This document shows, piece by piece, positions 1 to 64,000 of a stretch of DNA of 64,000 nucleotides; position 1 is the first letter of the stretch; the number at the start of each line of letters is the position of its first letter. Source of the DNA: Alphaproteobacteria bacterium (lineage in GTDB: Bacteria > Pseudomonadota > Alphaproteobacteria > SP197); assembly GCA_965221115.1 (NCBI GenBank), contig CBDCRU010000002.1, positions 628,172 to 692,171 on the forward strand, in the 5' to 3' direction. The position numbers and the translations under genes were made by a program. A model generated the notes under the pieces. That model worked only from the letters and a program-made list of their open reading frames with translations. It ran no database searches and was not told the DNA's origin.

Positions 1-357
1 GTAGTTGACGAAGTGCGAGAGCTGACCGGCCATGGGTCCCTGGTTGCCCACCTGCCAGAACAGCCATTCCAGGGTTTCCTTTTCGCCGACAGGATCGCTG
101 GCGACAAAGCGCCGGTGCCTGCGGGCGAGATGGAGCATGATGGCGCCCGATTCAAAGACGGGCAGCGGTCCTCCCGGATGATCGTGGTCGACGATGGCGG
201 GAATGCGGTTGTTCGGGCTCGTCTCGAGGAAGTCGGGAGCGAACTGTTCGCCCCTCGAAATGTCGACAGGGATCAGCGTGTAGGCCACTCCGAGTTCCTC
301 GAGGAGAATGGCAACCTTCCAGCCGTTGGGTGTCGGCCAGTAGTAGAAATCGATCAT
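1..357 (-). CDS. Glutathione S-transferase (YfcG/YghU-like), 5' part only; gene runs off the window start
   Basis: Reverse-complement translation starts with the ATG at 355-357 and gives MIDFYYWPTPNGWKVAILLEELGVAYTLIPVDISRGEQFAPDFLETSPNNRIPAIVDH...FESGAIMLHLA...LFWQVG, an N-terminal thioredoxin-like GST fold closely resembling the E. coli YfcG class. Confidence 0.6.
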   Translation of the reverse strand, partial: MIDFYYWPTPNGWKVAILLEELGVAYTLIPVDISRGEQFAPDFLETSPNNRIPAIVDHDHPGGPLPVFESGAIMLHLARRHRRFVASDPVGEKETLEWLFWQVGNQGPMAGQLSHFVNY

Positions 358-360
358 CGT

Positions 361-1551
361 TCAGCCCCCGAAGACCCCGGTGCGGCGCAGTGTGGCGATG
401 GTTCCGGAATCGTAGCCGGCCTCCTTCAGGATCTCGTCCGTGTTCTCTCCGAGCTGCGCACCGGATTCGCGCAACTCGAAGTCGGTCTTCGAGAACCGTG
501 CGGCAGGACGCGCCTGGCGTATCCTGCCGACGAGGGGATGATCATGTTCGGTGACGATACCGTTGGCGGCGATCTGAGGGTGACGGATCATGTCGTTGCG
601 GTTGAGCACGGGGGCACAGGGGACATCCTCGGCCTCGAGCCGTTCCAGCCATTCGGCGCTGGTGGCCGTTCGGAGGACCTCCTGGGTCAGTTCGAGCCTT
701 GCGTCGATGTGACGCTGGCGAGCGGCCGGTGTGCGAAAGCGCTCGTCCTTGAGCCACTCGGGCCTCTTCAGGGCGCGCGTGAGAGCTTCCCATTCCTTGT
801 CTTGCTGGACTGCCACCGAAATGTAGCCGTCGCTCGTCTCATAGATGAGATCGATGAAACTCTGGGCATGCTGCTGGCGGATCCCGTAATCGACCATGGT
901 CTGGGCTTCCATGTCCGATCCCCACAGGAAGGCGATGACCGAATCAAGCATGGAGACGTGGATCGCCTGGCCCTCTCCGGTTCTCTCCCGGTTGAAAAGC
1001 GCCGCCGCAATCGCCTGGGCGGCAACGACGCCGGTGAGCTTGTCGGGGATGATGGTTCTCACGAGGCGCGGCCGCGCCTCGTCCGATCCGGCCTGCACGG
1101 TTGTCAGCCCGGAAAGGGCCTGCACGAGGGGATCATAGACCGGCTTTGCCGCAAAGGGTCCGCTCGGACCGAATCCCGAGATCGACACGTGAATGATGGC
1201 CGGTGCGTGCTTCCGCACGTCGTCTTCGCCAACCCCGATGCGTTCCGCAACCCCGGGCCGGAAGTTCTGGACCAGGACATCGGCGCCCGCGACAAGGCGC
1301 ATCAGCACCTCGATGCCGCGGGCGTGCTTGAGATCGATGGCGATGGAACGCTTGTTGCGGTTGTTGTTGAGATAGGACGATGCGAGACCGTGTTCATTGG
1401 CCGACACGCCGCGCGTGGTGTCTCCGCCGCGGGCGGGGCTCTCGACCTTGATGACATCGGCGCCCTGATCGGCCAGCAGCATGGTGGCCGAAGGTCCCGA
1501 CACCATGCGGGTCAGATCAATGATGCGCACCCCGTGCAATGGACCCGGCAT
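361..1551 (-). CDS. CoA-transferase family III (CaiB/BaiF-type)
   Basis: 396-aa ORF with the hallmark N-terminus GVRIIDLTRMVSGPSATMLLADQGADVIKVE of family III CoA transferases. Confidence 0.85.
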   Translation of the reverse strand: MPGPLHGVRIIDLTRMVSGPSATMLLADQGADVIKVESPARGGDTTRGVSANEHGLASSYLNNNRNKRSIAIDLKHARGIEVLMRLVAGADVLVQNFRPGVAERIGVGEDDVRKHAPAIIHVSISGFGPSGPFAAKPVYDPLVQALSGLTTVQAGSDEARPRLVRTIIPDKLTGVVAAQAIAAALFNRERTGEGQAIHVSMLDSVIAFLWGSDMEAQTMVDYGIRQQHAQSFIDLIYETSDGYISVAVQQDKEWEALTRALKRPEWLKDERFRTPAARQRHIDARLELTQEVLRTATSAEWLERLEAEDVPCAPVLNRNDMIRHPQIAANGIVTEHDHPLVGRIRQARPAARFSKTDFELRESGAQLGENTDEILKEAGYDSGTIATLRRTGVFGG

Positions 1552-1693
1552 TGTTCCCCGTGCCTCTGTCTCGCAAGGGACATGCCATGGAGTGCGTCAA
1601 CAGGACAAGCCCGGGATTTCCTGCCTGCCATCTTGCAATTGTTCCCGAGGGCCACGACGCTGGCGGCGAACAGCGCAACGAGGATGACGTCCC

Positions 1694-2767
1694 ATGAGCA
1701 ATGCCGGTTACCCGGACTGGGAGACCTTCTTGGCGACAAGTTTCGCCGGCAGGCGAGAGTTCCCGCTTGTTGCACCGGAGACGCCCTCGTTCATGTCGCG
1801 TCCCGTCGCGAGGACGCCGGATGATCTCGAGGGTGCGGATGTGGTCATCATCGGCGCGCCCTATGTCGCTGCCGAGGATGGCAAGTACGCCGGCGTCGCC
1901 ATGGAGGAATGGATCGAGGCGCCCAAGCGGGTCCGGCAGCAGTCGGCGCGTTACCCGGGCGGCTATATCCAGGATTTCGACCTGGAACTCTTCGATCACA
2001 TCACCATGGTCGACTACGGTGATGCGGACATTCCCCCGGACGTCATGGAGAACCAGACGCCCGAGCGCATCCTCGCCGCTCAGGAAGCCGTGGAGGCGAA
2101 GTGCCGGGACGCCTTGCGAGCCGGAGCGGTTCCGGTGGTGATCGGGCAGAACAGCCCCTGCGGCAGCTTTGCCATCGCCAAGGCCTGCGCCGAACACACG
2201 CAAGGTGCGGTGGGTTGTGTCAGTCTCGATACGCACTGGGATGCCCAGCCTGTCGATTACCTGACCGGTGATCCGCGGATCGCAGGTGCTGCGTCGTGGA
2301 AACACAAGATGTACGAGTTTCTCGACAACATGCATCCCCGCAATCTTGTCGAGATCGGCGAGCGCGGCATGCTGGAGACGAGCGACATCGTTCGCCGCTA
2401 TCTCGACGACGGCGCCCGCTTCATCTCCTCGTGGGAATTGCGCACAGATCTGGGAATCGAGGGATGTGTCCGGAACCTCGACCGCGCCTGGGACGGCACC
2501 CGGGGCGTCTATGCCCACTTTGACATGGATGTCATGGGCGGCGCCGGGCCGGCGCCCGGAGACATTCTCGGCGAACTGGTGGAACCCATCGCCATGACCG
2601 ATTACGAAGTCATCCGCATTGCCCACGAGATCGGCCGGCGCGGTGTGACAGGATTCAGTTTCATCTGCATTCCGCCAGGCTCGGCCGCCGTCTACCGGGT
2701 CATCGTCTACGTCATTGTCTATCTGGCCGCGGGTCTTGCCCAGCGCAAGCTCGGACGAGGCGTGTGA
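1694..2767 (+). CDS. Ureohydrolase (arginase/agmatinase/guanidino-acid hydrolase family)
   Basis: 357 aa; DVVIIGAPY, a DTHWD (DAHxD-like) motif and HFDMDVMGG (SxDxDxxDP-like) motif typical of binuclear-Mn ureohydrolases. Confidence 0.8.
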   Translation: MSNAGYPDWETFLATSFAGRREFPLVAPETPSFMSRPVARTPDDLEGADVVIIGAPYVAAEDGKYAGVAMEEWIEAPKRVRQQSARYPGGYIQDFDLELFDHITMVDYGDADIPPDVMENQTPERILAAQEAVEAKCRDALRAGAVPVVIGQNSPCGSFAIAKACAEHTQGAVGCVSLDTHWDAQPVDYLTGDPRIAGAASWKHKMYEFLDNMHPRNLVEIGERGMLETSDIVRRYLDDGARFISSWELRTDLGIEGCVRNLDRAWDGTRGVYAHFDMDVMGGAGPAPGDILGELVEPIAMTDYEVIRIAHEIGRRGVTGFSFICIPPGSAAVYRVIVYVIVYLAAGLAQRKLGRGV

Positions 2768-2768
2768 C

Positions 2769-4529
2769 ATGAGCGAATCCCGTGACGCCGAGGTCCGTTA
2801 CGAGCCCGACGACAAACCGCCGCTCTTTCTGACCATCGGCCTTGGGACTCAGTTTGCGATCCTTGTGGTCACCGGCATCGTCCTGACACCGGCAATCGTG
2901 GTGAGGGCCGGTGGGGGTAGCGAGGCCTTTCTTGTCTGGGCCGCCTTCGCCGCCCTCGTGGTGAGCGGCCTGACGACCATTCTGCAGGCCCGCAGGATCG
3001 GGCCGTTCGGCGCCGGTTACATTCTCATCATGGGGACTTCCGGTGCCTTCATTGCCGTGTGTGTCACGGCTCTGGCCGAAGGCGGACCGGGCATGCTGGC
3101 GACGCTCGTCTTCCTGTCATCCCTTGTTCAGTTCACGCTGGCCAAGCGTCTGTCGATCCTGCGCCGAATCCTGACACCAGCGGTGACCGGGACCGTCATC
3201 ATGATGATTCCGGTAACCGTCATGCCCATCGTGTTCGACATGCTGGCGAATGTTCCGGACAACGTGGAACCCCTGGCCTCCCCGCTCGTTGTCGGCACGA
3301 CGCTCGTCGTCATCCTTGCCATCGCCTTTGGCTCGCGGTCCACCCTGCGTCTGTGGGCGCCCATCATCGGCATTGTCATTGGTTGTCTCATCGCCGCGTG
3401 GTTTGGTCTCTACGACACGGCCCGGATTGCTGCGGCCGGCTGGATCGGTGTTCCGGACGGTGGCTGGCCGGGGTTCAATCTCGATTTCGGACCGACGTTC
3501 TGGATCTTGCTGCCGGCCTTCATCTTCGTGACCTACGTCGGCGCCATCGAGACAGTAGGCGATTCCGTGGCCATCCAGTCAGTTTCGTGGAAGCACCGTC
3601 GAGCCATCGACTACAAGGTGGTTCAGGGCGCGGTTTCGGCCGATGGTGTGGGGAACTTCCTCTCGGGACTCGCCGGGACGATTCCCAACACGACCTATTC
3701 GACAAGCATCGCGGTCGTCGAGTTGACCGGCATCGCATCACGCAGGGTCGGGGTCTGTGTCGGCCTGGTTCTCCTCGCCGCCGCCTTTGTGCCGAAATTT
3801 GCAGCCCTCGTGCTGGCGATTCCGGTGGCTGTGGCGGCCGCCTATCTGGTTGTCCTTCTCGGCCTTCTCTTTGTCGCCGGCATGCGCCTCGTGATCAGCG
3901 ACGGCATGGACTATCGCAAAAGTCTGATGGTCGGCACGGCCTTCTGGATCGGTTCCGGCTTTCAGCACGGCGTCATCTTTCCGGACCTGCTGGGGCCCTG
4001 GGCCGGCAGTCTCGTCGGCAATGGCATGACGGCCGGGGGTATCACGGCCGTTGTGCTGACGGTCTGTCTCAACCTGATGTCGCCGAAGAGCGCAGTCCTG
4101 AAAACGAGACTGGAAACCGATACGCTCCAGGAGATTTCAGGCTTCCTCAAGAAGACCGCCGCGAGGCACAGCTGGACGGAGGACCAGACGGACCGGCTCA
4201 TCCTTGTTGGCGACGAGATGGCTGCGACACTGATGGCTGCCGACGACAGCAGTGACGCCAGGCGGCTTGTGGTCAAGGCGCGTGGCGAGGGCTCCTCCAT
4301 CGAGCTTGAGTTCGTCACATCGGGAAGCGAGGGCAACATCGAGGACCAGATCATGGTGCTCGGCGAACAGCCCGACAGGACCACGGTCGAACGGGAACTT
4401 TCCCTCAGGCTGCTGCGGCACTATACCTCGTCGGTCCACCACCAGAGCTTCACCAACGCCGACATCCTGACCGTGCGTGTCGAACGCCCCGAACAGGGGC
4501 CATCCCGGTCGCGGCCTTCAATCGAGTGA
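2769..4529 (+). CDS. NCS2 (xanthine/uracil/nucleobase) family permease with a ~170-aa C-terminal soluble extension
   Basis: Multi-TM protein with the NCS2-like motif NTTYSTSIAVVELTGIASRRVG; the ATG at 2769 sits 1 nt after the upstream stop; the hydrophilic C-terminal domain has no obvious family. Confidence 0.7.
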   Translation: MSESRDAEVRYEPDDKPPLFLTIGLGTQFAILVVTGIVLTPAIVVRAGGGSEAFLVWAAFAALVVSGLTTILQARRIGPFGAGYILIMGTSGAFIAVCVTALAEGGPGMLATLVFLSSLVQFTLAKRLSILRRILTPAVTGTVIMMIPVTVMPIVFDMLANVPDNVEPLASPLVVGTTLVVILAIAFGSRSTLRLWAPIIGIVIGCLIAAWFGLYDTARIAAAGWIGVPDGGWPGFNLDFGPTFWILLPAFIFVTYVGAIETVGDSVAIQSVSWKHRRAIDYKVVQGAVSADGVGNFLSGLAGTIPNTTYSTSIAVVELTGIASRRVGVCVGLVLLAAAFVPKFAALVLAIPVAVAAAYLVVLLGLLFVAGMRLVISDGMDYRKSLMVGTAFWIGSGFQHGVIFPDLLGPWAGSLVGNGMTAGGITAVVLTVCLNLMSPKSAVLKTRLETDTLQEISGFLKKTAARHSWTEDQTDRLILVGDEMAATLMAADDSSDARRLVVKARGEGSSIELEFVTSGSEGNIEDQIMVLGEQPDRTTVERELSLRLLRHYTSSVHHQSFTNADILTVRVERPEQGPSRSRPSIE

Positions 4530-4568
4530 AGCCTCTACCGGAGGCGATGGAACAAGGGAGATGCGAGA

Positions 4569-5753
4569 ATGACCGTTCCCCTGAAACCAAACAACGCCCG
4601 GCAACTGTTGCCGAAGCAGTGCTACTACTCCGGCACCTGGTTCGAAAGGGAACACCGGGAACTCTTCAGCCGGTCCTGGACCTTTGCCTGCACGGTTCAG
4701 GATGTGCCCGATACTGGAGACTACAAGGCGGTTCAGATCAACCGCTATCCCATGATCGTCGTGCGCACGAAGGATGGTTCCCTGCGCGCCTACCACAACA
4801 CGTGCCGACACCGGGGAACGCAGATCTTCGAGGAGGGGACGGGCAACTGCCGCCACGGCATCGTCTGTCCCTATCACGCCTGGACCTACAACATCGATGA
4901 CGGAAGTCTGCGAGGACTGCCGAAGAAGGACCTCTGCTTCGCCGGCATGAATCTGGAGGACTGGCCACTGCACACCGGCAGTGTGGGAATCATCGGTGAT
5001 CTCGTGTTCGTCAATCCGATGGCTCAGCCCGACGAGGACTTCGATACCTGGGTCGGCACCATGCCGATGACCCACATGTGGCCTCATTCACTGGAAGGAC
5101 TGTCCGAGAAACGCCCGATACGCTACGACATCCACTGCAACTGGAAGGTGTTCTGCGAGAACGCGATGGATGGCTATCACCTGAGCTATCTCCACGACAA
5201 GACACTCATGGGTCCCGACGTGGAGGATCAGGACTGGGATGCGGTTCATCGTCACTGGGTTTTCATCGGCTTCGGTGAAAATCCGTCCCGGGAGAATTCG
5301 CACCATGCCACCATACCCGGAACCTCGATGTCGGGACGGCGTCCGGTCGTGTGGCAGTTCTTTCCCAACTCCGGGGTCCTGGCCACGTCCATTTTCTTTT
5401 CGGCTTACGTGATCGTTCCGGTCGGCCCGGAGCGTTGCTACCTTGAACTGCGCACCTGGATGGCGCCCCGGGAGAAGGACGGGGAACCGAAGAAGGAGGG
5501 ACAACACAGCGGCACCAGCGGTCATGGCCACATCATGAAGGATGGCAGGCGCTACATTTCCCTCGATGAACTGGGCTGTCACGCCATGGAAGCCCTCGAT
5601 TTCCAGATCGAGGACATGTGGGTCGTCGAACAACAGCAAAAGGCTTTGCGGTCACCGATGATGAAGACCGGAGAACTGGCCGATCACGGCGAAACCTCTC
5701 TGACCTTCTTCCAGGCCAACATTCTCGACTTGGTGCCGCTCGACCCGCCCTGA
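4569..5753 (+). CDS. Rieske [2Fe-2S] non-heme-iron oxygenase alpha subunit (GbcA/CntA/Stc2-like N-demethylase type)
   Basis: Rieske motif CRHRG...CPYHAW, mononuclear-iron motif DGYHLSYLHD, RBS aagggag upstream. Confidence 0.85.
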   Translation: MTVPLKPNNARQLLPKQCYYSGTWFEREHRELFSRSWTFACTVQDVPDTGDYKAVQINRYPMIVVRTKDGSLRAYHNTCRHRGTQIFEEGTGNCRHGIVCPYHAWTYNIDDGSLRGLPKKDLCFAGMNLEDWPLHTGSVGIIGDLVFVNPMAQPDEDFDTWVGTMPMTHMWPHSLEGLSEKRPIRYDIHCNWKVFCENAMDGYHLSYLHDKTLMGPDVEDQDWDAVHRHWVFIGFGENPSRENSHHATIPGTSMSGRRPVVWQFFPNSGVLATSIFFSAYVIVPVGPERCYLELRTWMAPREKDGEPKKEGQHSGTSGHGHIMKDGRRYISLDELGCHAMEALDFQIEDMWVVEQQQKALRSPMMKTGELADHGETSLTFFQANILDLVPLDPP

Positions 5754-5757
5754 GGCA

Positions 5758-6618
5758 TCACGCGTCGTCTGTCTTTCGACGCAACGGCCTCGCAAACATG
5801 CGGGGCCGCGCTTCCCTCACCATCCATCTGGATGCCGGCCGGCCGCGCCTGCTCCGCTTCACAGTCTTCTCCCCTGACGCAAGGCGATCAAGGGACGGCT
5901 CCGAATCGGAAGAGAGCTCGGCCTCTGCGCCGTCGATCGCCCCCTGACTTGGCCCAAGGAGAGCAACAGGTGGTTCCAAAACGCGAGCATGTGGGGCTGC
6001 CCGGGCGCGGACAACCGGTTCGAAGGACGACGCGGCTGTGAATGCGCCGCTGTCGCGCACGAACCTCTGGAAGTTTCCCGGATCGAGAGGAGTGTTCCAG
6101 ATCGTTTCATAAACCTTGCGCAACTCTGCGACCGTGAAGGCTGACGGGCAGAACTGTGCGGCGATTGTCGTCGTTTCGAGTCTTGAGCGGATCCGGTCCA
6201 CCGCATCCTCGACGATCCGGTCGTGGTCGAAGGCGAGACGAAGAGCGCCGCTTTCGATCCGGTCCACGGGCACGAGATCGGCAGCTGCCGCGTCGCTGCC
6301 GCCCCGGGGACGGGGAAGATTGGCGGTGATGGCCCAGAAGGCGACGGTGACTGTCCGCATGCGCGGGTCCCGCGCCGGATCGCCATAGGCGGCGAGCTGT
6401 TCAAGGTGCCAAGCGCCGCGGGCGAGGCCGGTCTCTTCCTCGAGCTCCCGGGCGGCCGCCGCCTTGAGATCCTCGTCGGGAAGGACGAAGCCGCCCGGCA
6501 GGGCAAGGTCCCCGCGGTAGGGGTCCCCGCCACGCTCGATCAGCAGAATCTTGAAGGTGTCATCCTCGATGGTGAAGAGCGCTATGTCGACGGTGACGGC
6601 AAATGGCGGATAACTCAC
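5758..6618 (-). CDS. NrtR-like Nudix-related transcriptional regulator (Nudix domain plus C-terminal winged helix)
   Basis: Perfect Nudix box GGFVLPDEDLKAAAARELEEETGL; the C-terminal region LAFDHDRIVEDAVDRIRSRLETTTIAAQFCPSAFTVAELRKVYETIWNTPLDPGNFQRFV resembles the NrtR DNA-binding domain. Start is placed at GTG 6618 (GAGGAA RBS 6 nt upstream); an in-frame ATG at 6681 lacks an RBS and lies inside the operator palindromes. Confidence 0.7.
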   Translation of the reverse strand: MSYPPFAVTVDIALFTIEDDTFKILLIERGGDPYRGDLALPGGFVLPDEDLKAAAARELEEETGLARGAWHLEQLAAYGDPARDPRMRTVTVAFWAITANLPRPRGGSDAAAADLVPVDRIESGALRLAFDHDRIVEDAVDRIRSRLETTTIAAQFCPSAFTVAELRKVYETIWNTPLDPGNFQRFVRDSGAFTAASSFEPVVRARAAPHARVLEPPVALLGPSQGAIDGAEAELSSDSEPSLDRLASGEKTVKRSRRGRPASRWMVREARPRMFARPLRRKTDDA

Positions 6619-6650
6619 GGTGATTCCTCGCTGGCTCGTCCTCGGAATAT

Positions 6651-6671
6651 TTATTGTTGTATTGACAATAA
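6651..6671. promoter_or_regulatory. 21-bp palindromic operator candidate TTATTGT-N7-ACAATAA (site 1)
   Basis: ttattgttgtattgacaataa; 7-bp arms are perfect reverse complements; lies in the divergent intergenic region between the NrtR-like gene and the operon at 6720. Confidence 0.5.
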
Positions 6672-6682
6672 TGAACGCCATA

Positions 6683-6703
6683 TAATTGTCAGTGTCACAA
6701 TAA
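6683..6703. promoter_or_regulatory. 21-bp palindromic operator candidate TAATTGT-N7-ACAATAA (site 2)
   Basis: taattgtcagtgtcacaataa; same half-site as site 1 with one mismatch; centre-to-centre spacing ~32 bp; ends 4 nt before the RBS gaaggagg of the 6720 gene. Confidence 0.5.
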
Positions 6704-6719
6704 ACTGAAGGAGGCCAGC

Positions 6720-7640
6720 ATGACCATACCCTGCCTTGAAAACGCCGCCGTAGGATCTCCAATCACGCGCCTCGGTGTCTCGTTCTTCCCTGTCTATCTG
6801 CAGGACAACCGCCTTCCGTCCATCGACACCGGCGGTTCGTCGGGATTGATCGTCAGCGAGTTCGATGTCGCGACAGTCGGGGCACTGCAGGTCACCAATC
6901 CAACTGACAAGCCGATCCTGATCGTCGAGGGTGAACATTTCACCGGCGGCAACCAGAATCGCACCATTAACGCCACCGTTCTCGTCCCGGCCGGATCCAA
7001 GCTCGATATTCCCGTGTCGTGCCTGGAACAGGGCCGATGGGGTCGCCATCGGGCATGGCGCCGCGCTGAGGCCTTCACGCCCGAGCGGATCCGGAAGAGG
7101 AAGCGGGCGAGCGTCAACAGGTCCTTCAGTGTCAACCAGGACCGCAGGAGCGATCAGGGTGCCATCTGGGACGACATCTCGGCCATGATGCTTCGTGAAG
7201 GTGTCGCTTCACCGACAAGTGCCGCCGAAAAACTGGGAGAATCCTATCGGCGTCTCCCCTCCCACAGGGAAACCGTCGAAGCCCTGGTTGAACGTGGTCC
7301 GCTTCCCGGACAGTGCGGCATTGTCGTGGCGCACGGCAGGGATGTCACAGCCATGGATCTCTTCGGTGCACCGCATCTTCTCCGCAAACACTGGGGAGCG
7401 CTGGTGCGGTCACACTTCATCGAAACCGGACAGTCCAAGGGTCACCCGTCTGCCACCCTCGCCCTCAGGAGAGTCAGGCGGCTGGCAACATCGCCGGCCG
7501 AGACCGGACCCGGTGTCGGGCTCGGTTGCGAACACCGGGTGACCGGGCGCCGTCTGACAGGCCAGGCCCTGGTCCTGGATGATGCACTGATCCATGCCTC
7601 GTTCTCGTACGACCCAGGTCGGAGCGCGCACCATGGTTGA
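6720..7640 (+). CDS. Hypothetical protein (306 aa), first gene of an operon with an ADP-ribosylglycohydrolase
   Basis: Strong RBS gaaggagg; no signal peptide or TM segments; no family recognised by eye; its stop overlaps the next gene start (ATGGTTGA). Confidence 0.6.
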   Translation: MTIPCLENAAVGSPITRLGVSFFPVYLQDNRLPSIDTGGSSGLIVSEFDVATVGALQVTNPTDKPILIVEGEHFTGGNQNRTINATVLVPAGSKLDIPVSCLEQGRWGRHRAWRRAEAFTPERIRKRKRASVNRSFSVNQDRRSDQGAIWDDISAMMLREGVASPTSAAEKLGESYRRLPSHRETVEALVERGPLPGQCGIVVAHGRDVTAMDLFGAPHLLRKHWGALVRSHFIETGQSKGHPSATLALRRVRRLATSPAETGPGVGLGCEHRVTGRRLTGQALVLDDALIHASFSYDPGRSAHHG

Positions 7641-8697
7641 TGATCGCGCGCGGGGCCTGATGGTCGGACTGGCTGTCGGCAATCTCCTGGGGATCACGAC
7701 TGAAGGGTGGCAAGCCAGGGCGATCGCCGAGGCCTTTCCCCGGGGCATGGAGGACATCGTGGCACGATCCGGGTATCCCGACGACGACGACCTGGCGCAG
7801 GCCATCATCATTGCCGAAGCAGCAACGGGCGGAGACGGTCTCGACATCGATGACCTTGGCCGGCGCTTCTGGCGCTGGGCGGAAGTGAACGGTGCGGGAA
7901 TGGGCGGACTGACCGGAGCCGTGCTGTCGCTCTACGGCGGCGACTATCCACAACGGCTCGCCCGCGGGCGCTGGAACGGCGAGCCCCGCGAACCAGCAGG
8001 CATGCCGATCATCGAGGCGTCGCGGGAGGGGTGGAAAGGTGGTCGCGCCGGGAACGGAGCACTCATGCGTACGTCACCCTTGTCGATCCTCTGGCGCGAT
8101 GACAGGGACCGGCTGGTGTGCGAGAGCGTGGTCTCGGCCGTGCCGACACACTGGGACGTGCGGTGCGGCTGGTCGTGCGCGATCGCAAATCTCGTCACGG
8201 CCGCGGCTCTCAATGGCACCTCCCTGGGTCCGGACATGCTGATGAGGGAAGCCGAGGCAGGCATGGCGGCGTCTTTGCCGAGGCTTGGGGCCTTTGGCTA
8301 TGATGTGCGGGCGCCGTACAGTGTGGTGAAGGCGGTTGACGAGGCGTCGGTCTCGACGCTGGATGACCTGAGCTTCGATGGCCACGACATGGGGTACACG
8401 TTGCTGTCGCTCCAGGCGGCGCTGATTTCCCATTGGCGGGCGGAGGACTTCGAACAGGGTCTGCGCCAGGTGATCGAGGCGGGCGGTGATACCGACACCA
8501 ACGGCGCCATTGCCGGTGCTGTGCTGGGCGCCCGCTTCGGCCTCGAGGGCATTCCCGAACGCTGGCGTCGACGGGAGGCCGAGTTAAGGGCCGGGCGCAT
8601 CCGGATGGAGGACTGCGCCGACCGGTTGATGGCCGGCGCTCGGAAAAGGGCGTCAGCTAGAACTGGCCCCCTTCTCCACCCTGACCCGTTGGTTTGA
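7633..8697 (+). CDS. ADP-ribosylglycohydrolase (ARH/DraG family)
   Basis: GLAVGNLLG near the N-terminus, GNGALMR, and GGDTDTNGAIAGAVLGARFG near the C-terminus are ARH-family signatures. Start is set at ATG 7633, overlapping the upstream stop by 8 nt; the six-frame ORF begins at 7594. Confidence 0.8.
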   Translation: MVDDRARGLMVGLAVGNLLGITTEGWQARAIAEAFPRGMEDIVARSGYPDDDDLAQAIIIAEAATGGDGLDIDDLGRRFWRWAEVNGAGMGGLTGAVLSLYGGDYPQRLARGRWNGEPREPAGMPIIEASREGWKGGRAGNGALMRTSPLSILWRDDRDRLVCESVVSAVPTHWDVRCGWSCAIANLVTAAALNGTSLGPDMLMREAEAGMAASLPRLGAFGYDVRAPYSVVKAVDEASVSTLDDLSFDGHDMGYTLLSLQAALISHWRAEDFEQGLRQVIEAGGDTDTNGAIAGAVLGARFGLEGIPERWRRREAELRAGRIRMEDCADRLMAGARKRASARTGPLLHPDPLV

Positions 8698-8724
8698 TCA
8701 CGAGGCGGTCCCGAACCGGGTGTG

Positions 8725-9225
8725 CTATCGCTGCCAGGTGCACTCCGCCCAGGTGACGTAAAGCGTCTCAGTCAGATAGTCGATGTCGTAGGAGCATGAT
8801 CCGGTGATACCTTCATAACTGCCGGCGCCCCCCACCAACGTCAGCTGTCCCGCGCCGCCTTCTTCGGCGGCACCATCCACACGTCTCTTGGCAATCGAGA
8901 ACAGCATGTCGCCCGCGGGATTCGCGGAGGTACAGGCCCCATCGAGTTCGGTGTTGGTGGCCGAACTCTTTCCGGACACGATGCACGACGTCCGCATGGA
9001 TCGTCCCTTGACGAAGGGCCCGCCGCTGCTATCGGCAATGGTACTGGTGCCCTCGGAGATGCCGCCGAAGATCGTCCCGTCCACATGGGGGATCGTGGCG
9101 TATTGGCTGGTCAGGCTCGTCGTGAGGGCGAAACTGCCGGTTTCCTCGGCGGCCGAGCCCTGGCCAACCTGCAGAAGTCCGGCGGCGACGGCCAGTCCCA
9201 GTGCATGTCTTCTGCCGAATGTCAT
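8725..9225 (-). CDS. Small secreted hypothetical protein (signal peptide, Cys-containing)
   Basis: 166 aa; N-terminal MTFGRRHALGLAVAAGLLQVGQGSAAEE signal-like segment. Confidence 0.45.
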   Translation of the reverse strand: MTFGRRHALGLAVAAGLLQVGQGSAAEETGSFALTTSLTSQYATIPHVDGTIFGGISEGTSTIADSSGGPFVKGRSMRTSCIVSGKSSATNTELDGACTSANPAGDMLFSIAKRRVDGAAEEGGAGQLTLVGGAGSYEGITGSCSYDIDYLTETLYVTWAECTWQR

Positions 9226-9551
9226 GGCGTTCTTCCTCGTCCTTTCAAGATGGCAAACACCGACGCTACGGTGTCAAGAAAGAACGGGGTGAACAACACG
9301 AATCTCGACGTTGCCACCTGACCCGTCATGTGTACCTGTGTGCGGCACACTTGCTGATCGTCGTCAGTCAGCGACGATTTGAACTCTCCGGGACGGGCTA
9401 CAATCGGCCTGGCGATACAGTTTGCGGACTTTGTGCGAGGCGAGGGACGAGGCAACAGCGTCACCATGGTTGTGACCCCGGCGCCTGCCAGTCATTCTCT
9501 TCGCGGATCTCGCCGGATCCGCATGGCTTCATCAGGGAAAGGGGGTGCGAA

Positions 9552-10385
9552 TTGTCACCGTACAGGAAGCCCGTGCAGTGGGAGGACCCGCGCAACAAGC
9601 TCTATCCCCACCAGGTCGTCTTCACCTGTCCGCCCAGGGACTTTTGCGGAGGGCCGACGGACTTCGTGCGCATGGCGCCCGACACGGTCGGGGTCCATGG
9701 CCGCATGCTGCACATACCCGACTACGAACACCGTCTCGACCAGCGCCTGCAGAACTTCGCGCTGCTCGAGGAGGTGGTCGAGTGCGCGGCGAACGCCGGT
9801 GCGGACGTCTGCGCCCAGGTCGGCTCGAACTGGGTCCATGCCTCGAACCTCGGGGTCGAGGGTATCCGCCGTTACATCGAGCGGCTGAGCGAGACTTATG
9901 CGACCGCGTTCCACATGGCGGGCTACGCCATGGTCGAAGCACTGCGCGCGGCCAACGTCGAGAAGGTGGCTCTCAATGCCGTCTACCACTGGCCGGACTG
10001 GTGGCAGGGGACCGTGGGCTTTCTGCGCGAGGCAGGCTTCGACGTCGTGTGGGCCGGCAATTTCGTCGACCAGGGCTGGTTCGCCAGCCAGGAAGAGCTC
10101 AATGGCCAGGTGTTCTGCTTCGACGAGGAACTGGCGGCACGATCCATGGCTTACGTTGCCGACAAGGCACCCCACGCCGACGCCTATCTCGCCAACGGCA
10201 CGGCCCACTTCCGACGTGTGTCAGATGGCGTGACCCGGCGATTCTGCGGGCTGGCGCCCGAACTCGAGGCCATGCTCGGCAAGCCCGTGATCACGCACGA
10301 CATCGCCCTCTACTGGCGCGTCTTCAAGACACTCGGCATGGCTCCCGTGACAAGGCAGGGCAGCCTGCTCGCCTCCCTGCAGTGA
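9552..10385 (+). CDS. Asp/Glu racemase superfamily protein (arylmalonate decarboxylase / maleate isomerase-like)
   Basis: C-terminal LGKPVITHDIALYWRVFKTLG and ANAGADVCAQVGSN resemble this family. Start is uncertain (TTG 9552 after aaggggg, GTG 9573, or ATG 9672); the long upstream ORF from 9201 is probably not coding. Confidence 0.5.
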   Translation: MSPYRKPVQWEDPRNKLYPHQVVFTCPPRDFCGGPTDFVRMAPDTVGVHGRMLHIPDYEHRLDQRLQNFALLEEVVECAANAGADVCAQVGSNWVHASNLGVEGIRRYIERLSETYATAFHMAGYAMVEALRAANVEKVALNAVYHWPDWWQGTVGFLREAGFDVVWAGNFVDQGWFASQEELNGQVFCFDEELAARSMAYVADKAPHADAYLANGTAHFRRVSDGVTRRFCGLAPELEAMLGKPVITHDIALYWRVFKTLGMAPVTRQGSLLASLQ

Positions 10386-10608
10386 ACGTCGCAGGCAGGC
10401 GGCGCCCCGCCAGGTCAGTCCGGGTCCGGAGTCGTTGGAGGCCCTTGCCAGGCACCACGTCACGGGTCTTCGTGGAAGACCACCTCTGCCGGCAGGACTG
10501 TCACGCTGGAAGGCAACACGGCCTGGTACGTGACGTCTTCGACTCTCCACGACGCCGTTGTCGTAGGCGGGTACTCGAGATCGACGAGGCCACTTTCGGC
10601 GAGCAGCG

Positions 10609-12600
10609 TTACAGGGTCATGGCGAGGGTGCGGGCCTCGAAGATGGCCATGGAAGCCGTGCGTGCGGCGACAGCATCGCCAAGATTGTGAATCTGGAGAT
10701 CGTCGTCGGCGAGTTCGCGGCGCAGGCTGTCTTCCACCGTGTTGGTGGTGGCGAGAACAAGGCTGTCGAAGTCGCGTTCCTCGGTGTCTCCGGTGTAGAG
10801 GTTCATGAGTGTCGCGGTGTTGCCTTTCCATGCGCTCAAGGCATGACCACAGATGACCTCGACGCCAAGCTTCCAGAAGCGCTCGCGGGTGGTGTCGCCG
10901 GTCCGCGAGAAGTCGAGTTGCTCGGCGGGTTTCTCGGCCGCAGTCACCACGGTCACCATGTGACGCGCCAGGGCGAGGTGCAGAGCCGTTCCGGAGGCCG
11001 GCCACCAGCCGTTGATGTCATCGAGAAGGAGAACATTGGTGCCCGGAACCGCCTTGCCCTCAAGAATGTCGTGGGCTGTCATGACATTGTCCTGTTCGAC
11101 CCCTTCCAGGCGTTCGACATGCGGAAAGGCGCGCTGGAATCCTGTTCGCGTGGGGACCGATCCCGTTGCAAGGATCACGTCGTCCGCCCCGAAGGCACGA
11201 ATGTCGTCGGCCGACATGTCGGTGTTGAGAATGACGCGCACCTGGAGCTTTTCCAGCTGTTGGCTGCACCAGGTCAGGAACTCGCCAACCTCTCCCCTTT
11301 CAGGTTGTCCCGCTGCAAGGCGGAACTGGCCGCCGAGTTCGGCGTCCTTCTCGACAAGTGTGACGCGATGACCACGCATCGCCGCCACCCTCGCCGTCTC
11401 GAGACCGGCGGGACCGCCCCCGACGATAAGGATGTGGCGAGGGCTGGACGTCTGTGGTGCGCTGTCGCCATCCCACAGCGTTTCTCGTCCCACCGAGGGA
11501 TTGACGAGACAGGAGATCCAGTAGTCGCGCAATCGCCGGCCTAGGCACAGCTGGTTGCACGAGATGCACGGACGGATGTCGTCGGCCCGTCCGCCGGCGG
11601 CCTTGTTGGCGAGGTGGGGATCGGCAATCTGGCCGCGGACAATCGAGACCAGATCGCATTTGCCGGCGGCGAGCGCTTCCTCGGCGCGCTGTGGCGTCTT
11701 CACGCGCGCCTCTGCGGTGACGAGGGCGTGCTTCACCACGCTTCTGATCTCGCCGGCCTCATCCGGGCCAAGGGGGGTGTCGAAGTGAAAGCTCGGGACG
11801 ATCTTCGAGAACTGGTTGAGATAGCTTCCTGCCCCGCAGGACAGGTAGTCGCACAGACCCCTCTCATCGAGCCATGCGAAGATCTCCTGCTTGTCGGCCA
11901 TGGTCAGACCGCCCGGGTAGGGCTCGCCACCCGAAACGGTCATGCCGACGATGAAGTCCTCTCCGCAGGTCCGTCGGATGCCCTCGACGATGCGTGTCAC
12001 GAAACGCAGGCGGTTCTCGAGGCTGCCGCCCCAGCGATCTTTGCGGCGGTTGGTGAGAGGCGACCAGAACTGGTCGATCAGGCAGGAGTAGCCGGCGAAG
12101 AGGTCGACACCATCAAAGCCGCCGGCCTGGTCGCGTTCTGCCTGCCGGATGAAGGCGTCGACAAGTTCCTCGATCTCGTGGTCCGTCATCACGTGGCTGC
12201 CCCAGGGATCGTGGTGACTCACCTGGCCCGAGGGAGACCAGTAGGCGGTCCAGGAATTGTCCTGATCGCCGTGGGCGCCGGTATGGTAGATCTGGTGACA
12301 CATGACGGTGCCGTGTTCGTGGCAGGCATCGGTGACCTTGCGGAAATGCGGAATGACCACGTCTTCGGCGAGAAAGTTGCCCCGGGTGAGGATGGCCGTC
12401 GGGTGCGGTGGCGACGGTTCGACAACGATCATCGCTGCCCCGCCCCGGGCGCGCTCCCGGTAGTATCCGAAGTGCCTGTCGAGTGGCAGGCCACCTTCCG
12501 ACATATTGGCGGTATGCGCTCCGAAAACGATACGGTTCTTCAGTTCGTGCCCGCGCAGCGTCACCGGGCGGAACACATGGGGAAACGGTGTCTCGGTCAT
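10609..12600 (-). CDS. FMN/FAD flavoprotein of the old-yellow-enzyme / trimethylamine dehydrogenase family with [4Fe-4S] motif (DgcA/StcD-like amine demethylase or 2,4-dienoyl reductase type)
   Basis: 663 aa; OYE N-terminus RIVFGAHTANM; C-x2-C-x3-C-x11-C (CISCNQLC...C) cluster motif; C-terminal GGGPAG dinucleotide-binding domain. Confidence 0.85.
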   Translation of the reverse strand: MTETPFPHVFRPVTLRGHELKNRIVFGAHTANMSEGGLPLDRHFGYYRERARGGAAMIVVEPSPPHPTAILTRGNFLAEDVVIPHFRKVTDACHEHGTVMCHQIYHTGAHGDQDNSWTAYWSPSGQVSHHDPWGSHVMTDHEIEELVDAFIRQAERDQAGGFDGVDLFAGYSCLIDQFWSPLTNRRKDRWGGSLENRLRFVTRIVEGIRRTCGEDFIVGMTVSGGEPYPGGLTMADKQEIFAWLDERGLCDYLSCGAGSYLNQFSKIVPSFHFDTPLGPDEAGEIRSVVKHALVTAEARVKTPQRAEEALAAGKCDLVSIVRGQIADPHLANKAAGGRADDIRPCISCNQLCLGRRLRDYWISCLVNPSVGRETLWDGDSAPQTSSPRHILIVGGGPAGLETARVAAMRGHRVTLVEKDAELGGQFRLAAGQPERGEVGEFLTWCSQQLEKLQVRVILNTDMSADDIRAFGADDVILATGSVPTRTGFQRAFPHVERLEGVEQDNVMTAHDILEGKAVPGTNVLLLDDINGWWPASGTALHLALARHMVTVVTAAEKPAEQLDFSRTGDTTRERFWKLGVEVICGHALSAWKGNTATLMNLYTGDTEERDFDSLVLATTNTVEDSLRRELADDDLQIHNLGDAVAARTASMAIFEARTLAMTL

Positions 12601-12628
12601 GGAAAACCCCTGAATACAATATGTTGTA

Positions 12629-14668
<2,040 letters not shown>

Positions 14669-14735
14669 GTTGCGTTCACCGGTTCGGGAACCCTACCCTG
14701 ACGGTTGTATTCGACATACTCAACCGGTATCCGCC

Positions 14736-14975
14736 ATGAAAGTGACGATCAAGATCGACTGTACTCCGGAAGAAGCCCGCGCCTTTCTGGGCATGCCCGA
14801 CATCCGTCCACTGCAGGACGAGATCATGGCCGGCCTGAAGGAACGCATGGACGAAGCCATGTCCCGGTTTGATCCCGAAGCGATGCTGAAGGAATGGACC
14901 GGGGCATCGGGTGACGGCATGAACCAGATGATGGAGATGTGGCGTCACATGCTGAACCCGGCAAAGCGCGACTGA
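14736..14975 (+). CDS. Small hypothetical protein (79 aa)
   Basis: MKVTIKIDCTPEEARAFLG...; protein-like composition, no family recognised. Confidence 0.4.
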   Translation: MKVTIKIDCTPEEARAFLGMPDIRPLQDEIMAGLKERMDEAMSRFDPEAMLKEWTGASGDGMNQMMEMWRHMLNPAKRD

Positions 14976-14981
14976 CTCCCG

Positions 14982-14997
14982 TGTTTCACGTGAAACA
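14982..14997. other. parS: parS centromere-like site (perfect consensus TGTTTCACGTGAAACA)
   Basis: Exact 16-bp palindrome identical to the canonical ParB-binding parS consensus; intergenic, 1 nt before the mnmE start. Confidence 0.85.
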
Positions 14998-16305
14998 TTG
15001 ACAGTTTTCGCGCTTGCTACGGCGCCCGGCCGGGCTGCCATCGCCGTGATCCGGGTCTCCGGCCCGGCTGCCGGAGAGTCAGTGAAACAACTCACCGGCA
15101 AGGATCTGCCTGCCGCCCGGCTGGCTGTGCTGCGCCGCCTTCAGAACGGCCGGTCGGGAGAGTTGATCGATCAGGCCCTGATTTTGTGGTTTCCGGGACC
15201 TGCCACCGTCACGGGAGAGGATGTGGCGGAGTTCCACGTCCACGGCGGTCGCGCGGTGGTGCACGGTGTTCTCGACGCCCTTGCGTCCGTGCCCGGTGTG
15301 CGGCCCGCGGAACCGGGGGAATTCACCAGGCGGGCCGTGCTGAATGGCAAGATGGACCTTGTGGAAGCGGAAGCAGTGGCGGATCTTGTGGCCGCGGACA
15401 CGTCACGCCAGCGCCACCAGGCTCTCGGTCAGCTCCAGGGGCTGCATTCGGCCCTCTATGACGGGTGGCGTCAGCGCCTTGTCGACGCCATGGCCCGTCT
15501 CGAGGCCGTGATCGACTTTCCCGACGAGGAATTGCCGGCCGGCCTCCTTGGCGAGAACACAGCGGTCGTCACGGCTCTCGAAGAGGAAGTGCGTGCCCAT
15601 CTTGATGACGGACGCCGCGGCGAACGGCTGCGCGAGGGCTTGAGTGTCGTCATTCTCGGGGCGCCCAATGTCGGCAAGTCGAGTCTTCTCAACGCCCTTG
15701 CCGGAAACGAAGCAGCCATTGTCTCGGCGGAGGAGGGGACGACCCGGGATACTGTCGAGGTCACCATGGACATTGCCGGCTTCGCCGTCTCCCTTGTCGA
15801 CACCGCTGGGTTGCGTGAGGTGCCGCAAGGTGTTGAAGAAGAAGGGATTCGCCGGGCGTTGACGAGAGCGGAGGCGGCTGATCTGACGCTGCTCGTTGCC
15901 GATGCCAGCCGTTGGGACGAAACCTGGCGCCGCGTCGAATCCCATTGCAGCGAGAATGCAATTGTCGTGGCCGGAAAGGCCGACCTCGCCCGTCCTCCCC
16001 CGGGAGTCTCCGGCCTTTCCGCGAAGACCGGAGAGGGGATTGACCATCTGATCGATGCCATGGCGCAGCACTTTCGGCGGGCCTGGCAGGGAGCGGGACT
16101 GTCTCCATCGCGGAACCGGCACAGGGCCGCACTTCTCCAGGTTGCGGACGCCCTTGCACGCTACGGGCATCCTGAAGCGGGCGACATCACGCTGGCTGCC
16201 GAGGATTTGCGCCTTGCGGCCACGGCGCTGGGGAGGCTCACGGGCAGGGTGGATGTCGAGGACCTTCTCGACGTGATCTTCTCGGAGTTCTGTATCGGAA
16301 AGTGA
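14998..16305 (+). CDS. mnmE: tRNA modification GTPase MnmE (TrmE)
   Basis: G-domain GAPNVGKSSLLNAL, C-terminal CIGK; TTG start. Confidence 0.95.
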   Translation: MTVFALATAPGRAAIAVIRVSGPAAGESVKQLTGKDLPAARLAVLRRLQNGRSGELIDQALILWFPGPATVTGEDVAEFHVHGGRAVVHGVLDALASVPGVRPAEPGEFTRRAVLNGKMDLVEAEAVADLVAADTSRQRHQALGQLQGLHSALYDGWRQRLVDAMARLEAVIDFPDEELPAGLLGENTAVVTALEEEVRAHLDDGRRGERLREGLSVVILGAPNVGKSSLLNALAGNEAAIVSAEEGTTRDTVEVTMDIAGFAVSLVDTAGLREVPQGVEEEGIRRALTRAEAADLTLLVADASRWDETWRRVESHCSENAIVVAGKADLARPPPGVSGLSAKTGEGIDHLIDAMAQHFRRAWQGAGLSPSRNRHRAALLQVADALARYGHPEAGDITLAAEDLRLAATALGRLTGRVDVEDLLDVIFSEFCIGK

Positions 16306-16306
16306 G

Positions 16307-16322
16307 TGTTTCACGTGAAACA
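16307..16322. other. parS: parS centromere-like site (second perfect copy)
   Basis: TGTTTCACGTGAAACA again, between the mnmE stop and the mnmG start. Confidence 0.85.
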
Positions 16323-16362
16323 ACGCTTTGACCCGCCGGTGCGCCGACACTACATTCCAGAC

Positions 16363-18225
16363 ATGACGCACGATTTTTCCCATGATGTCATCGTCATCGG
16401 TGGCGGACATGCCGGCACCGAGGCGGCTGCGGCTGCGGCGCGGTGTGGCGCAGCGACGCTTCTTGTGACCCTGCGCCGTGAGACCATTGGCGCCATGTCG
16501 TGCAATCCCGCCATCGGCGGCCTCGGCAAGGGGCACCTGGTGCGTGAGATTGACGCCCTGGACGGAGTCATGGGACTGGCCATCGATCGCTCCGGCATCC
16601 AGTTCCGTCTTCTCAATGCCAGCAAGGGCCCCGCCGTCCGGGGCCCCAGAGCCCAGGCCGACCGGTCGCTCTATGCCCAGGCAGTCAGAAATATTATTCA
16701 AGAACAACAAGAACTTGACGTTCTCGAAGGTGAGGTGTCAGACTTGGTTGTAGACACGGACGGAGGGATTGCCGGCGTCAGGCTCGCCGACGGCAGGGTC
16801 TGTCGTGGTCGTGCCGTGATTCTCACCACCGGAACCTTCCTGCGCGGGATGATTCACGTCGGTGACGAGCGCTGGCCGGCGGGACGGATCGATGAGGACG
16901 CCACCGTGGCGCTTGCCGCGACGCTCGAGCGGCACCGCTTTTCCCTTGGACGATTGAAAACGGGGACGCCGCCGCGGGTTGACGCAAGGACCATCGACCA
17001 TGCCGCCCTGGAGGTCCAACCCGGAGACGATCCTCCGCAACCGTTCTCGTGGCTGACGGACGCCATCACCGTGCCGCAGGTTCCCTGTCATGTGACGGCG
17101 ACCACGAAGGCCACGCACGACGTCATTCGCGCCAACCTTGACCGTGCGCCTGTCTATTCCGGCCGTATCGACGGTACCGGTCCCCGTTACTGCCCGTCCA
17201 TCGAGGACAAGGTGGTGCGGTTCGGCGACCGGGAAAGCCACCGGATCTTTCTGGAGCCCGAGGGCCTCCAGACCACGACGGTCTACCCGAACGGCATTTC
17301 CACGTCGTTGCCGCGCGATGTCCAGGAGGCCTTCGTCGCCACGATACCGGGTCTGACGGGAGCGCGCATCCTGCGTCACGGCTATGCCATCGAGTATGAC
17401 TACGTCGACCCGCGCCAGCTCGATCACACGTTGCAGGCACCGCGGATTGCGGGTCTGTTCCTGGCGGGCCAGATCAACGGCACCACCGGATACGAGGAGG
17501 CGGCGGGCCAGGGACTGGTCGCCGGAATCAACGCGGCGCGCTTCGCTGGAGGTCTTCCCGGCGTACGGTTTGACCGGGCAGAAGCCTATCTCGGCGTCAT
17601 GATCGATGATCTCGTCACGAGAGGGACCACCGAGCCCTACCGCATGTTCACGAGCCGGGCGGAGTACCGTCTCGTTCTGAGGGCCGACAATGCCGACCTG
17701 CGTCTCACGGCGAAGGGCCGCGAGGCCGGGTGTGTCGGCGAGGCCCGATGGCGCGCCTTCTTGCGACGCCGCAACGAGGTCGGGGCGGCCATGATGCGGG
17801 CGTCGGAACTGCGGGTCAGTCCGGACGAAGCGTGCGCGGCAGGGTTCGACGTCAATCGGGACGGTCGTCGGCGAAACCTGTTCGACCTCGCGGCTTCGTC
17901 AGGCGAGGGCGATCAACGGCTGCTGGCCCTGTGGCCGGAGATAGCGTTCTGGCCGGATCATGCCATGGACCAGGTGAGAATTGCCGGTCGCTACCAGGGT
18001 TACCTGGGTCGCATGGAAGCGGACATTGCCGCCTTTCGCCGTGACGAGGCCCTCACGCTTCCTGCCGGCCTCGATTACGCTCGAATTGGCGGACTGTCTG
18101 CGGAAATGCGCGAGACGATGTCAGCCACCCGTCCGGCCACGCTTGGACAGGCGGCACGGCTTCCCGGAGTGACACCGGCCGCCCTGCAGGCCCTGCTTCG
18201 CCATGTCAGGCGGAGTGCGGCATGA
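16363..18225 (+). CDS. mnmG: tRNA uridine 5-carboxymethylaminomethyl modification enzyme MnmG (GidA)
   Basis: [18 protein letters not shown]-binding N-terminus; ATG at 16363 chosen over the longer ORF from 16306. Confidence 0.95.
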
Positions 18226-18836
18226 TCCGCGACGAGGTGTGCCGGCTGCTTGGCGCATCGCCGGAAACATCCGAGCGCCTCGCCGCCTACGTTGCCGTTC
18301 TCGGGGAATGGCAACCGCGTCTCAAGCTCATCGGCCCCGGTACGGTTGATGAGATATGGGCGCGGCATGTACTCGATTGCGGACAGATCGCCCGCTACGT
18401 TCCGCCGACCTGCCGGCGCCTCGTGGATCTCGGGTCGGGCGCCGGTCTGCCCGGCCTGATTCTTGCCATCATGGGGGTCGCCGGCGTCGAGATGGTGGAG
18501 CGGGATGAGAGCAAGGTGGCGTTTCTTCATGCCGCAGCCAATGTCTGTGATGTCGATGTCGGCATTCACGGCATGCGCATCGAGGATCTTCCACGCGGAC
18601 AGGCTGATGTCGTGACGGCCCGTGCCCTGGCTCCCCTCGATGTTCTCCTGCCCATCACGGCCTCCTTTCTGGGTGAGGGCTCCGTTGCCATTTTCCCCAA
18701 GGGAAGATCCGTGGACGACGAACTGAAGTCCGCCGCCCGTCACTGGCACATGTGGTTCCAGCGCCACCCCAGTCTTTCGGATGCGCGATCCAGCGTTCTG
18801 GTCATCAACAGGATACACCATGACTCTCGACCGTGA
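18222..18836 (+). CDS. rsmG: 16S rRNA (guanine527-N7)-methyltransferase RsmG (GidB)
   Basis: [20 protein letters not shown] motif; start overlaps the mnmG stop (ATGA). Confidence 0.9.
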
Positions 18837-19623
18837 CCGCGTTGCACGGCCCCTGGTGGTGGCCGTCGCCAACCAGAAGGGTGGGGTGGGCAAGACGACC
18901 ACCGTCATCAACCTTGCAACCGCCTTTGCCGCCACAGGACACAAGGTCCTCGTCGTCGATGCCGATGCCCAGGGAAATGCCAGCACGGGTCTGGGTGTCG
19001 AGCAGCCGGCCAGAACCGCAACGACATACGACCTGCTGAACGGGGAGCGCGTGACTCCGGCGCCGACCATGATACCGGGCCTCACCATCATTCCGGCGAC
19101 TGCCGATCTTTCCGGTGCAGAGGTTGAACTGGTTGATGTTCCCGACCGCCAGAATGTTCTCGCAAGGGCGTTGTCGGAGGTGGCCGCCGGACATGAATTC
19201 GTGCTTGTCGACTGTCCGCCGTCGCTCAACCTGATGACGATCAACGCCCTGGTTGCCGCCGACGAGGTCCTGGTGCCCATGCAGTGCGAGTTCTTTGCCC
19301 TGGAGGGTCTCTCGCTTCTGCTCGACACCATCGAGAGGGTTTCGGGTACCCATAACCCGGGACTCCACATAGGCGGGATCGTGCTCACGATGTTCGATCG
19401 CCGGAACCGCCTGTCCCGTGAGGTGGAACGGGATGTGCGCCGCGTCATGGGGGATGTCGTCTACCACACGCTCATTCCGCGCAATGTCAGGGTCAGTGAG
19501 GCGCCATCACACGGTATGCCTGTGATTCTATACGATGTTGACTGTGCGGGCGCGCGCGCCTACGTGCGCCTGGCACGTGAATTCCTGCGCCGCCATGCCA
19601 CGCAATCAGAGAGTGCCGCATGA
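18820..19623 (+). CDS. parA: Chromosome partitioning ATPase ParA
   Basis: Deviant Walker A VANQKGGVGKTTT; start chosen at ATG 18820 ([16 protein letters not shown]...). Confidence 0.9.
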   Translation: MTLDRDRVARPLVVAVANQKGGVGKTTTVINLATAFAATGHKVLVVDADAQGNASTGLGVEQPARTATTYDLLNGERVTPAPTMIPGLTIIPATADLSGAEVELVDVPDRQNVLARALSEVAAGHEFVLVDCPPSLNLMTINALVAADEVLVPMQCEFFALEGLSLLLDTIERVSGTHNPGLHIGGIVLTMFDRRNRLSREVERDVRRVMGDVVYHTLIPRNVRVSEAPSHGMPVILYDVDCAGARAYVRLAREFLRRHATQSESAA

Positions 19624-20498
19624 CGAGATCGAGAGGCCTCGGGCGCGGCCTCGACGCGCTCATCGGAACGCCGGCAAGGACAGCTGTCTCCGGCATGCGC
19701 ACCGTTTCCATCGCGGAACTGAGGCCCGGCCGTTTTCAGCCACGCACCCGTTTCGACGATCAGGACATCGACGGCCTGGCCCGCTCTCTCGCGGACAGCG
19801 GCATGATGCAGCCCATCATCGTCAGGCCCGCTGCCGACGGCATGATGGAGATTGTCGCCGGTGAGAGACGCTGGCGGGCGGCGCAGCGGGCGAAGCTCCA
19901 CGATGTTCCGGTTGTCATCAAGGAGATGAGCGACCGCGAGGCCCTGGAACATGGTCTGGTCGAAAACCTGCAGCGCGAGGATCTCGGTCCCGTGGAGGAA
20001 GCGGCGGGCTACCGCCGTCTCAACGAGGAATTCGCCCTGACCCAGGAGGAGATTGCGGCCCTTGTCGGCAAGGGCAGGGTCCATGTCGCCAACACGCTGC
20101 GCCTCCTCCAGCTTCCCGAACCGGTGCGCAAGCTGATCAATGAAGGACAACTCAGTGCGGGCCATGGACGTGCCCTGCTGGGAGCCCGCCAGCCGGAGGC
20201 GCTGGCCGCGCGCATTCTGAAGGAGCGTCTGTCGGTGCGCCAGACCGAGGCCCTGGTGCGCAGTCAGGATCAACGCTCGGGTCGTAGCGGACGGACGAGA
20301 CACGTCGATCCCGACATCCGGGCACTCGAACGACGGCTTGGCGAGGCAACAGGCCTGAAGGTCGCGATCAGCCCGAAGGGCGAGAAAGGGAGACTGACAC
20401 TGACCTACCGGACCCTTCAACAGCTCGACGACATCATTGCGCGCCTCGAACGAGGTCTCATAATTCCAGACAACCGACAAACCGAGGAGGCATCATGA
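19620..20498 (+). CDS. parB: Chromosome partitioning protein ParB
   Basis: MTRSRGLGRGLDALIG N-terminus, the GERRWRAA ParB box and an HTH region; overlaps the parA stop. Confidence 0.9.
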   Translation: MTRSRGLGRGLDALIGTPARTAVSGMRTVSIAELRPGRFQPRTRFDDQDIDGLARSLADSGMMQPIIVRPAADGMMEIVAGERRWRAAQRAKLHDVPVVIKEMSDREALEHGLVENLQREDLGPVEEAAGYRRLNEEFALTQEEIAALVGKGRVHVANTLRLLQLPEPVRKLINEGQLSAGHGRALLGARQPEALAARILKERLSVRQTEALVRSQDQRSGRSGRTRHVDPDIRALERRLGEATGLKVAISPKGEKGRLTLTYRTLQQLDDIIARLERGLIIPDNRQTEEAS

Positions 20499-21655
20499 TA
20501 TCCATGAAAATGTCACGTCTCGTGGGGACGCTGCTGCTGGCAGTCGTTGTCGCCGGCATTCACGGCGTCGCCCCGCAACAGGCCCGTGCGGCCGAAGAGG
20601 TGGATATAGCGATCATATCGTTCTCGCCCTATGCACCCTGGTACATCGTTCAGGAAAGGGGCCTTGCCCGCGACATCGATCTCAACATACGGATCATCGA
20701 GGACATCACCGCGAAGAACGCGGCACTGACAACCGGAACGGTCCAGTGCATGCTGAATACCCTCGATTCAGTCGTCGTGGCCCGCGCCTCGGGAGTTCCC
20801 GTCAAGGTCATCGCCATACCTGCGATGTCGTACGGACTCGATGAGATGATTGTCGATGAGTCCATTGAATCCGTCGACGATTTTCCGGGAAGGAGCTACG
20901 GCGCCGATTTCGCCTTCCTCAATCACATGTGGATGCTGCTCACGCTGAAGAAGGCAGGCATTGCCTTCGACGCCCTTGATCACAAGATCATGCTTCCCCA
21001 GGACAGTGCTGCTGCGTTCACGAGCGGTCAGCTGGACATCGACGTCAATTACAAGCCGTTTTCGTCGCAGTCGGCCGACCGCGCTGGTTCCCGTATTCTC
21101 AAGACCAGCCTGACGGACCGGACATGGGAACGCGGTCTCATCTCCGAGTCCATTGCCTGCAACGAGGACTGGCTGGCGGACAATCCCGATGTTGCCACGG
21201 AACTGCTGAGGGCATGGTTTGAAGCCGTGGACTGGTGGAAGGCCAACCCCGAAGAAGGGAACGATATGGTTGCCCAGGGCCTCGACTGGCCCGTTGCCGA
21301 TGTTCGCGAGACACAGTATGGCGCTATCATGCTGAATCTTGATCAGAATCTTGGCGCGTTCGGTGTCGGCGAAGGCAAGCCTGTCTGCCAGAGCCTGCCA
21401 GAGGGGGCACCGGAACCGCCCGCGGAACCGAGCGGTTGGGGCGACATGCTGTTCGATGGTGAGCCTGACTGTGCGCCCGGCTACCTTGCGGCTACCTGGG
21501 AGCTCTTCGGCGAGGTCTACATGGAGGCCGGTGTCATCGACTCGTTTGCCTCATCGGAGGAGGGCGTCGACCTGTCGATCCTCGAGGCACTTGACAGTGC
21601 CGGCGCCTCGCAGACCTGGTCTTCGAACACATGGATCGGAAGGGTGGGTCTGTAG
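20495..21655 (+). CDS. Periplasmic ABC-type substrate-binding protein, NMT1/SsuA-like (orphan, no adjacent permease or ATPase)
   Basis: Signal peptide MKMSRLVGTLLLAVVVAGIHG; aggagg RBS 6 nt upstream of ATG 20495. Confidence 0.7.
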   Translation: MISMKMSRLVGTLLLAVVVAGIHGVAPQQARAAEEVDIAIISFSPYAPWYIVQERGLARDIDLNIRIIEDITAKNAALTTGTVQCMLNTLDSVVVARASGVPVKVIAIPAMSYGLDEMIVDESIESVDDFPGRSYGADFAFLNHMWMLLTLKKAGIAFDALDHKIMLPQDSAAAFTSGQLDIDVNYKPFSSQSADRAGSRILKTSLTDRTWERGLISESIACNEDWLADNPDVATELLRAWFEAVDWWKANPEEGNDMVAQGLDWPVADVRETQYGAIMLNLDQNLGAFGVGEGKPVCQSLPEGAPEPPAEPSGWGDMLFDGEPDCAPGYLAATWELFGEVYMEAGVIDSFASSEEGVDLSILEALDSAGASQTWSSNTWIGRVGL

Positions 21656-21665
21656 CGATCCCTTG

Positions 21666-21705
21666 TCGTCACCCCTTGCACGGCCTGTCCTGCAAGGGGT
21701 GACGA
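21666..21705. terminator. 15-bp GC-rich hairpin between convergent genes (no clear U-tract)
   Basis: tcgtcaccccttgca-N10-tgcaaggggtgacga, between the SBP gene end (21655) and the tyrC end (21706). Confidence 0.35.
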
Positions 21706-22593
21706 TCAGGCCTGGCCTGCGTCAATGATGCCGCGGCGGATGTCCCGGCTTCTGCGGAAGAGATCCTCGAGTTCCTCGCCCTCGCCCCAGCGAATGGCGC
21801 GCTGGAGCCTGGAGAGGTCTTCGTTGAAACGCTGGAGCATTTCGAGAACGGCTTCGCGGTTGTTGAGGTAGACATCACGCCACATCACGGGATCCTGGGC
21901 CGCGATCCTCGTGAAGTCCCTGAATCCGCTCGCAGAATATTTGATCACCTCCTGCCTGGTATGGTTCTCCATGTCGGCGACGGTGCCGACGATGTTGAAG
22001 GCGATCAGTGTCGGCAGATGGGATGTCAGCGCCATGACCCAGTCGTGGTGGTCGGCATCGATGATATCGATCATGGAACCGGCCTGGCGCCACAGTTCGC
22101 AGACCTTTTCGATGGCTTCGGGATCTGTGCCTGAAGGGGGCGTCAGCACGCACCAGCGGCCCTCGAACAGGGTGTCGAAGCCGCTTTCCGGACCCGACTC
22201 CTCCGTTCCGGCAAGAGGATGGCCGGGAACGAAGTGAACGCCCTCCGGAATCGCCGGCGCCACGTCACGGATGACGGCCTGCTTCACGGACCCCACATCG
22301 GTCACAATCTGACCCGGGGTCAGGACGGGCGCTATGGCCCGGGCAATCATGCCGTTGGTCCCGATCGGCGTGGAGATGACCACCAGATCGGCGCCGCGGG
22401 CCGCCTCGGCATGGTCCTTCGTCACCGTATCGGCCAGGCCCAGTGTCCTGACCGTCTCCAGGGTTGAATCACGGCGCGCACAGGCGACGATCCGGCGGGC
22501 AATCCCCTTGCGGCGAATGACCCGCGCAAGCGAGGAGCCGATCAGGCCGATGCCGATCAGGCAGACCGTATCGAACAGCGGGTCCCGGGTCAT
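21706..22593 (-). CDS. tyrC: Prephenate/cyclohexadienyl dehydrogenase
   Basis: VCLIGIGLIGSSLA NAD-binding N-terminus; located downstream of hisC as in many alphaproteobacteria. Confidence 0.85.
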   Translation of the reverse strand: MTRDPLFDTVCLIGIGLIGSSLARVIRRKGIARRIVACARRDSTLETVRTLGLADTVTKDHAEAARGADLVVISTPIGTNGMIARAIAPVLTPGQIVTDVGSVKQAVIRDVAPAIPEGVHFVPGHPLAGTEESGPESGFDTLFEGRWCVLTPPSGTDPEAIEKVCELWRQAGSMIDIIDADHHDWVMALTSHLPTLIAFNIVGTVADMENHTRQEVIKYSASGFRDFTRIAAQDPVMWRDVYLNNREAVLEMLQRFNEDLSRLQRAIRWGEGEELEDLFRRSRDIRRGIIDAGQA

Positions 22594-23687
22594 GTTTCGC
22601 CCATGAAGCGGGTGAGGCTGTCGATGAGCGCCTCCATCTCGTCGTCGAGGCCGATGTTGATCCGCAGGCCGTCAGGGATGCCGTAGGCACCGAGGTCGCG
22701 GACAAGAATGGCCCGGGATGCCAGGAACCGCTCCGCGGCCGCGGCCTGGGAAGGGCCGCCCGGGAAGCGCGCAAGGACGAAGTTGACGACGCTCACGGGA
22801 ACATCGAGCCCGATCGCCTTCAGGCGCCGGGTGAGCTCCGGAAGCCAGCGGTCGTTGTGCTCGATGGCGCGCTGCAGGTGGTCGGGATCGTCCAGAGCCG
22901 CGGTTGCCGCAGCCTGGCCAACGGCGTTGACATTGAAGGGACCGCGGACCCTGTGAAACGCATCGACGACGTCCGGTGGACCGTACATCCAGCCGACCCT
23001 GAGACCGGCCAGGGAATAGACTTTGGAGAACGTCCGCGTCATGACGGTGTTGGTGCTGTCATGCACCAGCTCGGCCCCGGCACGGTAGTCGTTGCGGGTG
23101 ACGAATTCGGCGTAGGCGGAATCGATCACGAGAAGAACGTGATCCGGCAGGCCGGCCCGCAGCCTGGCGACGTCGCTGGCCGGGATGACACTTCCGGTCG
23201 GATTGTTGGGATTGGCAAGGAAGACCAGCTTCGTCTTGTCGGTAACTGCCGCCAGCATGGCCTCGACATCCACCCGGAAGGCGCGTTCGGGAGCACTGAC
23301 AGGTGTTGCACCGGCCGCCATGGCCGCGATCGGGTAGATGGCAAAGCCGTACTGGCTGTAAAGGACCTCGTCGCCGGGACCGGCGTAGATGCGTGGCAGC
23401 AACTGGAGAATCTCATCTGATCCGTTGCTGCATACGATTCTCTCCGGGTCAAGGTCGCAGCGCCGGGCAATGGCCTCGCGAAGATCAAGGGCGCTGCCAT
23501 CGGGATAGCGGACCACGCCGGCCGCTGCCTCCTGCGCCGCCTCGACGGCACGCGGACTGGGCCCGAGAGCCGACTCGTTCGAAGACAGCTTGATGACGCG
23601 GCGGCCCTGGGCGTCGGTGGCGGAGCTTCTTCCCGGCACATAGGCCTTGATATCGAGAATGCCGGCACGGGGTGCGGGTGCGTTCAT
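22590..23687 (-). CDS. hisC: Histidinol-phosphate aminotransferase
   Basis: LSSNESALGPSP and a PLP-fold class II aminotransferase signature. Confidence 0.9.
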   Translation of the reverse strand: MNAPAPRAGILDIKAYVPGRSSATDAQGRRVIKLSSNESALGPSPRAVEAAQEAAAGVVRYPDGSALDLREAIARRCDLDPERIVCSNGSDEILQLLPRIYAGPGDEVLYSQYGFAIYPIAAMAAGATPVSAPERAFRVDVEAMLAAVTDKTKLVFLANPNNPTGSVIPASDVARLRAGLPDHVLLVIDSAYAEFVTRNDYRAGAELVHDSTNTVMTRTFSKVYSLAGLRVGWMYGPPDVVDAFHRVRGPFNVNAVGQAAATAALDDPDHLQRAIEHNDRWLPELTRRLKAIGLDVPVSVVNFVLARFPGGPSQAAAAERFLASRAILVRDLGAYGIPDGLRINIGLDDEMEALIDSLTRFMGET

Positions 23688-23700
23688 GGTGTTACCGGAG

Positions 23701-24486
23701 TCAGTCCTGAAACGGTGCGGGATAGGACCCCAGGACCATGCCCGTCAAGGAATCCATGGTGATACGACGCTCTTCATCTCCCTCGTGCCAGCCTTCGACC
23801 GTGGTGATCCGGACATTCTTATGCGCATCATCGGGCTCGTCCAAAACGGCGATCACGGTCCGGTCGTCTCCCGACGCCTCGGGAGCGGTGGCCGACAGCA
23901 CGAAGGCCTCGCAACGTGACCCGGATCCGGGTGCCGGAGGAACGAACGGCAGCAGGGCCACGATATGGAGGGCGTCAGGCCCCTCGCCGGCAAGCAATCG
24001 CAGGGCGTCGCGGTCCGCAGTCGGGATCACGGCCAGCCGGTCACGGCCTTCCTTCACCCGGTGCATGGCGGCGATGGCATCGTCGGTTTCAGGCATCAGG
24101 GTGGCCGATCCGTAGAAATCACGTGCGGTGTCACGCAGACCAGGTTCCGATCCACCCACCACAACCGAGAACGTTCCCTGGAGCGGCAACAGGGCACACA
24201 CCATTTCACGCCACATGCGCACCAGTGCCGCCGGTGGAAAGACGCCGCGGTTGCGGGCAAGGATACGGCGCAGGATGATCGCCTCTCGGCCTGGCCTGAG
24301 GAAGCGGTGGAGCGTGCCGGCTTCCGTCTTGGCCGCCGTGACTTCGTCGACGAGTTCGACGCGGCGCAGGATAAGATCGAGAATGCTGTCATCGACAGCG
24401 TCGATCTCCCGGCGCAGGCGGGCGAGGGTGTGTTCGGGCGAAATCAGAGTGATGCCCCGGATGACGTGATGAATCAGGGATGATGT
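23701..24486 (-). CDS. Chorismate mutase (AroQ) domain fused to a ~170-aa C-terminal domain; 5' end apparently disrupted (no canonical start for the CM domain)
   Basis: In-frame translation upstream of the annotated 173-aa ORF gives ISPEHTLARLRREIDAVDDSILDLILRRVELVDEVTAAKTEAGTLHRFLRPGREA, a typical AroQ helix 1. The only canonical start is GTG 24220, which would delete it; an in-frame TAA lies at 24487-24489. Confidence 0.5.
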   Translation of the reverse strand, partial: TSSLIHHVIRGITLISPEHTLARLRREIDAVDDSILDLILRRVELVDEVTAAKTEAGTLHRFLRPGREAIILRRILARNRGVFPPAALVRMWREMVCALLPLQGTFSVVVGGSEPGLRDTARDFYGSATLMPETDDAIAAMHRVKEGRDRLAVIPTADRDALRLLAGEGPDALHIVALLPFVPPAPGSGSRCEAFVLSATAPEASGDDRTVIAVLDEPDDAHKNVRITTVEGWHEGDEERRITMDSLTGMVLGSYPAPFQD

Positions 24487-24569
24487 TTAGGTGACATCGT
24501 CACCAAAGGCAAAACCGGACAGTGACAAGCGACTGATGCCTCCCACTCGAAACCGGTGCGTCGCGACTG

Positions 24570-24911
24570 CTACCTCGAAGCGGGTTGCCGGAGATCGATC
24601 ACACCGTGACTGTGGACGATTTCCTTCTCGATCCGGGTGTTCTGTTCGCAGAAGATCACCAGATTTTTCGAGTCCGGCGTCCGTACGTTGGGCACTACAA
24701 TTTCGGCGGCACCCAAAAACGCACAGGCTTCGGCAGTTTCCTGGAAGCGCCGCTCCCCGATCGCCGCTTGCCGCGTTTCCGACGTACAGAGAACATCGAA
24801 TGTGCCGTCATCCCAGCGACCGCCTGAGCACCAGCAGGCAAGCAGGTCTCGACCCTCCCGTATCGATCGCCACACGGTTCCGCCATAGGAGTTCCGATCC
24901 AGCGAATCCAA
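24570..24911 (-). CDS. Hypothetical protein (TTG start, 113 aa) in a lower-GC inserted segment
   Basis: Protein-like composition but no ATG and no recognisable family. Confidence 0.25.
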   Translation of the reverse strand: MDSLDRNSYGGTVWRSIREGRDLLACWCSGGRWDDGTFDVLCTSETRQAAIGERRFQETAEACAFLGAAEIVVPNVRTPDSKNLVIFCEQNTRIEKEIVHSHGVIDLRQPASR

Positions 24912-25188
24912 CGCATCCAGGAAGTCATGGTCACGGATTGATTGACGAAATCCCGAACCATTCCGTGTTGCTATGGTCAGAGATATGCATCCGCATCAAG
25001 ACAGCCCGGAATGGCGATGACGTCCCAGGAACGATCGTCGCGAATCAGATCGATCGAAGGCGCACCGACAAGTCGTCGGCGTCAATAGTGATGACGCATC
25101 GTTTTGACCGCACCGAAGGCCGAACGCATCGCGACCTCATCGACCGTCGACGCCGTGGTCTCCGCCGGTTGCCGTGCCGTGTCGACCG

Positions 25189-25590
25189 TCAGGGGTGTCG
25201 GGGTTCTCCCATGACGGAGAACCCGAGCGTCGTCGCCACCGAAGCCTGTCGCGTATCCAGTGTTGCGACCGACAGGTCACCGGGTTGTGGAGAGACGTAA
25301 AGAGCGGTCGCCAAATGCCAGAGATCCGCACCGCGCAGGTATCCTGCTTCGAGAACCGACACCAACTCCCCCGTGAGTGGCCGATCAGGGAGGACCCAAT
25401 CGATTCCCGCGAGGCTGTGTTCCTGAAAGACAAGGTTCTCGCGTGCGAATGCCGCCCGCGCTTCGGCCTCAAGCAGGTTGGACGAAACGAGGCGTGTGCA
25501 TGCATTGAGATGCCGGGCCAGGCCGGATGCACCGGGTTCATCAAAAATGATGGCTATCAGTGCGGAGGAGTCGACGTAGGCGACACTCAT
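25189..25590 (-). CDS. vapC: PIN-domain ribonuclease toxin VapC
   Basis: MSVAYVDSSALIAIIFDEPG with the acidic residues of a PIN domain; 4-bp overlap with the upstream antitoxin gene. Confidence 0.85.
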   Translation of the reverse strand: MSVAYVDSSALIAIIFDEPGASGLARHLNACTRLVSSNLLEAEARAAFARENLVFQEHSLAGIDWVLPDRPLTGELVSVLEAGYLRGADLWHLATALYVSPQPGDLSVATLDTRQASVATTLGFSVMGEPRHP

Positions 25591-25865
25591 CCGTCCCGCT
25601 CATCGAGGAATCGCGTGAGCGCGCCGGGCCGGCGCTCAACGGGTCCCATGTTTCTCCCTGAGATGGCTGCTTGGACCAGGCAACCGTTGCGTTCAAGTTC
25701 TGCGAGCCGATCGTCAAGTGCAGGATTGGCCTGTTCCTTGATCGCGCGGATCTCTGCCACGGGCTCTCCGCGGTAGGAAACCGTAACCGTCTTGCCGTCG
25801 CGCACCTGGCGGAGCACTTCGGAGAAACGCGCCTTTGCCTCGTACACGGAATATGTGATCGCCAT
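25587..25865 (-). CDS. Phd/YefM-family antitoxin
   Basis: MAITYSVYEAKARFSEVLRQVRDGKTVTVSYRGEPVAEIR is the classic Phd/YefM N-terminus; ATG 25865 chosen over the longer ORF. Confidence 0.8.
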   Translation of the reverse strand: MAITYSVYEAKARFSEVLRQVRDGKTVTVSYRGEPVAEIRAIKEQANPALDDRLAELERNGCLVQAAISGRNMGPVERRPGALTRFLDERDG

Positions 25866-26366
25866 GAATGCATCATAACTAGTCAGTCTAGTCATTGCAA
25901 CGAGCCGACACGTTTCGTGCACGTACGCTGTGCCGTTACGGGTGATCGCTGGCTACCAGTCGAGCACCAAGGAACCCGCGCCTCCGACCGCTGCAGATAA
26001 CATCTTGTCCCTCGGATTTCGCTCCTCTTGTCGTTGCCGTTGCGGCCCTCCCGTGACATCTGCCCGTCGGCCGTCCAGAACGCCGGCCACGGCCAGGAAA
26101 GGCACACCCGAACGGATCGAGGCCAATCGGCCGCCACGCTCGACGATCCGGCCGGGCGCGGGAAGCAGCGGAGGTGAGGCCGGTGCGTCAGAACCCTGTC
26201 AGCCAGATACGATGACCGTATCCGCTGGTTCGATCAGTTGCAGGTCAAGGGGCGCCTGGATGGTGAATCCGGCCGCTGCTCTCAGAGGTCCGCTCTCAAT
26301 CGCGCAGATCTCGAACCGGTACCAGCGCCGGTCCGGTTCCGGTCGGGGCAGACCAAATGTTTCGAT

Positions 26367-27710
26367 GGGGAATTATATAGGAAAGTCACCATGATCGCCT
26401 TGACTTCCGGGCGTTCACGAGGGATGATGCGCGTGTGGTTTGGGGTCGCCTGCCCCGCCCCGCCAAACGGCCAATGGAGGGCCGACCGCGCATGGCTCAG
26501 GATACTCACGAATATCGGCAAGTCACCTACCGGTTGCTCCCCGGCAGCCGGGCGAAGGCGCGCCAGCTTGCGGCCACCGCGGGCGCGTGCCGCTTCGTCT
26601 GGAACATGCTTCTCGATCAGCAGGAGCAGCTTGTTGCGGCGGCGAGACTGGCGGGAGCGGACCGGCTGCCAGGCGTGTCGTTCTTCACGCTCGGCAAGGC
26701 CTTCACGCAGCTTCGACGTGTCACGCCGTGGCTGCAGGAGATGCCGTTCGCGCCGGTACGTTACACTCAAGTACCAGGCGGATGCGTGGCAGGCGTTCTT
26801 CTCCGGACACGCCGGACGGCCCCGCTTCAAGCGTCGGGGTCAGGACTCGGTGACGCTCCCGGACAACGTCCGCATCCGGAACGGCATGCTGCACGTCCCG
26901 AAGATCGGGCCGATGCGGCTTCGCCGCCGGGGAGGGAACCCTCACTCCGAAGGCGAGCCGGTGCAGGCGGTGATCAGGCAGCACTGCGGCAAGTGGTACG
27001 CCACGGTCTGCTACCGCGTGGCGTCTGTCGAGCGGCCCGACGACGGTACGGTGACCGGCCTCGACATGAACACAGGCCAGGTGGCAGACAGCAACGGGCA
27101 TATTCACCATGCACCGAAGACGCGCCGCCTCGAAGCCCGCAGGCGGCGCTACCAGAAGAAGCTGGCGAGACAGGTGCGCGGTTCCCGGCGTCGCAAGAAG
27201 ACGCGGCGCCAGCTTGCCCGAACGCAACGCCGGATCGCCATGTGTCGCCGCAACTGGCAGCATCATGTTTCCCGGGCCCTGGCTGGCGGAACCGTCGTCA
27301 TCGAGGATCTCAACACAAAGGCCATGACACGGAGCGCAAAGGGAACGGTCGAGCACCCCGGGACGAACGTGAAGGCGAAGACCGGACTGAACCGGGAAAT
27401 CCTCGCCACCGGCTGGGGCGACTTGCGTGCCATGCTCGACTACAAGGCCCCGCGCGTCGTGGTTGTCAATCCGGCCTACACGAGCCAAACCTGTGCGGCG
27501 TGCGGCGCGGTTGACGCCGCTTCGCGCCGGGGCAGGACATTCGAATGCGTGGCCTGCGGCCATGCGGACCATGCGGACCTGAACGCGGCCCGCACCATAC
27601 GGCGTCGGGGACAGGCGCTGCTGCACGGGGAGGTTGCCGCATCGAGCGGGCCTGCGAACCGTGAAACGGATCGGTGGGCCGCATGAATGTGACTCTCCTA
27701 TATATGTCCC
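26367..27710 (+). mobile_element. TnpB-only insertion element (IS200/IS605-family tnpB, IS1341-like) bounded by ~23-bp imperfect inverted repeats and flanked by a 7-bp direct repeat TTTCGAT
   Basis: Left GGGGAATTATATAGGAAAGTCACC versus reverse complement of right GGGACATATATAGGAGAGTCAC; TTTCGAT at 26360-26366 and 27711-27717. Confidence 0.6.
26492..27686 (+). pseudogene. tnpB: tnpB (RNA-guided nuclease of the IS200/IS605 family) with a -1 frameshift near 26763-26768
   Basis: N-terminal part YRQVTYRLLPGSRAKARQLAATAGACRFVWN in one frame; the OrfB/RuvC-like region and the zinc finger CAACG...CVACGH continue in the +1 frame; a single missing base in ...gtacgttacactcaag... would restore VRYTLKYQADAW. 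Confidence 0.8.
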
Positions 27711-27893
27711 TTTCGATAGCGTAGCCGAACTCGACCGTGTAGAGACCGTCGCAGACCAGCGCGACGACGGTGGAATGCGGATGGACATCTGTCATTCAGG
27801 CAGGATCCTGCCGACATCGGGCATTCACGCCACTCGTCAATCGTGGGCGGTATCCGGAGACTGACCGCTCCGGTTTCCGGTTGGAGGGCACCG

Positions 27894-28499
27894 ATGCTTC
27901 GTCTCTACGACAACCATCTCTCTGGCAACGGCTACAAGCCGAGGTTGCTTCTGGCCCACCTGGGCAGCGCGTACGAGGCTGTCGAGATCGATATCATGAA
28001 GGGCGAGAGCCGGACCCCGGAGTTCCTCGCCCGCAATCCCAACGGACGGATCCCTCTCCTTGAACTCGAGGACGGCACCTATATCGCCGAGTCCAATGCC
28101 ATTCTTTACTTTCTTGCGGAAGGTTCGCGGTTCCTTCCGGCGGACCGGCTGTCCCGTACTCTTGTCCTGCAGTGGATGTTCTTCGAGCAGTACAGCCACG
28201 AGCCGTTCATCGCGGTTGCGCGCCACTGGATCCAGCATGCAGGGATGTCCGAGGTACAGCGCGCCCAGCTTCCCGACAAGCATGAGGGAGGACATGCCGC
28301 GCTCGCGGTCATGGAGGGGCACCTCTCCGGTTCCGACTGGTTCGTCGGTACCGGCATGACCATCGCCGACATCGCTCTCTATGCCTATACCCACGTTGCG
28401 GACGAAGGCGAATTCGATCTCGCCGGCTACCCGGCCGTTCGCGACTGGCTCGTCCGGGTCCGCGAACAGCCAGGTCACGTTCCCATGCGATCCATGTAG
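27894..28499 (+). CDS. Glutathione S-transferase
   Basis: MLRLYDNHLSGNGYKPRLLLAHLG...ESNAILYFLAE GST N-terminal domain; ggaggg RBS. Confidence 0.85.
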   Translation: MLRLYDNHLSGNGYKPRLLLAHLGSAYEAVEIDIMKGESRTPEFLARNPNGRIPLLELEDGTYIAESNAILYFLAEGSRFLPADRLSRTLVLQWMFFEQYSHEPFIAVARHWIQHAGMSEVQRAQLPDKHEGGHAALAVMEGHLSGSDWFVGTGMTIADIALYAYTHVADEGEFDLAGYPAVRDWLVRVREQPGHVPMRSM

Positions 28500-28844
28500 T
28501 TGTGTGACCGGCCATCGCAAGGCTGGGCGCGTCCGGTGCTGCAATGGCGTCGGACACCCACCTTGTCCGGTCGGGGTCATCGCCGCTTCACCCTTGCGGC
28601 AAGCATTCGCCCGGCAATCGCGCCAAGCCGGGATTGCTGCTCGAACACAGCTTTGATGTTTTCGGGGCGCGCGGCCGTCGTCTCGAACCGTTTCGAGTGC
28701 CGGCAGGATGGTCGACGATGGGCCGAGTGATCGTCCGGTCGAAGGCTTGACAGGCCGGGGTACGGTCTCCATACAGCCCTCCACGCTCCGCTGACTACGA
28801 TCCCGGGTTCATGGCACCTGGTTACACGGCGGAATGAGTTCGAC

Positions 28845-30008
28845 ATGACAGAGGCTCTCAAAGCCGTTCACGAAATCCAGGACGACCTTCCCGGGCCACG
28901 CGCCGAACTGGCCGGAGGCGCGGCTGTCAGGCTCGAGTCCGGTGAAAGACTGGGGCCGGTGCGCGTCGCCTACCAGACATGGGGAACGCTGAACGACGCC
29001 AGGGACAACACCGTGCTGATCTGCCACGCCCTGACGGGCGATCAGTATGTCTTTGGCACCCATCCCGTCACCGGAAAGAACGGCTGGTGGGAATCGATGG
29101 TGGGACCCGGCAAGCCGATCGACACGGACCGTTACTATGTCGTCTGCCCGAACTGCCTGGGCGGATGCATGGGAACGACGGGACCGGCGGCCGTCAATCC
29201 CGCGACGGGTGAACTCTACGGCACGTCGTTTCCGATCATCACCATCGGCGACATGGTTCACGTGCAGGCGATGCTTCTCGATCACCTCGGCATCGAGAAG
29301 GTCATGTGCGTGATCGGCGGTTCGATGGGCGCCATGCAGGTTCTCGACTGGGCTTCCCGCTATCCCGACCGGGTTGTCAGTGCCGTGCCGATCGCCGGCG
29401 CCGCCCGTCATTCGGCGCAGAACATCGCATTCCACGAAGTCGGCCGTCAGGCCATCATGGCCGATCCCAACTGGTGCGGCGGCTTCTACTATCGTGAAGG
29501 AAAGCGTCCGGAGAAGGGCCTCTCCGTGGCGAGGATGGCGGCCCACATCACCTATCTCTCGGAGCCGGCGCTGTGGCGCAAGTTCGGCCGGGAACTGCAG
29601 AACCGCTACATGAAGTCCTATGAGGGGTTCGGAGCCGATTTCCAGGTCGAGAGCTATCTGCGCCACCAGGGCGCCAGCTTTGTCGAGCGCTTCGACGCCA
29701 ATGCCTATCTCTACATCACCCGCGCCATGGACTACTTCGATCTCGAGGCCGATCACGGCGGGGACCTCGCGAAGGCATGGCAGGCGACAAAGGCGCGCTT
29801 CCTGCTGACGAGCTTCACCAGTGACTGGCTGTTTCCGACCTCTGAGAGCAAGGAGGTGGTGCACGCCCTCATCCGCGCCGGAGTCAACGTGAGTTTCGTC
29901 GAGATCGAAAGCGACAAGGGTCACGATGCCTTCCTGCTCGATGAACCGGATCTCTTCGAGACCACACACGGGTTCCTCGACAGTGTTGCGCGCAGCCTGG
30001 GATTCTAG
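28845..30008 (+). CDS. metX: Homoserine O-acetyltransferase
   Basis: alpha/beta hydrolase with [13 protein letters not shown] and the conserved MetX regions. Confidence 0.9.
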
Positions 30009-30011
30009 GTC

Positions 30012-30689
30012 ATGAGCCTGCTCATGGGGGCCCGGGACCGTTTCATCCTCGGCGACAACCGTTTTGGCCTGAGGCCCGACCTTGCCCTCGTTGCCAGCAT
30101 GATCGAGCCCGAGTCGCGCCTGCTGGACGTGGGTTGCGGCGATGGCGCCCTGCTGGACTATCTCGTCCGTCAACTGTCTTGTGACGGTCGTGGCGTGGAG
30201 ATCTCCCAGGCCGGGGTCAATGCCTGCGTCGCCCGCGGCCTGCCGGCCGTGCAGGGTGATGCCGACCGGCATCTCGCGGACTATCCCGATGACAGTTTCG
30301 ACTGCGTCATCCTGAGCCAGACCCTGCAGGCGGTATCGAGGCCCAGGGAGGTGTTGCGCCAGATGATGCGCATCGCCGACACCGCCATCGTGTCGATCCT
30401 CAACTACGGACACATCAGTGCCCGCGTGTCGCTGGTGACAAGGGGCCGCATGCCGCATACCCGAATGCTGAGCGAGCCCTGGTTCGAGAGCGGTGCCATC
30501 CGGCCCTGCACGGTGCGCGACTTCATGGACCTGGTGCGAATCGAGAAACTGGTGACCGGCACCTGCTATGGCATCGCGAAGGAACGGGAGGTCACCGTGA
30601 TCCGCCCGGGTTTCGAGGGCCAGGCGAACCTCTTCGCCGAACAGGCCGTGTTCGAAGTGCTGCGTCCCGCAAGGCGCCGGTCACGCTGA
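30012..30689 (+). CDS. metW: Methionine biosynthesis protein MetW
   Basis: Immediately downstream of metX; SAM-MTase-like LLDVGCGDGALLDYL. Confidence 0.9.
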   Translation: MSLLMGARDRFILGDNRFGLRPDLALVASMIEPESRLLDVGCGDGALLDYLVRQLSCDGRGVEISQAGVNACVARGLPAVQGDADRHLADYPDDSFDCVILSQTLQAVSRPREVLRQMMRIADTAIVSILNYGHISARVSLVTRGRMPHTRMLSEPWFESGAIRPCTVRDFMDLVRIEKLVTGTCYGIAKEREVTVIRPGFEGQANLFAEQAVFEVLRPARRRSR

Positions 30690-30697
30690 CATCCGCG

Positions 30698-31423
30698 TCA
30701 GGCGGGACGCGGGCGGTATGGTCTGGCGACAAGACGCCCGAGACCGTAACGCCGTTGTGCCGGAATGGCGCCGTGGACCTGCTTGACAGCCTCGACGACG
30801 AGAACGCCGGGTCCGGGAAGGCCCCAGCGGCGCCCGATCCGTTCCCAGGCCGGCGCCGACCACAGGGAAAGACCGCGGTCACTTGGCGGAACATAGATGG
30901 CCCGCTCGGTCACGAGTGGCGTGAACATGCAGTCCTTCAGCAGACGATCGATCTGCCGTTCGTTGAAGGGATAGCCGTGACCGAACGGCGTGTGATCGGC
31001 CTTTGACCACAATCCGCGGCGGTGGGCGACGATGACGACGAGACGGCCCGACGGGGCGAGGATGCGCCACAGTTCACGCATGGTGGCGGTACGGGCCTCG
31101 CAATGTTCCAGGGCGTGGACCGCGAGAATGCGATCGACGGAGTGGTCGGGCAGGGGCAGGGCATCCTCGTCGGTGAGGCAGACTCTCGCCTTTCCCTCGC
31201 CGGGCCAGCGGATCACGCCCTGCATGGCCGGGGCAAAGGCGAGCACTCTCTCGGCCTCGCTGGCAAAGATGTCGAGGAAGGGGGTGGCATAGCCCAGACC
31301 CATGACACGCATGCCGGTGACGTCGGGCCAGCGGTTCCGGATGCGGGTCAGCATCAGGCGCCGCGTGACCTGTCCCAGCCGGCTGCGATAGAAGGAGTTG
31401 AGATCGGCGACGTCCTGGTACAT
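30698..31423 (-). CDS. Class I SAM-dependent methyltransferase
   Basis: VMGLGYATPFLD...DRILAVHALEH methyltransferase-type motifs; ATG near 31423 preferred over TTG 31462 (±1 nt uncertainty). Confidence 0.6.
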   Translation of the reverse strand: MYQDVADLNSFYRSRLGQVTRRLMLTRIRNRWPDVTGMRVMGLGYATPFLDIFASEAERVLAFAPAMQGVIRWPGEGKARVCLTDEDALPLPDHSVDRILAVHALEHCEARTATMRELWRILAPSGRLVVIVAHRRGLWSKADHTPFGHGYPFNERQIDRLLKDCMFTPLVTERAIYVPPSDRGLSLWSAPAWERIGRRWGLPGPGVLVVEAVKQVHGAIPAQRRYGLGRLVARPYRPRPA

Positions 31424-31530
31424 GGCTCTTCGGTAACGAATGACGCGCCAACCATAGCCCAAACCGGCGCCTTCTGCCGGTGGAGGCCATCCGCTGACTG
31501 GACTATTCTTGGCCGTCCGGGAGAGAGACC

Positions 31531-32115
31531 ATGAAACTCTATTTCAGTCCGACATCGCCCTTTGTCAGGAAAGTCATGGTGGCGGCCCACGAACGGGGTA
31601 TCGCCGATGACATCGAGTGCGTGAGCGATCTCGATGATCTCCATGCGAGGAATCCCCTGGCAAAGGTGCCCACGCTCGTGACCGCTGACGGCCAGGTGCT
31701 CTATGACAGTCTTGTCATCGTTTCCTGTCTCGACGCCCGGGGTTCGGGACCGGACCTGATACCGGACGAAGCGCCGCTGCGTGACAAGGTCCTTTGCCGC
31801 CATGCGCTGGCGGACGGAATCATGGAAGCGGCGGTCGCCAGCGTCATGGAAACCCGCCGCCCGGCGGAGAAGCAGTGGCAGGGGTTTCTTGATCACCAGC
31901 GGGGCAAGATCGAGCGCGGCATCGCAACTCTCGCGGGCGTTGACCCGGGCTCCGTGGTCGACATCGCGACGATCTCTGCCGCTGCGGCCCTGGGTTACGT
32001 CACGTTCCGCCTTCCGGCGATCGACTGGAGGAGCGCTCACCCGGACCTGGCGCTCTGGTACGACACCTTCGCCGAGCGCCCGTCCATGACGGCGACAGCC
32101 CCGCACAATCCGTGA
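31531..32115 (+). CDS. Glutathione S-transferase-like protein
   Basis: MKLYFSPTSPFVRKVMVAAHERGI...KVPTLV GST N-terminal-domain pattern. Confidence 0.8.
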   Translation: MKLYFSPTSPFVRKVMVAAHERGIADDIECVSDLDDLHARNPLAKVPTLVTADGQVLYDSLVIVSCLDARGSGPDLIPDEAPLRDKVLCRHALADGIMEAAVASVMETRRPAEKQWQGFLDHQRGKIERGIATLAGVDPGSVVDIATISAAAALGYVTFRLPAIDWRSAHPDLALWYDTFAERPSMTATAPHNP

Positions 32116-32777
32116 CCTATGATCGCCTCTGCCAGGCGCTGGCGATCCATGGCCTGATCCCCCGCGGCGGCTTTCGTCCCCGCGAGGACGACGGTCTTGG
32201 TCCGGATGCGGGCAGCGTCCTCCTCGTGGGGAATGCCGGCGCCACGATGTGGGAGGCCTTCAGCGCCGCCCGTGGTGGCGAGAAGGATCCCATGAATGCG
32301 TGGAGCCGCCGCGTCATCGGCGCTATCGCCGAAGCCTTCGGCGCCCGGGCGCTCTATCCCTTCGACGGCCCCCCCTGGTGGCCGTTCCAGCGTTGGGCGC
32401 AGCGCGCCGAAGCGGTCTTTCCGTCACCGGTCGGCATGCTGATCCACCCTGACCATGGTCTCTGGCACGCCTACCGCGGCGCTCTCGTCTTTTCAGAGCC
32501 GGTTGCGGACCTGCCTTCGAGGGAAGAGGCCGCGAGCCCCTGCGATACCTGCCAGGAGAAGCCCTGCCTCGATGCCTGTCCGGTCGGCGCCTTCACGGAT
32601 ACCGGCTACGACGTGCCGGCCTGTGACGCTCATCTGGCTTCGCCGGCCGGATCCGACTGCATGTCGCTGGGTTGCCGGGCCCGGCGCGCCTGCCCGGTCG
32701 GCCAGATGAGCGCCTATGTCCCGGACCAGGCGCTCTTCCACATGGATGCCTTCCTCAAGTCAAGACCGCGTCCCTGA
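32112..32777 (+). CDS. Iron-sulfur (ferredoxin-like) domain protein
   Basis: CDTCQEKPCLDACPVG 4Fe-4S-type cysteine motif plus additional Cys. Confidence 0.55.
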   Translation: MTYDRLCQALAIHGLIPRGGFRPREDDGLGPDAGSVLLVGNAGATMWEAFSAARGGEKDPMNAWSRRVIGAIAEAFGARALYPFDGPPWWPFQRWAQRAEAVFPSPVGMLIHPDHGLWHAYRGALVFSEPVADLPSREEAASPCDTCQEKPCLDACPVGAFTDTGYDVPACDAHLASPAGSDCMSLGCRARRACPVGQMSAYVPDQALFHMDAFLKSRPRP

Positions 32778-32949
32778 ACGCTCGCGTCACCCCGGCCCGA
32801 CACCAGGACAGCGGAAGACGACAGCGCGCTCGACCGTCTCAAGGTTGACATGACGGTCCGCCGCGAGTGCCCTTCCTGCCCAATTCTGCATGGGCAGCCG
32901 GAACGGCATGCCGGAGAAGGGTTGGGGAAAGCAAACGCTGGATCGGGGC

Positions 32950-33040
32950 TGGCGGAGAGGAAGGGATTCGAACCCTCGATGGGATTTTGGCCCATACTCC
33001 CTTAGCAGGGGAGCGCCTTCGACCACTCGGCCACCTCTCC
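32950..33040 (-). tRNA. tRNA-Ser (anticodon GCU), 91 nt with long variable arm and encoded CCA
   Basis: Reverse complement reads GGAGAGGTGGCCGAGTGGTCGAAGGCGCTCCCCTGCTAAGGGAG...GGTTCGAATCCCTTCCTCTCCGCCA; anticodon loop CUGCUAA. Confidence 0.85.
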
Positions 33041-33059
33041 GTTGATGGTTCTAGTGGCT

Positions 33060-34208
33060 TCATTGGGGAGCGTCAATGCGGCGCCTCGCGTGGCCGTCGT
33101 CGATGGTCTGATCGATAATCCAGTTGTTCAGGCGATGGACCGCCTGCTCGCGCGCCGAGAGGCGGCCTGGCCGGTGGAAGGGAGACGAGATTCCGGCCTG
33201 CTGGGCCTCACAGATGGCATTGTCCTCGTCGATGCCGGTGTCCCAGCGATGGAAGTAGGCCTTCGATCCTTCAGCGAAGTCATCCCGGCGCGTGGTGGAT
33301 TCCGGGAAACACTGGCCGACCTCGAGATGTGTCAGGCCGGGCGTGATCGGAAGGTAGTGAAGCCACCACATGCTGTCCTGGGCACAGGCGAACTGGGTGT
33401 TCGGGTGAAGCGTCGTGAAGAAGGTGCCGGCCCGCGCCTCCTCCGACAGGGAGGATGCGGGAGGAAAAGGAACCGGTTGCCCGGGCAGCACGGCGACCGA
33501 AGCTTCGCCGAGGACCTGGATGGCGTCCCAGTGACCGCGGGTAGCGAGGTCCCGGGAGGCCTGGGCGCCCAGCGAATCGCCGTGAACGGTTCCGGTGTGA
33601 TAGGCCTCCATGGCGTTTTCGGCGATGAGTTTCCAGTTGGCCCGGACCGTGTAGTGGCGCCGGCGCACCACGCGGAATGTCGCAAAATCGTGGCTTGCGA
33701 GGCGTTGGGTCATGTCGCCGGTCCAGGTCCGGAAGCCCGCCGTGTGTCGCGAGAAGCAGACAAAGACAAACCCGGCCCAGGCCGCGACGCGGATCCGACG
33801 GAGTCCGTAGTCTGCGTGATCGATCGCCATCCCCGGTGCCGATTCCAGCGAGCCGTCGAGACGGTAGCGCCAGCCGTGCAGTGGACAGACCAGTCGCGAT
33901 GCGATGCCACAATCCGACGCCAAAGGCGCGCCGCGGTGACGGCAGGTGTTGGCAAACGCACGAAGAGTGCTGTCGTGGACCAGCAGGACCGGCCCGCCGA
34001 CTGTCTGAACGGCGCGGTAGCCTCCCCGTGGGATCTCCTCGAGACGCCCTGCGAACTGCCAGGCGCTCGAGAAGATGCGTTCACGTTCGCGGCGCAGGAA
34101 GGCGTGCGACACATAGCACCAGCCGGGAAGCGTCGAGGCCTTTCCAGTCGGTCGGCGCACGTCCCTGTAGTGACGCGGATGAAAGAGGTCGTTAAGCATC
34201 CCTGCCAT
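33060..34208 (-). CDS. Rieske [2Fe-2S] non-heme-iron oxygenase alpha subunit
   Basis: CRHRGAPL...CPLHGWRY Rieske motif; iron motif EAYHTGTVHGD. Confidence 0.85.
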   Translation of the reverse strand: MAGMLNDLFHPRHYRDVRRPTGKASTLPGWCYVSHAFLRRERERIFSSAWQFAGRLEEIPRGGYRAVQTVGGPVLLVHDSTLRAFANTCRHRGAPLASDCGIASRLVCPLHGWRYRLDGSLESAPGMAIDHADYGLRRIRVAAWAGFVFVCFSRHTAGFRTWTGDMTQRLASHDFATFRVVRRRHYTVRANWKLIAENAMEAYHTGTVHGDSLGAQASRDLATRGHWDAIQVLGEASVAVLPGQPVPFPPASSLSEEARAGTFFTTLHPNTQFACAQDSMWWLHYLPITPGLTHLEVGQCFPESTTRRDDFAEGSKAYFHRWDTGIDEDNAICEAQQAGISSPFHRPGRLSAREQAVHRLNNWIIDQTIDDGHARRRIDAPQ

Positions 34209-34496
34209 GATAGAGCAGTCTGGCTGCCTTATGACCGGTCGGCGTGGCCCGGCAGGATCAGCTTCCCACGTTGCTGAATCTCTCGCACCACACGATCAAG
34301 TTTCTTCCTGAAGGGTCTCCCCATCCATAGTCGAGCTTTTCCAGGAGAGTCTCGTGATCGTGAACCTGATAAGCTCAGTCGAAACCGGCAAGATGAGGCC
34401 CGTCGTGGCGAGGACCTGCCCACCGTGTGACATCATCGGGGTGCACAGGAATCTGGACTTCGGAAAGTTCGTGCTCCATCCACAGCTGATCGCCCC

Positions 34497-35621
34497 GTGA
34501 AGATCTCGCGCATTGAGCTTTACCAGGTCGATCTGCCCTATTCGGGTGGCGTCTATCTGCTGTCGGGTGGCCGGGAGTATCGAAGTTTCGATGCCTCGAT
34601 CGTTCGCGTGGTGACCGACGACGGTACGGAAGGATGGGGCGAGAGCACGCCCTTCGGTTCCACCTACATCGCCGCCCATGCGCTCGGCGTGCGCGCCGGG
34701 ATAAGCGAGATCGCGCCTCACATGCTTGGCCTCGATCCGCGCCAGGTGGACCGCATCAACGATGCCATGGACCGGGCTCTTTCCGGACACAACCATGCCA
34801 AGGCGGCCCTGGACATTGCCTGCTGGGACATTTTCGGGAAGTCGGTGCACCTGCCGGTCTGTGAGCTGATGGGAGGCAGCACCAACCTGAGGATGCCCAT
34901 CATCTCTTCGATCTACGCCGGGGACCCGGATGCGATGCGGGCGCGGGTCGCGGATCATCGCGCGAGGGGTTACCGGGGACACTCCATAAAGATTGGCGCA
35001 CTCGACAGTGAGGGCGGGCCTGCCCTGGATGCCGAGCGTATCAGGGCCTCGCTCGCCGATCGGTGCCCCGGCGAGTACTTCATCGTCGACGCGAATGGCG
35101 GATTGCTCCCCGAAACCGCGCTTCGGATGCTTCGGTTGTTGCCGCAGGATCTGGATTTCGTGCTCGAGGCACCCTGCGCGACATGGCGCGAGACGCTCAG
35201 CCTGCGCCAGAGATGCGGCGTGCCGATCATTCTGGATGAACTCGCACAGCAGGACGAGGACATCACGCAATTGATCGCGCTCGACGCGGCAGACGGTGTC
35301 GGCCTCAAGATCTCGAAAGCCGGTGGTCTCACGGCCGGCCGCCGACACCGGGACATCTGTCTGGCGGCGGGCCTGACGATCAGCGTCCAGGATACCGTAG
35401 GCTCGGCAATCGCCTTCGCCGGCATCGTGCACCTGGGCCAGACCGTGCCGGAGCGGGCCTTGCGCTGTGTTCTCGACTGCCGTGACATGGCGGCGCTGGA
35501 GACAGCAACAATTCACGCCCCGATCAAGGACGGTGGTGTCATGGCTCCGGATGCTCCCGGACTGGGAGTGACCGTGAATCGGGATGTTCTGGGACCACCT
35601 GTTGGCGTCTACGAAGCGTAA
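34497..35621 (+). CDS. Mandelate racemase / muconate lactonizing enzyme (enolase superfamily) protein; possibly a betaine/proline-derivative epimerase
   Basis: KISRIELYQVDLPY capping domain, metal-ligand pattern IVDANGGL...DE..., GTG start. Confidence 0.8.
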   Translation: MKISRIELYQVDLPYSGGVYLLSGGREYRSFDASIVRVVTDDGTEGWGESTPFGSTYIAAHALGVRAGISEIAPHMLGLDPRQVDRINDAMDRALSGHNHAKAALDIACWDIFGKSVHLPVCELMGGSTNLRMPIISSIYAGDPDAMRARVADHRARGYRGHSIKIGALDSEGGPALDAERIRASLADRCPGEYFIVDANGGLLPETALRMLRLLPQDLDFVLEAPCATWRETLSLRQRCGVPIILDELAQQDEDITQLIALDAADGVGLKISKAGGLTAGRRHRDICLAAGLTISVQDTVGSAIAFAGIVHLGQTVPERALRCVLDCRDMAALETATIHAPIKDGGVMAPDAPGLGVTVNRDVLGPPVGVYEA

Positions 35622-35776
35622 GTCCACACATCGAGATACAAGAAACCGCGAGTGGCGGTGCAAGAGTTATGGTGGCATATGGACTTGATTGCAGGTCACG
35701 TTCGGGGGTGTACTGTTCACGGTCCCGAGGTGAGGGACGTGCACCTGGGACTGGAACCAAGCCTAGAGGAGGCAAC

Positions 35777-37381
35777 ATGACCACGTTGAATGAACTGAAG
35801 CGTGTGGCGCTTGATGGTCGCATCGACCGCCGCGAATTCATCCGGCAGGCGACCGCGCTCGGCATGACAGCTGCGGCGGCGGCCACGCTCGCCGACAGCG
35901 CCGCGCTGGCGGAAACGCCGCAGAGGGGCGGCACGTTCCGCATCGCGGTGGATGACGGCAACACCACCGACAGCCTGGATCCGGCGACCTATGAATCGAC
36001 CTTCCAGATTTTCCTGCCGAGGATGATTACCAACAACCTGACCGAGATCACGTCCGATAACGAATTGGGCCCCGATGCCGCCGAGAGCTGGGAAGCGACG
36101 CCGGACGCCAAGACCTGGATCTTCAAGCTGCACAAGGGGGTCGAGTTCCACAACGGCAAGAGCTTCACGGCCGACGACGCGGTTGCTTCGCTCAACCATC
36201 ACCGCGGCGAGAATTCGACCTCGGGCGGCACGGCATTGCTTTCGACCGTCACCGACATCAGGGCCGAGGACGCCCACACGGTGCGAATCGATCTCGAGAC
36301 CGGCAACGCCGACCTGCCCTTCATCATGACCGACTATCATTTCGTCATGTTTCCGTCCGACGGCGAGGGCAGCATCGACTGGAGCGGAGTCGGCCTGGGC
36401 GGCTATGTGCTGGAGGAGTTCGAACCAGGCATCGTGGCCTTGGGCTCGAGAAACCCCAACTACTACAAAGAGGGCAAGGCAAACTTCGATGCCGTCGAGA
36501 TCCATCAGGTGACCGATGTGATCGGGCGCGAGGCGGGTGTGCAGACCGGTCAGTTCGACGCCATGATCGAGGCCGACCCGAAAACTGCGGATCTCCTCGC
36601 ACAGAACGAGAACGTGATCGTCGAGGAGATCGCGACCGGCCAGCACGCCAGCATGCCGATGCACACCGACGTTGCGCCGTTCGACGATGTCAACGTCCGT
36701 CTGGCGCTGAAGTACGCCCTCGATCGCGAGGGCGCTCTGGACGTCGTGCTGCGCGGGCATGGCACGGTCGGCAACGATCATCCCATCCCTCCGACGATGC
36801 CCTATTTCGATCCCGCTATCGAGCAGCGGGTGTACGACCCTGACAGGGCAAAGTGGCATCTCCAGCAGGCCGGCATGGACAGCCTTGCCGTCGACTTTTC
36901 GACCTCGGAGGTGCCGTTCGTCGGTGGAGTCGATTTCTCGGTCTTCTACCAGGAGACGGCCAAGGCCGCGGGCATCGACGTCAACGTTATTCGCGAGGCG
37001 GAAGACGGCTACTGGTCGAACGTCTGGCTCGTCAAGCCTTTCTCCCTGTGCGGCTGGGGTCCGCGCCCGACGCCCGACATGATCTTCTCGCTGGGCTACT
37101 ACGGCCCCGCACCGTGGAACGACGCGCATTGGCAGAACGGGCGCTTCGATGAATTGTTGATCCAGGCCCGTGCCGAACTCGACGACGTTCGCCGCGCGGA
37201 AATGTACTCGGAGATGCAGCATCTCGTGCGCGATGACGGCGGCACGATCGTGCCGTTCTTCCGCAACTACATCTGGGCCACCGCGCTCAACGTGCGGCAC
37301 ACCGAGAGCGTGTCGGGCGAGTGGTCGCTCGACGGGAACCGCGCACCGGAACGCTGGTGGTTCGCCGAAGGCACCGTCTGA
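35777..37381 (+). CDS. ABC transporter substrate-binding protein, family 5 (Dpp/Opp-like) with Tat signal
   Basis: RREFIRQATALGMTAAAAATLA twin-arginine signal; gaggagg RBS; orphan (no permease adjacent). Confidence 0.8.
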   Translation: MTTLNELKRVALDGRIDRREFIRQATALGMTAAAAATLADSAALAETPQRGGTFRIAVDDGNTTDSLDPATYESTFQIFLPRMITNNLTEITSDNELGPDAAESWEATPDAKTWIFKLHKGVEFHNGKSFTADDAVASLNHHRGENSTSGGTALLSTVTDIRAEDAHTVRIDLETGNADLPFIMTDYHFVMFPSDGEGSIDWSGVGLGGYVLEEFEPGIVALGSRNPNYYKEGKANFDAVEIHQVTDVIGREAGVQTGQFDAMIEADPKTADLLAQNENVIVEEIATGQHASMPMHTDVAPFDDVNVRLALKYALDREGALDVVLRGHGTVGNDHPIPPTMPYFDPAIEQRVYDPDRAKWHLQQAGMDSLAVDFSTSEVPFVGGVDFSVFYQETAKAAGIDVNVIREAEDGYWSNVWLVKPFSLCGWGPRPTPDMIFSLGYYGPAPWNDAHWQNGRFDELLIQARAELDDVRRAEMYSEMQHLVRDDGGTIVPFFRNYIWATALNVRHTESVSGEWSLDGNRAPERWWFAEGTV

Positions 37382-37403
37382 TCGTTCCAGGTACACGATT
37401 GAA

Positions 37404-37435
37404 GGGCCCGGCGTTCGCCGGGCCCTTGTCGTTTG
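37404..37435 (+). terminator. Intrinsic terminator (GC hairpin plus T-tract)
   Basis: gggcccggc-gttc-gccgggccc followed by ttgtcgtttg, directly after the SBP gene. Confidence 0.5.
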
Positions 37436-37521
37436 CGCCTGAAGCCCAGGGGCTGTCTCTTTCCACGCCGGAAGGCGGGGTTCTCTCGGGGTATCGCCGG
37501 CCCGGTGTGGATGCGTTGTGC

Positions 37522-37839
37522 CTACGTCCAGTCGATCTGCACGATCCCGTCGACAACGCGGCAGGCGTAGACCCTGATGGGCCGCGTCGCCGGACGGCCG
37601 GTGGCCTCTCCGGTGCGGATGTCGAAACACCCCTGGTGCAGCGGGCATTCAATGCGGAAACCGTCGAGATAGCCGTCGCACAGATCTGCGCCGCCATGGC
37701 TGCAGCGAGCTGACGTAACGTGGATTCCGCCCGGTGTGTCGTAGACGGCCAGGCGTCGACCCTCGAGAAGCGCGGGCGTCACGTCACCGCGATCGAGACG
37801 GGCGACGGCGATCAGATCGCGCCAGCGATCATCGTCCAT
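37522..37839 (-). CDS. Rieske-type [2Fe-2S] ferredoxin
   Basis: CSHGGADLCDGY...CPLHQGCFD; ATG 37839 chosen. Confidence 0.75.
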   Translation of the reverse strand: MDDDRWRDLIAVARLDRGDVTPALLEGRRLAVYDTPGGIHVTSARCSHGGADLCDGYLDGFRIECPLHQGCFDIRTGEATGRPATRPIRVYACRVVDGIVQIDWT

Positions 37840-38803
37840 CGGTGCCCACGAGGTCGCCGAGGCGCTCGGATCGTCCTGTAATCTGGCCAAGGATGCCGCG
37901 GTGGACGCCAAGATAGCTGCCGGCTTCGACGTGCAGGTGCCCTTTCAGCTTCTCGTGAAGCGCGGGCAGGGCATGGAACGGAACTGACGGAGCGAAGTGG
38001 TGCTCCGCATGAAACGGCATGTTCCATGCCAGGAAGCGCCAGGGCCAGGACACCACAGTGGTGCGCGTGTTGGTCGTCATGTCGCGAACATTGGGTCGGC
38101 CGACGTGTTCCGTCATGCGGATGAGGCGCATGACGGGTTCACCCAGGAAAACCGGCAGCCACCAGAACCAGAGAGGTTCCCACCAGTCGAAGACGACGAC
38201 AGCCGCGGCGACCGCGAGATAAAGAGCCAGGAACACGCGCGCTTCGACGACGACCGCTCTTCGCTCCTCCGGTGGAACGAAGCGCTTCTCGGCTGCGCTC
38301 AGGCGCCCCCATGCGTGGTTGAGAAGGCCACCCAACATGCCGCGCCAGTACGGTAGGGACGACAGGTAGGCAAGGTGCCCCCACACGGAACCGGACAGGG
38401 GGATCAACTCGGGGTCGCGACCCACGATCTGGGTGTATGTGTGGTGATCGCAATGTTCGTAACGGAAGAAGTTCGGCGGGACGCAAATCCAGAAACCGCA
38501 CCACGCCCCGACCCACTCATTGATCCGTCGCGTGCGGAACGCGGTGAAGTGCGTGCACTCGTGCTGCAGCGAGAAATGATGAACCAGGACCACACCGTGG
38601 ACGAACATCGCGGGAACGAGCCACCAGGTGCCGAGTGCCGTCCACACCAGCAGGGCCGTGGAGGCCAGCACGCCGTACCATAGCGGCAAGCGGATCAGGG
38701 CCGGGAGATCGGAGCGCCGCATCAGGGACTTCAGTTCCCGTCGCCGGAGCGGCACCGCGCCGTGAAACGCCTGGGTCTGGGGAGTGAGAACGTCTTCGCC
38801 CAT
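37829..38803 (-). CDS. Fatty-acid desaturase family membrane di-iron oxygenase
   Basis: Three His boxes HECTH, HCDHH, HAEHH with multiple TM segments; 11-nt overlap with the downstream Rieske ferredoxin gene. Confidence 0.8.
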   Translation of the reverse strand: MGEDVLTPQTQAFHGAVPLRRRELKSLMRRSDLPALIRLPLWYGVLASTALLVWTALGTWWLVPAMFVHGVVLVHHFSLQHECTHFTAFRTRRINEWVGAWCGFWICVPPNFFRYEHCDHHTYTQIVGRDPELIPLSGSVWGHLAYLSSLPYWRGMLGGLLNHAWGRLSAAEKRFVPPEERRAVVVEARVFLALYLAVAAAVVVFDWWEPLWFWWLPVFLGEPVMRLIRMTEHVGRPNVRDMTTNTRTTVVSWPWRFLAWNMPFHAEHHFAPSVPFHALPALHEKLKGHLHVEAGSYLGVHRGILGQITGRSERLGDLVGTDGR

Positions 38804-39278
38804 GAACCCATCCTAGCGGCTTTCTCGCAACGGTCACCGCCTTCCTCGCGTAGCGTTCCATGGCTTGCCTCAGACGCCCGAACAACCCTTGTCTGGTCGA
38901 TCGTCGTGACTGGTCTCACCAGTCCTGACCCGCGCCTTGATGATCGTCCGGCCATGCTGCGGCGTGTCGCGAGTCTCGATCCGAATCGTGCATGCCTCAA
39001 GTCCGAACCAGGCCAACGTTGCGGTCGTCGCAACGTCGTGGAGGAGAACCGGAAATTCCCCCCCACATCCCGACCGGCGCCACCCCGGGCCTGCGCCGAT
39101 CTGTATATCGGTTGGTCTGGGTCCCAGGCTTGTCCGACGGGTGGCGCACGATGCTCGCGCGACGCGGATGGAGGAGGCCGTCCTGCATCCCTGTCATCGC
39201 GAAACTGTCTGACGGCTTTATCACCGGTCAGTGTAGGGCTACGCTTCATGGTTCCAGGGGGAAGAAGCGGCTCATTCC

Positions 39279-41534
39279 ATGGCGGATCAGGTCAGGGTCA
39301 GTGACATCGATGCCCTCAAGTTCCACGCGGAGGGGCGCCCCGGCAAGTTGGCGATCACGCCGACAAAGCCGCTCAACACGGCGAGGGAACTCTCGCTCGC
39401 CTACTCTCCGGGGGTCGCGGCGCCCTGTCTCGAGATCCACCGGCAACCGGCAACCGTCTTCGACTACACCGCGAAAGGCAATGTCGTCGCCATCGTCTCC
39501 AACGGTTCGGCCGTTCTGGGACTGGGCAATCTCGGCGCTCTGGGCGCCAAGCCGGTCATGGAAGGAAAAGCGGTCCTCTTCAAGCGATTCGCCGATGTCG
39601 ACGGCATCGATATCGAAATCGACAGCGAGGATGTCGACGAGATCGTGCAGACGGTGAAACTCATCAGCCCGACCTTCGGCGGCGTCAATCTCGAGGACAT
39701 CAAGGCGCCGGAGTGCTTCATCATCGAGCAGCGCCTGAGGGAGATCGTCGACATTCCGATCTTCCACGATGACCAGCACGGAACGGCCATCATCTGTCTG
39801 GCCGGTGTCATCAACGCCCTGGAGATTGCCGGCAAGAGACTGGCCGACTGCAAGGTGGTGGTGAACGGCGCGGGTGCGGCAGGAATTGCCTGCCTCGAAC
39901 TGGTGAAGGCACGCGGCCTTCCCCATGACAACGCCATCCTGTGCGATTCTCAGGGCGTGGTCTACCAGGGACGGGCAAAGGGCATCAACCAGTGGAAGTC
40001 TGCCCATGCCGTCGAGACGTCCGCGAGGACGCTCGAGGATGCGATGGAGGGGGCGGACATCTTCCTCGGGGTTTCGGTCAAGGATGCCGTGACGGGGGAC
40101 ATGGTCGCATCGATGGCCGCACGGCCCATCATCTTCGCCATGGCGAACCCGGATCCGGAGATCCTGCCCGAGGACGTCCAGGAGGTCCGCGAGGACGCCA
40201 TCGTGGCGACCGGCCGTTCCGACTATCCCAACCAGATCAACAATGTCCTTGGGTTCCCCTACATCTTCAGAGGCGCGCTCGATGTGCGGGCAACGACGAT
40301 CAACGACGCCATGAAGATTGCCGCCGCCGAGGCGATCGCCTCCCTGGCAAGGGAGGACGTGCCCGACGAGGTGGCGTCAGCCTATGCCGGCGACCACCTG
40401 CGCTTCGGACCGGATTACATCATTCCCAAGCCATTCGATCCCCGCCTCATATCACGGGTGCCATCGCGCGTGGCGCGGGCGGCCATGGATACGGGCGTGG
40501 CACGCCGGCCGATCATCGACACCGAGGCCTATCAGGCCCGTCTCTCCGGCCTGCTTTCTCCGGTTGCCGGACGCATGCACGAGATCTTCGAGACCGTGCG
40601 CCGGCGTCAGGCGCGGATCGTGTTTGCCGAAGGCGAGGAAGAAAAGACTATCCGGGCAGCGGCACTGTGGCGTGACCAGGGACTCGGCGTCGCCATCCTC
40701 GTCGGCAGGACGCAGTACATCCAGGAGAAGATGGAGACGCTTGGCGTCAGCCCGGGCGGCCTCGAGATCGCCAACGCGGATGCCGTGGATATCGAGCAGT
40801 ACGTCAACCATGTCTATGCCCACATGCAGCGCCGTGGTGCGCTGCTTCGCGATTGCCAGCGCTGGATCCACCTGGATCGCGATGTCTTCGCCGCGGCCAT
40901 GCTGGCGACAGGTGATGCCGATGCCATGGTCACCGGCCTCACCCGGTCCTATCCGGGCGCGCTCTCCCATGTCCAGAGGGCGTTGAAGGCCGGCGATGGC
41001 CAGATCGTCTTCGGCATGACCATCCTCGTCTCCTCCCAGCACACGCTGCTGTTGGCCGACACCACCATCAACGAGGAACCGTCGGCCAGGGATCTCGCCG
41101 ACATCACGGTTCAGGCGGCCGCCAAGGCGCGCGCACTGGGTGTCGAACCACGGGTCGCCCTGCTGTCGTTTTCCAATTTCGGCAGCCGCGGCGAACGGCG
41201 GACGGCCCACCTGCGCGAGGCCGTGCGCATCCTCAAGGAACGCGAGGTCGACTTCGAGGTCGACGGCGAAATGGCGGGCGACACCGCGCTCGACAAGAAC
41301 TCACTGGACTACTATCCCTTCATCGCGCTGGGCGGTCCGGCCAATGTTCTCATCATGCCCAACCTTCACGCCGCCAACATTTCCTACAGGCTGGTCGAGG
41401 CGATGGATGGCGCGCGCGTGATCGGACCGATTCTTCTCGGTCTGGAGAAGCCCGTGCAGATTGTCCGCCTGGGGGCGACGGTCAACGACCTCCTCAACAT
41501 GGCGGCTCTGGCGGCCATCGACATCGAGGACTGA
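39279..41534 (+). CDS. maeB: NADP-dependent malic enzyme (malic enzyme plus phosphotransacetylase-like domain)
   Basis: 751 aa; N-terminus LAYSPGVAAPCLEI; typical MaeB two-domain length. Confidence 0.9.
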   Translation: MADQVRVSDIDALKFHAEGRPGKLAITPTKPLNTARELSLAYSPGVAAPCLEIHRQPATVFDYTAKGNVVAIVSNGSAVLGLGNLGALGAKPVMEGKAVLFKRFADVDGIDIEIDSEDVDEIVQTVKLISPTFGGVNLEDIKAPECFIIEQRLREIVDIPIFHDDQHGTAIICLAGVINALEIAGKRLADCKVVVNGAGAAGIACLELVKARGLPHDNAILCDSQGVVYQGRAKGINQWKSAHAVETSARTLEDAMEGADIFLGVSVKDAVTGDMVASMAARPIIFAMANPDPEILPEDVQEVREDAIVATGRSDYPNQINNVLGFPYIFRGALDVRATTINDAMKIAAAEAIASLAREDVPDEVASAYAGDHLRFGPDYIIPKPFDPRLISRVPSRVARAAMDTGVARRPIIDTEAYQARLSGLLSPVAGRMHEIFETVRRRQARIVFAEGEEEKTIRAAALWRDQGLGVAILVGRTQYIQEKMETLGVSPGGLEIANADAVDIEQYVNHVYAHMQRRGALLRDCQRWIHLDRDVFAAAMLATGDADAMVTGLTRSYPGALSHVQRALKAGDGQIVFGMTILVSSQHTLLLADTTINEEPSARDLADITVQAAAKARALGVEPRVALLSFSNFGSRGERRTAHLREAVRILKEREVDFEVDGEMAGDTALDKNSLDYYPFIALGGPANVLIMPNLHAANISYRLVEAMDGARVIGPILLGLEKPVQIVRLGATVNDLLNMAALAAIDIED

Positions 41535-41585
41535 TGACCCGCGGCGTGGAGTGGTGTCCATGACCATGGTGTTCCGTGCTCCGTC

Positions 41586-42968
41586 ATGGGCCTGATTCTG
41601 GCCCTGGTCCTTGTCGAGGCAGGGGTCTTTCTTGTCCTGGTGACGGCTGGAGAACTCACGGTGGCGGCGGCCCTCGCCGGATTCGCCGCCCTGGCGGTGA
41701 CAAGCGTGGTGCTGGTGTGGCCATTTGTTTCCGGCATGGACAACATCAGTTCATGGATTGTCCGGCGGAGCGGCCTGCCTGACCTGGAGCCGCCGCGGCT
41801 GCGCGGTGGATCACTTGTTTCGCAGTTGCAGTCTCTCGTTGACGCCGTGACACACGCTTTCGATGAACGGGAAACGCGCATTCGTCGCCTGGCGAGGGAC
41901 AACGACCATCTGCTTGACGCCTTGACCGCGCCCGTCCTGCTGGTCTCGAAGGACAGTGAGCTGGTACGCTTCAACGGTGCCGCGGGCCGGGTCTTCGGCG
42001 ACCTCCGGGCCGGGCAGCACGTATCCAGGATCCTGCGGGACCCCGGTTTCGACGGCGCCGTCGCGGCAGGTCTTGGCGAAGGTCTCTCCAGTGTCGCGGA
42101 AGTCGTCGTGACCCGTGACCACGTCGACAGCCACCTTGTCCTCGATGTCGCACCGTTGCCCGCCGGAATGGGCGATGCAGCGCTGATGGTGGTGTGCCAC
42201 GATGTCACCGGAGCCCGCAGAACAGAACAGATGCGCGTGGATTTCGTGGCCAATGCCAGCCACGAGATCCGTTCGCCGCTCACCACGCTCATCGGTTGCA
42301 TCGAGACCCTGCAGGGTCCGGCAAGGGACGATGCCGATTCGCGCGCAAGGTTCCTCGCGATGATGGAAGAACAGGGCAGGCGCATGGCGAATCTGGTCGA
42401 GGACCTCCTGTCGCTGTCACGCATCGAGATCCGGGAACACGCCCAGCCGACCGGCGAGGTCGCCATTGCGCCGCTGCTTTGCCGCCTCGCCTCCGCGCTT
42501 CACTTCGAAGCCGACAGGCGGTCGATGACCATCGATCTCGACATCCCCGACTCCATGCCCCCGGTGCGGGGTGACGAGGACGAGATCGAACAGGCCTTCT
42601 ACAATCTTATCGCCAACGCGATCGGGTACGGCCGGGAGGGGACTGCAGTCAGTCTCGCCGCCGGCATCGTGGAGCGGCCACCCGATCACCTGCGGGTCGC
42701 GCGCGGCCGGCTGGCATGGATTTCCGTCACCGATCAGGGCGACGGGATCGAGGCCCAACATCTGCCGCGGCTCACCGAGCGGTTCTACCGTGTCGACAAG
42801 CCGCGCAGCCGCGAACGCGGTGGAACCGGTCTTGGCCTTGCCATCGTCAAGCACATTCTCTCGCGCCATCGTGGCGAACTGCACGTGGCGAGCACGCCCG
42901 GCAAGGGATCCGTCTTCACGGTGTGGCTCCCTGCTGTGTTTCACGAAAGTGTCATGAAGTCCCCTTAG
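41586..42968 (+). CDS. phoR: Phosphate regulon sensor histidine kinase PhoR
   Basis: TM N-terminus, PAS region, HisKA H-box HEIRSPLTTL, ATPase G-boxes; context upstream of pstS. Confidence 0.85.
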   Translation: MGLILALVLVEAGVFLVLVTAGELTVAAALAGFAALAVTSVVLVWPFVSGMDNISSWIVRRSGLPDLEPPRLRGGSLVSQLQSLVDAVTHAFDERETRIRRLARDNDHLLDALTAPVLLVSKDSELVRFNGAAGRVFGDLRAGQHVSRILRDPGFDGAVAAGLGEGLSSVAEVVVTRDHVDSHLVLDVAPLPAGMGDAALMVVCHDVTGARRTEQMRVDFVANASHEIRSPLTTLIGCIETLQGPARDDADSRARFLAMMEEQGRRMANLVEDLLSLSRIEIREHAQPTGEVAIAPLLCRLASALHFEADRRSMTIDLDIPDSMPPVRGDEDEIEQAFYNLIANAIGYGREGTAVSLAAGIVERPPDHLRVARGRLAWISVTDQGDGIEAQHLPRLTERFYRVDKPRSRERGGTGLGLAIVKHILSRHRGELHVASTPGKGSVFTVWLPAVFHESVMKSP

Positions 42969-43015
42969 GGTGCGCGCCGATGCACCCTAACCGTCAGCCC
43001 ATGGGGGACCGTGAC

Positions 43016-44062
43016 ATGAGATTCAGAGTGTTGAATGTTGTCCTTGCTGCAGGCGTCAGTGCTCTGACCGCCGTTGCGGCGACCGCGCAGGATGCGCGAG
43101 ACACGATCAGGATCGTCGGTTCGTCAACCGTGTTTCCGTTTTCAACCGCCGTTGCCGAGCAATTCGGCCAGAACAGCGACTTTCCGACACCCGTTGTCGA
43201 GTCGACCGGGTCGGGCGGTGGATTGAAGCTCTTCTGCGCCGGCATCGGCTTCGAGCATCCCGACATCACCAATGCCTCGCGCCGCATCAAGTCCAGCGAG
43301 GTCGAGCGTTGCGCAGAAAACGGCATCATGGACATCACAGAGGTCATGATCGGATTCGACGGAATCGTGCTCGGCAACTCGCGTGGCACGGACCAGCTCT
43401 CCATCGACATTCCGGACCTGTGGCTTGCCCTTGCGGCCGAGGTTCCCGATGCGGATGGCAATATCGTCGCCAATCCCTATACGATGTGGAACGAGATCAA
43501 CGACTCGCTGCCCGCCGTCGCCATCAGGGTCATGGGCCCGCCGCCGACGTCCGGCACGCGCGACGCCTTCGTCGAACTCGTCATGGAGGAGGGATGCGAG
43601 CACTTCGAAGCCGTCGTCATGATCGAGGAGTCGGATGAAGACCGCTTCGAGAGCATCTGCGCCTCGATCCGCGAGGACGGCGCCTTCATCGAGGCCGGGG
43701 AAAACGACAACCTGATTGTCCAGAAGCTCGAGGCCGATCCGGACGCCTTCGGCATCTTCGGATTTTCCTTCCTCGATCAGAACATCAACAAGATCCAGGG
43801 GTCGATGATGAACGGTGTCGAGCCGACGTTCGACAACATCGCTTCCGGCGACTATCCGGTATCGCGTTCGCTCTATGTCTACGTCAAGAACGCCCACATC
43901 GATGTCGTTCCGGGCATCACCGAGTTCGTGGCCGAGTTCACCAGCGATGACGCCTGGGGCCCCTTCGGCTACCTCGCGGACAAGGGCCTGATCCCGCTTC
44001 CCGACGAAGATCGGGCAGCCATGGCGGCGTCGGCGAATGCCGCCACGCCTCTCAGCATGTGA
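43016..44062 (+). CDS. pstS: Phosphate ABC transporter substrate-binding protein PstS
   Basis: Signal peptide MRFRVLNVVLAAGVSALTAVAATAQ; PstS-like IVGSSTVFPF. Confidence 0.85.
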   Translation: MRFRVLNVVLAAGVSALTAVAATAQDARDTIRIVGSSTVFPFSTAVAEQFGQNSDFPTPVVESTGSGGGLKLFCAGIGFEHPDITNASRRIKSSEVERCAENGIMDITEVMIGFDGIVLGNSRGTDQLSIDIPDLWLALAAEVPDADGNIVANPYTMWNEINDSLPAVAIRVMGPPPTSGTRDAFVELVMEEGCEHFEAVVMIEESDEDRFESICASIREDGAFIEAGENDNLIVQKLEADPDAFGIFGFSFLDQNINKIQGSMMNGVEPTFDNIASGDYPVSRSLYVYVKNAHIDVVPGITEFVAEFTSDDAWGPFGYLADKGLIPLPDEDRAAMAASANAATPLSM

Positions 44063-44081
44063 TACGTTGAGTCATTCTCGA

Positions 44082-44124
44082 GGTGCCGGGGACCAGCAAC
44101 CGGTCCCCGGCACCTTTCTTTGTT
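44082..44124 (+). terminator. Intrinsic terminator/attenuator between pstS and pstC
   Basis: ggtgccggggacc-N7-ggtccccggcacc followed by tttctttgtt. Confidence 0.55.
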
Positions 44125-44161
44125 CGGATGAGCCCAACACCTGCCGGAAAGTGACCGGACC

Positions 44162-45544
44162 GTGACCCAGATGATCCTCACCCTGGCGCTGATCTGCCTT
44201 GCGGCAGCAGCCTTCCTTGTCGGGCGAAGGAGAGCGGTCAGGGTCACCGGAGGCCGGACGTCCGCCCTTCACTCCCGTCCGGTCTATCACGGCTGGTATG
44301 TCGCACTGGCCTGTGGCTTGCCGGCGGTGTCCCTCTGGTTCCTGGTTCTCGTGGCCGGGGACTGGATGATTGACAGGACCATTGTGGCCGCGCTCCCCGG
44401 GGAACTTCGGGAGGCCTCCGCCCCGGTCCTGCAGCGATTCCTGAACGATGCCGAAACACTCGCTGCCGGTGGCATTCCGACGATCGAGATCACTCCGGAA
44501 CTCGAGGCCGCGGCTGCCTCCTTCAGGCAACTCACGCTTCTCGAGAATTGGGTCGGATTTGGTGCCGCAATGGGTCTTGGGCTCATTGGGGCCGGGCTCG
44601 CGATGCGCCGGATCGACATCTCCCGGCGGACCCGTCAGCCGGTCGAGCGCGTGCTTCTCGTTGTGCTTCTTGCCGCTGCGGCGATTTCCATCCTGACGAC
44701 GACGGGCATTGTCTTTTCGGTACTCTTCGAGGCGATCCGCTTCTTTGACAAGGTGCCGTTCCTCGACTTCCTGTTCGGTGTGAAGTGGAGTCCGCAGATC
44801 GCCCTGAGGGAGGACCAGGTGGGATCATCGGGGGCCTTCGGTGCGGTCCCGCTCTTCACGGGCACGCTTCTCATCACTCTCATAGCCATGCTCGTGGCCG
44901 GGCCTGTGGGACTCCTTTCGGCGGTCTACCTGGCCGAGTATGCCGACCCGCGCCATCGGGCGGTGGCCAAGCCGATGCTCGAGATCCTCGCCGGCATTCC
45001 CACGGTGGTCTACGGCTTCTTCGCCGCGCTCATCGTTGCGCCGGCGCTGCGCGAGGCGGGCATCATGATCGGGCTCGACGTGGCGTCGGAAAGCGCCCTG
45101 GCGGCAGGGCTGGTCATGGGCATGATGATCATTCCCTTTGTCTCGTCGCTCACCGACGATGCCCTTGCAGCGGTGCCTGACGACCTGCGCGATGCATCCC
45201 TGGGACTTGGTGCGACGCACCAGGAAACGGTGACACGCGTCATTATTCCCGCGGCCCTTCCCGGGATCGTGGCCGGGTTCCTGCTGGCGGTGAGCCGGGC
45301 CATCGGAGAAACCATGATCGTGGTGATGGCGGCCGGTCTTGCGGCCAATCTCACGGCGAACCCCCTCGAGGCCGTCACCACCGTGACCGTGCAGATCGTG
45401 ACACTCCTCATCGGTGATCAGGAATTCGACAGCGCCAAGACCCTCGCCGCCTTCGCACTTGGCCTGACCCTCTTCATGGTCACGCTGGGCCTCAACATCA
45501 TCGCACTGAGAATGGTGCAGAAGTACCAGGAAAAATATGACTGA
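44162..45544 (+). CDS. pstC: Phosphate ABC transporter permease PstC
   Basis: Polytopic membrane protein in pst order. Confidence 0.9.
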   Translation: MTQMILTLALICLAAAAFLVGRRRAVRVTGGRTSALHSRPVYHGWYVALACGLPAVSLWFLVLVAGDWMIDRTIVAALPGELREASAPVLQRFLNDAETLAAGGIPTIEITPELEAAAASFRQLTLLENWVGFGAAMGLGLIGAGLAMRRIDISRRTRQPVERVLLVVLLAAAAISILTTTGIVFSVLFEAIRFFDKVPFLDFLFGVKWSPQIALREDQVGSSGAFGAVPLFTGTLLITLIAMLVAGPVGLLSAVYLAEYADPRHRAVAKPMLEILAGIPTVVYGFFAALIVAPALREAGIMIGLDVASESALAAGLVMGMMIIPFVSSLTDDALAAVPDDLRDASLGLGATHQETVTRVIIPAALPGIVAGFLLAVSRAIGETMIVVMAAGLAANLTANPLEAVTTVTVQIVTLLIGDQEFDSAKTLAAFALGLTLFMVTLGLNIIALRMVQKYQEKYD

Positions 45545-46823
45545 CCTGGCGCATCCCATGGTGTCGGTTCACCAGAGCGACACGTCCCGCGAACGCCTTC
45601 GAAGACGCTATGCGCGGGAACGCAGTTTCAAGATCATCTCCATCTCGGCCCTGGGGCTCACCGCTCTTTTCCTCGTGATCCTGCTCGGTTCCATCGTTCT
45701 CAACGGCTGGTCGGGGTTTCTCACCACCAAGCTGCGGCTCAAGGTGACGTATTCCGCCGAACACCTCGATGTGGAGAGTCCGGCGAACGGCAATTTCCGC
45801 ATGATCATCCTCGATGCCCTGCGCGAGAAGTTTCCCGACGCAACGGAACGCAGGGAACTGCGCGCACTGCTTGGCATCGTGTCGAACAGGGGCGCCTGGG
45901 ATGTGCGGGACGCCCTCCTCGATGACCCGTCACTCGCCGGCGGGTCACTGGAACTGTGGCTCCCGGCGGCAACGGAAGTCGACATGCTCAACAAGGGCTA
46001 CGTCGATCGTTCCGCGCCCGAGGAGCTGCGGCTGATTGACGACCGGACGATTGCCTGGGTCGATGCACTCGTTGAAGCCGATGATCTGGCGACCGCTTTC
46101 AACTGGACGTTCCTGTTGAGCGGGGATTCCCGCGAACCGGAACTCGCCGGAGTCGGCGGCGCAGTCCTGGGGTCGTTCTGGATCCTTCTCGTCACCTTTG
46201 TCGTGTCGTTTCCGACCGGGGTGGGTGCTGCTGTCTTCCTCGAGGAGTTTGCACCGAAACGCCGGTGGGTCGACATCATCGAGGTCAACATCAACAACCT
46301 CGCTGCGGTTCCCTCGATCGTCTTCGGCTTGCTGGGCCTTGCTGTTTTCCTGAACGTCATGCATCTGCCGCGTTCGGCACCGGTCGTTGGCGGCCTCACC
46401 CTGGCACTGATGACCTTGCCGACGATCATCATCGCCACGCGGGCCGCGCTGAAGGGAATACCGCCCTCAATCAAGGACGCGGCCCTCGCCATCGGCGCCT
46501 CACCGGTACAGGTGGTTTCGCATCACCTGCTGCCCTTGGCGATGCCACGGATCCTCACCGGAGCGATCATCGGCATGGCGCGCGCGTTGGGAGAATCCGC
46601 GCCATTGCTCATGGTCGGCATGGTGGCTTTCGTCGTCGATCTGCCCTCCGGGCCGACCGATGCGGCTACGGCGCTTCCGGTGCAGGTGTTCCTGTGGGCC
46701 GACAGTCCGGAACGCGGCTTTGTCGAGAAGACATCTGCCGCGATCATGGTATTGCTCGTGTTTCTGGTCGCCATGAATGGCCTGGCGGTCTACCTGAGAC
46801 AGAGGTTCGAGATACGATGGTAG
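45537..46823 (+). CDS. pstA: Phosphate ABC transporter permease PstA
   Basis: Polytopic; overlaps the pstC stop. Confidence 0.9.
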
Positions 46824-47605
46824 AATCGGCAGGCACCAGCGACGCTCCACGCGTGAAGATGAGGACGCGCGGTCTCAAGCTGTGGTACGGCGACAAGCAG
46901 GCGCTGACCGGCATCGATCTTGATGTGCCCGAACACCAGGTCACCGCCCTCATCGGTCCCTCGGGTTGCGGCAAGACCACCTTCCTGAAGTGTCTCAACC
47001 GCATGACCGACACGATCGATGGCGTGACGACCCAAGGCAGTGTCACCCTGGACGACGTCGATGTCCGGGACCGTTCTGTCGATGTCGTGCAACTGCGCGC
47101 GCGTGTCGGCATGGTTTTCCAGAAGCCCAACCCCTTTCCCAAGACGGTCTACGACAACATCGCCTATGGTCCGCGCATCCACGGCCTTGCCGCCAACCGG
47201 CGTGAGCTTGACGACATCGTGGAATCCAGTCTGCGTCGTGCCGGGCTGTGGGACGAGGTGTCCGGCCGTCTCGGAGACCTCGCGACCGGCATGTCCGGCG
47301 GCCAGCAGCAGCGCCTGTGCATTGCCCGTTCGATCGCCGTGGCGCCCGAGGTCATCCTGATGGACGAGCCCTGCTCGGCGCTCGATCCGATTTCGACGGC
47401 GCGCATAGAAGAGCTGATCGACGACCTGCGGGCGAAGTACACGATTGTCATTGTCACCCACAACCTGCAGCAGGCGGCCCGGGTCTCCCAGATGACCGCC
47501 TTCTTTCACCTTGGCCGGCTGATCGAGGTCAACAGCACGGCTGAACTCTTCCAGAGCCCGGTCGAATCAATGACCGAGGACTACATCACCGGCAGGTTCG
47601 GATGA
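46817..47605 (+). CDS. pstB: Phosphate ABC transporter ATP-binding protein PstB
   Basis: Walker [10 protein letters not shown], signature LSGGQQQRL; ATG 46817 chosen. Confidence 0.9.
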
Positions 47606-47628
47606 GCCCACTTGGCTGAGGATTTCCC

Positions 47629-48360
47629 ATGACTGTCCAGCACACTGTCCGTTCCTATGATTCTGAACTCGAGGAGGTCACGAACCGCGTTCTCTCCATG
47701 GGCGGAATCGTGGAAGACCAGATCCGCAACGCGATGCAGGCCCTTGTGGACGGCAACCGCGCCCTTGCCCAGAACGTCATCGACAGTGACCAGAAGGTCG
47801 ACGCGCATGAGCGCGAGGTGGAGGAACTGGTCACGCGCATCGTGGCATTGCGCCAGCCCATGGCCGAGGACCTGCGGCGTATCATGACGGCGCTGAAGTC
47901 GGCCAGCAATCTGGAGCGCATGGGCGATCTTGCGGCCAATGTCTCCAAGCGCACCCTCATCATCGAGGACACCGCGAGAATGCCGCAGCGCGAGGCTCTG
48001 AGGCGGCTTGGCGCCGCCGTCTACAATATGACGACAGATGTCATGAACGCGTTCCGCGATGGCGATTCCGATCTGGCCGAGCGGGTGTGGCGCCAGGACG
48101 AGTTCATCGACGAGATGTACAGTTCCGTCTATCTCGCCATCCTCGCTGACATGATCGCCGATCCGAAGCTCATTGCGTCCGGAACCCAGGTCCACTTCAT
48201 GGCCAAGAACATCGAACGCATCGGCGACCACGCCACCAACATTGCCGAGATGGTGACCTACATGATTCTGGGCCGGTTGCCGGATCGCGACCGGCCCAAG
48301 GCAGATTCCGTGATCGGAGTGGAAGGTGAGACAGTCGAGAACGGCAGCCAAGGCATGTGA
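47629..48360 (+). CDS. phoU: Phosphate signalling regulator PhoU
   Basis: Two PhoU repeats. Confidence 0.9.
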   Translation: MTVQHTVRSYDSELEEVTNRVLSMGGIVEDQIRNAMQALVDGNRALAQNVIDSDQKVDAHEREVEELVTRIVALRQPMAEDLRRIMTALKSASNLERMGDLAANVSKRTLIIEDTARMPQREALRRLGAAVYNMTTDVMNAFRDGDSDLAERVWRQDEFIDEMYSSVYLAILADMIADPKLIASGTQVHFMAKNIERIGDHATNIAEMVTYMILGRLPDRDRPKADSVIGVEGETVENGSQGM

Positions 48361-49042
48361 AGCCACCGCCCTCGTCGTTGATGACGAGGAACCCATCCTC
48401 GAACTGGTGCGCTACAACCTGGAGGCCGAAGGCTTCAGGGTCCTCACCTGTGGCGACGGCCGCGAGGCGCTCCTCCTCGCCGAGGAGGAAAATCCGGACA
48501 TCGTCATCCTCGACTGGATGCTGCCCTCGCTGAGCGGACTGGAGGTCTGTCGGCGCATCCGCCGAGATCGCGACCTCGCGCATCTGCCGGTCATCATGCT
48601 GACGGCGAGGGCCGATGGAGCGGACCGAGTCAGGGGTCTCGATGTCGGTGCCGATGACTACGTGCCCAAGCCCTTTGCGCCTTCCGAACTGCTGGCCCGC
48701 GTGCGTGCCGTGCTGCGCCGCATCCGTCCGGCTTTGGCCGGTGATTCGCTGGCCTGTTCGGATCTTGTCATGGACCTTGCCGGGCGGCGTGTCGTGCGTG
48801 GAGGCCGGCGCATTCATCTCGGGCCGAAGGAGTTCGCCATCCTCAGACTCTTCATGGAGAACCCGGGACGGGTGTTCGGTCGCGAGCAGATTCTGGACAG
48901 GGTCTGGGGTATCGACTCGTTCATCGGTGACAGAACCGTCGACGTGCATATCGGCCGGTTGAGGAAGGCGCTCAACGTGACCGGCGGAGCCGAACTCATC
49001 CGCACCGTCCGAACGGCGGGATACGCGCTTGATGCGGACTGA
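48326..49042 (+). CDS. phoB: Phosphate regulon response regulator PhoB
   Basis: REC domain ALVVDDEEPILELV plus OmpR-type wHTH; the only in-frame start is GTG 48326, which overlaps phoU by 35 nt. Confidence 0.8.
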   Translation: MRQSRTAAKACEATALVVDDEEPILELVRYNLEAEGFRVLTCGDGREALLLAEEENPDIVILDWMLPSLSGLEVCRRIRRDRDLAHLPVIMLTARADGADRVRGLDVGADDYVPKPFAPSELLARVRAVLRRIRPALAGDSLACSDLVMDLAGRRVVRGGRRIHLGPKEFAILRLFMENPGRVFGREQILDRVWGIDSFIGDRTVDVHIGRLRKALNVTGGAELIRTVRTAGYALDAD

Positions 49043-49078
49043 GGTTTCTGCTCGATGGGGAGTGGGTGCGTTCCTGTC

Positions 49079-49828
49079 TCAGTCGGGGGGCCTCATTGCC
49101 TTCATGATGAGGGTCGCCGGCACCATGTCGAGAATCTTCGGGACATACTTGGCGCGAAGGCCGAACCAGGGATCGTAGGGATAGCGAATCCGGGAATCCG
49201 GCTCGACAATTCTCTCGACCGTCAAACCGGCGTCTACCAGAGCCTGGTGCAGGTCCGAGATACTGTACCGGTGGACCGTGACGTGGCCGTGTTCGCCCCT
49301 GTCGTCGAGGCAGGGACCCGTTTCGTTGCAGCTCTCGACGAGCATCAGGGTATCGCGATCGACCTTTCTGAAGAAGGGATGCTCAAGCGAAAAGACAAAG
49401 GTGCCGCCTGGCCGCAGAACGCGCTTGACCTCGCGGAAGGTCCCGGTCCTGTCGGCCACGAACTGCAGGGCGAAAGCGGAGAATACGATGTCCTTGCTCG
49501 CCGAGCCGATTGGCTCCAGATCGCCCATGTCGTGTTGCACGAAGTCAATCTTGACGCCGTGCCGGTCCGCCAGCGTCCGGGCGAAGCGGAGTTGCTCGAC
49601 CGAGATATCGAGCGCGGTTGGTCTGGCCCCGCGCAGGGCAAACGCGATTGAGCACTGGGCGCCACCGCATCCGATCTCCAGAACGTCCCGTCCCTCAAGA
49701 TCGCCCAGCAGGTTGAGTTCGGCCTCGTTGGGGCTGCTCGGGCCGTAGTGGATGTCGGTTGGGATTCGGGTACTCGCCTGGTAAGCCTCGGAATAGCCTT
49801 CCCACCATTCCTTGATGTCGTCAGCCAT
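49079..49828 (-). CDS. Class I SAM-dependent methyltransferase
   Basis: VLEIGCGGAQ motif I; ATG 49828 chosen. Confidence 0.7.
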   Translation of the reverse strand: MADDIKEWWEGYSEAYQASTRIPTDIHYGPSSPNEAELNLLGDLEGRDVLEIGCGGAQCSIAFALRGARPTALDISVEQLRFARTLADRHGVKIDFVQHDMGDLEPIGSASKDIVFSAFALQFVADRTGTFREVKRVLRPGGTFVFSLEHPFFRKVDRDTLMLVESCNETGPCLDDRGEHGHVTVHRYSISDLHQALVDAGLTVERIVEPDSRIRYPYDPWFGLRAKYVPKILDMVPATLIMKAMRPPD

Positions 49829-50047
49829 GTCATTCGCCCGCGACGGTGGCAGCCGGCACATCACGCGATGGCGTGGCGCCCTGCTTCGACCTGAGACGCC
49901 CTTGCATTGCTTCAGGCTCTCGTGCCGCAGCCGGCGCCGTGTCAGGTGGGGGCGATTGGACGGGGCGAAGGTTGTTGGAGTGCATGTTCACGACTCATTG
50001 CCCTTGTGACGGATAATTGTCGGCGATTCAGGCGACGGTCCGGTCAG

Positions 50048-51445
50048 TCAGGCACACCAGACGCCCTCCCGCACAAGTTCGTCCGCTGCCATCGAGATGG
50101 ACTTGCGAAGGACACGCTCGACGAAATCGATCTCAGTGTCGCCCAGAACCAGGGGAGGGGAAAGCACGCTCAGGTGACCCAGGGGCCGGACGATCAGACC
50201 CTCGCGCCGCGCGTGAGTTGCGATCCGTTCCCCAATCCGTGCTTCGGGCGGCAGGAGAGCCTTGCTCTCCCGGTCGGCCACGCACTCGATTGCATGCATG
50301 AAGCCCATGCCGCGAACCTCTCCGACCAGAGGCAAGTCGCTCAACCGGGACAGGGCCTCGCGAAAGCGCGAACCGAACGTGCGCACGTGGCCCGGCAGGT
50401 CCTCGTGTTCCATGATGGCGATGTTCGCCAGGGCCGCCGCGCAGCAGATCGGGTGCTCGGAGTAGGTGAAGCCGTGTGTGAAGAGCGCGCCTTCTTCCAT
50501 CGGGGTGCGGATGGTCTCGAAGATCCTGTCCGACACGATCGTCGCGCCAAGCGGTTGGTAACCCGACGTGAGTCCCTTGGCGCACGTCACGATGTCTGGC
50601 GACATGCCGAAGATCGCATCGGAGGAAAAGTACTCGCCAAGTCTGCCGAAGCCCGTCACCACCTCATCAGCGATCACGAGAATGTCGTTGTCGTGACAGA
50701 GCTTCGAGATTCGCCTGAGATAGTCATGCGGCGGCACGATGACGCCGGCCATCCCCATGATCGGTTCGGCGAAGAAGCAGGCGATGTTCTCGGCGCCGAC
50801 GTGTTCGATCACGTCCCGGCACTCGGCGAGCAGAAGATCGCAGAACTCCTCCTCGGACGTGTCGTCAGGCCGGCGGTAGACGTAGGGAGCGGAAAGGACG
50901 TTCACGCCGATGTCCGGCGAATCAAAGCCGATCTTGTTGGCCGCCATGCCCGAAAGCGCCGCGCTGACCGACGTGCTGCCGTGATAGGCCTCGGATCGGC
51001 ACAGGACCTGTTTCTTTCGATCCTGGCCAAGGTGGTTGAAGTAGTGCTGGACGATCCTCAGCGCGGAATCGTTGGCCGTCGAACCGCCGCCGGAATAGAC
51101 GACGCGGTTGAGGTCGCCCGGGGCGAGATCGGCAAGCTTCGCGCTCAGCCTTGCGGCCGGCGGGTTGGTCGTGTTGCGAAACGGGCAGGCGAACGGGAGT
51201 TGGCGGGCCTGCTCCAGGATCGCCTGCGCGATCTCTTCGCGACCGTAGCCGACATTGACGCACCAAACGCCTCCCATTCCGTCCAGGAGGCGATTGCCGT
51301 CGGAGTCCGTCACGTAGGCGCCCTCGGCATGAACCAGGATCTCGGACCGGCCGGAGCCAAGCACCGCGAGGTCTGCCCAGCCGCGCAAGGAATGCCGTTG
51401 ATCCTGCATTTCCAGTTCAACGGAATTGATGGGTGCGTTAAGCAT
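50048..51445 (-). CDS. Class III (omega/acetylornithine-type) PLP aminotransferase
   Basis: IADEVVTGFGRLG and TCAKGLTSG (Schiff-base Lys) motifs. Confidence 0.85.
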   Translation of the reverse strand: MLNAPINSVELEMQDQRHSLRGWADLAVLGSGRSEILVHAEGAYVTDSDGNRLLDGMGGVWCVNVGYGREEIAQAILEQARQLPFACPFRNTTNPPAARLSAKLADLAPGDLNRVVYSGGGSTANDSALRIVQHYFNHLGQDRKKQVLCRSEAYHGSTSVSAALSGMAANKIGFDSPDIGVNVLSAPYVYRRPDDTSEEEFCDLLLAECRDVIEHVGAENIACFFAEPIMGMAGVIVPPHDYLRRISKLCHDNDILVIADEVVTGFGRLGEYFSSDAIFGMSPDIVTCAKGLTSGYQPLGATIVSDRIFETIRTPMEEGALFTHGFTYSEHPICCAAALANIAIMEHEDLPGHVRTFGSRFREALSRLSDLPLVGEVRGMGFMHAIECVADRESKALLPPEARIGERIATHARREGLIVRPLGHLSVLSPPLVLGDTEIDFVERVLRKSISMAADELVREGVWCA

Positions 51446-51672
51446 CGCAGCAGCCCCTGTCTTGTCGACCCCCGACAAGGCACGGGGTCAACCTGAGCGG
51501 CTCGTGACCGATGTCGGCATGGACGGCGCGAGACTAGCAGGTGCCGGAATGCGCACCATGCGAATATCTCTCATGGATCATGAATCCCCTGTCTCACGCC
51601 CGCTTGCGGCCTTCACAAGGTCCAAGCGCTTTGGGATGATGGAACACCGGAGAGCAATGAGGGCGAGCAGCG

Positions 51673-52611
51673 ATGATGCCACCCCTTAAGGGACTGAAGG
51701 TCTTCGAGGCCGCGGCGCGCTTCGAGAGCTTCTCCCGGGCTGCCGAGGAACTCAACGTTACCCAGTCGGCGGTGAGCCACCAGGTCCGCAACCTCGAGGC
51801 CTTCCTGGAGATTGAACTGTTCGAGCGCATCAACGGCGCCTTGAAGCTGACCGACGCCGGCTTGTCCTTGTTCAAGGAGCTGAATGTTGCATTCCGGCAC
51901 ATCGATCAGGGCATCGCCAATCTGAAAGCCAGCCAGGAGGGACGTCTGATTGGCGTGTCTCTCAATCCCCACTTTGCTCTCCGCTGGCTGACGCCGCGGC
52001 TGGGCGCCTTTTGGAAGCTCCGCCCGGGTTTCGAACTGCGCTTCGTTCACGACTACGACCCGGCGGATTTCTCGGATCCCGAGATTCACCTGTCAGTCGA
52101 GTGGCGGCATGCTACGGACCGCGATCCGAACGCCAGCCTGCTCATCCCTGGCGAACTCACGCCCGCCTGCAGCCCGTCGATCCTCAAAGGCGCGCATGCC
52201 GTGAGGACTCCCCGGGATCTCGAAAAACACTCCCTGCTTCACGGCAGGGGCCAGAGGGCCTGGCGTGACTGGCTGGACCTCGCCGGGGTGCCGGACCTCC
52301 GTCCCACCTACAACGAGATTTACGAGGACACCAACGTTCGCTTGCAGGCGGCGATGGAGGGCGAGGGCGTTATGCTGGTGTTTCCCGCCCTGGTTGTCGA
52401 CGAAATCGACGCGGGCAGGCTGGTGTGTCCGCTGGACATCAGTTTGACGACATTCTCCTATTACGTCGTCACGCCCCGCTCCCGCATCGAGAACAGGAAC
52501 GTGCGGTATTTCCGAGAATGGCTCCTGTCGCAAAGCGGCCCTCCGAGCGGCCGGCCAGGAAGCGCCATCGGGTGTTCGGCCCGGCAGGCGGCGAAGTCTC
52601 TTCGCATCTAG
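51673..52611 (+). CDS. LysR-family transcriptional regulator
   Basis: N-terminal HTH LKVFEAAARFESFSRAAEELNVTQSAVSHQVRNLE; divergent from the aminotransferase. Confidence 0.85.
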   Translation: MMPPLKGLKVFEAAARFESFSRAAEELNVTQSAVSHQVRNLEAFLEIELFERINGALKLTDAGLSLFKELNVAFRHIDQGIANLKASQEGRLIGVSLNPHFALRWLTPRLGAFWKLRPGFELRFVHDYDPADFSDPEIHLSVEWRHATDRDPNASLLIPGELTPACSPSILKGAHAVRTPRDLEKHSLLHGRGQRAWRDWLDLAGVPDLRPTYNEIYEDTNVRLQAAMEGEGVMLVFPALVVDEIDAGRLVCPLDISLTTFSYYVVTPRSRIENRNVRYFREWLLSQSGPPSGRPGSAIGCSARQAAKSLRI

Positions 52612-52877
52612 CCGCCGATCGCAGGGCGGTGCTTGGCAGACGTTCTCCGAGAGAATTTCTCGTGAAGCATGAGCAAACCGCGTTTGGAGTCCTTGCGGGC
52701 TGACCTCAGACTGCTTGCGTGATCGGAAGCAGGGTACGAGGTTCCAGGAGTTTGGAAAGCGTGGGCGGACGTGCAGCGAAACCTGATTCCGGAAACGGCG
52801 TCACCCCTGAGACAGGAGACTACCGGGGCTACAGCCAGACGGGGGATTCGGCCGAAGACCCGGAACTGACGCACGTG

Positions 52878-54140
52878 ATGCCACGCACTCCATGCGGCGA
52901 ACTGTTACGCCGCTACTGGCATCCGGTAGCCATGAGTTCGGATATCGAAGATGGCCCCTGTGCACTGCGCATTCTCGGCGAGAATCTCGTCCTCTACCGG
53001 GACCTCAGCGGCAATGTAGGCTTGCTCCACCTCAACTGCGTTCATCGCGGTGCCTCTCTTCTCTACGGTGTCTGCGAAAGGCATGGCCTGAGGTGCTGCT
53101 ATCATGGTTGGCTCTTCGCGTCCGACGGCACCATTCTGGAGACTCCCGGTGAGCCGGCAGGGAGCCAGGGTGCCGCCAATCTGAGGCGCAAGCTGAAGCA
53201 GGGAGCCTATCCCGCAAGGGAACACAACGGCCTGATTTTCGCCTACCTGGGGCCGCCGGACCGGATCCCCGAGTTTCCGATCTACGATACTTTCCAGATC
53301 GCGGGAACCGTGACGCAGCCCTACACGCGGGACTATCCGTGTAACTGGCTCCAGATCACCGAGAACGCGATGGATCCGGTCCACGCGGTGTTTCTTCACG
53401 TTCGTGCGACCGGGCCCCAGTTCGATCAGGCTTGGGGCCAGATCGGAGTCAGGGATTTCCATGAGCGTGCGAGCGGTCTGTACTACACCAACGCCCGACG
53501 CGTGGACGGCAACCTCTGGGTTCGCATTCACGAGGTCGTCGTCCCGAACCTGACCCACGCCGGCGCAGTCATGACGATGGACGGCAAGACGCCCAAGTAC
53601 TTCGGGCGGAACACGTTCACCCGGTGGGTCGTGCCCGTTGACAACGAGAACACCCGTGTCTTCGCTTGGGCGAACTTCGGCGAGCGCACCGATCCTGACC
53701 AGGCGGATTGGCGCACCGAAGCGGGTATCGACATCATCGAAGGCGGCATGCCGCGTGAGCGTTCGGACGATGATGCGCGAAAATTCCCCGGGGACTACGA
53801 GGCCTTTGTCGGCCAGGGGCCGATCTCGATCCATGCCAACGAGCATCTCATGTCATCGGACCGCGGCGTCATCCTGTTTCGCTCGCGCCTGAAGAGCCTC
53901 GTTCGGGCGCTTCAGGCGGGGGAGGAGCCCGCTCAGCCGTCGCAGCTTTTCCAGGCTCCGATCCCGACCTACTGCGGCGACACGGTCCTGCGCATCAGGA
54001 ACTGCGAGGACGACGTGGCAATCCTGCATCACTCACGACAGATCATGAAGATCATCCAAAGCGGCGACGGCTTGGCACCGGAGCATCGCGACAGGCATGT
54101 CATCGAGCAGCTTCGCGCCTACGAGGCAGGGCAGCAATGA
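52878..54140 (+). CDS. Rieske [2Fe-2S] non-heme-iron oxygenase alpha subunit (GbcA-like; adjacent to proVWX and sox genes)
   Basis: CVHRGASL...CCYHGWLF Rieske motif; start taken as ATG 52878, although GTG 52719 is possible. Confidence 0.8.
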   Translation: MPRTPCGELLRRYWHPVAMSSDIEDGPCALRILGENLVLYRDLSGNVGLLHLNCVHRGASLLYGVCERHGLRCCYHGWLFASDGTILETPGEPAGSQGAANLRRKLKQGAYPAREHNGLIFAYLGPPDRIPEFPIYDTFQIAGTVTQPYTRDYPCNWLQITENAMDPVHAVFLHVRATGPQFDQAWGQIGVRDFHERASGLYYTNARRVDGNLWVRIHEVVVPNLTHAGAVMTMDGKTPKYFGRNTFTRWVVPVDNENTRVFAWANFGERTDPDQADWRTEAGIDIIEGGMPRERSDDDARKFPGDYEAFVGQGPISIHANEHLMSSDRGVILFRSRLKSLVRALQAGEEPAQPSQLFQAPIPTYCGDTVLRIRNCEDDVAILHHSRQIMKIIQSGDGLAPEHRDRHVIEQLRAYEAGQQ

Positions 54141-54361
54141 TCCCGGCACGTGAGTTCCGGGCAACGGTCGACGTCGGACAAGGGTGAGGACCTGACCGAA
54201 CTGGAGAAAGACCGATCTCTTCGAGTTTCGCGACGACAGGCACGGCCACAAGCGAACCGCCTCTCTTGAACGGGCGGCGGCGTGCTGACATGCGAACTGT
54301 TCGACGAGACCGCTCGTCGCCAGGAAGAGTTCGGCCGATCCCCACCGGGAGGGAATGCACC

Positions 54362-55417
54362 ATGCCTCGATCCGTCGTTGAGCTTCAGGGAGTCTGGAAG
54401 GTCTTTGGCGACCGAGCGGACGAAGCGCTTCAGGCCATGCGCGACGACGCGATGTCAAAGGCGGAGGTGCTGGAGCGCTTCGGTTGCGTCGTCGGCGTCC
54501 GGAACGCCACCTTCTCTGTCGGAGAAGGCGAAGTCTTTTGCATCATGGGACTTTCGGGCAGTGGCAAGTCCACCTTGGTCCGCCATATCAACCGACTCCT
54601 GGAACCCACCGCCGGTCGGATCTTCGTCGACGGTGAAGACATCATGCAGAAGGACGCCAGACAGCTTCGTTTCCTGCGCGCCGAGAAGATCGGCATGGTG
54701 TTTCAGAACGTTGCCCTTCTGCCCCATCGCACGGTGGCCGACAACGTAGCCCTGCCCCTCGACGTCAAGGGTCTCTGTCGGCGCGACCGCCGCGAGATCG
54801 CCGAGCGGACACTCGCGCTGGTCGAATTGTCGGGATGGGAGAATCACTACGCCCACGAGCTCTCAGGCGGCATGCAGCAACGGGTCGGCCTGGCCCGTGC
54901 TCTGGCGGCCGACCCGACGATACTGCTGATGGACGAACCCTTCAGCGCGCTGGATCCGTTGATACGCCGGCAGCTCCAGGACGAGTTTGTCCAGCTTTCC
55001 AAGGTCACGGGCAAGACTACCGTCTTCATCACGCACGATCTCGACGAGGCCATTCGGATCGGTCACCGCATCGCCATCATGAACGACGGTGGTCTCGTTC
55101 AGATCGGCACGCCAGAAGAGATCGTGACGAACCCGGTCGACGACTATGTCGCCGATTTCGTCGCCGGTATTTCACGACTGACGCTGGTCACCGCCCGCAG
55201 CGTGATGATCCCGATCGAAACCTACCGGACGCACGACGCTGGCGCGCTGTCTGGAGCGCTACGCGCACCGGAGGATTCCGATCTCGATCACCTGATCGAC
55301 CTTGCGGTCGAACGTGACGGTCCGATCGTGATCACGAACAAGCAGGGTCACGACGTCGGCGTGGTCGACAGGCAACACCTCCTGCGAGGATTTCAAAGGG
55401 GAAAGGGCCATGCGTGA
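54362..55417 (+). CDS. proV: Glycine betaine/proline ABC transporter ATP-binding protein (with CBS-type C-terminus)
   Basis: Walker A GLSGSGKST, signature LSGGMQQRV; gggaggg RBS. Confidence 0.9.
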   Translation: MPRSVVELQGVWKVFGDRADEALQAMRDDAMSKAEVLERFGCVVGVRNATFSVGEGEVFCIMGLSGSGKSTLVRHINRLLEPTAGRIFVDGEDIMQKDARQLRFLRAEKIGMVFQNVALLPHRTVADNVALPLDVKGLCRRDRREIAERTLALVELSGWENHYAHELSGGMQQRVGLARALAADPTILLMDEPFSALDPLIRRQLQDEFVQLSKVTGKTTVFITHDLDEAIRIGHRIAIMNDGGLVQIGTPEEIVTNPVDDYVADFVAGISRLTLVTARSVMIPIETYRTHDAGALSGALRAPEDSDLDHLIDLAVERDGPIVITNKQGHDVGVVDRQHLLRGFQRGKGHA

Positions 55418-56945
55418 GTCCACACCCGCGCCGGGCGGTAGCGCCGGCGATGTCCCCGACGATGTCCGCACCTTCATCGGCTCGAAAGCCGGCTACTACC
55501 GGCAGAGGTTCGAGCAGCTGGACGCTGCGACCGGCTTTGTGCCGGCCTTCAACGTGTCGGCTGCGATCCTGGGTCCTGTCTGGCTCGCAGCACGGCGACT
55601 CTGGATTCACTTCTGGGTGTTTCTGATCCTCGAGACCTTGGCCGTCGTGCAACTGTGCCGGGGTCTGTTTGCCGATCTGGGCGCTTCGGAATATGCCCGC
55701 GCGGAACGACTGTCGGACAGCGCCGCATCGCGCCGCGCGGAAGCCGACGAGGCTCTGGCTAGCGGCGCCGACAATGCCGGCACGCTGGTGGAGTCGGCGG
55801 CGGCCCTGGAGCGAGCCAGCACCGCATCCCTGGAAAAGGCGGACGCTATCGCCGCGACGGCACCCTCGCTCGTGATTCTCGGCATCGGCCTCCTGCTGAT
55901 AGCGAAGGGCATGCAAGGTCTGCTGGCCAACCGGGCCTTGAATGCGCGGTTTCGGCGATGGTGCGCCGACCGTTCCCTGGCCCGTGGCCTGGATCTTCCG
56001 GTCAGCGGGCTCACGGCGGCCTTCGTCGCGATGACATACTCGCTGACGGCCTACCGTTTCACGGAAACCGACGTGCCGGGCTGGTTGGAGACCTTTCCGG
56101 CAAGCCGCTTGTGGCGCAAGGAAACAGCATCCTGGATCGATGGGTCCTTTCAGTGGATGACCGAAGCCGGGGCCGGGCTCTTCGTGGGTATCACCGGCGC
56201 CATCAGCGCCCTCTTGAATGCGATGGAGACGCTGCTCGTCGCCACGCCCTGGCCGGTCGTGATGGCCGTGATCGTTCTCCTGTCTCTGAAGGTCGCAGGC
56301 GCCCGCGTCGCCATCTTCACGGCAGCGTCGCTGGCCTATCTGGCGCTGCTCGGTTTCTGGGAAAAGAGCATGATCACCATTGCCCTTCTCGGATCTGCAG
56401 CCCTGCTCTGCCTTATCATAGGCATACCCCTGGGCATCCTCTGCGCAAGGAGCAGGGGCGTCTACACGGTGGTGCGGCCCATTCTCGACCTGATGCAGAC
56501 CGTGCCCTCGTTCGTCTATCTGATCCCTGTCATCGCATTTTTTGGGATCGGCAAGCCACCGGGTATCCTGGCGACCATCGTCTTCGGCATGCCCCCGGTG
56601 GTCAGGCTCACGGTACTGGGCCTGCAAGGCGTGCCTGGCTCGGTGCGTGAAGCCGCCAACGCGTTCGGCGTCTCGAAGACCTACATGCTGCTGAAGGTGG
56701 ATCTGCCACTGGCAGCGCCCTCAATCATGACCGGCATCAACCAGACGATCCTGATGTGCCTGTCGATGGTGGTTGTCGCGTCGCTCATCGGGGCCAAGGG
56801 CCTCGGCGAGGACGTCCTGCAAGCGCTCACCTACGCGAACGAGGGCCAAGGCGTCCTGGCGGGGCTGGCCATTCTTCTGTGCGCGATGGTTCTCGACCGC
56901 ATCGTTCAGGGGCGAGGGGGCCAAAGCAGGATTGTCTCACAGTGA
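55410..56945 (+). CDS. proW: Glycine betaine/proline ABC transporter permease (long N-terminal extension)
   Basis: Polytopic BPD_transp_1-like with the EAA-type loop; overlaps the proV stop. Confidence 0.85.
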   Translation: MRESTPAPGGSAGDVPDDVRTFIGSKAGYYRQRFEQLDAATGFVPAFNVSAAILGPVWLAARRLWIHFWVFLILETLAVVQLCRGLFADLGASEYARAERLSDSAASRRAEADEALASGADNAGTLVESAAALERASTASLEKADAIAATAPSLVILGIGLLLIAKGMQGLLANRALNARFRRWCADRSLARGLDLPVSGLTAAFVAMTYSLTAYRFTETDVPGWLETFPASRLWRKETASWIDGSFQWMTEAGAGLFVGITGAISALLNAMETLLVATPWPVVMAVIVLLSLKVAGARVAIFTAASLAYLALLGFWEKSMITIALLGSAALLCLIIGIPLGILCARSRGVYTVVRPILDLMQTVPSFVYLIPVIAFFGIGKPPGILATIVFGMPPVVRLTVLGLQGVPGSVREAANAFGVSKTYMLLKVDLPLAAPSIMTGINQTILMCLSMVVVASLIGAKGLGEDVLQALTYANEGQGVLAGLAILLCAMVLDRIVQGRGGQSRIVSQ

Positions 56946-56982
56946 ATGTCAATCACAGAACTTCAAAATGAAGGAGGCTTCC

Positions 56983-57948
56983 ATGTTGAAACGTTTCTCA
57001 ATCGCGGTGTCGGCAGTGGCATGCTGGCTCGCTCTGGGTGTCGCGCAGGCCGAGGAGAAGATCGTCATCGGTCAGCCCAACTGGGCCTACGCGCAGGTCA
57101 TGTCGAACGTCCTCAAGTTCATGATCGAGGACAACTACGGGATCGAGGTGGAGTTCGTACCCGGAACGCCCCCTGTCTTCTTCAAGGCCATGGACCAGGG
57201 GACGGGAGAGGTCGATATTCATCCCGATGTCTGGCTGCCCAACAATCAGGGACTGGTCGATGAATATGTCGACGGCAACGGGACCGTCGCTCTCACCCAG
57301 GAGACCTTTGCGGCCATGGACGGCTTCTGCACGACGCAGGCGGCCAAGGACAGGTATGGCCTGGCTTCGGTGTACGACCTGACGCGGCCGGAGATCGTCG
57401 AACTGACGGACCGCAACGGTGATGGCAGGGGCGAGATCTGGGTTGGCGCACCGGATTGGGCATCGACCAACATCCACAGAGTCAGGGCTCGCGACTACGG
57501 ATTTTCGGACCTCTACGAACTCACGGTCAGCGAGGAAACCGTCATCCTTGCGCAGATTGACGCGGACGCCAAGGCGGACAGGGTCATCGTCTGGGCCTGC
57601 TATCTGCCCCACCATATCTTCGGCATGCATGCGCTTGCCGTGCTGGAGGAACCCGAGCACGACCCGGCCAAGTGGAACATGGCGGATGCAGCCCAGGACC
57701 CGAACTGGTACGAGAACTCATACGTGGCAACGTCCTTTCCGCCGATCAGTGCCCACATGGCCTACTCCAGGAGACTGGAAACCGCCGCACCCAACGTCGT
57801 GAAGCTCCTGAACAGCGTCGTTTTCGGCACGCAGCTGGTCAACGAGTGGTCCTCGGCCGTTTCGGTCGACGAGCGCGACCCGGCCGAGTACGCCCGGGAA
57901 TGGGTCGACAACAATCAGGACCTGGTCAGGTCTTGGCTCGGGGGCTGA
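56983..57948 (+). CDS. proX: Glycine betaine/proline ABC transporter substrate-binding protein
   Basis: Signal peptide MLKRFSIAVSAVACWLALGVAQA; aaggagg RBS. Confidence 0.85.
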   Translation: MLKRFSIAVSAVACWLALGVAQAEEKIVIGQPNWAYAQVMSNVLKFMIEDNYGIEVEFVPGTPPVFFKAMDQGTGEVDIHPDVWLPNNQGLVDEYVDGNGTVALTQETFAAMDGFCTTQAAKDRYGLASVYDLTRPEIVELTDRNGDGRGEIWVGAPDWASTNIHRVRARDYGFSDLYELTVSEETVILAQIDADAKADRVIVWACYLPHHIFGMHALAVLEEPEHDPAKWNMADAAQDPNWYENSYVATSFPPISAHMAYSRRLETAAPNVVKLLNSVVFGTQLVNEWSSAVSVDERDPAEYAREWVDNNQDLVRSWLGG

Positions 57949-58454
57949 GCGGTTTCTGCCGGTCGATCCGGGGTGGCCGCAACGCGGCCACCCCGCCGCC
58001 GCTGGGCAAACACGCGATTGCCCGTGAGGCGGCAAATCAGAGGCTTCGCCTCTGACTGACCAGGCGTTTCGTCCGACCGGGGAATGCAGTTGCCGACGCC
58101 GGCGATGGACGAATAAGTGGCTTGCGACCGACACGCCTGTCGAGCGCCAGATCCTCTTGCCGTCGACTTGATGGTGGAGAAAGAAACGCGTGTGCCCTGA
58201 GGGAAGGACACACACGCCAAGGCTCCGGATGACGGATTTCGCGGACGTCCAGGATCATCTCATCCTGCTTGAGGGAATTGACGCTTCGTTGCGTCGGGCG
58301 GTCTTTCTGCATAGCTTTCTGCCCTGTTCCTGTTGCACCGGAGGATCGGAAGCGACCTGGGACTGTGCACCCGGCAACAGCTCGTGAGAGTGATTGGGTT
58401 TTGTTTCAGTGTGTTACTTCTTCGTATGGCACCGAGGGTGTGGGAAGGATATCC

Positions 58455-58838
58455 ATGGCGATCGATTTCGACACGTATGACGACCAGAACATCTTCGCGA
58501 AGATCCTGCGCGGCGAGCTTCCCTGCACCAGGGTCCGGGAGGAGGAACACGTGCTCGCCTTCAGGGACATCGCGCCCCAGGCTCCCGAACATGTGCTTGT
58601 CATCCCCAAGGGGCGCTACATTGCCCACGACGACTTCCACCGCAACGCCAGCGACGCCGAGATCGTCGCCTTCTGGAGGACCGTGGCGGCGATCTGCGAT
58701 GAGCTCGGGGTTCGTGACCGTGGTCACAGGCTGATTGCCAATCAGGGCCGGGACGGCCACCAGGTCGTTCCCCACTTCCATGTCCATATCCTCGCCGGGA
58801 ACGATCTCGGTCCGATGCTTCCCGGATCGTCAACCTGA
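58455..58838 (+). CDS. HIT-family (histidine triad) protein
   Basis: IFAKILRGELP... and HFHVHILAG histidine-triad motif; ATG 58455. Confidence 0.8.
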   Translation: MAIDFDTYDDQNIFAKILRGELPCTRVREEEHVLAFRDIAPQAPEHVLVIPKGRYIAHDDFHRNASDAEIVAFWRTVAAICDELGVRDRGHRLIANQGRDGHQVVPHFHVHILAGNDLGPMLPGSST

Positions 58839-58911
58839 AACGTACCGGCGGCATGGACAGGGTCCGGCCTCTGGTTTACACCTCCGCCTTCCTGCGAGGA
58901 GCGAATCCTCC

Positions 58912-60168
58912 ATGCCATTCGCCCTGCTCAAACACGGCCTCACCCGGCGTCGCAGCGTTCCGGACGCCTTTCCCGAACCCGGAGACCTGAAGGACTCATA
59001 CGACATCGTCATCGTCGGCGGTGGCGGTCACGGCCTGGCAACCGCCTACTATCTTGCCGTCGATCACGGGATCACCGACGTCGCGGTGCTTGAACGCGGG
59101 TACATCGGCGGTGGCAACACGGGCCGCAACACGGCGATCATCCGTTCCAACTACCTGACACCGGAGGGGGTGAAGTTCTACGACGAGTCGGTGAGGCTCT
59201 ACAGGGACCTCTCCAACGACTTCGACATGAACATCCTCTATTCGGAGCGCGGCCACTACACCCTGGCGCATACGGACAGCGCCATCAGGACCATGCGGTG
59301 GCGGGCCGAAGTCAACAAGCACTTCGGTATCGAATCGGAACTCGTGATGCGGGACGATCTCATGAAGATGGTGCCGCAGCTCGATTACTCCGAGGATGTC
59401 CGCTACCCCATCCTCGGGGCGCTTTACCATGCACCCGGAGCCATCGCTCGCCACGATGCGGTGGCATGGGGCTACGGCGCCGGCGCGGCGCGCCGCGGCG
59501 TCCACATCCACCAGAACACGGAGGTCACGGGTTTCGAGATCACCGGAGCCAACGGCCACGCGGGTCGTGTCACCGGGGTGAAGACCAACCGGGGAACCAT
59601 CCGCGCCGGAAAGGTGCTGCAGGCGGTGGCCGGCATGTCCGGCGAGGTGGCGGCGATGGCGGGTTTCAGGTTGCCGCTGAAGACGGTGCCGCTCCAGGCC
59701 TGTGTCAGTCAGCCCCTCAAACCCTTCCTTGACGCCATCGTCGTCTCGGGAAGCCTGCACGTCTACGTCAGCCAGTCATCCCGCGGCGAACTCGTCATGG
59801 GCGGTTCCACGGACCCCTACGGGGTCTACATGACGCGCTCGACACTCGACTTCAAGGAAGGTCTGATGATGCACCTTCTGGAACTGCTCCCCTTCATTTC
59901 CGAAGTGAAGCTGCTGCGGCAGTGGGCCGGCATGACCGACATGACGCCGGATTTCGCGCCGATCATGGGAGAGACCCCCGTCGACAACTACTATATCGAC
60001 GCCGGCTGGGGGACGTGGGGGTTCAAGGCCACGCCGGTGTGCGGCAAGGAAAATGCGCGGATGCTGGCGACCGGTGAAGTCGGAGACCTCATTCAGCCCT
60101 TTGCCCTCCAGCGCTACCACGATTTCAACCTGGTCGGGGAAAAGGGCGCGGCCAGCGTGGGTCACTGA
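58912..60168 (+). CDS. soxB: Sarcosine oxidase subunit beta
   Basis: DIVIVGGGGHGLATAYYLA FAD fold, monomeric SoxB family. Confidence 0.9.
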   Translation: MPFALLKHGLTRRRSVPDAFPEPGDLKDSYDIVIVGGGGHGLATAYYLAVDHGITDVAVLERGYIGGGNTGRNTAIIRSNYLTPEGVKFYDESVRLYRDLSNDFDMNILYSERGHYTLAHTDSAIRTMRWRAEVNKHFGIESELVMRDDLMKMVPQLDYSEDVRYPILGALYHAPGAIARHDAVAWGYGAGAARRGVHIHQNTEVTGFEITGANGHAGRVTGVKTNRGTIRAGKVLQAVAGMSGEVAAMAGFRLPLKTVPLQACVSQPLKPFLDAIVVSGSLHVYVSQSSRGELVMGGSTDPYGVYMTRSTLDFKEGLMMHLLELLPFISEVKLLRQWAGMTDMTPDFAPIMGETPVDNYYIDAGWGTWGFKATPVCGKENARMLATGEVGDLIQPFALQRYHDFNLVGEKGAASVGH

Positions 60169-60183
60169 GGAGGCTGTCAGACC

Positions 60184-60459
60184 ATGAAGATCATGCCGTG
60201 CCCGCTCAACGGTCCGCGCAACATCTCGGAGTTCTCCTGCGGTGGCGAGGTGGAGCATCTGCCGCCGCCGGACTGTGACCACGCCCAGTGGATCGACTAC
60301 GTCTACCTCGAGAACAACACCGCGGGCATCGTCCGCGAGTGGTGGTATCACACACCCACCGCCTACTGGTTCGTCGCCGAACGTGACACCCGCACGGACG
60401 AGATTCTCCGGACATGGCCGGCCGGCGAGTTCCTTGCCGAATTCGGAGAGGAACGATGA
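60184..60459 (+). CDS. soxD: Sarcosine oxidase subunit delta
   Basis: 91 aa MKIMPCPLNGPRNISEF, between soxB and soxA. Confidence 0.85.
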   Translation: MKIMPCPLNGPRNISEFSCGGEVEHLPPPDCDHAQWIDYVYLENNTAGIVREWWYHTPTAYWFVAERDTRTDEILRTWPAGEFLAEFGEER

Positions 60460-63422
60460 ACCCCGGACGCCTTCCCTCCCCGGCGGGCCAGCTGATCGAC
60501 CGTTCGAGGCCGCTCTCCTTCACCTTTGACGGCCACCGTTACGAGGGATTCGCCGGGGACACCATCACCAGCGCACTCCTTGCCGCCGGTGTCAGGGTGC
60601 TGTCGCGTTCCTTCAAGTATCACCGTCCGCGGGGAACGCTGTCGGCCGCCGGTCACGATGCCAACAGTTTCGTGCAGATTGGTGATGAGCCCAATGTGGC
60701 GGCCGATACGCGACTGATCGAGGACGGCATGGTGGTCGGGGCACAGAATGTCTTCGGCAGTCTCGACAACGATCACGCGCGCCTTCTCGATCACCTCGGA
60801 CGGTTCCTGCCGGTCGGGTTCTACTACAAGACATTCTACCGCCCGAAGGGCGCATGGAAGGTGTGGGAGCCGGTGGTCCGCCGCCTTGCGGGTCTGGGCT
60901 CGGTCAATCCCGAGACGCCGCACGGCTACTACGACAAGCAGTATCTGTGGGCCGACGTAGTCGTGGTCGGCGGTGGACCTGCGGGTATGGCGGCGGCGCT
61001 CGAGGCGGCGGCGGTCAGCCGCGCGGTCGAGGTACTGCTCGTCGAAGAGAACCCGTGCCTGGGCGGTTCCCTGACCTATGCGCGATTCGACGCCGAGGGA
61101 GAACGGGCCGCACGCGAGCGGGCAACGCTCGTGGCTGCGGTGGAGGGATGCGACAACATCCGTGTGCTCACCGGCGCCGTGGCCAACGGCTGGTTCACGG
61201 ACCACTTCATTCCCGTCATCCAGGGCAACCGCATGTTCAAGGTGCGGGCCAAATCCGTGGTCGTGGCCACCGGATCCTGGGAACAACCCCTGGTGTTCCG
61301 CAACAACGATCTTCCCGGGGTGATGTACGGTTCGGCGGTCCAGCGTCTGGTCAACCGGCATGGTGTCAGGCCCGGCGGCCGGGCTGTCATCGCCACGGCC
61401 AACGCCGACGGCTATGCCACCGCGCTCGATCTGATCGGTGCCGGAGTCGACATTGCCGCGGTGGCTGAACTCGGACCTGCCATGCCGCGGCACGACCTGG
61501 CGGTGGCGGTGGCCGATCACGGGGTGCCGATCAGGCCGCGATCGACCGTGGTCGTGGCAGAATCCGGCCGGTGGAAGGACACCATCGAGGCGGCGCGAAT
61601 AGCGGAGATCACCGGGCCCGGCACGACAGCCGCACGCCATGATGTCCATGACTGCGACACCATCGTGACGTCGGTCGGCTGGCAACCCGCCGCCAACCTC
61701 GTCTGGCACGCTGGCGGCCGGACGCCTTACAACGAGACGACGTCCATGCTCGAGATCGGCCAGCTGCCCGCCGGCATGCACGCGGCGGGATCGGTGGCCG
61801 GGTGTTTCCGAATCGACACGGTGATCGAGGAGGGCAGGCGCGCCGGCTGGCTGGCTGCCCGCGACGCCGGTTTCAACGGCACAGCGATGCCGGCGGTGCG
61901 CAACGACCGCGGCGAAACGGGTCAGAATCATCCCTGGCCCATGTTCGAGCACCCGAAGGGCCGTGATTTCGTCGATTTCGACGAGGACCTGCAAATCCAC
62001 GATCTGAAAGACGCAGTCTCGGAGGGCTACACCCACATCGAGCTGATGAAGCGCTTCTCCACCTGCGGCATGGGTCCCAGCCAGGGCCGCCACTCCTGGC
62101 TCAACGCGATACGCCTCAACGCCCGGGAGAACGGCATCAGTGTCAACGAGGCCGGAATGACGACACAGAGGCCGCCCTACACGGCCGAGAAGCTGGGCGT
62201 CCTGGCCGGACGCAGTTTCGAGCCCCAGCGCCTCACCGCCATGCACTGGCGTCACGTCGAGGCCGGCGCGCGCATGATGCAGGCCGGTGTCTGGTACCGT
62301 CCGGAACACTATGGCGGCGATGACCGGGAGGCCGTCATCGAGGCCGAATCGCGTCATGTCCGGGGGAAGGTCGGTCTGATCGACGTGTCGACCCTGGGCG
62401 GGCTCGAGATTCGCGGCCCTGATGCCGCGGACATGATGGAACGCATGTACACCTGGGCCTACAGGAAGCAGCTGGTGGGGCGCGCCCGCTACACGCTGAT
62501 GACCGACATGACCGGTGTCATCACCGACGACGGAGTCGCCTGCAGGCTGCATGAGAACCACTACTACGTCACGGCCACCACGTCCGGTGTCGATGGTGTC
62601 TACCAGGAGATGCTGTTCTGGAACGCGCAGTGGCGTCTCAGGGTCGACATCACCAATGTCACGGGTGCCCTCAGCGGCGTCAACATCGCCGGGCCACGGT
62701 CGCGTGCCGTGCTCACCCGCCTCACCGACGAGAAACTCGATGCCGAATCCTTCCCCTACATGGCCGTCAGGCAGGCGAACGTCGCCGGCATCCCCTGCCG
62801 TCTCCTCAGGGTCGGTTTCGTCGGCGAGCTCGGGTACGAGATCCATTGTCCGGCACACTCGGGCGAGGCCCTTTGGGATGCCCTGATGGAAGCGGGCAGG
62901 GATCACGACATCAGGCCCTTCGGCGTGGAGTGCCAGAGACTCTTGCGTCTCGAGAAGGGTCACATCATCGTCAGCCAGGACACCGACGGCCTCACCAATC
63001 CCCTGGAAGCGGACATGGACTGGGCCCTGGCCAAGAAACGTCCTTTCTTCATCGGCAAGCGGTCCATCGATATCCAGCGCGACAATGTCCAGCGCAAGCT
63101 GGTGGGATTCGAGATCGAATCCCGAAATCGCGACGGCAGCATCCCCAGGGAGTGCCATCTGGTGATCCGCGACGGGGACATCACCGGCAGGGTGACGTCC
63201 TGCAGCTACTCGCCGACTCTCGGCAAGGTCATCGGCCTCGCCTACGTGGCGCCTGATCAGGCAGAACCGGGCAGCACCTTCCAGGTGAGGATCGACTCCG
63301 GGCGCATCGAGGGGCGCCGGGTGAAAATCATGCCCGATACGCTCGTTGATTGCCGGGTCGTTCCGTTGCCCTTCTTCGACCCGGAGAACGCCCGTCAGGA
63401 ATCAGGGAACGCAGTTCCATGA
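60456..63422 (+). CDS. soxA: Sarcosine oxidase subunit alpha
   Basis: ~990 aa; FAD/NAD-binding VVVGGGPAGMAAA and a C-terminal aminomethyltransferase (GcvT-like) folate-binding domain. Confidence 0.9.
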   Translation: MNPGRLPSPAGQLIDRSRPLSFTFDGHRYEGFAGDTITSALLAAGVRVLSRSFKYHRPRGTLSAAGHDANSFVQIGDEPNVAADTRLIEDGMVVGAQNVFGSLDNDHARLLDHLGRFLPVGFYYKTFYRPKGAWKVWEPVVRRLAGLGSVNPETPHGYYDKQYLWADVVVVGGGPAGMAAALEAAAVSRAVEVLLVEENPCLGGSLTYARFDAEGERAARERATLVAAVEGCDNIRVLTGAVANGWFTDHFIPVIQGNRMFKVRAKSVVVATGSWEQPLVFRNNDLPGVMYGSAVQRLVNRHGVRPGGRAVIATANADGYATALDLIGAGVDIAAVAELGPAMPRHDLAVAVADHGVPIRPRSTVVVAESGRWKDTIEAARIAEITGPGTTAARHDVHDCDTIVTSVGWQPAANLVWHAGGRTPYNETTSMLEIGQLPAGMHAAGSVAGCFRIDTVIEEGRRAGWLAARDAGFNGTAMPAVRNDRGETGQNHPWPMFEHPKGRDFVDFDEDLQIHDLKDAVSEGYTHIELMKRFSTCGMGPSQGRHSWLNAIRLNARENGISVNEAGMTTQRPPYTAEKLGVLAGRSFEPQRLTAMHWRHVEAGARMMQAGVWYRPEHYGGDDREAVIEAESRHVRGKVGLIDVSTLGGLEIRGPDAADMMERMYTWAYRKQLVGRARYTLMTDMTGVITDDGVACRLHENHYYVTATTSGVDGVYQEMLFWNAQWRLRVDITNVTGALSGVNIAGPRSRAVLTRLTDEKLDAESFPYMAVRQANVAGIPCRLLRVGFVGELGYEIHCPAHSGEALWDALMEAGRDHDIRPFGVECQRLLRLEKGHIIVSQDTDGLTNPLEADMDWALAKKRPFFIGKRSIDIQRDNVQRKLVGFEIESRNRDGSIPRECHLVIRDGDITGRVTSCSYSPTLGKVIGLAYVAPDQAEPGSTFQVRIDSGRIEGRRVKIMPDTLVDCRVVPLPFFDPENARQESGNAVP

Positions 63423-64000
63423 GCACCGCCGAAAGGCTGATGACACAGCCCGAGAAGCTCCAGCGCCGGTCCCATCTCTACCGGACCTGTCGCGAGGCAG
63501 GCGCCCACTGGCGCGCTGTCAACGGCTTTGGCGCGCCGGCACACTACGGCGATGTGTCGGGCGAGACCGCAGCAGCAGCTCGTCTCGCCATTGCCGATCT
63601 GACGGCATTGCCGCGGGCCGGATACAAGGGTTGGGGAATGGCGGATTGGATTCGGGACCAGGGGGTGTCCCTGCCCGAGCCCAACCAGGCCCGAAGGCAG
63701 GAGGACGGCACCCTGGCCTGCCGGCTATCCTCGGGGGAACTCCTGCTGCTCGCCGATGACAATGAGGCGACACTGATCGATCGTCTCGCAGAGGCCTGGT
63801 CCATGGACGATGCCGTCTGCTTTCCGGTGCCGCGCGCCGATGCCAGTGCGCGGCTTGTCGTCACCGGAAGCGAGAGCGCGGAAATGATGGCGAAGATGTG
63901 CGGTGTCGATCTGCGGGGACACCGCTTCGCAGAACACGCCATCGCGCAGACCAGCGTGGCACGCATGAACGTCATTATACTGCGCAACGACCGGGGTGCG
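63419..64000 (+). CDS. soxG: Sarcosine oxidase subunit gamma (3' end beyond window)
   Basis: ATG overlapping the soxA stop; operon order soxBDAG. Confidence 0.75.
   Translation, partial: MSTAERLMTQPEKLQRRSHLYRTCREAGAHWRAVNGFGAPAHYGDVSGETAAAARLAIADLTALPRAGYKGWGMADWIRDQGVSLPEPNQARRQEDGTLACRLSSGELLLLADDNEATLIDRLAEAWSMDDAVCFPVPRADASARLVVTGSESAEMMAKMCGVDLRGHRFAEHAIAQTSVARMNVIILRNDRGA

Follow-up and report, generated by a model that had tools for sequence, protein, structure and literature searches.

In the 64-kb stretch of alphaproteobacterial DNA analyzed here (the window), an nrtR-like regulator gene stands back-to-back with an operon in which an ARPP-1 gene is followed by a gene for a putative ADP-ribosylglycohydrolase (ARG). 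The two transcription units diverge from a 101-bp spacer (6619-6719) that carries two palindromic elements, O1 and O2 (Table 1). The regulator is most likely read from the GTG at 6618 down to 5758. A start at 6762, given by a 334-aa mechanical open reading frame, was rejected; it would span both palindromes and the ARPP-1 start.

Table 1. Features of the nrtR-ARPP-1-ARG locus (positions in the window)
Feature	Position	Strand	Details
nrtR-like regulator gene	5758..6618	-	286 aa; GTG start 6618; ribosome-binding site GAGGAA upstream
Likely "wing" motif of the winged helix	5815..5850	-	RRGRPASRW; conserved-motif comparison
NrtR winged-helix DNA-binding domain	5995..6156	-	Residues 155-208; Pfam PF21906
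Intact Nudix box	6424..6492	-	Residues G43-L65; GFVLPDEDLKAAAARELEEETGL; read from the translation
Operator O1 (predicted), ARPP-1-distal	6651..6671	.	TTATTGTTGTATTGACAATAA; perfect 7-N7-7 palindrome
Inferred ARPP-1/ARG promoter	6657..6686	+	TTGTAT-N18-TATAAT; own scan and comparison
Inferred nrtR promoter	6665..6692	-	CTGACA-N16-TATTGT
Operator O2 (predicted), ARPP-1-proximal	6683..6703	.	TAATTGTCAGTGTCACAATAA; one mismatch, in the left half
ARPP-1/DUF6569 gene	6720..7640	+	306 aa; AAGGAGG at 6708-6714 ahead
ADP-ribosylglycohydrolase (ARG) gene	7633..8697	+	354 aa from ATG 7633; Pfam PF03747

The regulator can be assigned to the NrtR type from its domains and its matches to solved structures, in agreement with the sequence-only reading of this DNA. 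Residues 13-137 matched the Pfam NUDIX domain (1e-16), and the C-terminal part matched the NrtR winged-helix profile (NrtR_WHD; 1.5e-8, 35.1 bits against a cutoff of 27). The Nudix box fits the signature GX5EX7REUXEEXGU exactly, and this signature was intact in 68 of 75 ARPP-linked regulator orthologues. PDB matches covering residues 2-191 were obtained with BtAraR (5bs6, 1.7e-22) and SO1979 (3gz5, 4.7e-20); the Nudix domain aligned to those of 5bs6, 3gz5 and 2fml. The likely wing motif is set apart from the helices of the regulator by a variable insertion of ~45 aa and aligns, though not significantly, with RGRPANLY of SO1979; a [RK]..G[RK]P(A.LW) motif was found beyond residue 180 in 60 of 76 regulators. 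The NCBIfam model "ADPR responsive transcriptional repressor" also matched (1.7e-33), with 116 bits, under its equivalog cutoff of 400 bits.

The 306-aa protein had been described as belonging to no recognizable family; it proved to be a full-length member of Pfam PF20208, ARPP-1 (6.9e-64; 216.4 bits against a cutoff of 27; residues 10-295 on profile positions 3-296 of 297). This family, annotated as DUF6569 in RefSeq, comprises more than 8,000 clusters at 50% identity. Among 25 homologues, E70, E72, H73, Q79, N80, R81, C101, E103, R106, W107, D145, Q146, H224, W225 and H292 were invariant or nearly so; C101, Q79 and Q146 correspond to the Cys and Gln in the published description of ARPP (PMC9503650). 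The AF2 model was confident (pLDDT 83, pTM 0.86), and no significant solved structural relative of it was found. No ARPP-1 model exists in PADLOC or NCBIfam, and no ARPP-1 homologue was found in phage genomes. The experimental literature searched for ARPP, DUF6569, PF20208 and ARG-Nudix defence yielded only a comparative paper from 2022 and no assay of any member of the system.

The downstream enzyme is, as first read, predicted by family to be an ADP-ribosylglycohydrolase. The Pfam match was full-length (1e-45, 157 bits, profile positions 1-287 of 287), and PDB matches included 2cwc, DraG (2woe) and Tri1 (6dre). Its start and the ARPP-1 stop overlap in ATGGTTGA, which bears out the proposed coupling; an in-frame ATG lies upstream at 7594, but the ATG at 7633 is the likely start because conservation begins at MVDDRARGLM. 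Orthologues retain the motifs E, PDDDD, AGNGALMR and GGDTDTNGA. Of the family's binuclear-metal ligands (an N-terminal Glu and the motifs T/S-D-D-T/S and D-x-D-T), the candidate counterparts are the Glu of GITTEGW, two Asp of PDDDDL (for TDDT) and GGDTDTNGA; these were conserved in 15 orthologues, with the flanking Thr of the first motif replaced. The best NCBIfam matches were the Tri1 and DraG models at 67 bits; these scores are far under the equivalog cutoffs (490 and 337, respectively) and do not equate the enzyme with either protein specifically. The ARG gene here adjoins and overlaps that of ARPP-1, and the two are joined in one chain elsewhere: ARPP-1 is fused to ARG in L022 (657 aa), P0067 and P0109, and to a phosphatase in P0031. 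These fusions would argue that the proteins act in one pathway, and they agree with the association of ARPP-1 with ARG and/or a rhodanese-phosphatase.

The spacer contains the twin 21-bp palindromes first noted there, TTATTGT-N7-ACAATAA, although their half-sites are not strictly identical, since O2 has one mismatch. Their centers are 32 bp apart. This is about three helical turns, as had been remarked, but the equivalent distance in related loci was 22-45 bp with a mode of 36, so that three turns are not a conserved feature. At up to 3 mismatches, the window contained only O1, O2 and one 3-mismatch match overlapping O1, whereas 0.14 matches were expected from shuffled sequences and a count of 3 did not occur in any of 100 shuffles. 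Sites equivalent to O1 and O2 were present in related loci: at up to 2 mismatches, 108 sites were counted in 13,970 bp of nrtR-ARPP spacers against 0 in 823,970 bp elsewhere. Their consensus was wTATTGTc-N5-gACAATAw, with an information content of ~2 bits per position at the ATTGT/ACAAT half-sites and ~0 at the spacer center. Both sites fit the 21-bp core feature GT-N7-AC given for the NrtR family (PMC2330246).

The predicted operators overlap both promoters, that of ARPP-1/ARG and that of nrtR. For ARPP-1/ARG, the -35 hexamer lies within O1 and the -10 hexamer over the left edge of O2; for nrtR, the -35 hexamer lies within O2 and the -10 hexamer within O1. Promoter hexamers embedded in operators with the same geometry, at a score of at least 9 of 12, were found in 67 of 71 loci. 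In a general promoter scan of 6560-6780, the nrtR-side promoter was the sole promoter-like match; the ARPP-side promoter was passed over because its -35 hexamer fits just 3 of 6 positions, and its call used a looser -35 criterion together with comparative support. Pairing the TTGACA in O1 with TATAAT was rejected, as the 13-nt spacer is too short. With position and half-sites kept across phyla and promoters overlapped, the palindromes appear to be genuine operators, and the NrtR-type repressor almost certainly controls the ARPP-1/ARG operon through them.

The divergent nrtR was kept in 72 of the 80 related loci, which came from at least 5 phyla. In most non-alphaproteobacterial loci, ARG was not detected within 5 kb (all loci searched by tblastn, four examples by Pfam gene calls). 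The core module can therefore do without ARG activity, and this suggests a conserved two-gene nrtR<>ARPP-1 cassette with ARG as an option. The distribution is patchy over the phyla: ARPP-1 identity was 50-60%, operators were nearly identical, several cassette copies occurred in some MAGs, and outside the alphaproteobacterial clade of the source the cassette often adjoined transposases. On a Pimelobacter plasmid, it lies beside a RecB-like nuclease. Many of the carrier organisms look like marine-invertebrate symbionts, judged from MAG names alone. It is possible, if doubtful, that the real functional unit is this two-gene cassette: a horizontally mobile ADP-ribose-sensing switch with ARPP-1 as its enzyme effector. 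The regulator would then be sensor and inducer-degrading Nudix hydrolase at once, giving a pulse response; the cassette would have spread between Alphaproteobacteria, Acidobacteriota, Gemmatimonadota, Bacteroidota and Spirochaetota; and ARG or phosphatase would have been recruited as an add-on. If so, it may represent a new way of answering foreign ADP-ribosylation, or the burst of ADP-ribose that NAD-depleting immunity sets free.

The sequence-only reading took the operon for a writer/eraser cassette, in which ARPP-1 would be a new ADP-ribosyltransferase (or toxin), ARG would reverse its action, and NrtR would sense the released ADP-ribose. Paired writers and erasers have precedents in DarT-DarG and DraT-DraG, and the translational coupling and the catalytic-looking invariant residues of ARPP-1 agree with such a pair. 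However, neither an ART/PARP-type NAD-binding fold nor the corresponding sequence motifs were found in ARPP-1, and no ART/PARP fold was among the listed structure matches of its model. Most loci consist of ARPP-1 and nrtR with ARG undetected, single-chain fusions with ARG or a phosphatase suit consecutive steps better than opposing activities, and systems of this kind were selected by Iyer et al. precisely for having no coupled transferase (PMC9503650). The writer/eraser or toxin/antitoxin explanation is thus very improbable.

As a whole, the locus is probably best explained as a self-repressed divergent cassette that is induced by ADP-ribose and counters ADP-ribosylation imposed from outside. 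Gene identities, operator conservation, promoter overlap and the patterns of linkage and fusion are shown here; what induces the cassette, what its enzymes do and what role it has are inferred, as follows. The repressor would bind the two operators over the -35 and -10 elements of the ARPP-1/ARG promoter and of its own promoter, keeping both transcription units off when uninduced. By analogy with NrtR proteins that have been characterized, its Nudix domain would bind free ADP-ribose or a closely related derivative, and the repressor would leave the DNA. This would turn on ARPP-1 and the glycohydrolase, the latter stripping modified macromolecules of their ADP-ribose. The scan of flanking genes (~360 to 21,700) revealed no ADP-ribosyltransferase gene; the modification therefore most likely comes from outside, by way of a phage, a competitor's toxin or perhaps a host. 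ARPP-1, with its invariant Cys/His/Glu/Gln cluster, would most likely belong to this pathway too and work either on the modified target itself or on the ADP-ribose or ribose moiety. [quoted passage not shown]

Some doubt attaches to the inducer, since BtAraR, the nearest relative of the regulator with a solved structure, senses L-arabinose and not ADP-ribose (PMC4666351). The same regulation could then serve another ligand, a sugar or another nucleoside-diphosphate-X, with ARPP-1 acting on a sugar other than ADP-ribose; ARPP also adjoins a polysaccharide deacetylase-type gene and HIRAN, with sugars as a common theme (PMC9503650). This is improbable, however, as the intact Nudix signature suggests a nucleoside-diphosphate ligand, the NCBIfam matches ranking after the NtrR model were ADPR-pyrophosphatase domains of NadM-type enzymes, and linkage and fusion with ARG tie the system to ADP-ribose.

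The genomic context bears on the proposed role in conflict. Across MAGs of the alphaproteobacterial clade, the cassette keeps its synteny (82-92% nucleotide identity); with a GC content of 0.63-0.67 it hardly departs from the window (0.635), and its neighbors in the clade are metabolic genes, with no defence island; these features count against a conflict-type explanation. In PADLOC 2.0, which covers catalogued anti-phage defence, ARPP-1 and ARG had no match and the sole match was a marginal one to the Nudix domain (0.0032); the absence of a PADLOC model for the system likewise counts against it. These observations would fit housekeeping turnover of ADP-ribose and NAD, in which endogenous conjugates (e.g., from sirtuins or NADases) are converted to AMP and ribose phosphate with no conflict role. 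NrtR classically governs NAD metabolism, and an intact Nudix box would give AMP and ribose-5-phosphate (PMC2330246). Nevertheless, the patchy spread, multiple copies, transposase neighbors and plasmid location are more in keeping with a mobile accessory module than with core metabolism. Among the flanking genes covered (~360 to 21,700), NAD-synthesis genes were not found, as had been observed before, and the palindrome scan of the window revealed no NAD gene with the operator. Housekeeping turnover is thus rather unlikely, and countering of foreign ADP-ribosylation is the preferred reading. ADP-ribosylation and NAD+ cleavage are central in phage-bacterium and inter-bacterial conflict, and host systems that undo foreign ADP-ribosylation are so far predictions only. 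The locus offers a compact, clearly bounded and directly testable example: a single regulator and two enzymes, with two operators and two promoters, the operator being defined through cross-phylum conservation.

The operon had been presented as a departure from reported NrtR targets, yet its gene set has already been predicted by comparative genomics, and the locus is not a new category. Iyer, Burroughs, Anantharaman and Aravind (2022, Viruses 14:1977, section 3.8) described systems centered on ARG that also have ARPP and a regulator of the Nudix-HTH or WYL type, and proposed for this ARG/Nudix/ARPP class the model preferred here, as countermeasures to foreign ADP-ribosylation whose anti-viral role is a prediction (PMC9503650). 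The locus shares with them an ARG, a negative one-component Nudix-HTH regulator and an ARPP domain whose Cys and Gln are invariant and whose fold has no known relatives, and likewise has no coupled transferase. It differs in being minimal, without phosphatase, chaperone, Macro/NADAR or nuclease modules. That paper is framed around ARG and gives no operator sequence, whereas the related loci here suggest an nrtR<>ARPP-1 core. Rodionov et al. (2008, NAR 36:2047) reported non-NAD NrtR regulons with 21-bp GT-N7-AC palindromes, among them Streptomyces #nrtR1-draG-SCO1765 and, in Kineococcus, Frankia, Proteus and Hahella, nrtR<#>nrtX-nrtY, with nrtX and nrtY labelled "unknown function" (PMC2330246). 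No other papers using nrtX/nrtY in this sense were found. The divergent nrtR<#>two-gene operon, the 21-bp GT-N7-AC operators and a draG-type NrtR target are common to both; the organisms differ, the one here being an uncultured alphaproteobacterium.

The characterized NrtR proteins of NAD metabolism also bind 21-bp GT-N7-AC palindromes, from which ADP-ribose releases them in vitro (PMC2330246); here, this anti-repressor role is assumed by analogy. The regulator resembles SO1979 (Shewanella), Slr1690 (Synechocystis) and MSMEG_3198 (M. smegmatis) in combining Nudix and winged-helix domains, and it shares with this group palindromic operators in the nrtR-target spacer and autoregulation, which is predicted here. 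In contrast to those proteins, most of which have a degenerate Nudix box and nad/pnc/prs genes as targets, it has an intact box, no NAD-gene target in the window, and an insertion ahead of the wing; its operator sequence also differs from the mycobacterial NrtR site GTTTTCGA-N7-TCGAAAAC (PMC6800001). Like DraT/DraG, DarT/DarG and Tre1/Tri1, the locus encodes a putative hydrolase of the ARG fold, or a functional equivalent, that would reverse ADP-ribosylation. Unlike them, it has no transferase partner, and its control is predicted to be transcriptional, through NrtR, and not stoichiometric as in toxin-antitoxin pairs.

The palindromes upstream of ARPP-1, the gene for the 306-aa protein, were compared across 80 loci encoding relatives of this protein (L001-L080), collected by a profile-guided scan with one genome per species. 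Nearly all of the loci come from MAGs, and they belong to Alphaproteobacteria (including Paracoccaceae), Bryobacterales/Terriglobia, Vicinamibacterales, Longimicrobiales, Rhodothermales, and Spirochaetia; the closest lies in an alphaproteobacterial MAG (92% protein identity). A divergent nrtR homolog was found within 450 bp of ARPP-1 in 72 of the 80 loci. The nrtR-ARPP-1 spacers (13,970 bp) contained 108 motif sites with at most two mismatches, versus none in the other 823,970 bp. Information content reached about 2 bits per position in the half-sites ATTGT and ACAAT and fell to about 0 at the spacer centre. This is the signature of a predicted dimeric transcription-factor site and differs from what a conserved RNA or chance base composition would leave. 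Apart from one three-mismatch match overlapping operator O1, no further site with at most three mismatches was found in the 64-kb window, for which shuffles gave a chance expectation of 0.14. Nearly all loci carry two sites, spaced 22-45 bp apart (mode 36; 32 in the window's clade). Since the spacing varies this widely, helical phasing is, as judged from these distances, not the conserved feature of the operator pair.

Unlike the site spacing, the overlap of the operators with a promoter is conserved among the loci. Of 71 loci, 67 show a sigma-70-like promoter matching at 9 or more of 12 positions, whose -35 element falls within the distal operator and whose -10 element sits on the left border of the proximal operator. 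A promoter scan also predicted a reciprocal nrtR promoter inside both operators. The embedding of both promoters in the operators gives good support to the view that operator occupancy would repress both transcription units. The sequence-only reading had proposed that the twin palindromes form a dual operator over the promoter; what it described is confirmed, and the comparative data strengthen this regulatory part considerably.

Positions of features in the window and in related loci of other genomes (L-numbers)
Feature	Locus	Position	Strand	Remark
Regulator gene, mechanical ORF	window	6762->5758	minus	ORF reading
Regulator gene, sensible start	window	GTG at 6618	minus	GAGGAA ahead of GTG
Low-complexity insertion of regulator	window	5851-5994		residues ~209-256
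Operator O1 (distal to ARPP-1)	window	6651-6671		TTATTGTTGTATTGACAATAA; perfect 7-N7-7 palindrome
Operator O2 (proximal to ARPP-1)	window	6683-6703		TAATTGTCAGTGTCACAATAA; palindrome with one mismatch
Predicted ARPP-1-side promoter	window	TTGTAT(6657-6662)-N18-TATAAT(6681-6686)	plus	same geometry in 67/71 loci
Predicted reciprocal nrtR promoter	window	6692->6665	minus	CTGACA-N16-TATTGT
ARPP-1	window	6720-7640	plus	306 aa
ORF 3' of cassette	window	8725-9225	minus	166 aa
ORF 3' of cassette	window	9201-10385	plus	394 aa
mnmE	window	14998-16305		
mnmG/gidA	window	16306-18225		
parA	window	18781-19623		
parB	window	19620-20498		
ARG fragments	L006	5878-6126		
ARPP-1-ARG fusion	L022	5001-6974		657 aa
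ARPP-1 copy	L083 (= L023)	6001-6909		
ARPP-1-phosphatase fusion and divergent NrtR	L090	5415-8581		
Transposase gene	L014	5990-6751		
Transposase gene	L061	5954-6958		
Transposase gene	L045	6008-7333		
Transposase gene	L086	3522-5015		
Transposase genes	L088	4048-4749 and 11177-12466		

Read from the GTG, the regulator has 286 aa, and the spacer to the ARPP-1 ATG at 6720 is 101 bp. In Pfam it matched the NUDIX domain (1e-16) and, over the model's cutoff, the NrtR winged-helix domain PF21906 (1.5e-8). Its top NCBIfam model was the "ADPR responsive transcriptional repressor" (1.7e-33, far under the equivalog cutoff of that model), followed by ADPR-pyrophosphatase domains of NadM-type enzymes. 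Among solved structures, residues 2-191 align with BtAraR (5bs6; 1.7e-22) and with Shewanella NrtR SO1979 (3gz5; 4.7e-20). The Nudix signature GX5EX7REUXEEXGU is exact at G43-L65. The assignment to the NrtR type is supported by the NUDIX and PF21906 domains together with the BtAraR and SO1979 alignments. Past an insertion of about 45 residues lies the motif RRGRPASRW, kept in 60 of 76 related regulators. It probably forms the wing of the winged-helix domain, because it lines up with RGRPANLY of SO1979, a pairing without statistical significance. The insertion, between the winged-helix helices and the conserved RGRPAxLW, is of low complexity and variable length; regulators among the relatives range from about 237 to 340 aa.

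ARPP-1 had been described as a protein of no recognisable family, which is incorrect, since RefSeq names its family DUF6569. This family is large, with 8,137 cluster representatives (50% identity) at E<=1e-3. Positions invariant in 25 homologs include E70, E72, H73, Q79, N80, R81, C101, E103, R106, W107, D145, Q146, H224, W225, and H292. No ARPP-1 homolog was found in the phage genome collection, and PADLOC has no ARPP-1 model. The gene that follows encodes an ADP-ribosylglycohydrolase (ARG; PF03747, 1e-45 in Pfam). Comparison with solved structures relates it to T. thermophilus ARG, DraG, and Tri1, but the NCBIfam models rule out equivalog status for both DraG and Tri1. Conservation in an alignment of 15 orthologs begins at MVDDRARGLM, which makes the ATG at 7633 the likely start; this start and the ARPP-1 stop overlap as ATGGTTGA. 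The same alignment shows conservation of the motifs E, PDDDD, AGNGALMR, and GGDTDTNGA, consistent with an active enzyme.

An ARG homolog was detected 3' of ARPP-1 or fused to it in about 30 of the 80 loci, almost all alphaproteobacterial. In several Paracoccaceae MAGs (L022, L035, L041, L063, L054, L028) the two form a single polypeptide, and both the ARPP-1 and ADP_ribosyl_GH domains of the L022 fusion were confirmed by Pfam; such gene fusion links the two functions. In one Vicinamibacterales MAG, ARG follows nrtR instead of ARPP-1 (L036/L037). Gene calls for Bryobacterales, Terriglobia, and Longimicrobiales give the divergent nrtR-ARPP-1 pair alone, next to unrelated genes or transposases. 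Elsewhere, ARPP-1 is fused to a rhodanese-phosphatase-type domain adjoining an enlarged NrtR (P0031). In locus L090, a 526-aa fusion of ARPP-1 with a rhodanese/PTP-type phosphatase is divergent from an unusually long 510-aa NrtR, and a small Unstab_antitox gene sits directly downstream. On a Pimelobacter plasmid, ARPP-1 is accompanied by a small ORF, ARG, and a RecB-like nuclease; this ARG may carry a fused phosphatase domain (DSPc match under Pfam's cutoff). Both an adjacent nrtR and the palindrome are absent from the Rhodothermales copies of ARPP-1 (L021, L023) and from the Vicinamibacterales copy L061. In L006, a close relative from the Alphaproteobacteria with 84% ARPP-1 identity, only fragments of ARG remain; loss of ARG can therefore leave nrtR, ARPP-1, and the operators in place. 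Taken together, these arrangements make the nrtR-ARPP-1 pair the conserved core in the relatives of the window, to which ARG or a phosphatase can be recruited as a partner.

MAGs of the window's own clade keep the three-gene cassette in synteny (82-92% nucleotide identity), and its GC content resembles that of the genome. It is flanked by metabolic genes, and an mnmE-mnmG-parAB cluster lies about 6 kb away; neither a transferase gene nor one for NAD synthesis was found among the flanking genes scanned (about 360-21,700). Housekeeping recycling of ADP-ribose (ADPr) is a real alternative for the function of the cassette in this particular clade. The mnmE-mnmG-parA-parB arrangement is typical near chromosomal replication origins, and with the cluster at 14998-20498 the window may be origin-proximal. 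Two ORFs 3' of the cassette lack a Pfam match: the minus-strand product has a hydrophobic, signal-peptide-like N-terminus (translation read by eye), and the 5' end called for the plus-strand ORF may lie too far upstream. The nrtR-ARPP-1 pair occurs in two or three copies in some MAGs; L036, L037, and L040 share contig CAXXVU020000002.1, and L009 and L010 share one MAG. L036 and L037 look like a recent duplication, given their identical tblastn coordinates and identities. In several loci from Acidobacteriota and Gemmatimonadota, genes for IS481-, DDE-, or IS1595-type transposases adjoin the cassette, which suggests mobility. Many MAG names in the comparative set (RHO, APA, COS, Plut, SB0661, bin36/bin52 MPM*) resemble published bins of presumed sponge or coral symbionts. 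For a habitat of this presumed kind, operators that are almost identical from phylum to phylum would be consistent with horizontal exchange inside such communities.

The cassette is most likely a self-limiting module that would be derepressed by ADPr and would reverse ADP-ribosylation or process ADPr. Rodionov et al. (2008, PMC2330246) defined the NrtR family and noted a 21-bp palindrome with a GT-N7-AC core at most of its operators; two NrtR proteins were released from DNA by ADPr in vitro, and those family members whose Nudix box is intact may hydrolyse it. Of the earlier interpretation, three points stand, namely the NrtR type of the regulator, the dual operator across the promoter, and ADPr as a plausible signal; the "writer/eraser" reading of ARPP-1 and ARG is judged wrong, and the claimed novelty of the arrangement is not borne out, because similar systems have already been described. 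These include the non-NAD regulons "#nrtR1-draG-SCO1765" of Streptomyces and "nrtR<#>nrtX-nrtY" of Kineococcus, Frankia, Proteus, and Hahella (PMC2330246), and the ARG-Nudix-ARPP systems of Iyer et al. (2022, section 3.8; PMC9503650). The latter belong to widespread ARG-centred systems without a transferase, of which more than 42% have a Nudix-HTH or WYL repressor and in which ARPP is one variable component. Their proposed role is to counter ADP-ribosylation by viral enzymes, with released ADPr as the inducer and ARPP acting on the ribose moiety via a conserved cysteine (PMC9503650). No experimental work on ARPP or on ARG-centred ARPP systems was found in the literature searched. In sum, the locus is of a kind already described computationally. 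To the published descriptions, this study may add an explicit operator consensus, promoters embedded in the operators, a near-universal intact Nudix box within the ARPP-linked regulator subgroup, and the nrtR-ARPP-1 pair, rather than ARG, as the core of these relatives.

Follow-up and report, generated by a model that had tools for sequence, protein, structure and literature searches.

The window analysed here, the whole 64-kb stretch of alphaproteobacterial DNA, carries two divergent transcription units separated by a short AT-rich intergenic region. The minus-strand unit is nrtR, which encodes a regulator of the NrtR family, and the plus-strand unit is a predicted operon whose products belong to the ARPP-1 (DUF6569) and ADP-ribosylglycohydrolase (ARG) families. 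Between them lie two 21-bp palindromes, referred to below as O1 and O2. The features of the locus are as follows, the two ribosome-binding sites (RBSs) having been read from the sequence.

5758-6618, minus strand: nrtR, 286 aa, with a Nudix domain and an NrtR winged helix; GTG start at 6618-6616
6624-6629, minus strand: nrtR RBS, minus-strand sequence GAGGAA, 5 nt upstream of the GTG
6651-6671, no strand assigned: O1, TTATTGTTGTATTGACAATAA, a 7-N7-7 palindrome with arms complementary at 7/7 positions; the nrtR-proximal site
6657-6686, plus strand: predicted promoter of the ARPP-1 operon, -35 TTGTAT (6657-6662) and -10 TATAAT (6681-6686)
6665-6692, minus strand: predicted nrtR promoter, -35 CTGACA (6692-6687) in O2 and -10 TATTGT (6670-6665) in O1
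6683-6703, no strand assigned: O2, TAATTGTCAGTGTCACAATAA, with arms complementary at 6/7 positions (one mismatch); proximal to the ARPP-1 operon
6708-6714, plus strand: ARPP-1 RBS, AAGGAGG
6720-7640, plus strand: ARPP-1 (DUF6569) gene, 306 aa, first in the operon, ATG at 6720 (PF20208, 6.9e-64)
7633-8697, plus strand: ARG gene, likely start ATG 7633 (PF03747, 1e-45)

When the GTG at 6618-6616 is taken as the start of nrtR, the intergenic region (6619-6719) is exactly 101 bp long, and it has 41.8% GC where the window as a whole has 63.5%. The arms of O1 (6651-6657 and 6665-6671) are listed as a perfect inverted repeat and ACAATAA as a direct repeat with copies 32 bp apart; O1 and O2 likewise start 32 bp from each other, leaving a gap of 11 bp. 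Four nucleotides separate the end of O2 (6703) from the start of the AAGGAGG (6708). In all of this the original prediction proved accurate: it had described two near-identical 21-bp 7-N7-7 palindromes, one perfect and one with a mismatch, as AT-rich islands in a GC-rich background within a 101-bp divergent intergenic region, the second of them ending 4 nt ahead of the RBS of the plus-strand operon, and its coordinates and arms match those found here.

The pair is singular in the window. A search of the whole 64 kb with TWATTGT-N7-ACAATAA, allowing up to two mismatches, returned O1 and O2 only (four strand-hits, against an expectation of 0.03), and none of 100 dinucleotide-preserving shuffles reached four hits. 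A weight matrix derived from 126 sites (124 belonging to other loci) scored O1 at 34.7 bits and O2 at 29.1 bits. The sole intermediate match (10.6 bits, at 6654) overlaps O1, and the top score beyond the operator region in the 64-kb window is 7.2 bits, so that the matrix detects no further operator in the 64 kb.

In ARPP-1, residues C101, E103, R106, W107, Q79, Q146 and Q198 are each at least 97% conserved among 67 homologues. The ARG product also shows weak similarity to the Tri1 and DraG models, under their cut-offs. The ATG at 7633 overlaps the ARPP-1 stop codon as ATGGTTGA and is preceded by GGAG 9 nt upstream, an arrangement that suggests translational coupling of the two genes; an alternative start, ATG 7594, would create a 47-nt overlap with ARPP-1 and has no visible RBS. 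The other neighbours encode a xanthine/uracil-type permease, a Rieske oxygenase, a secreted protein and an OYE-type reductase. Between 2.7 and 12.6 kb, Pfam identified no gene with an ADP-ribosyltransferase or sirtuin domain, and no NAD-biosynthesis gene is present among those surrounding nrtR, ARPP-1 and ARG. The classical NAD biosynthesis and salvage targets are thus not encountered here, and the genes that would be regulated are ARPP-1 and ARG. The cassette consists of three genes, and PADLOC gave no meaningful match and holds no model for it.

The regulator and its C-terminal tail

The product of nrtR is 100% identical to a 286-aa database protein (P0001). It combines an N-terminal NUDIX domain (PF00293, 1e-16, residues 14-138) with an NrtR winged helix (NrtR_WHD, PF21906, 1.5e-8), both recognised by Pfam. 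The closest relatives of solved structure (5bs6, 2fml and 3gz5) are the Bacteroides thetaiotaomicron AraR (BtAraR; 1.7e-22), an Enterococcus NrtR-like protein and the Shewanella NrtR (4.6e-20). These align with the window protein over residues 3-192 only, the Shewanella match spanning residues 8-192. The domain pair and the dimeric nature of the solved relatives favour the proposal, already part of the original prediction, that a dimeric winged-helix repressor encoded by the divergent gene would bind the sites. The best NCBIfam model is the ADPR-responsive repressor NF050029, which the protein matches with 116 bits against an equivalog cut-off of 400; the shortfall places it in a different subfamily. 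Judged by architecture and operator, the window protein is therefore a member of the NrtR family, distinct from the NAD-homeostasis equivalog that NF050029 describes.

The Nudix box, GX5EX7REUXEEXGU, is complete (gene region 6430-6500). Its residues are G44, E50, R58, E59, L60, E62, E63, G65 and L66 in the 287-aa numbering of alignment A1, which runs one above that of the 286-aa protein. Among the 80 orthologues (L001-L080) described below, the box is intact in 73, and the window protein contrasts in this with NrtR of Shewanella oneidensis (SoNrtR), NrtR of Mycobacterium smegmatis (MsNrtR) and SyNrtR, all three characterised and catalytically dead. An intact Nudix signature in the NrtR family correlates with genuine ADPR pyrophosphatase activity (Rodionov et al., 2008, PMC2330246). 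With its catalytic box intact, the window NrtR probably also hydrolyses its own inducer, as an ADP-ribose pyrophosphatase.

Beyond the winged helix and a variable linker, the protein contains a basic, conserved block, KRSRRGRPASRW (residues ~255-267; window 5758-5900), which carries RRGRPASRW. Of the 120 closest homologues (P0001-P0120), 92 have the motif RGRPA[SA]xW (RGRPAxxW). It resembles the core of an AT-hook and is missing from the solved NrtR and AraR structures, whose alignments with the window protein stop at residue 192. AT-hooks consist of an R-G-R-P core with basic flanks and bind the minor groove of AT-rich DNA, and the tail may similarly add contacts of this kind where the operators are AT-rich. 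That the tail determines the two-site architecture was rejected, since no correlation was found: 25 loci whose NrtR lacks RGRPAxxW still hold both operators, so the motif is not required for that arrangement.

Conservation of the proposed operator pair and variation of the module

A profile of 30 orthologues (A1) retrieved 80 loci from a species-representative genome collection, in metagenome-assembled genomes (MAGs) of Alphaproteobacteria, Acidobacteriota (Bryobacterales and Vicinamibacterales), Longimicrobiales, Spirochaetia, Rhodothermales, Acidimicrobiia and Chloroflexota. By tblastn, ARPP-1 lies on the opposite strand upstream of nrtR in 73 of the 80 loci and an ARG similar to that of the window in about 28, so that it is ARPP-1, and not ARG, that constantly accompanies the regulator. 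Two 21-bp sites, each with up to four mismatches and 20-45 bp apart, occur in 62/62 distinct adjacent nrtR-ARPP-1 intergenic regions, with a median of three mismatches summed over the 28 arm positions; such a pair arose in just 12 (0.1%) of 12,400 composition-preserving shuffles. Information content reaches about 1.8-2.0 bits per position at the ATTGT/ACAAT arms and falls to about 0-0.5 bits in the 7-nt spacer. The original prediction had called for phylogenetic footprinting and had held that absence of the motif upstream of orthologues would count against it; both sites were found there at every one of the 62 distinct loci. Conservation on the DNA is paralleled in the protein, where LDPGNFQR, a segment of the recognition helix, hardly varies (its conservation led the search program to pick it as a seed), and this parallel with the invariant operator arms supports the pairing of NrtR with the operators.

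Within the clade of the window (an alignment of 11 sequences whose NrtR proteins share 60-90% identity), the arms, the -10 and both RBSs do not vary, nor does the distance between O1 and the ATG; the O2 arms ATTGTC and CACAATAAA are invariant and the nrtR RBS, read as TTCCTC, is near-invariant, while the nrtR leader contains an 11-bp insertion or a deletion. The start-to-start spacing of O1 and O2 is 32 bp in this clade; over all loci it runs from 22 to 45 bp, most often 36. A fixed helical phasing of the two sites was rejected on this range, and no claim is made of fixed phasing or of obligatory cooperativity between dimers.

Two further elements were observed near the sites. In some Paracoccaceae or alphaproteobacterial loci (L010, L011, L031 and L032) a conserved leader of about 118 nt separates O2 from the ARPP-1 start, compared with 12-24 nt elsewhere, and this could contain a small ORF or another regulatory element. 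In many loci the tetranucleotide CAAG, which is absent from the window, is conserved directly 3' of operator 1; it was noted in the 3' flank of the right arm of site 1 at L035, L039, L041, L042 and L052. In several loci CAAG creates a second, overlapping palindrome, CTTGA-N5-TCAAG, centred on a -35 TTGACA.

The composition of the module varies. At loci lacking a divergent ARPP-1, the regulator forms part of a fusion with an enzyme: one encodes Nudix, NrtR_WHD and ADP-ribosylglycohydrolase in a single polypeptide (L049:3001-4767) and in another the regulator carries an OGG-like DNA glycosylase domain (L046:2971-4536). Two regulators of about 500 aa (L068 and L073) have C-terminal extensions of about 250 aa with no Pfam match. 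ARPP-1 itself can form the C-terminal domain of a 537-aa VWA-ARPP-1 fusion, as in Spongiisociaceae and Acidimicrobiia MAGs (L055:1174-2787; also L056, L063, L069, L079 and L080), and the palindromes upstream of these fusions are a diverged variant, e.g., TTATTGTCAAGTTGGAATAAA. A PD-(D/E)XK nuclease, an SNF2 helicase or a VWA fusion is carried by related loci. A plasmid search with ARPP-1 yielded four remote DUF6569 matches only. Among the plasmid loci, that of the actinobacterial plasmid pA-N39 from Pimelobacter simplex (L081, 30729-35862) encodes in order a hypothetical protein, DUF6569, a hypothetical protein, an ADP-ribosylglycohydrolase family protein and a RecB-like nuclease, a nuclease-bearing ARG/ARPP variant with no annotated NrtR. 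A scan of viral contigs gave one distant relative, with 38% identity.

Metagenome contigs were scanned with the double core ATTGT-N7-ACAA-N(4-30)-ATTGT-N7-ACAAT, which gave at least 120 matches. Those listed come mostly from low-GC contigs and from one tandem repeat (sample Ga0058701) and are not informative as a census. Among the matches listed, only L124 and L133 are nrtR-ARPP-1 loci; the other high-GC matches are unrelated palindromes, and the bare core is therefore not specific to NrtR. The Ga0058701 contigs (L088, L101, L104, L108, L109, L112, L135 and L138; ~40% GC) carry tandem arrays of ATTGTTGTGGTGACAAT-like units, which are probably a repetitive element of another organism, unrelated to NrtR.

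Regulators that share 60-70% identity with that of the window, and have these operators too, are distributed over MAGs from at least seven phyla or classes. Judging by their names alone, several of these MAGs belong to sponge symbionts (Candidatus Spongiisocius; APA, COS, RHO and Plut bins). The distribution suggests that the divergent nrtR-ARPP-1 module has spread horizontally within the sponge habitat, and that the window itself derives from a sponge-associated alphaproteobacterium. A broader reading would see here a compact mobile module in which ARG is optional, fused or replaced, equipped with a signal-destroying Nudix sensor and with tail contacts of the AT-hook type, and serving a response to ADP-ribosylation damage or conflict shared across phyla. 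The Nudix regulator would then sense and also destroy ADP-ribose, producing a self-resetting pulse of ARPP-1 expression. This broader reading is speculative and, taken as a whole, rather unlikely.

Predicted promoters and proposed regulation

For nrtR, a consensus scan predicts a promoter with a 16-nt spacer and 9/12 consensus matches. The plus-strand -10 is a perfect TATAAT; its last 4 nt belong to O2's left arm, and it is kept throughout the clade. Its candidate -35, TTGTAT, is inside O1 at a spacing of 18 nt and is weak (close relatives have TTGCAA at this position), and the better hexamer TTGACA, at 6662-6667, is just 13 nt from the -10; the assignment of this promoter is thus tentative. 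At loci with 36-bp spacing, a TTGACA in the right arm of O1 is placed 17 nt from a TAnnAT overlapping O2. Transcription is predicted to start near 6693 on the plus strand and near 6658 on the minus strand. In each direction the -35 would fall under one operator, and the -10 together with the start region under the other, a geometry that suggests repression by occlusion.

How would such a pair of sites operate? In the reading we favour, with a probability of roughly 85%, O1 and O2 are tandem NrtR operators through which the regulator represses nrtR and the ARPP-1/ARG operon by promoter occlusion until relieved by an ADP-ribose-type signal. One NrtR homodimer would occupy each 21-bp site, its recognition helices entering the major groove over the ATTGT and ACAAT arms and its wings contacting the flanking minor groove. 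Since O1 and O2 contain or overlap the predicted -35 and -10 hexamers in each direction, bound dimers would block RNA polymerase at both of these face-to-face promoters, giving autorepression of nrtR together with repression of the ARPP-1/ARG operon. ADP-ribose or a close derivative, the most likely signal for derepression, would bind the Nudix domain and cause NrtR to leave the DNA, as in characterised NrtRs. Hydrolysis of this inducer by NrtR itself would make induction transient, and ARG, by freeing more ADPr from modified macromolecules, could add a feed-forward component. The original prediction of two operators and autoregulation is in line with the GT-N7-AC signature of the sites, their presence at 62/62 loci and the precedents for tandem and divergent arrangements discussed below, all of which argue for binding by NrtR.

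Alternatively, the sites might be operators of another transcription factor encoded elsewhere, the adjacency of nrtR being incidental. The bare core ATTGT-N7-ACAAT does also occur in pairs in unrelated high-GC metagenome contigs without a nearby nrtR (L117 and L150). However, the sites bear the signature of NrtR operators, invariance extends to both the recognition helix and the arms, and across several phyla the sites travel with nrtR while the flanking genes differ; control by an unrelated regulator is for this reason highly improbable. It is also possible to imagine NrtR bound at O1 and O2 as an activator or dual regulator of the ARPP-1 operon, given that the plus-strand -35 in the window is poor, as in some activator-dependent promoters. 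Both sites nevertheless overlap the -10 and start regions and do not lie upstream of the -35, which makes an activating role very unlikely, and a consensus TTGACA-17-TAnnAT is embedded in the sites at most orthologous loci; moreover, every characterised member of the family is a repressor.

Two other explanations dispense with a DNA-bound regulator at the palindromes. Folded as RNA, O1 gives a hairpin at -7.8 kcal/mol (z = -3.5) and the region as a whole can give a long imperfect stem at -16.9 kcal/mol (z = -2.1), so the palindromes might act as leader hairpins affecting stability, attenuation or translation. Against this, O2 alone folds no better than shuffles (z = -0.9), the arms are maintained as sequence, compensatory changes being essentially absent, whereas the loops are free to vary, and the predicted transcription starts would place at most one site in each mRNA; Rfam has no match in the intergenic region. 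On the conservation pattern and the weak folding this reading was rejected, and its probability is minimal. The AT-rich islands might also be mere promoter elements (-35, -10 or UP-like) with incidental symmetry, in keeping with the coincidence of promoter-like hexamers and sites. It is hardly credible, though, that chance would account for a 7+7 dyad symmetry seen in 62/62 loci, which includes arm positions outside the hexamers, or for the presence of the same 21-bp unit twice. The occlusion of both promoters by NrtR dimers accordingly remains the preferred reading.

Comparison with known systems

The regulator family, the operator type, tandem sites, divergent autorepression and the link of Nudix-HTH regulators to ARG/ARPP operons are already published, and the accepted picture of how NrtR regulators work is unchanged by this finding. 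What is added here is the operator pair of an ARPP-1/ARG-linked NrtR subfamily and its strong conservation. The sites are concrete cis-elements for a branch of NrtR that would control ADP-ribose-processing genes (ARPP-1 and ARG) and not NAD synthesis; so far, ARPP-1/ARG sets have been tied to Nudix-HTH regulators by gene-neighbourhood analysis only. Together with the intact Nudix box, the operators offer a handle for asking which signal switches on ARPP-1.

Most NrtR motifs have 21-bp palindromic symmetry and a conserved GT-N7-AC core (Rodionov et al., 2008, PMC2330246), and in TTATTGT-N7-ACAATAA the positions G6-T7 and A15-C16 fall exactly on this core. In Shewanella oneidensis, two tandem sites upstream of prs-nadV were both bound by NrtR in EMSA and ADPR suppressed the binding (PMC2330246); ADP-ribose antagonises the DNA binding of SoNrtR, SyNrtR and MsNrtR (PMC2330246, PMC6800001). 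The window system resembles that of Shewanella (PDB 3GZ5/3GZ6) in its Nudix and winged-helix domains, its 21-bp GT-N7-AC palindromes and the tandem sites. It differs in its targets, ARPP-1 and ARG in place of NAD salvage genes, in a regulator gene that is divergent and predicted to be autoregulated, in a Nudix box that is intact where that of SoNrtR is degenerate, in the additional RGRPAxxW C-terminal tail and in the sequence of the operator arms.

The divergent layout has its counterpart in the nrtR-nadABC divergon of Mycobacterium smegmatis, for which autorepression and repression of the divergent operon have been demonstrated and where ADPR releases the protein from DNA (Gao et al., 2019, PMC6800001). 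Here too a palindrome lies in the intergenic region shared by divergent genes. However, MsNrtR, whose Nudix motif is catalytically inactive, controls de novo NAD synthesis and has a single 23-bp palindrome, GTTTTCGA-N7-TCGAAAAC, in place of the two 21-bp sites. Divergent organisation is further known from the nrtR/nrtX-nrtY divergons of Kineococcus, Frankia, Streptomyces (nrtR2), Proteus mirabilis and Hahella (Rodionov et al., 2008, Table 1, PMC2330246), in which nrtR is divergent from a two-gene operon, at the time of unassigned function, with predicted NrtR sites between; this layout is identical to that of the window locus. No later paper naming nrtX or nrtY was found in the literature searched.

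BtAraR (PDB 5BS6/5DEQ), the best solved-structure match to the window protein, also shares with it the tandem 21-bp sites. The AraR homodimer covers about 25 bp, and two tandem 21-bp semipalindromic sites precede the regulated araMPRDAB operons of Bacteroides (Chang et al., 2015, PMC4666351). In contrast to the window protein, its recognition helix reads DKRNFRK instead of DPGNFQR, its regulon is sugar catabolism and its effector is L-arabinose. Members of the NrtR family can therefore use effectors other than ADPR, which counts against the assignment of ADP-ribose as the signal at the window locus.

A close parallel in gene content comes from systems centred on ARG, with ARPP and repressors of the Nudix-HTH or WYL type, described by Iyer, Burroughs, Anantharaman and Aravind (2022, PMC9503650, section 3.8). 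These were proposed to counter viral ADP-ribosylation, being off by default and induced by released ADPr, and are coupled frequently, though not universally, to phosphatase, chaperone and nuclease modules (Iyer et al., 2022, PMC9503650). The window cassette likewise combines a divergently encoded Nudix sensor fused to an HTH domain with an ARG and an ARPP that has the conserved Cys/Gln signature, and no linked ADP-ribosyltransferase was found in the 2.7-12.6 kb checked. It differs from those systems in that the coupled phosphatase, chaperone and nuclease modules are absent from the cassette, in that the constant partner of the regulator in the sampled clade is ARPP-1 and not ARG, and in the operators themselves, cis-elements that were not described in that work.

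Follow-up and report, generated by a model that had tools for sequence, protein, structure and literature searches.

The initiation codon of Escherichia coli infC is AUU, and this weak codon serves as the sensor of a feedback loop through which IF3 regulates its own synthesis. Like infC, the gene described here is otherwise normal and under selection, and would begin at a conserved but weak non-canonical codon. The codon itself differs (CUG here, AUU there), and the role of feedback sensor is that of infC. A second precedent is, like the present locus, alphaproteobacterial: ribosome profiling of Caulobacter crescentus found CTG as the start of 0.7% of the mapped coding sequences (Schrader et al., 2014; PMC4117421) and further revealed that gene finders mis-call many starts (PMC4117421). 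CTG starts are already established in Alphaproteobacteria. In E. coli, initiation at CUG reaches ∼1–2% of that at AUG (10.1101/063800). In the present locus, a CTG stands where orthologues have ATG, GTG or TTG. In contrast to the Caulobacter genes, its support is comparative (conservation, selection and Shine–Dalgarno spacing), and it concerns another gene family in uncultured organisms known from metagenome-assembled genomes.

The window analysed is a stretch of 64,000 nucleotides from an alphaproteobacterial contig. The chorismate mutase (CM) gene is the first in a CM-hisC-tyrC cluster, with the following layout:

23701–24447, minus strand: CM gene, 248-aa product, proposed CTG start and TGA stop
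24445–24447, minus strand: proposed CTG (CUG) initiation codon, invariant in 10 genomes and aligned with the orthologue starts
22590–23687, minus strand: hisC-type aminotransferase ORF, beginning 13 nt after the CM gene
21706–22593, minus strand: tyrC ORF (prephenate/arogenate dehydrogenase), downstream of hisC

The reading frame that ends at the TGA at 23703–23701 (minus strand) is open back to an in-frame TAA at 24489–24487, and neither frameshifts nor internal stops were found in it. The 88 codons after the TAA hold no ATG, GTG or TTG and encode a complete AroQ chorismate mutase domain. As the earliest canonical start past the TAA is the GTG at 24222–24220 (minus strand), a listing of open reading frames yields a 173-aa ORF only. 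The initial annotation of this DNA had reported both the in-frame CM domain upstream of the 173-aa ORF and the lack of ATG, GTG or TTG between the TAA and this GTG, and both observations were confirmed. It explained them by the insertion of a lower-GC island that replaced the native 5′ end, leaving CM either a pseudogene or a gene started from a non-canonical codon. Two near-cognate codons are found there, ATT at 24444–24442 and CTG at 24447–24445 (minus strand). Our reading, to which we assign a probability of about 80%, is that the CM gene is intact and translated from the CTG at 24447–24445 as a 248-aa protein, which would begin M-I-S-P-E-H-T-L-A-R-L-R. We infer initiation by ribosomes at this codon from genome comparison rather than from direct observation.

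The genes hisC and tyrC lie directly 3′ of the CM gene and are collinear in all relatives. The same CM-hisC-tyrC order was found in the more distant locus L081, with Pfam Aminotran_1_2 and PDH_N/PDH_C matches. A family HMM search across six frames of the 64-kb window identified no second CM domain, only that of this gene.

Domain searches were performed to characterise the encoded protein. Pfam CM_2 matched residues 24–98 of the read-through with 56.9 bits (cut-off 27), and NCBIfam TIGR01807 (CM_P2) gave 61.8 bits, slightly below its cut-off of 69.55. A PDB profile search aligned the CM domain over its full length with the AroQ domains of 5j6f and 3nvt, and the residues directly after the CTG fell on helix 1 of AroQ mutases of known structure. 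With a mean pLDDT of 93, the AlphaFold model presented the three-helix AroQ fold, with helices at residues 4–43, 52–65 and 72–90 (pLDDT >89) and helix 1 starting at residue 4 with pLDDT >90. The arginines of LRxxID and RRxxL, a lysine, the P-x-R-E element and the terminal glutamine are kept in the alignment to 5j6f and 3nvt and are invariant or nearly so across the family; by reference to E. coli CM, we take these Arg/Arg/Lys/Glu/Gln positions to be the catalytic residues. The N-terminal 90 residues are thus a predicted AroQ (type II) chorismate mutase.

The N-terminal ∼90 residues align over their whole length with the AroQ domains of bifunctional DAHP synthase/CM enzymes (5j6f, 3nvt and 5gmu/5go2; E 6e-9 to 1.6e-8). 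Foldseek likewise matched the CM-like domain 5go2 with a TM-score of 0.80 normalised to the target and an rmsd of 1.9 Å. The fusion partner differs: DAHP synthase in those enzymes, here a C-terminal alpha/beta domain of ∼150 residues predicted with high confidence. With the P-protein PheA the protein shares an N-terminal CM followed by a domain that, by predicted fold, weakly resembles a reduced prephenate dehydratase (PDT). For this C-terminal domain, Foldseek returned weak matches to the prephenate dehydratases 4lub, 3mwb and 6vh5 (E 1e-3 to 4e-2); compared with PheA and these stand-alone enzymes, the domain is shorter, with 10–15% identity and TM-scores of 0.33–0.46. We rejected a P-protein (CM-PDT-ACT) identity, given that a Pfam search of the protein gave no PDT (PF00800) or ACT match, that the likeness to the PDT fold is weak and that the protein ends at 248 aa. 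The nearest NCBIfam models belong to the 'hypothetical protein' PRK06034 set and scored far below their cut-offs.

Seven loci with 83–92% protein identity (L001–L007), all from metagenome-assembled Alphaproteobacteria, were obtained by a genome scan and form, together with the window, a close set of eight. BLAST synteny showed that window positions 18000–24520 are collinear with L001–L007 at 87–97% nucleotide identity and that the collinearity breaks at 24520/24521. The boundary of the island, which had been placed at about 24450, must accordingly be moved to 24520/24521. The insertions of the window were absent from all of L001–L008, and L001–L007, without this DNA, share the 5′ region of the window together with its TAA. 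Upstream, L001, L002, L004, L005 and L007 carry an intact gene for an FtrA-type regulator of 323 aa; that of L002, at 4991–5962, scored 490 bits with NCBIfam NF006902 (cut-off 425). The upstream neighbour is metX in L003 and L008, and unrelated DNA in L006. These intact ftrA or metX flanks exclude the possibility that L001–L007 represent the same island-bearing genome.

Within the close set, a block TTTGCCTTTGG-(6 nt)-GATGTCACCTAAACA, which contains the in-frame TAA, is invariant in 8/8 sequences, as is CCGGGGCATCAC-N-CTG; the 24 nt upstream of the invariant block CCGGGGCATCAC vary freely among the eight genomes. L002, like the window, lacks a canonical start before and through the CM domain. 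The only canonical codon in L001, L003–L005 and L007 is a TTG at codon 39, within helix 1, and L006 has an in-frame TTG 10 codons upstream of the CTG. Eight independently assembled genomes from different projects agree in the TAA and the CTG, and ten have the CTG, so that an assembly or sequencing error behind the TAA or the missing ATG is next to impossible; for the TAA, such an error had been considered in the initial annotation.

The comparison bears directly on the reading in which the island replaced the 5′ end, leaving the CM domain as an untranslated remnant and only the 173-aa ORF from GTG 24222 to be made. Foreign DNA does begin close by, at 24521, the GC content is lower at the island, and the CM domain is preceded by no canonical start. 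However, in L001–L007, which are without the insertions, the orthologous position likewise shows this TAA and this leader and is devoid of a canonical start. Moreover, 74 nt separate the junction at 24520/24521 from the CTG downstream of it. Since the same 5′ end without a canonical start occurs in genomes without the island, the island did not cause the missing start, which by this comparison is of old standing and independent of the insertion. The comparison with orthologous loci lacking the island, which had itself been suggested as a check on the insertion idea, thus turned out against it, and did so by the very outcome, a shared N-terminus in orthologues, that the initial annotation had set as its refutation.

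The remaining evidence on this point comes from the pattern of substitution. Variable sites at codon positions 1/2/3 and pN/pS were counted across the eight close genomes. The 13 codons between the TAA and the CTG had 4/5/3 variable sites and a pN/pS of 1.30. From the codon after the CTG to codon 87, the part without a canonical start, the counts were 13/4/29 and pN/pS was 0.21; the remaining CM gene gave 38/23/100 and 0.29. Codons past the CTG are therefore under purifying selection with a strong third-position bias, as opposed to the 13 codons before it, which display no codon periodicity. TAAACA, the hexamer that begins with the TAA, is separated from the start codon by 36 nt in the close clade, by 31 nt in L008 and by 32 nt in L082. 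Lengths that differ by 4–5 nt, not by a multiple of three, indicate that the stretch is non-coding. Purifying selection after the CTG and a non-coding pattern before it suggest that the CM domain is translated and the upstream stretch is not. In the same direction, L8, R12, D16 and D19 (248-aa numbering) are invariant across 39 family members. A pseudogene is hard to reconcile with a pN/pS of 0.21 and a third-position bias across eight species in a frame that carries neither frameshifts nor internal stops, and we consider the replacement of the 5′ end by the island extremely unlikely. The SSLIHHVIRGITLIS extension, which had been regarded as unnatural, inserted DNA, is native and conserved, and behaves as non-coding leader or promoter-like sequence.

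To locate the start, the in-frame codons upstream of helix 1 were compared in 30 loci and in two sequences from an exact protein look-up, of which 26 sequences were tabulated. In every tabulated sequence but L024, where the spacing is five codons, a single column preceded the conserved L of LxxLR by six codons (25 of 26). This column holds CTG in 10 genomes (the window, L001–L008 and L082), TTG in L081, L011, L012 and L013, GTG in L009 and L010, and ATG in 10 more distant loci (Azospirillum, Ferrovibrio, Telmatospirillum and others). The CTG-bearing genomes extend down to ∼56% protein identity. The third base of the column is G in 26/26 sequences, and nearby leucine codons of helix 1 vary synonymously (L24 CTG/CTT, L38 CTT/CTC, L40 CTG/TTG). 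On the neighbour-joining tree, the CTG genomes formed one clade with the TTG-bearing L081 nested within it, so that C is kept at the first position in 10/11 genomes of this clade. One start position has, as judged from this alignment, passed through all four NTG codons, ATG, GTG, TTG and CTG. The CTG start is most probably ancestral to this clade, which is made up of uncultured Alphaproteobacteria, and independent of the adjacent insertions.

The alternative near-cognate codons were weighed against this column. On this alternative, initiation would take place at the ATT at 24444–24442, at the ATC at 24453–24451 or at the ATC of I28, and in E. coli the efficiency of AUU and AUC as start codons is indeed close to that of CUG. 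The ATT, named as a possible start in the initial annotation along with CTG, is unique to the window; all seven close relatives have ACT or ACA, and the codon was rejected on this ground, whereas the CTG option gained the support of 10 genomes. The ATC at 24453–24451 is invariant in the eight close genomes, but it lies 1 nt from the GGGG described below, too short a Shine–Dalgarno spacing, and it is not conserved in L008, L082 and L081; it was likewise rejected. The third candidate draws on a public gene model, P0002, of 234 aa, which begins MDTVDD and corresponds to the ATC of I28 in L004. Starting there would, however, delete L21 and R25, family-invariant residues of helix 1. The CTG column alone matches the canonical starts of the orthologues, and a start at any of the other near-cognates therefore appears improbable.

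The region upstream of the CTG contained the following elements:

24455–24458, minus strand: GGGG, Shine–Dalgarno-like, part of the invariant CCGGGGCATCAC, with 7 nt between it and the CTG
24484–24489, minus strand: TAAACA, putative −10 hexamer whose first three bases are the in-frame TAA, invariant in eight genomes
24507–24512, minus strand: TTGCCT, putative −35 hexamer, from the same alignments as TAAACA
24490–24504, minus strand: perfect palindrome GGTGAC-GAT-GTCACC, within the 17-bp spacer of the putative promoter

TAAACA or TAAAAA follows TTGCCT, TTGCCA or TTGCTT after 17 bp in L008, L082, L009, L010, L011 and L013, with differing spacers. The spacer of L009, L010, L011 and L013 is unrelated to that of the window, and the 17-bp spacing of the hexamers is kept. 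Azospirillum-type loci carry TTGATT-N17-TACTAC at the equivalent place. In all, TTG[AC]NN-N17-TA[AC]NNN, with fixed spacing and unrelated spacers, was found in at least 15 loci across the family. A generic sigma-70 promoter and terminator scan of 24300–24700 returned zero matches. TTGCCT-N17-TAAACA is not called by this consensus scan because the scan requires T at the last −10 position, and comparative conservation is thus the sole basis of the promoter assignment. Hexamers kept at constant spacing around divergent spacers are typical of promoters, and we propose that these conserved hexamers are the putative promoter of the gene, with the TAA as the beginning of its −10 element; its being in frame with CM would be incidental, and the TAA of the motif is out of frame with CM in L008 and L082.

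Under the proposed arrangement, the TAA would belong to the −10 hexamer of the CM gene's own promoter, TTGCCT-N17-TAAACA, the mRNA would begin ∼30 nt upstream of the CTG, and the GGGG would serve as the ribosome-binding site. The GGGG is a weak Shine–Dalgarno match, invariant in the eight genomes at 7 nt from the CTG, and a CCGGG/CGGGG run stands at a similar distance from the start in L008, L082 and L081. Given the imperfect pairing of CUG with the initiator tRNA, weak initiation is expected, and CM would be the weakly translated first gene of the CM-hisC-tyrC cluster. Several points count against the CTG start: the Shine–Dalgarno-like element consists of GGGG only, the sigma-70 scan was negative, other near-cognate codons stand between the TAA and helix 1, L006 has its in-frame TTG further upstream, and CUG is weak in E. 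coli, so that the protein may be made at a very low level.

The palindrome in the spacer may act as an operator. It is identical in 7/8 close genomes (the left arm is GGCGCC in L004) and is not conserved in L008 and L082; a family-wide operator was rejected, as the element occurs in the close clade alone. When folded as RNA, the start region displayed no excess of structure relative to shuffled controls (z +1.15), and a structured regulatory leader is not proposed for this reason. An Rfam scan of 23500–28500 at E ≤ 1 found no leader, riboswitch or TnpB-associated RNA family.

The palindrome also holds an out-of-frame ATG at 24496–24494, which opens a 7-codon uORF (MSPKHHP*). This raises a further possibility, that transcription comes from upstream and the CM frame is entered by reinitiation or frameshifting from the uORF. 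The ATG is part of the invariant block and opens a uORF in 8/8 close genomes, the TGA of the uORF overlaps the CTG as CTGA in L003–L006, and the same ATG is in frame with CM in L008; in the window, read-through transcription from vapBC on the same strand would be possible. However, the uORF ends 26 nt short of the CTG in the window, L001, L002 and L007, its peptide is not conserved, and no Shine–Dalgarno sequence precedes the ATG. In addition, the ATG lies inside the promoter-like spacer, which gives way to unrelated sequence in L009–L013, where the hexamers are kept. Coupling to the uORF was set aside because its end point differs among close relatives, and we regard this route into the CM frame as very unlikely.

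Beyond the junction, the layout of the insertions was read relative to L001 and L002:

24521–25050, no strand assigned: inserted segment of 530 bp, abutting the conserved promoter block on its upstream side, absent from L001–L007
24570–24911, minus strand: decayed RES-domain ORF (Pfam RES 24.5 bits, cut-off 23.2)
25051–25186: ftrA 3′-end remnant, where homology to the relatives resumes
25187–26061, minus strand: vapBC-type toxin-antitoxin cassette, replacing ∼420 bp of the ftrA-like gene; synteny breaks here
25189–25590, minus strand: PIN toxin (Pfam PIN)
25587–25922, minus strand: Phd/YefM antitoxin (Pfam PhdYeFM, NCBIfam phd_fam)
26062–26357: middle ftrA remnant
26358–27718, plus strand: TnpB-only mobile element in the 5′ part of the ftrA-like gene (NCBIfam guided_TnpB 178.6 bits)
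27719–27795: first 77 nt of ftrA, adjoining a GST gene

The TnpB element is absent from L001, L002, L004, L005 and L007. Read against the relatives, the ftrA-like regulator gene next to CM has been destroyed by the RES-like fragment, the vapBC cassette and the TnpB element. The island leaves the CM gene and its putative core promoter untouched, stopping 8 nt short of the putative −35 hexamer and 74 nt short of the CTG. The description of this DNA as a lower-GC island with vapBC and TnpB holds in part: the insertions are real and the GC content falls, to ∼0.58 over 24350–25100 against ∼0.63–0.69 in the flanking genes. The drop is modest, however, and a similar dip occurs at 20450–21350, within an ordinary gene.

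The consequences for genome annotation are direct, as a conserved non-standard CTG start would explain why gene finders mis-call the CM gene. Public gene models, retrieved by a protein search of close homologues, disagree at the 5′ end. One model of 222 aa begins MRRVELV at an internal TTG start. P0002, annotated as chorismate mutase in NCBI/nr, comes from a metagenome-assembled genome labelled 'bacterium', like L004, and uses an ATC start. A 254-aa model begins MGQRIIRGITLTSPEHT at a spurious upstream start codon, and models of 275 and 299 aa carry long odd extensions, also from spurious upstream start codons. Judged against the CTG column, every public gene model found for the clade is wrong at the 5′ end.

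By analogy with infC, selection could be maintaining the CUG start for its effect as a throttle or sensor of translation at the head of the CM-hisC-tyrC cluster, a proposal we consider unlikely. CM output could then be sensitive to IF3 or initiator-tRNA status, or could depend on the uORF stop that overlaps the start as CTGA in L003–L006, and the spacer palindrome could be a second control point. The retention of C in 10/11 genomes of the deeply diverged clade fits such a throttle and mere tolerance of low expression equally.

The locus appears to be an ordinary though neat comparative example of CUG initiation, not a new phenomenon or mechanism. The loss of the ftrA-like regulator would be of consequence only if the aromatic amino acid cluster is under its control. 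As a natural series of ATG, GTG, TTG and CTG at one position, the locus is useful for the study of start-codon evolution and for gene-finder training. Its practical value lies in the correction of gene models that truncate or extend the CM protein: the shortened models drop invariant residues of helix 1, and pathway reconstruction from them could wrongly conclude that a functional chorismate mutase is missing in these organisms.

Comparison of the DNA upstream of the chorismate mutase (CM) gene across the related genomes points to an intergenic site that is rearranged repeatedly, each time just beyond the same putative promoter block. This reading follows from the gene order in L003, a close relative, and L008, a further genome with a CTG start, in both of which metX lies immediately upstream of the CM gene. 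An undamaged gene for an FtrA-type (DJ-1/AraC) regulator was found in the close relative L002 (4991-5962, 323 aa), and DNA matching it was also present in L001, L004, L005 and L007. In the window (24521-27795), four fragments are all that remains of the regulator gene, which was disrupted by an insertion of 530 bp, by a vapBC cassette and by a TnpB element. The features of this damaged region are as follows:

26358-27718: TnpB-only element, interrupting the ftrA-like gene
26435-27686, plus strand: tnpB reading frame, split, with a profile-model match in two frames
24570-24911, minus strand: RES-like ORF of 113 aa, with a marginal RES-domain match

The ends of the TnpB-only element carry imperfect terminal inverted repeats of ~22 bp, which read GGGACATATATAGGAGAGTCAC ... 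GTGACTTTCCTATATAATTCCCC on the minus strand. A 7-bp direct repeat, ATCGAAA, was observed on either side of the element, and the insertion site in the uninterrupted L002 gene carries TACGAGA once. Such a combination of terminal inverted repeats and target duplication is unexpected for a classical IS200/IS605 element. The N-terminal part of tnpB (model positions 4-70) lies in the frame of the ORF starting at 26435, whereas the RuvC/zinc-finger part (model positions 78-389) lies in the frame of the ORF ending at 27686. The two halves therefore indicate a frameshift near 26743-26766, and tnpB is thus probably a pseudogene.

The RES-like ORF contains the motifs GGRWDDG...E...VPN, and its domain score of 24.5 bits was marginal, the cut-off being 23.2. 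The ORF resembles a RES toxin in decay, from a RES-Xre toxin-antitoxin pair, and the space beside it is insufficient for an antitoxin gene.

The CM protein itself was examined in its C-terminal part:

23701-24180, minus strand: C-terminal domain, residues ~92-248 of the CM protein, from structure prediction

This domain was predicted confidently (pLDDT above 90), and comparison of the predicted model revealed a weak likeness to prephenate dehydratase catalytic domains and another to the acylase GqqA (7alz). The function of the C-terminal domain in this CM family appears to be uncharacterised. The clade's public gene models of the CM gene (P0001-P0012) differ at the other end of the protein, with lengths of 222, 234, 254, 275 and 299 aa. 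P0002 (234 aa), named chorismate mutase in NCBI/nr and derived from a MAG labelled 'bacterium', has ATC as its first codon in L004, which means that a non-canonical start has already been invoked for this gene. The start position of P0002 deletes invariant helix-1 residues.

Two short features were located in the promoter region of the CM gene:

24490-24504, minus strand: perfect 6-3-6 palindrome GGTGAC-GAT-GTCACC, inside the putative promoter spacer
24473-24496, minus strand: short uORF MSPKHHP*, opened by an ATG within the leader block that is invariant among the close genomes

The palindrome was the same in all eight close genomes except L004, which has the left arm GGCGCC, and the alignment showed that it was not conserved in L008 or L082, another genome with a CTG start. 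It may represent an operator of some regulator. The uORF is longer in L003-L006, where it ends in a TGA that shares two bases with the CTG start codon (CTGA). The corresponding ATG of L008 lies in the CM reading frame, and a gene caller placed the start there.

A longer motif, GTCAA(C/T)GTTTTCTTTG(A/C)(T/C)TTT, was strongly conserved at about 40-75 nt upstream of where CM starts. It was seen in Azospirillum-type and other Rhodospirillales loci (L014, L017, L019, L022, L025 and L027) and reaches well past a -35 hexamer. The motif may represent a shared regulatory site within the region between the divergent metX and CM genes.

Follow-up and report, generated by a model that had tools for sequence, protein, structure and literature searches.

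A decayed tnpB-only element bounded by IS1595-type terminal inverted repeats and an 8-bp target-site duplication

The segment at 26368-27710 of the window, by which we mean the whole stretch of 64,000 nucleotides that was analysed, is an element of 1343 bp that we interpret, with a probability of about three in four, as a decayed member of a non-autonomous lineage of the IS1595 family (ISNwi1-like), whose sole cargo is tnpB with its omega-RNA and which would be moved in trans. Both the ORF list and the domain search give tnpB as the only gene of the element, and the DDE_Tnp_IS1595 transposase that characterises the IS1595 family, and that bears an N-terminal zinc ribbon in most of its groups, is absent from it, so that the element can only be a non-autonomous derivative of that family. 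The subgroup is given as ISNwi1-like by the likeness of its terminal inverted repeats (TIRs) to the ends ggnnatTAT, which we take to be those of the ISNwi1 group in the ISfinder table. The features of the element and of the gene that it interrupts are collected in Table 1.

Table 1. Positions of the element, its parts and the interrupted gene in the window
Feature	Position	Strand	Remarks
ftrA-like gene, continuation beyond the insertion	26199..26359	-	ends at TGA 26199-26201; frame regained on removal of the element and one duplication copy
Left duplication copy	26360..26367	+	TTTCGATG; 7/8 positions equal to 27711-27718; preceding base 26359 is G
Left TIR	26368..26389	+	GGGAATTATATAGGAAAGTCAC; IS1595-type (GGGRMTTATATM plus inner part); pair unique in the window, same type in 61 relatives and in IS1595 transposase elements
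Promoter-like site	26400..26428	+	TTGACT-17-GATGAT upstream of tnpB; 1 found against 0.2 expected; consensus match only
tnpB pseudogene	26492..27686	+	2-nt deletion after 26765; repaired product 398 aa
RuvC motif codons of tnpB	D 27063-27065, E 27303-27305, D 27576-27578	+	from alignment to ISDra2 TnpB
Omega-RNA-like scaffold, minimum extent	27602..27710	+	predicted, from covariation
Stem A	27602-27606/27614-27618	+	loop GGGACA 27608-27613
Stem B	27624-27627/27660-27663	+	encloses a hairpin
Terminal hairpin	~27673-27698	+	inner right TIR is the 3' arm
Right TIR	27689..27710	+	GTGACTCTCCTATATATGTCCC; in the predicted omega-RNA, supplies the pseudoknot strand and the 3' side of the terminal hairpin
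Pseudoknot partner TGTCCC	27705-27710	+	pairs with the stem A loop GGGACA
Right duplication copy	27711..27718	+	TTTCGATA; with the following bases to ~27730, predicted guide segment
ftrA/GlxA-like gene, 5' part	27719..27795	-	start codon 27793-27795; reconstructed 81-aa N-terminus matches NCBIfam FtrA, E 1e-23

The element, its ends and the interrupted gene

The two TIRs are imperfect and 22 nt long, the left one matching the reverse complement of the right one (GGGACATATATAGGAGAGTCAC) at 19/22 positions without gaps, and the longest inverted repeat returned by the repeat finder (I1, 28 nt, 82%) is this same pair. A degenerate pattern spanning both arms occurs at these two places only in the 64 kb and had 0 matches in 100 shuffles, which bears out the first-pass annotation of this DNA, where imperfect inverted repeats of ~23 bp had been described as bracketing tnpB. 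The tnpB product matches the NCBIfam model guided_TnpB (203 bits) and carries the Pfam domains HTH_OrfB_IS605, OrfB_IS605 and Cas12f1-like_TNB, and its motifs GLDMN, VIEDLN, HADLNAA and CxxC…CxxC align with those of the ISDra2 TnpB (8h1j/8exa). The RuvC D-E-D triad and the zinc finger are intact in the repaired ORF, as they are in the intact relatives. The frameshift that had already been noticed in the ORF is the 2-nt deletion of Table 1, seen by comparison with the intact copy of a relative (L001), and the window copy of tnpB is dead.

Directly against both TIR tips stand copies of the heptamer TTTCGAT (26360-26366 and 27711-27717), which had been taken at first for a 7-bp duplication; the heptamers are indeed there, but the true length of the flanking repeat is 8 bp, with one mismatch between its two copies. 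We place the start of the left TIR at 26368 because the same relative, which is 93% identical, has a perfect 8-bp duplication, TTGTGAAA. A duplication of 9 bp with the G at position -1 (directly before the duplication) as its first base was also considered and was ruled out, as the matching base of the right junction is always C.

The element interrupts a minus-strand gene of the ftrA/GlxA type, and when the element is removed together with one copy of the repeat, the ftrA-like reading frame is restored (…GYAIETFGLPRPE…); that a single repeat copy gives back the frame is extra evidence for a true duplication. The heptamer alone is not rare, with 12 copies of TTTCGAT in the window against ~7 expected, and its position at the TIR tips is what counts. 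These 12 copies are what could be cited for a chance juxtaposition of inverted repeats and flanking repeat around a tnpB pseudogene, a coincidence that we consider negligible in view of the unique TIR pair, for which 0 are expected by chance, of the restored ftrA-like frame, and of the 61 relatives that repeat the whole pattern, among which 34 have a perfect 8-bp duplication.

Relatives of the element and the origin of its ends

The TIR type, consisting of GGGRMTTATATM plus a co-varying inner part, recurs in 61 related elements (those with a recognisable TIR pair) from MAGs of four lineages, the Alphaproteobacteria, the Gammaproteobacteria, the Rhodothermales and the Caldilineaceae. The flanking 8-mers are identical at 8/8 positions in 34/61 of these elements and at 7/8 in another 7/61; all of these sequences differ, each locus having an unrelated 8-mer (e.g. 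TTGTGAAA, AATGTTTC and AAAGGGTT), so that the ends and the duplication, which the first-pass annotation wished to see confirmed in other copies, are confirmed by them. Activity of the lineage is suggested by copies of tnpB elements within one genome that are 84-99% identical and by the presence of an open frame of at least 370 aa in 57/61 elements, a crude measure that the frameshifted window copy passes too. Between the left and the right TIR of the tnpB elements there is a consistent difference at position 4, and most relatives have the -35 hexamer TTGACA within the TIR, an arrangement shared with the transposase-bearing IS1595 elements. A second TIR-like site in one relative (L057) belongs to another decayed tnpB copy. 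Elsewhere, a protein search for an annotated close relative in the plasmid collection returned nothing above 38% identity, and a scan of viral contigs with the TIR pattern gave one chance match, in a phage tail region. A string from gut metagenomes (GGGAATTATATAAATTTTTTGACA, ~35 human-gut matches) was rejected as it lies upstream of a conserved, apparently housekeeping ORF pair and looks like a chance match and not like an IS.

The TnpB itself has its best matches among models of the IS200/IS605 type, and at a single locus, where a duplication and a target-like right terminus look alike, the element might be taken for an ordinary tnpB-only element of that family (IS1341 type), with the left TTTCGAT as target or TAM, the right one as its own terminal cleavage sequence and the TIRs as the hairpin regions of LE and RE, the more so as there is a hairpin at the right end. 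However, the 8-mers that flank the relatives sharing these ends are unrelated to one another, which means that the repeat is host DNA and lies outside the element, and the flanks of the tnpB-element relatives have no conserved 4-5-nt target, the one conserved flanking base being the G at -1. Moreover, the subterminal hairpins that IS1341-type elements have at both LE and RE are represented by the right-end hairpin only, the left end having no hairpin that co-varies with its TIR (p 0.20); elements of this type have no terminal inverted repeats, whereas TIR pairs are present here and in the 61 relatives; and DDE transposase elements and MITEs have these same ends too. The variable 8-bp duplications and the lack of a conserved 4-5-nt target exclude insertion next to a fixed motif in the manner of IS200/IS605, and we regard an IS1341-type origin as very improbable; the arrangement is thus as atypical for IS200/IS605 as had been supposed.

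By scanning metagenomes with the TIR pattern, we obtained five elements in which the first gene, 45-60 bp inside TIRs of the same type, encodes an IS1595 transposase (Pfam DDE_Tnp_IS1595, 133 bits, and Zn_ribbon_IS1595), and genes with DDE_Tnp_IS1595 are bounded by this TIR type at L098, L108, L128, L164, L185, L207, L210, L217 and L220. Complete IS1595 transposons (L108, L210a, L210b and L217) have these TIRs together with perfect 8-bp duplications, and in the IS1595 elements the transposase gene has the same position and orientation relative to the TIR as tnpB. The TIRs of a tnpB element and of a transposase element can differ at as few as 3/24 positions (L148 and L164). The same TIRs and 8-bp duplications are also carried by MITEs of 193 bp, which shows that these ends work without an internal transposase. 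Transposase-bearing IS1595 examples with cargo of the R-M type were found as well. Ten other ORFs stand beside TIR matches in the metagenome set; judged by eye from their translations, one is divergent-TnpB-like and the rest look unrelated. The first-pass annotation had recognised in the TIRs and the duplication the footprint of a DDE-type transposition, with tnpB captured in, or mobilised in trans as, a TIR element, and both ideas find support in the TIR type shared with IS1595 DDE elements that make 8-bp duplications and with the 193-bp MITEs.

The window and ~480 kb of flanks yielded no IS1595 transposase with matching TIRs, and the 20 kb context around nine places that carry the TnpB P0058 yielded no IS1595 gene. 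Recurring ORFs or zinc-ribbon signatures in the window and in the flanks of 80 relatives were limited to a group II intron RT and housekeeping genes, and no composite element with both transposase and tnpB was found among the recovered elements. As no transposase partner was found in the window and flanks searched, and as several IS families make 8-bp duplications, one might suppose that the tnpB elements owe their mobility to a DDE transposase outside IS1595 (ISL3, IS6, IS66, IS256-like or undescribed) and that the likeness of their TIRs to those of IS1595 is convergence or chance. We find this improbable, given that the TIRs match at 21/24 positions, that this match extends to the TTGACA embedded in them and to their variable inner part, that the IS1595 transposase gene starts 45-60 bp inside the TIR in tnpB's own position and orientation, and that the GG start and the 8-bp duplication fit IS1595 and Merlin. 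IS1595 elements usually make 8-bp duplications, as seen at 7/8 positions in the window and perfectly in the 34 relatives, and the TIRs of the related Merlin elements start with GG (PMC8101967).

In the IS1595 reading that we favour, a transposase of this type encoded elsewhere would bind both GGGRMTTATATM… inverted ends and would cut and paste the element into AT-rich sites, an 8-bp staggered cut giving the 8-bp duplication. The window copy would have landed in the ftrA-like gene, after which a 2-nt deletion would have ended the function of tnpB and one mismatch would have arisen in the duplication.

The 3' end and the asymmetry of the insertion sites

The 3' end of the element is predicted to fold into an omega-RNA-like structure in which the right TIR would act both as hairpin arm and as pseudoknot partner, and this prediction is supported by covariation. 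Scaffold positions are 93.6% paired against 82% in shuffles, with a covariation of 0.308 against 0.123 (0/500), and the covariation of the pseudoknot between loop and terminus includes the GGGACA/UGUCCC pair that is specific to the window. In 21/21 families the terminal hairpin loses stability when its TIR is swapped for another (p 4.8e-7), this TIR-swap test having replaced a first test on a fixed-window duplex that was noisy (p 0.01). An omega-RNA had been suspected at about 27550-27710 and a search by covariance suggested; a covariation-supported structure does lie at this end, and it matches no Rfam family in a scan of the element with a permissive E-value.

Because the predicted scaffold ends at the last base of the TIR, the right duplication and its flank are candidates for the role of guide. 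In intact relatives, transcription of tnpB would start from a promoter within the left TIR or adjoining it, and the 3' end of the transcript would yield the omega-RNA, the inner right TIR providing an arm of its last hairpin and the TIR tip, as the last six bases, forming the pseudoknot with the upstream loop. The guide would then be the DNA just outside the right end, that is, the duplication plus flank.

The insertion sites of the tnpB elements are asymmetric: G is present at -1 in 39/41 of them, against 3/13 in the small control set of transposase-bearing relatives (the Fisher p of 6e-8 was computed with 2/13, site L203 having been re-read afterwards as G), and C stands at the mirror position, +9, in no more than 15/41. 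There are weaker preferences for A at -3 and for A/T at +1 to +3, and the occupied right junction always has C at the position that matches G(-1). More distant tnpB elements from the metagenome scan have G(-1) at only 4/6 sites. From these sequences, we read the G(-1) asymmetry as a possible TAM-like constraint; a single-base TAM is unusually short for TnpB. With such a minimal TAM before the duplication, TnpB would cleave the allele that has no insertion, in which a single 8-mer stands between left and right flank, and would promote the recombination that copies the element back into it.

The G(-1)/A-rich signature could, on the other hand, be unrelated to TnpB and stem from the transposase lineage responsible for moving the tnpB elements, which might prefer certain targets or be biased in orientation; this we hold to be possible but doubtful. 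The transposase-bearing relatives likewise choose AT-rich 8-mers, the 13 control sites are few and come from other IS1595 lineages, and the difference between left and right TIRs at position 4 could make the transpososome asymmetric; DDE transposases, however, normally give palindromic target logos, which does not agree with a G(-1) so much more frequent than C(+9), and this G holds across at least 10 TIR families in four bacterial lineages, presumably with different transposases. A guide beginning at the TIR tip would, moreover, require its TAM at precisely this position, and the constant C of the occupied right junction points the same way.

Going beyond the TAM-like reading, we propose only tentatively, and with clear reservations, that TnpB is functionally coupled to the DDE transposon and no passive passenger. 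The TIR would have been absorbed into the scaffold and the TAM would have shrunk to a single G; either only insertions with an upstream G, where TnpB cuts the empty allele, would persist and spread, or TnpB would help directly to choose the site, and the element would be a bacterial counterpart of Fanzor.

Comparison with known systems

TnpB is the ancestor of Cas12, and work on its biology has, to our knowledge, dealt almost wholly with IS200/IS605 and IS607 elements, whose excision is scarless. The ISL2, IS630 and IS1031 families make duplications of 2-3 bp. These three are listed as TnpB-associated in a 2026 review (PMC13565253), and IS630 is the only DDE family named in the main text of Altae-Tran et al. 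2023 (PMC10691335), where DDE-associated TnpB branches, DDE-1 to DDE-6, and solo TnpB mobilised in trans are described. IS1595 is mentioned neither in that main text nor in the review. Associations of TnpB with DDE transposons have thus been published in general terms, and IS1595 ends with tnpB as sole cargo are a rare bacterial arrangement that resembles the way in which Fanzor travels.

According to the review, DDE transposons gain little from OMEGA as their excision already leaves a break (PMC13565253). The present lineage bears on this argument: it occurs in several bacterial lineages, multicopy and mostly intact, with tnpB as the sole cargo of IS1595-type ends, its predicted guide RNA re-uses the transposase binding site, and its oriented site signature is absent from the sister elements without tnpB. 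What role TnpB plays for a cut-and-paste transposon becomes a question directly testable in bacteria and, if the coupling were true, these elements would provide a natural test of the advantage, doubted in current reviews, that RNA-guided homing might give to transposons whose excision already leaves a double-strand break. The compact TnpBs, with their possibly minimal TAM, may be of interest for genome editing, and among prokaryotes the lineage parallels the way in which TIR transposons of eukaryotes have captured Fanzor. Annotators should avoid listing such elements as IS200/IS605.

With the systems of Altae-Tran et al., as given in the main text of that paper, our element shares the placing of a bacterial TnpB between the inverted terminal repeats of a transposon, a tnpB 3' end near the transposon end, and solo tnpB copies bounded by ends like those of transposase-bearing elements; the use of the TIR in the scaffold together with the target asymmetry is found here and is absent from that main text and from the text of the review (PMC10691335, PMC13565253). 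With the ISNwi1-like group of IS1595 it has in common the TIR start GGG..TTAT, the 8-bp duplication, the -35 in the TIR and the presence of cargo between the ends, but it differs by having no transposase and by its cargo, an RNA-guided nuclease whose predicted RNA re-uses the right TIR, and the oriented G at the insertion sites of the tnpB elements sets them apart from their transposase-bearing IS1595 relatives. The IS1341 group of IS200/IS605 is similar in having TnpB only, an omega-RNA(-like) segment overlapping the 3' end of the gene and a size of ~1.3 kb, but IS200/IS605 elements lack TIRs, leave their target unduplicated and insert beside a fixed motif of 4-5 nt (PMC13565253), and none of these three traits is found here.

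As in MITEs and other non-autonomous IS derivatives, there are TIRs and a duplication, no transposase, several copies and, as we infer here, movement in trans; unlike MITEs, the tnpB elements carry a structured RNA and a protein gene that is full-length, for the most part intact and apparently under selection, and the 193-bp MITEs with the same ends coexist with them. The eukaryotic Fanzor1 and Fanzor2* (Yoon et al. 2023, PMC10711439) are comparable in that a TnpB homologue is the sole gene of a non-autonomous, duplication-making TIR element, whereas the present lineage is bacterial and of the IS1595 family. The scaffold also ends differently: here its end is placed by covariation at the TIR tip, so that the 8-bp duplication would join the guide, whereas the Fanzor scaffold absorbs the duplication (PMC10711439).

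A tnpB gene between terminal inverted repeats

The window copy of tnpB lacks 2 nt after position 26765 by comparison with L001, an intact copy that is 93.4% identical, and it is therefore a pseudogene, in agreement with the frameshift described in the first-pass annotation. Once repaired, its product is recognised in profile searches by NCBIfam guided_TnpB (203 bits) and three Pfam TnpB domains, aligns over its full length with ISDra2 TnpB structures and carries the RuvC motifs (GLDMN, VIEDLN, HADLNAA) and a CxxC…CxxC zinc finger. Among solved structures, ISDra2 TnpB is outranked for residues 216-384 of the repaired protein by a chain of 540 aa that bears no label other than 'Transposase' (9j09/9udi, E 4e-29); this top match and the repaired protein have in common the insert EDLN..MT.SAKGTVE.PG.NV..K.GLNR.

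The terminal inverted repeats (TIRs) reported around this gene are real: their 22-nt arms agree at 19 positions and form the top-ranked pair of the repeat finder, and a pattern covering both arms had no further match in the 64 kb and none in shuffles. The element interrupts a minus-strand gene of ftrA/GlxA type. Taking out the element together with one copy of the flanking repeat yields …GYAIETFGLPRPEPDRRWYRF…, recognised by the FtrA model (E 1e-23), and the original site therefore had a single repeat copy; the target-site duplication proposed earlier thus stands, but not its length of 7 bp, as the repeat extends over 8 bp with one mismatch.

As a single locus cannot separate a duplication from a target-like right terminus, relatives were collected with a protein-guided scan in which each species was represented by one genome. 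Of the 80 loci obtained, most belong to Alpha- and Gammaproteobacteria, Rhodothermales and Caldilineaceae assembled from metagenomes, and several genomes are multicopy. Boundaries were set by comparing copies within the same genome, and a TIR pair was found in 61 elements of 1.19-1.46 kb, the outer TIR being conserved (GGGRMTTATATM) and the inner 12 nt varying by lineage yet agreeing between both ends of each element. The flanking 8-mers are identical in 34 of these 61 and agree at 7/8 positions in seven more. They differ unrelatedly among sites (for example TTGTGAAA, AATGTTTC, AAAGGGTT and TGAGTTAA), so the window repeat is host DNA duplicated at insertion, and its mismatch arose later. The TIRs and variable duplications of the relatives exclude an IS200/IS605-type insertion, as the first-pass annotation had anticipated. 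Copies sharing a genome are 84-99% identical, and an open frame of 370 aa or more is present in 57/61 elements, a crude measure by which the frameshifted window copy also qualifies. The family has been active repeatedly; the window copy is a dead relic, and the interest lies with its family.

Several further features were observed at these loci. A leader of about 70 nt containing a GGTTTGG…CCAAACG hairpin lies directly upstream of the tnpB start (window 26420-26491; about 2930-3000 in L001-L004; GATGATGCGCGTGTGGTTTGGGGTCGCCTGCCCCGCCCC.CCAAACGGCCAATGGAGGGCCGACCGCGC) and is near-identical across the relatives L001-L004, though L003 and L004 differ in their TIRs and their TnpB identity is only 76-77%. 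Within the first tnpB codons, ATATCGGCAAGTCACC (26512-26527) repeats the inner left TIR ATATAGGAAAGTCACC (26375-26390) at 14/16 positions in direct orientation, which may be coincidental or mark a second site of transposase binding. At 25189-25922 (minus strand) and 25953-26201, directly downstream of the disrupted ftrA-like gene, is a toxin-antitoxin pair of PIN-domain and Phd/YefM type. The ftrA-like gene itself has an in-frame TGA (26199-26201), beyond which GlxA-like sequence seemingly runs on in the same frame (…ASIRSGVPFLAVAGVLDGRRA), and it looks to have decayed independently of the insertion. Many metagenome contigs bearing the TnpB P0058 scarcely exceed element length (L231-L236, 1.4-1.6 kb), as is typical when a high-copy repeat fragments short-read assemblies. 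In one Paracoccaceae MAG, six copies (L007, about 775-2800, L009, L011, L012, L014 and L015) contain a group II intron of about 2 kb on the minus strand, always at the extreme left-TIR tip, with a 446-aa RT/maturase and an Rfam group-II-D1D4-6 match (130.9 bits); in L007 the 8-bp duplication CAAAAAAG encloses intron and tnpB element together, and either the intron homes to the left TIR or the composite moves as a unit.

Coordinates and sequences of the window element, the IS1595 relatives, the MITEs and the pseudoknot pairs
Feature	Position	Details
tnpB-only element (window)	26368-27710	1343 bp; only gene tnpB
Left flanking 8-mer	26360-26367	TTTCGATG
Left TIR	26368-26389	GGGAATTATATAGGAAAGTCAC
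Promoter-like site	26400-26428	TTGACT-17-GATGAT
Right TIR	27689-27710	reverse complement GGGACATATATAGGAGAGTCAC
Right flanking 8-mer	27711-27718	TTTCGATA
IS1595 transposon L108	9082-12721	3640 bp; duplication AACGGGAA
IS1595 transposon L210a	L210 5928-9283	3356 bp; duplication CATACAAA
L210b, outer element with L210a nested inside		7229 bp including L210a; duplication TTTGTAAG
IS1595 transposon L217	5928-8693	2766 bp; duplication TAAATATG
IS1595-family transposon L220	5947-10066	defence-type cargo
193-bp MITEs	L150 1316-1508 (reverse); L152 4741-4933 (reverse); L184 1438-1630	TIRs GGGGCTTATATCCATGAGTTGACA / …CATGGATATAAGCCCC
Pseudoknot loop/TIR tip GGGACU / AGUCCC		21 elements
Pseudoknot loop/TIR tip GGGAAU / AUUCCC		2 elements
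Pseudoknot loop/TIR tip GGGACA / UGUCCC		window and L001

Ends shared with IS1595 transposons

Within the IS1595 family, the ISNwi1 group combines ggnnatTAT-type ends with 8-bp duplications, and the ends of the tnpB elements are apparently ISNwi1-like. Duplications of 8 bp are usual among IS1595 members, and the TIRs of the related eukaryotic Merlin superfamily begin with GG (PMC8101967). A metagenome collection was scanned for the TIR pattern GGGRMTTATATM-N6-TTGACA; about 20 of the environmental matches are tnpB elements, and in L098, L108, L128, L164 and L185 a gene of 308-333 aa, matching Pfam DDE_Tnp_IS1595 (133 bits) and Zn_ribbon_IS1595, begins 45-60 bp inside the TIR. Homologues of this transposase are extremely numerous, and among their loci L108, L210a, L210b and L217 are full-length transposons bounded by this TIR type and by perfect 8-bp duplications. 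Downstream of the transposase, the cargo is of restriction-modification type (N6_Mtase with Methylase_S; N6_N4_Mtase-HNH) in sponge-associated MAGs and metagenomes (L210, L217, L220, L108), which fits a lineage that readily acquires nuclease/methylase cargo.

The TIRs of tnpB element L148 and transposase element L164 differ at 3/24 positions. In the transposase elements, the TIR TTGACA is followed 17 nt on, as judged by eye, by a -10-like hexamer before the transposase gene, and tnpB has the position and orientation that this gene has in IS1595 elements. The MITEs have the same TIR type, with 8-bp duplications of which two are perfect and one is 7/8. The window element shows IS1595-type ends and duplication but encodes no transposase itself, and no matching transposase was found in the window or in the flanks of the tnpB elements. 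With the same ends on autonomous transposons, MITEs and tnpB-only elements, the tnpB elements are most economically read as non-autonomous IS1595-type elements mobilised in trans, which would sharpen to one family the DDE-type mobilisation first suggested for the window copy.

The pattern also matched GGGAATTATATAAATTTTTTGACA, which was rejected as an IS end: in L092, L095, L101, L110 and about 30 other human-gut loci it lies upstream of a conserved ORF pair resembling housekeeping (amino-acid biosynthesis) genes, and it is probably a promoter region matched by chance.

A structured right end and an oriented target site

An omega-RNA had been envisaged at the 3' end; Rfam gave no match to the window element, and 19 diverse right ends, when aligned, showed that at least the last 110 nt of the elements are structured. 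Stem A is a hairpin and stem B is long-range, with a closing pair that is G-C in 11 sequences and C-G in 8, and the hairpin it encloses has many compensatory changes. In a proposed pseudoknot, the stem A loop pairs with the element's last six bases, the right TIR tip; its support is good but not perfect in the GGGAUU clade, where pair five is a U·U mismatch. Stems and pseudoknot together have 93.6% of cells paired, against 82% in shuffles and 31-59% in slid controls, and a covariation score of 0.308 against 0.123, matched by 0/500 shuffles.

In every lineage, stem B and the tip are separated by a terminal hairpin whose 3' arm is the inner, lineage-specific right TIR. Exchanging this TIR for that of another lineage weakened the fold in 21/21 cases (mean -12.7 vs -7.7 kcal/mol, p 4.8e-7) and the equivalent exchange at the left end had no effect (p 0.20); the feature is therefore confined to a single strand and a single end, which fits an RNA and not a transposase site. 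With the pseudoknot reaching the TIR tip, the scaffold would end at the element's last base, and the guide is expected to be the adjoining flank, that is, the 8-bp duplication and the DNA beyond the right end.

Target logos of DDE transposases are normally palindromic. Among 41 reconstructed empty sites of tnpB elements, 39 have G directly before the duplication on its 5' side, and A/T predominates at duplicated positions +1 to +3 (A at +1 in 31/41); C occupies the mirror position beyond the duplication in only 15. In transposase-bearing IS1595 relatives, which serve as the control set, G precedes the duplication at 3/13 independent sites (Fisher test p 6e-8, computed with 2/13, the site L203 having been re-read later as G). 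This G is located where the TAM, the motif 5' of a TnpB target, must sit if the guide starts at the TIR tip, and at the occupied right junction the equivalent position is invariably taken by the C that ends the TIR. From this oriented G we infer either a TAM need of TnpB or a biased transposition. TnpB may depend on a minimal TAM whose last base is G, such that only insertions with G persist. Alternatively, transposition of the tnpB elements may favour G-preceded sites. The main rival reading is a target preference of the transposase; the control set is small, and in more distant tnpB elements G occurs at just 4/6 sites.

Comparison with known TnpB systems

The association of TnpB with DDE transposases is in general already known: the main text of Altae-Tran et al. 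2023 (PMC10691335) describes six TnpB branches tied to DDE transposases, all with inverted terminal repeats, and solo TnpBs with ends resembling those of transposase-bearing systems. A 2026 review lists ISL2, IS630 and IS1031 as DDE families with TnpB, and holds that an OMEGA system should bring DDE transposons little benefit (PMC13565253). IS1595 appears neither in this review nor in the main text of PMC10691335, and full-text literature searches for TnpB with IS1595 or DDE_Tnp_IS1595 returned nothing relevant. As far as can be seen, four points are new: the IS1595 link, its spread over bacterial lineages, an RNA that re-uses the TIR, and the oriented target signature.

The window element differs in three defining features from IS200/IS605, which have no TIRs, make no duplications and insert beside a fixed 4-5-nt motif (PMC13565253), and window-type elements should not be annotated as such. 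The predicted scaffold of the tnpB elements resembles the guide-RNA scaffolds of Fanzor systems, which incorporate TIRs (PMC10711439); by contrast with Fanzor, the duplication of the tnpB elements stays within the predicted guide.
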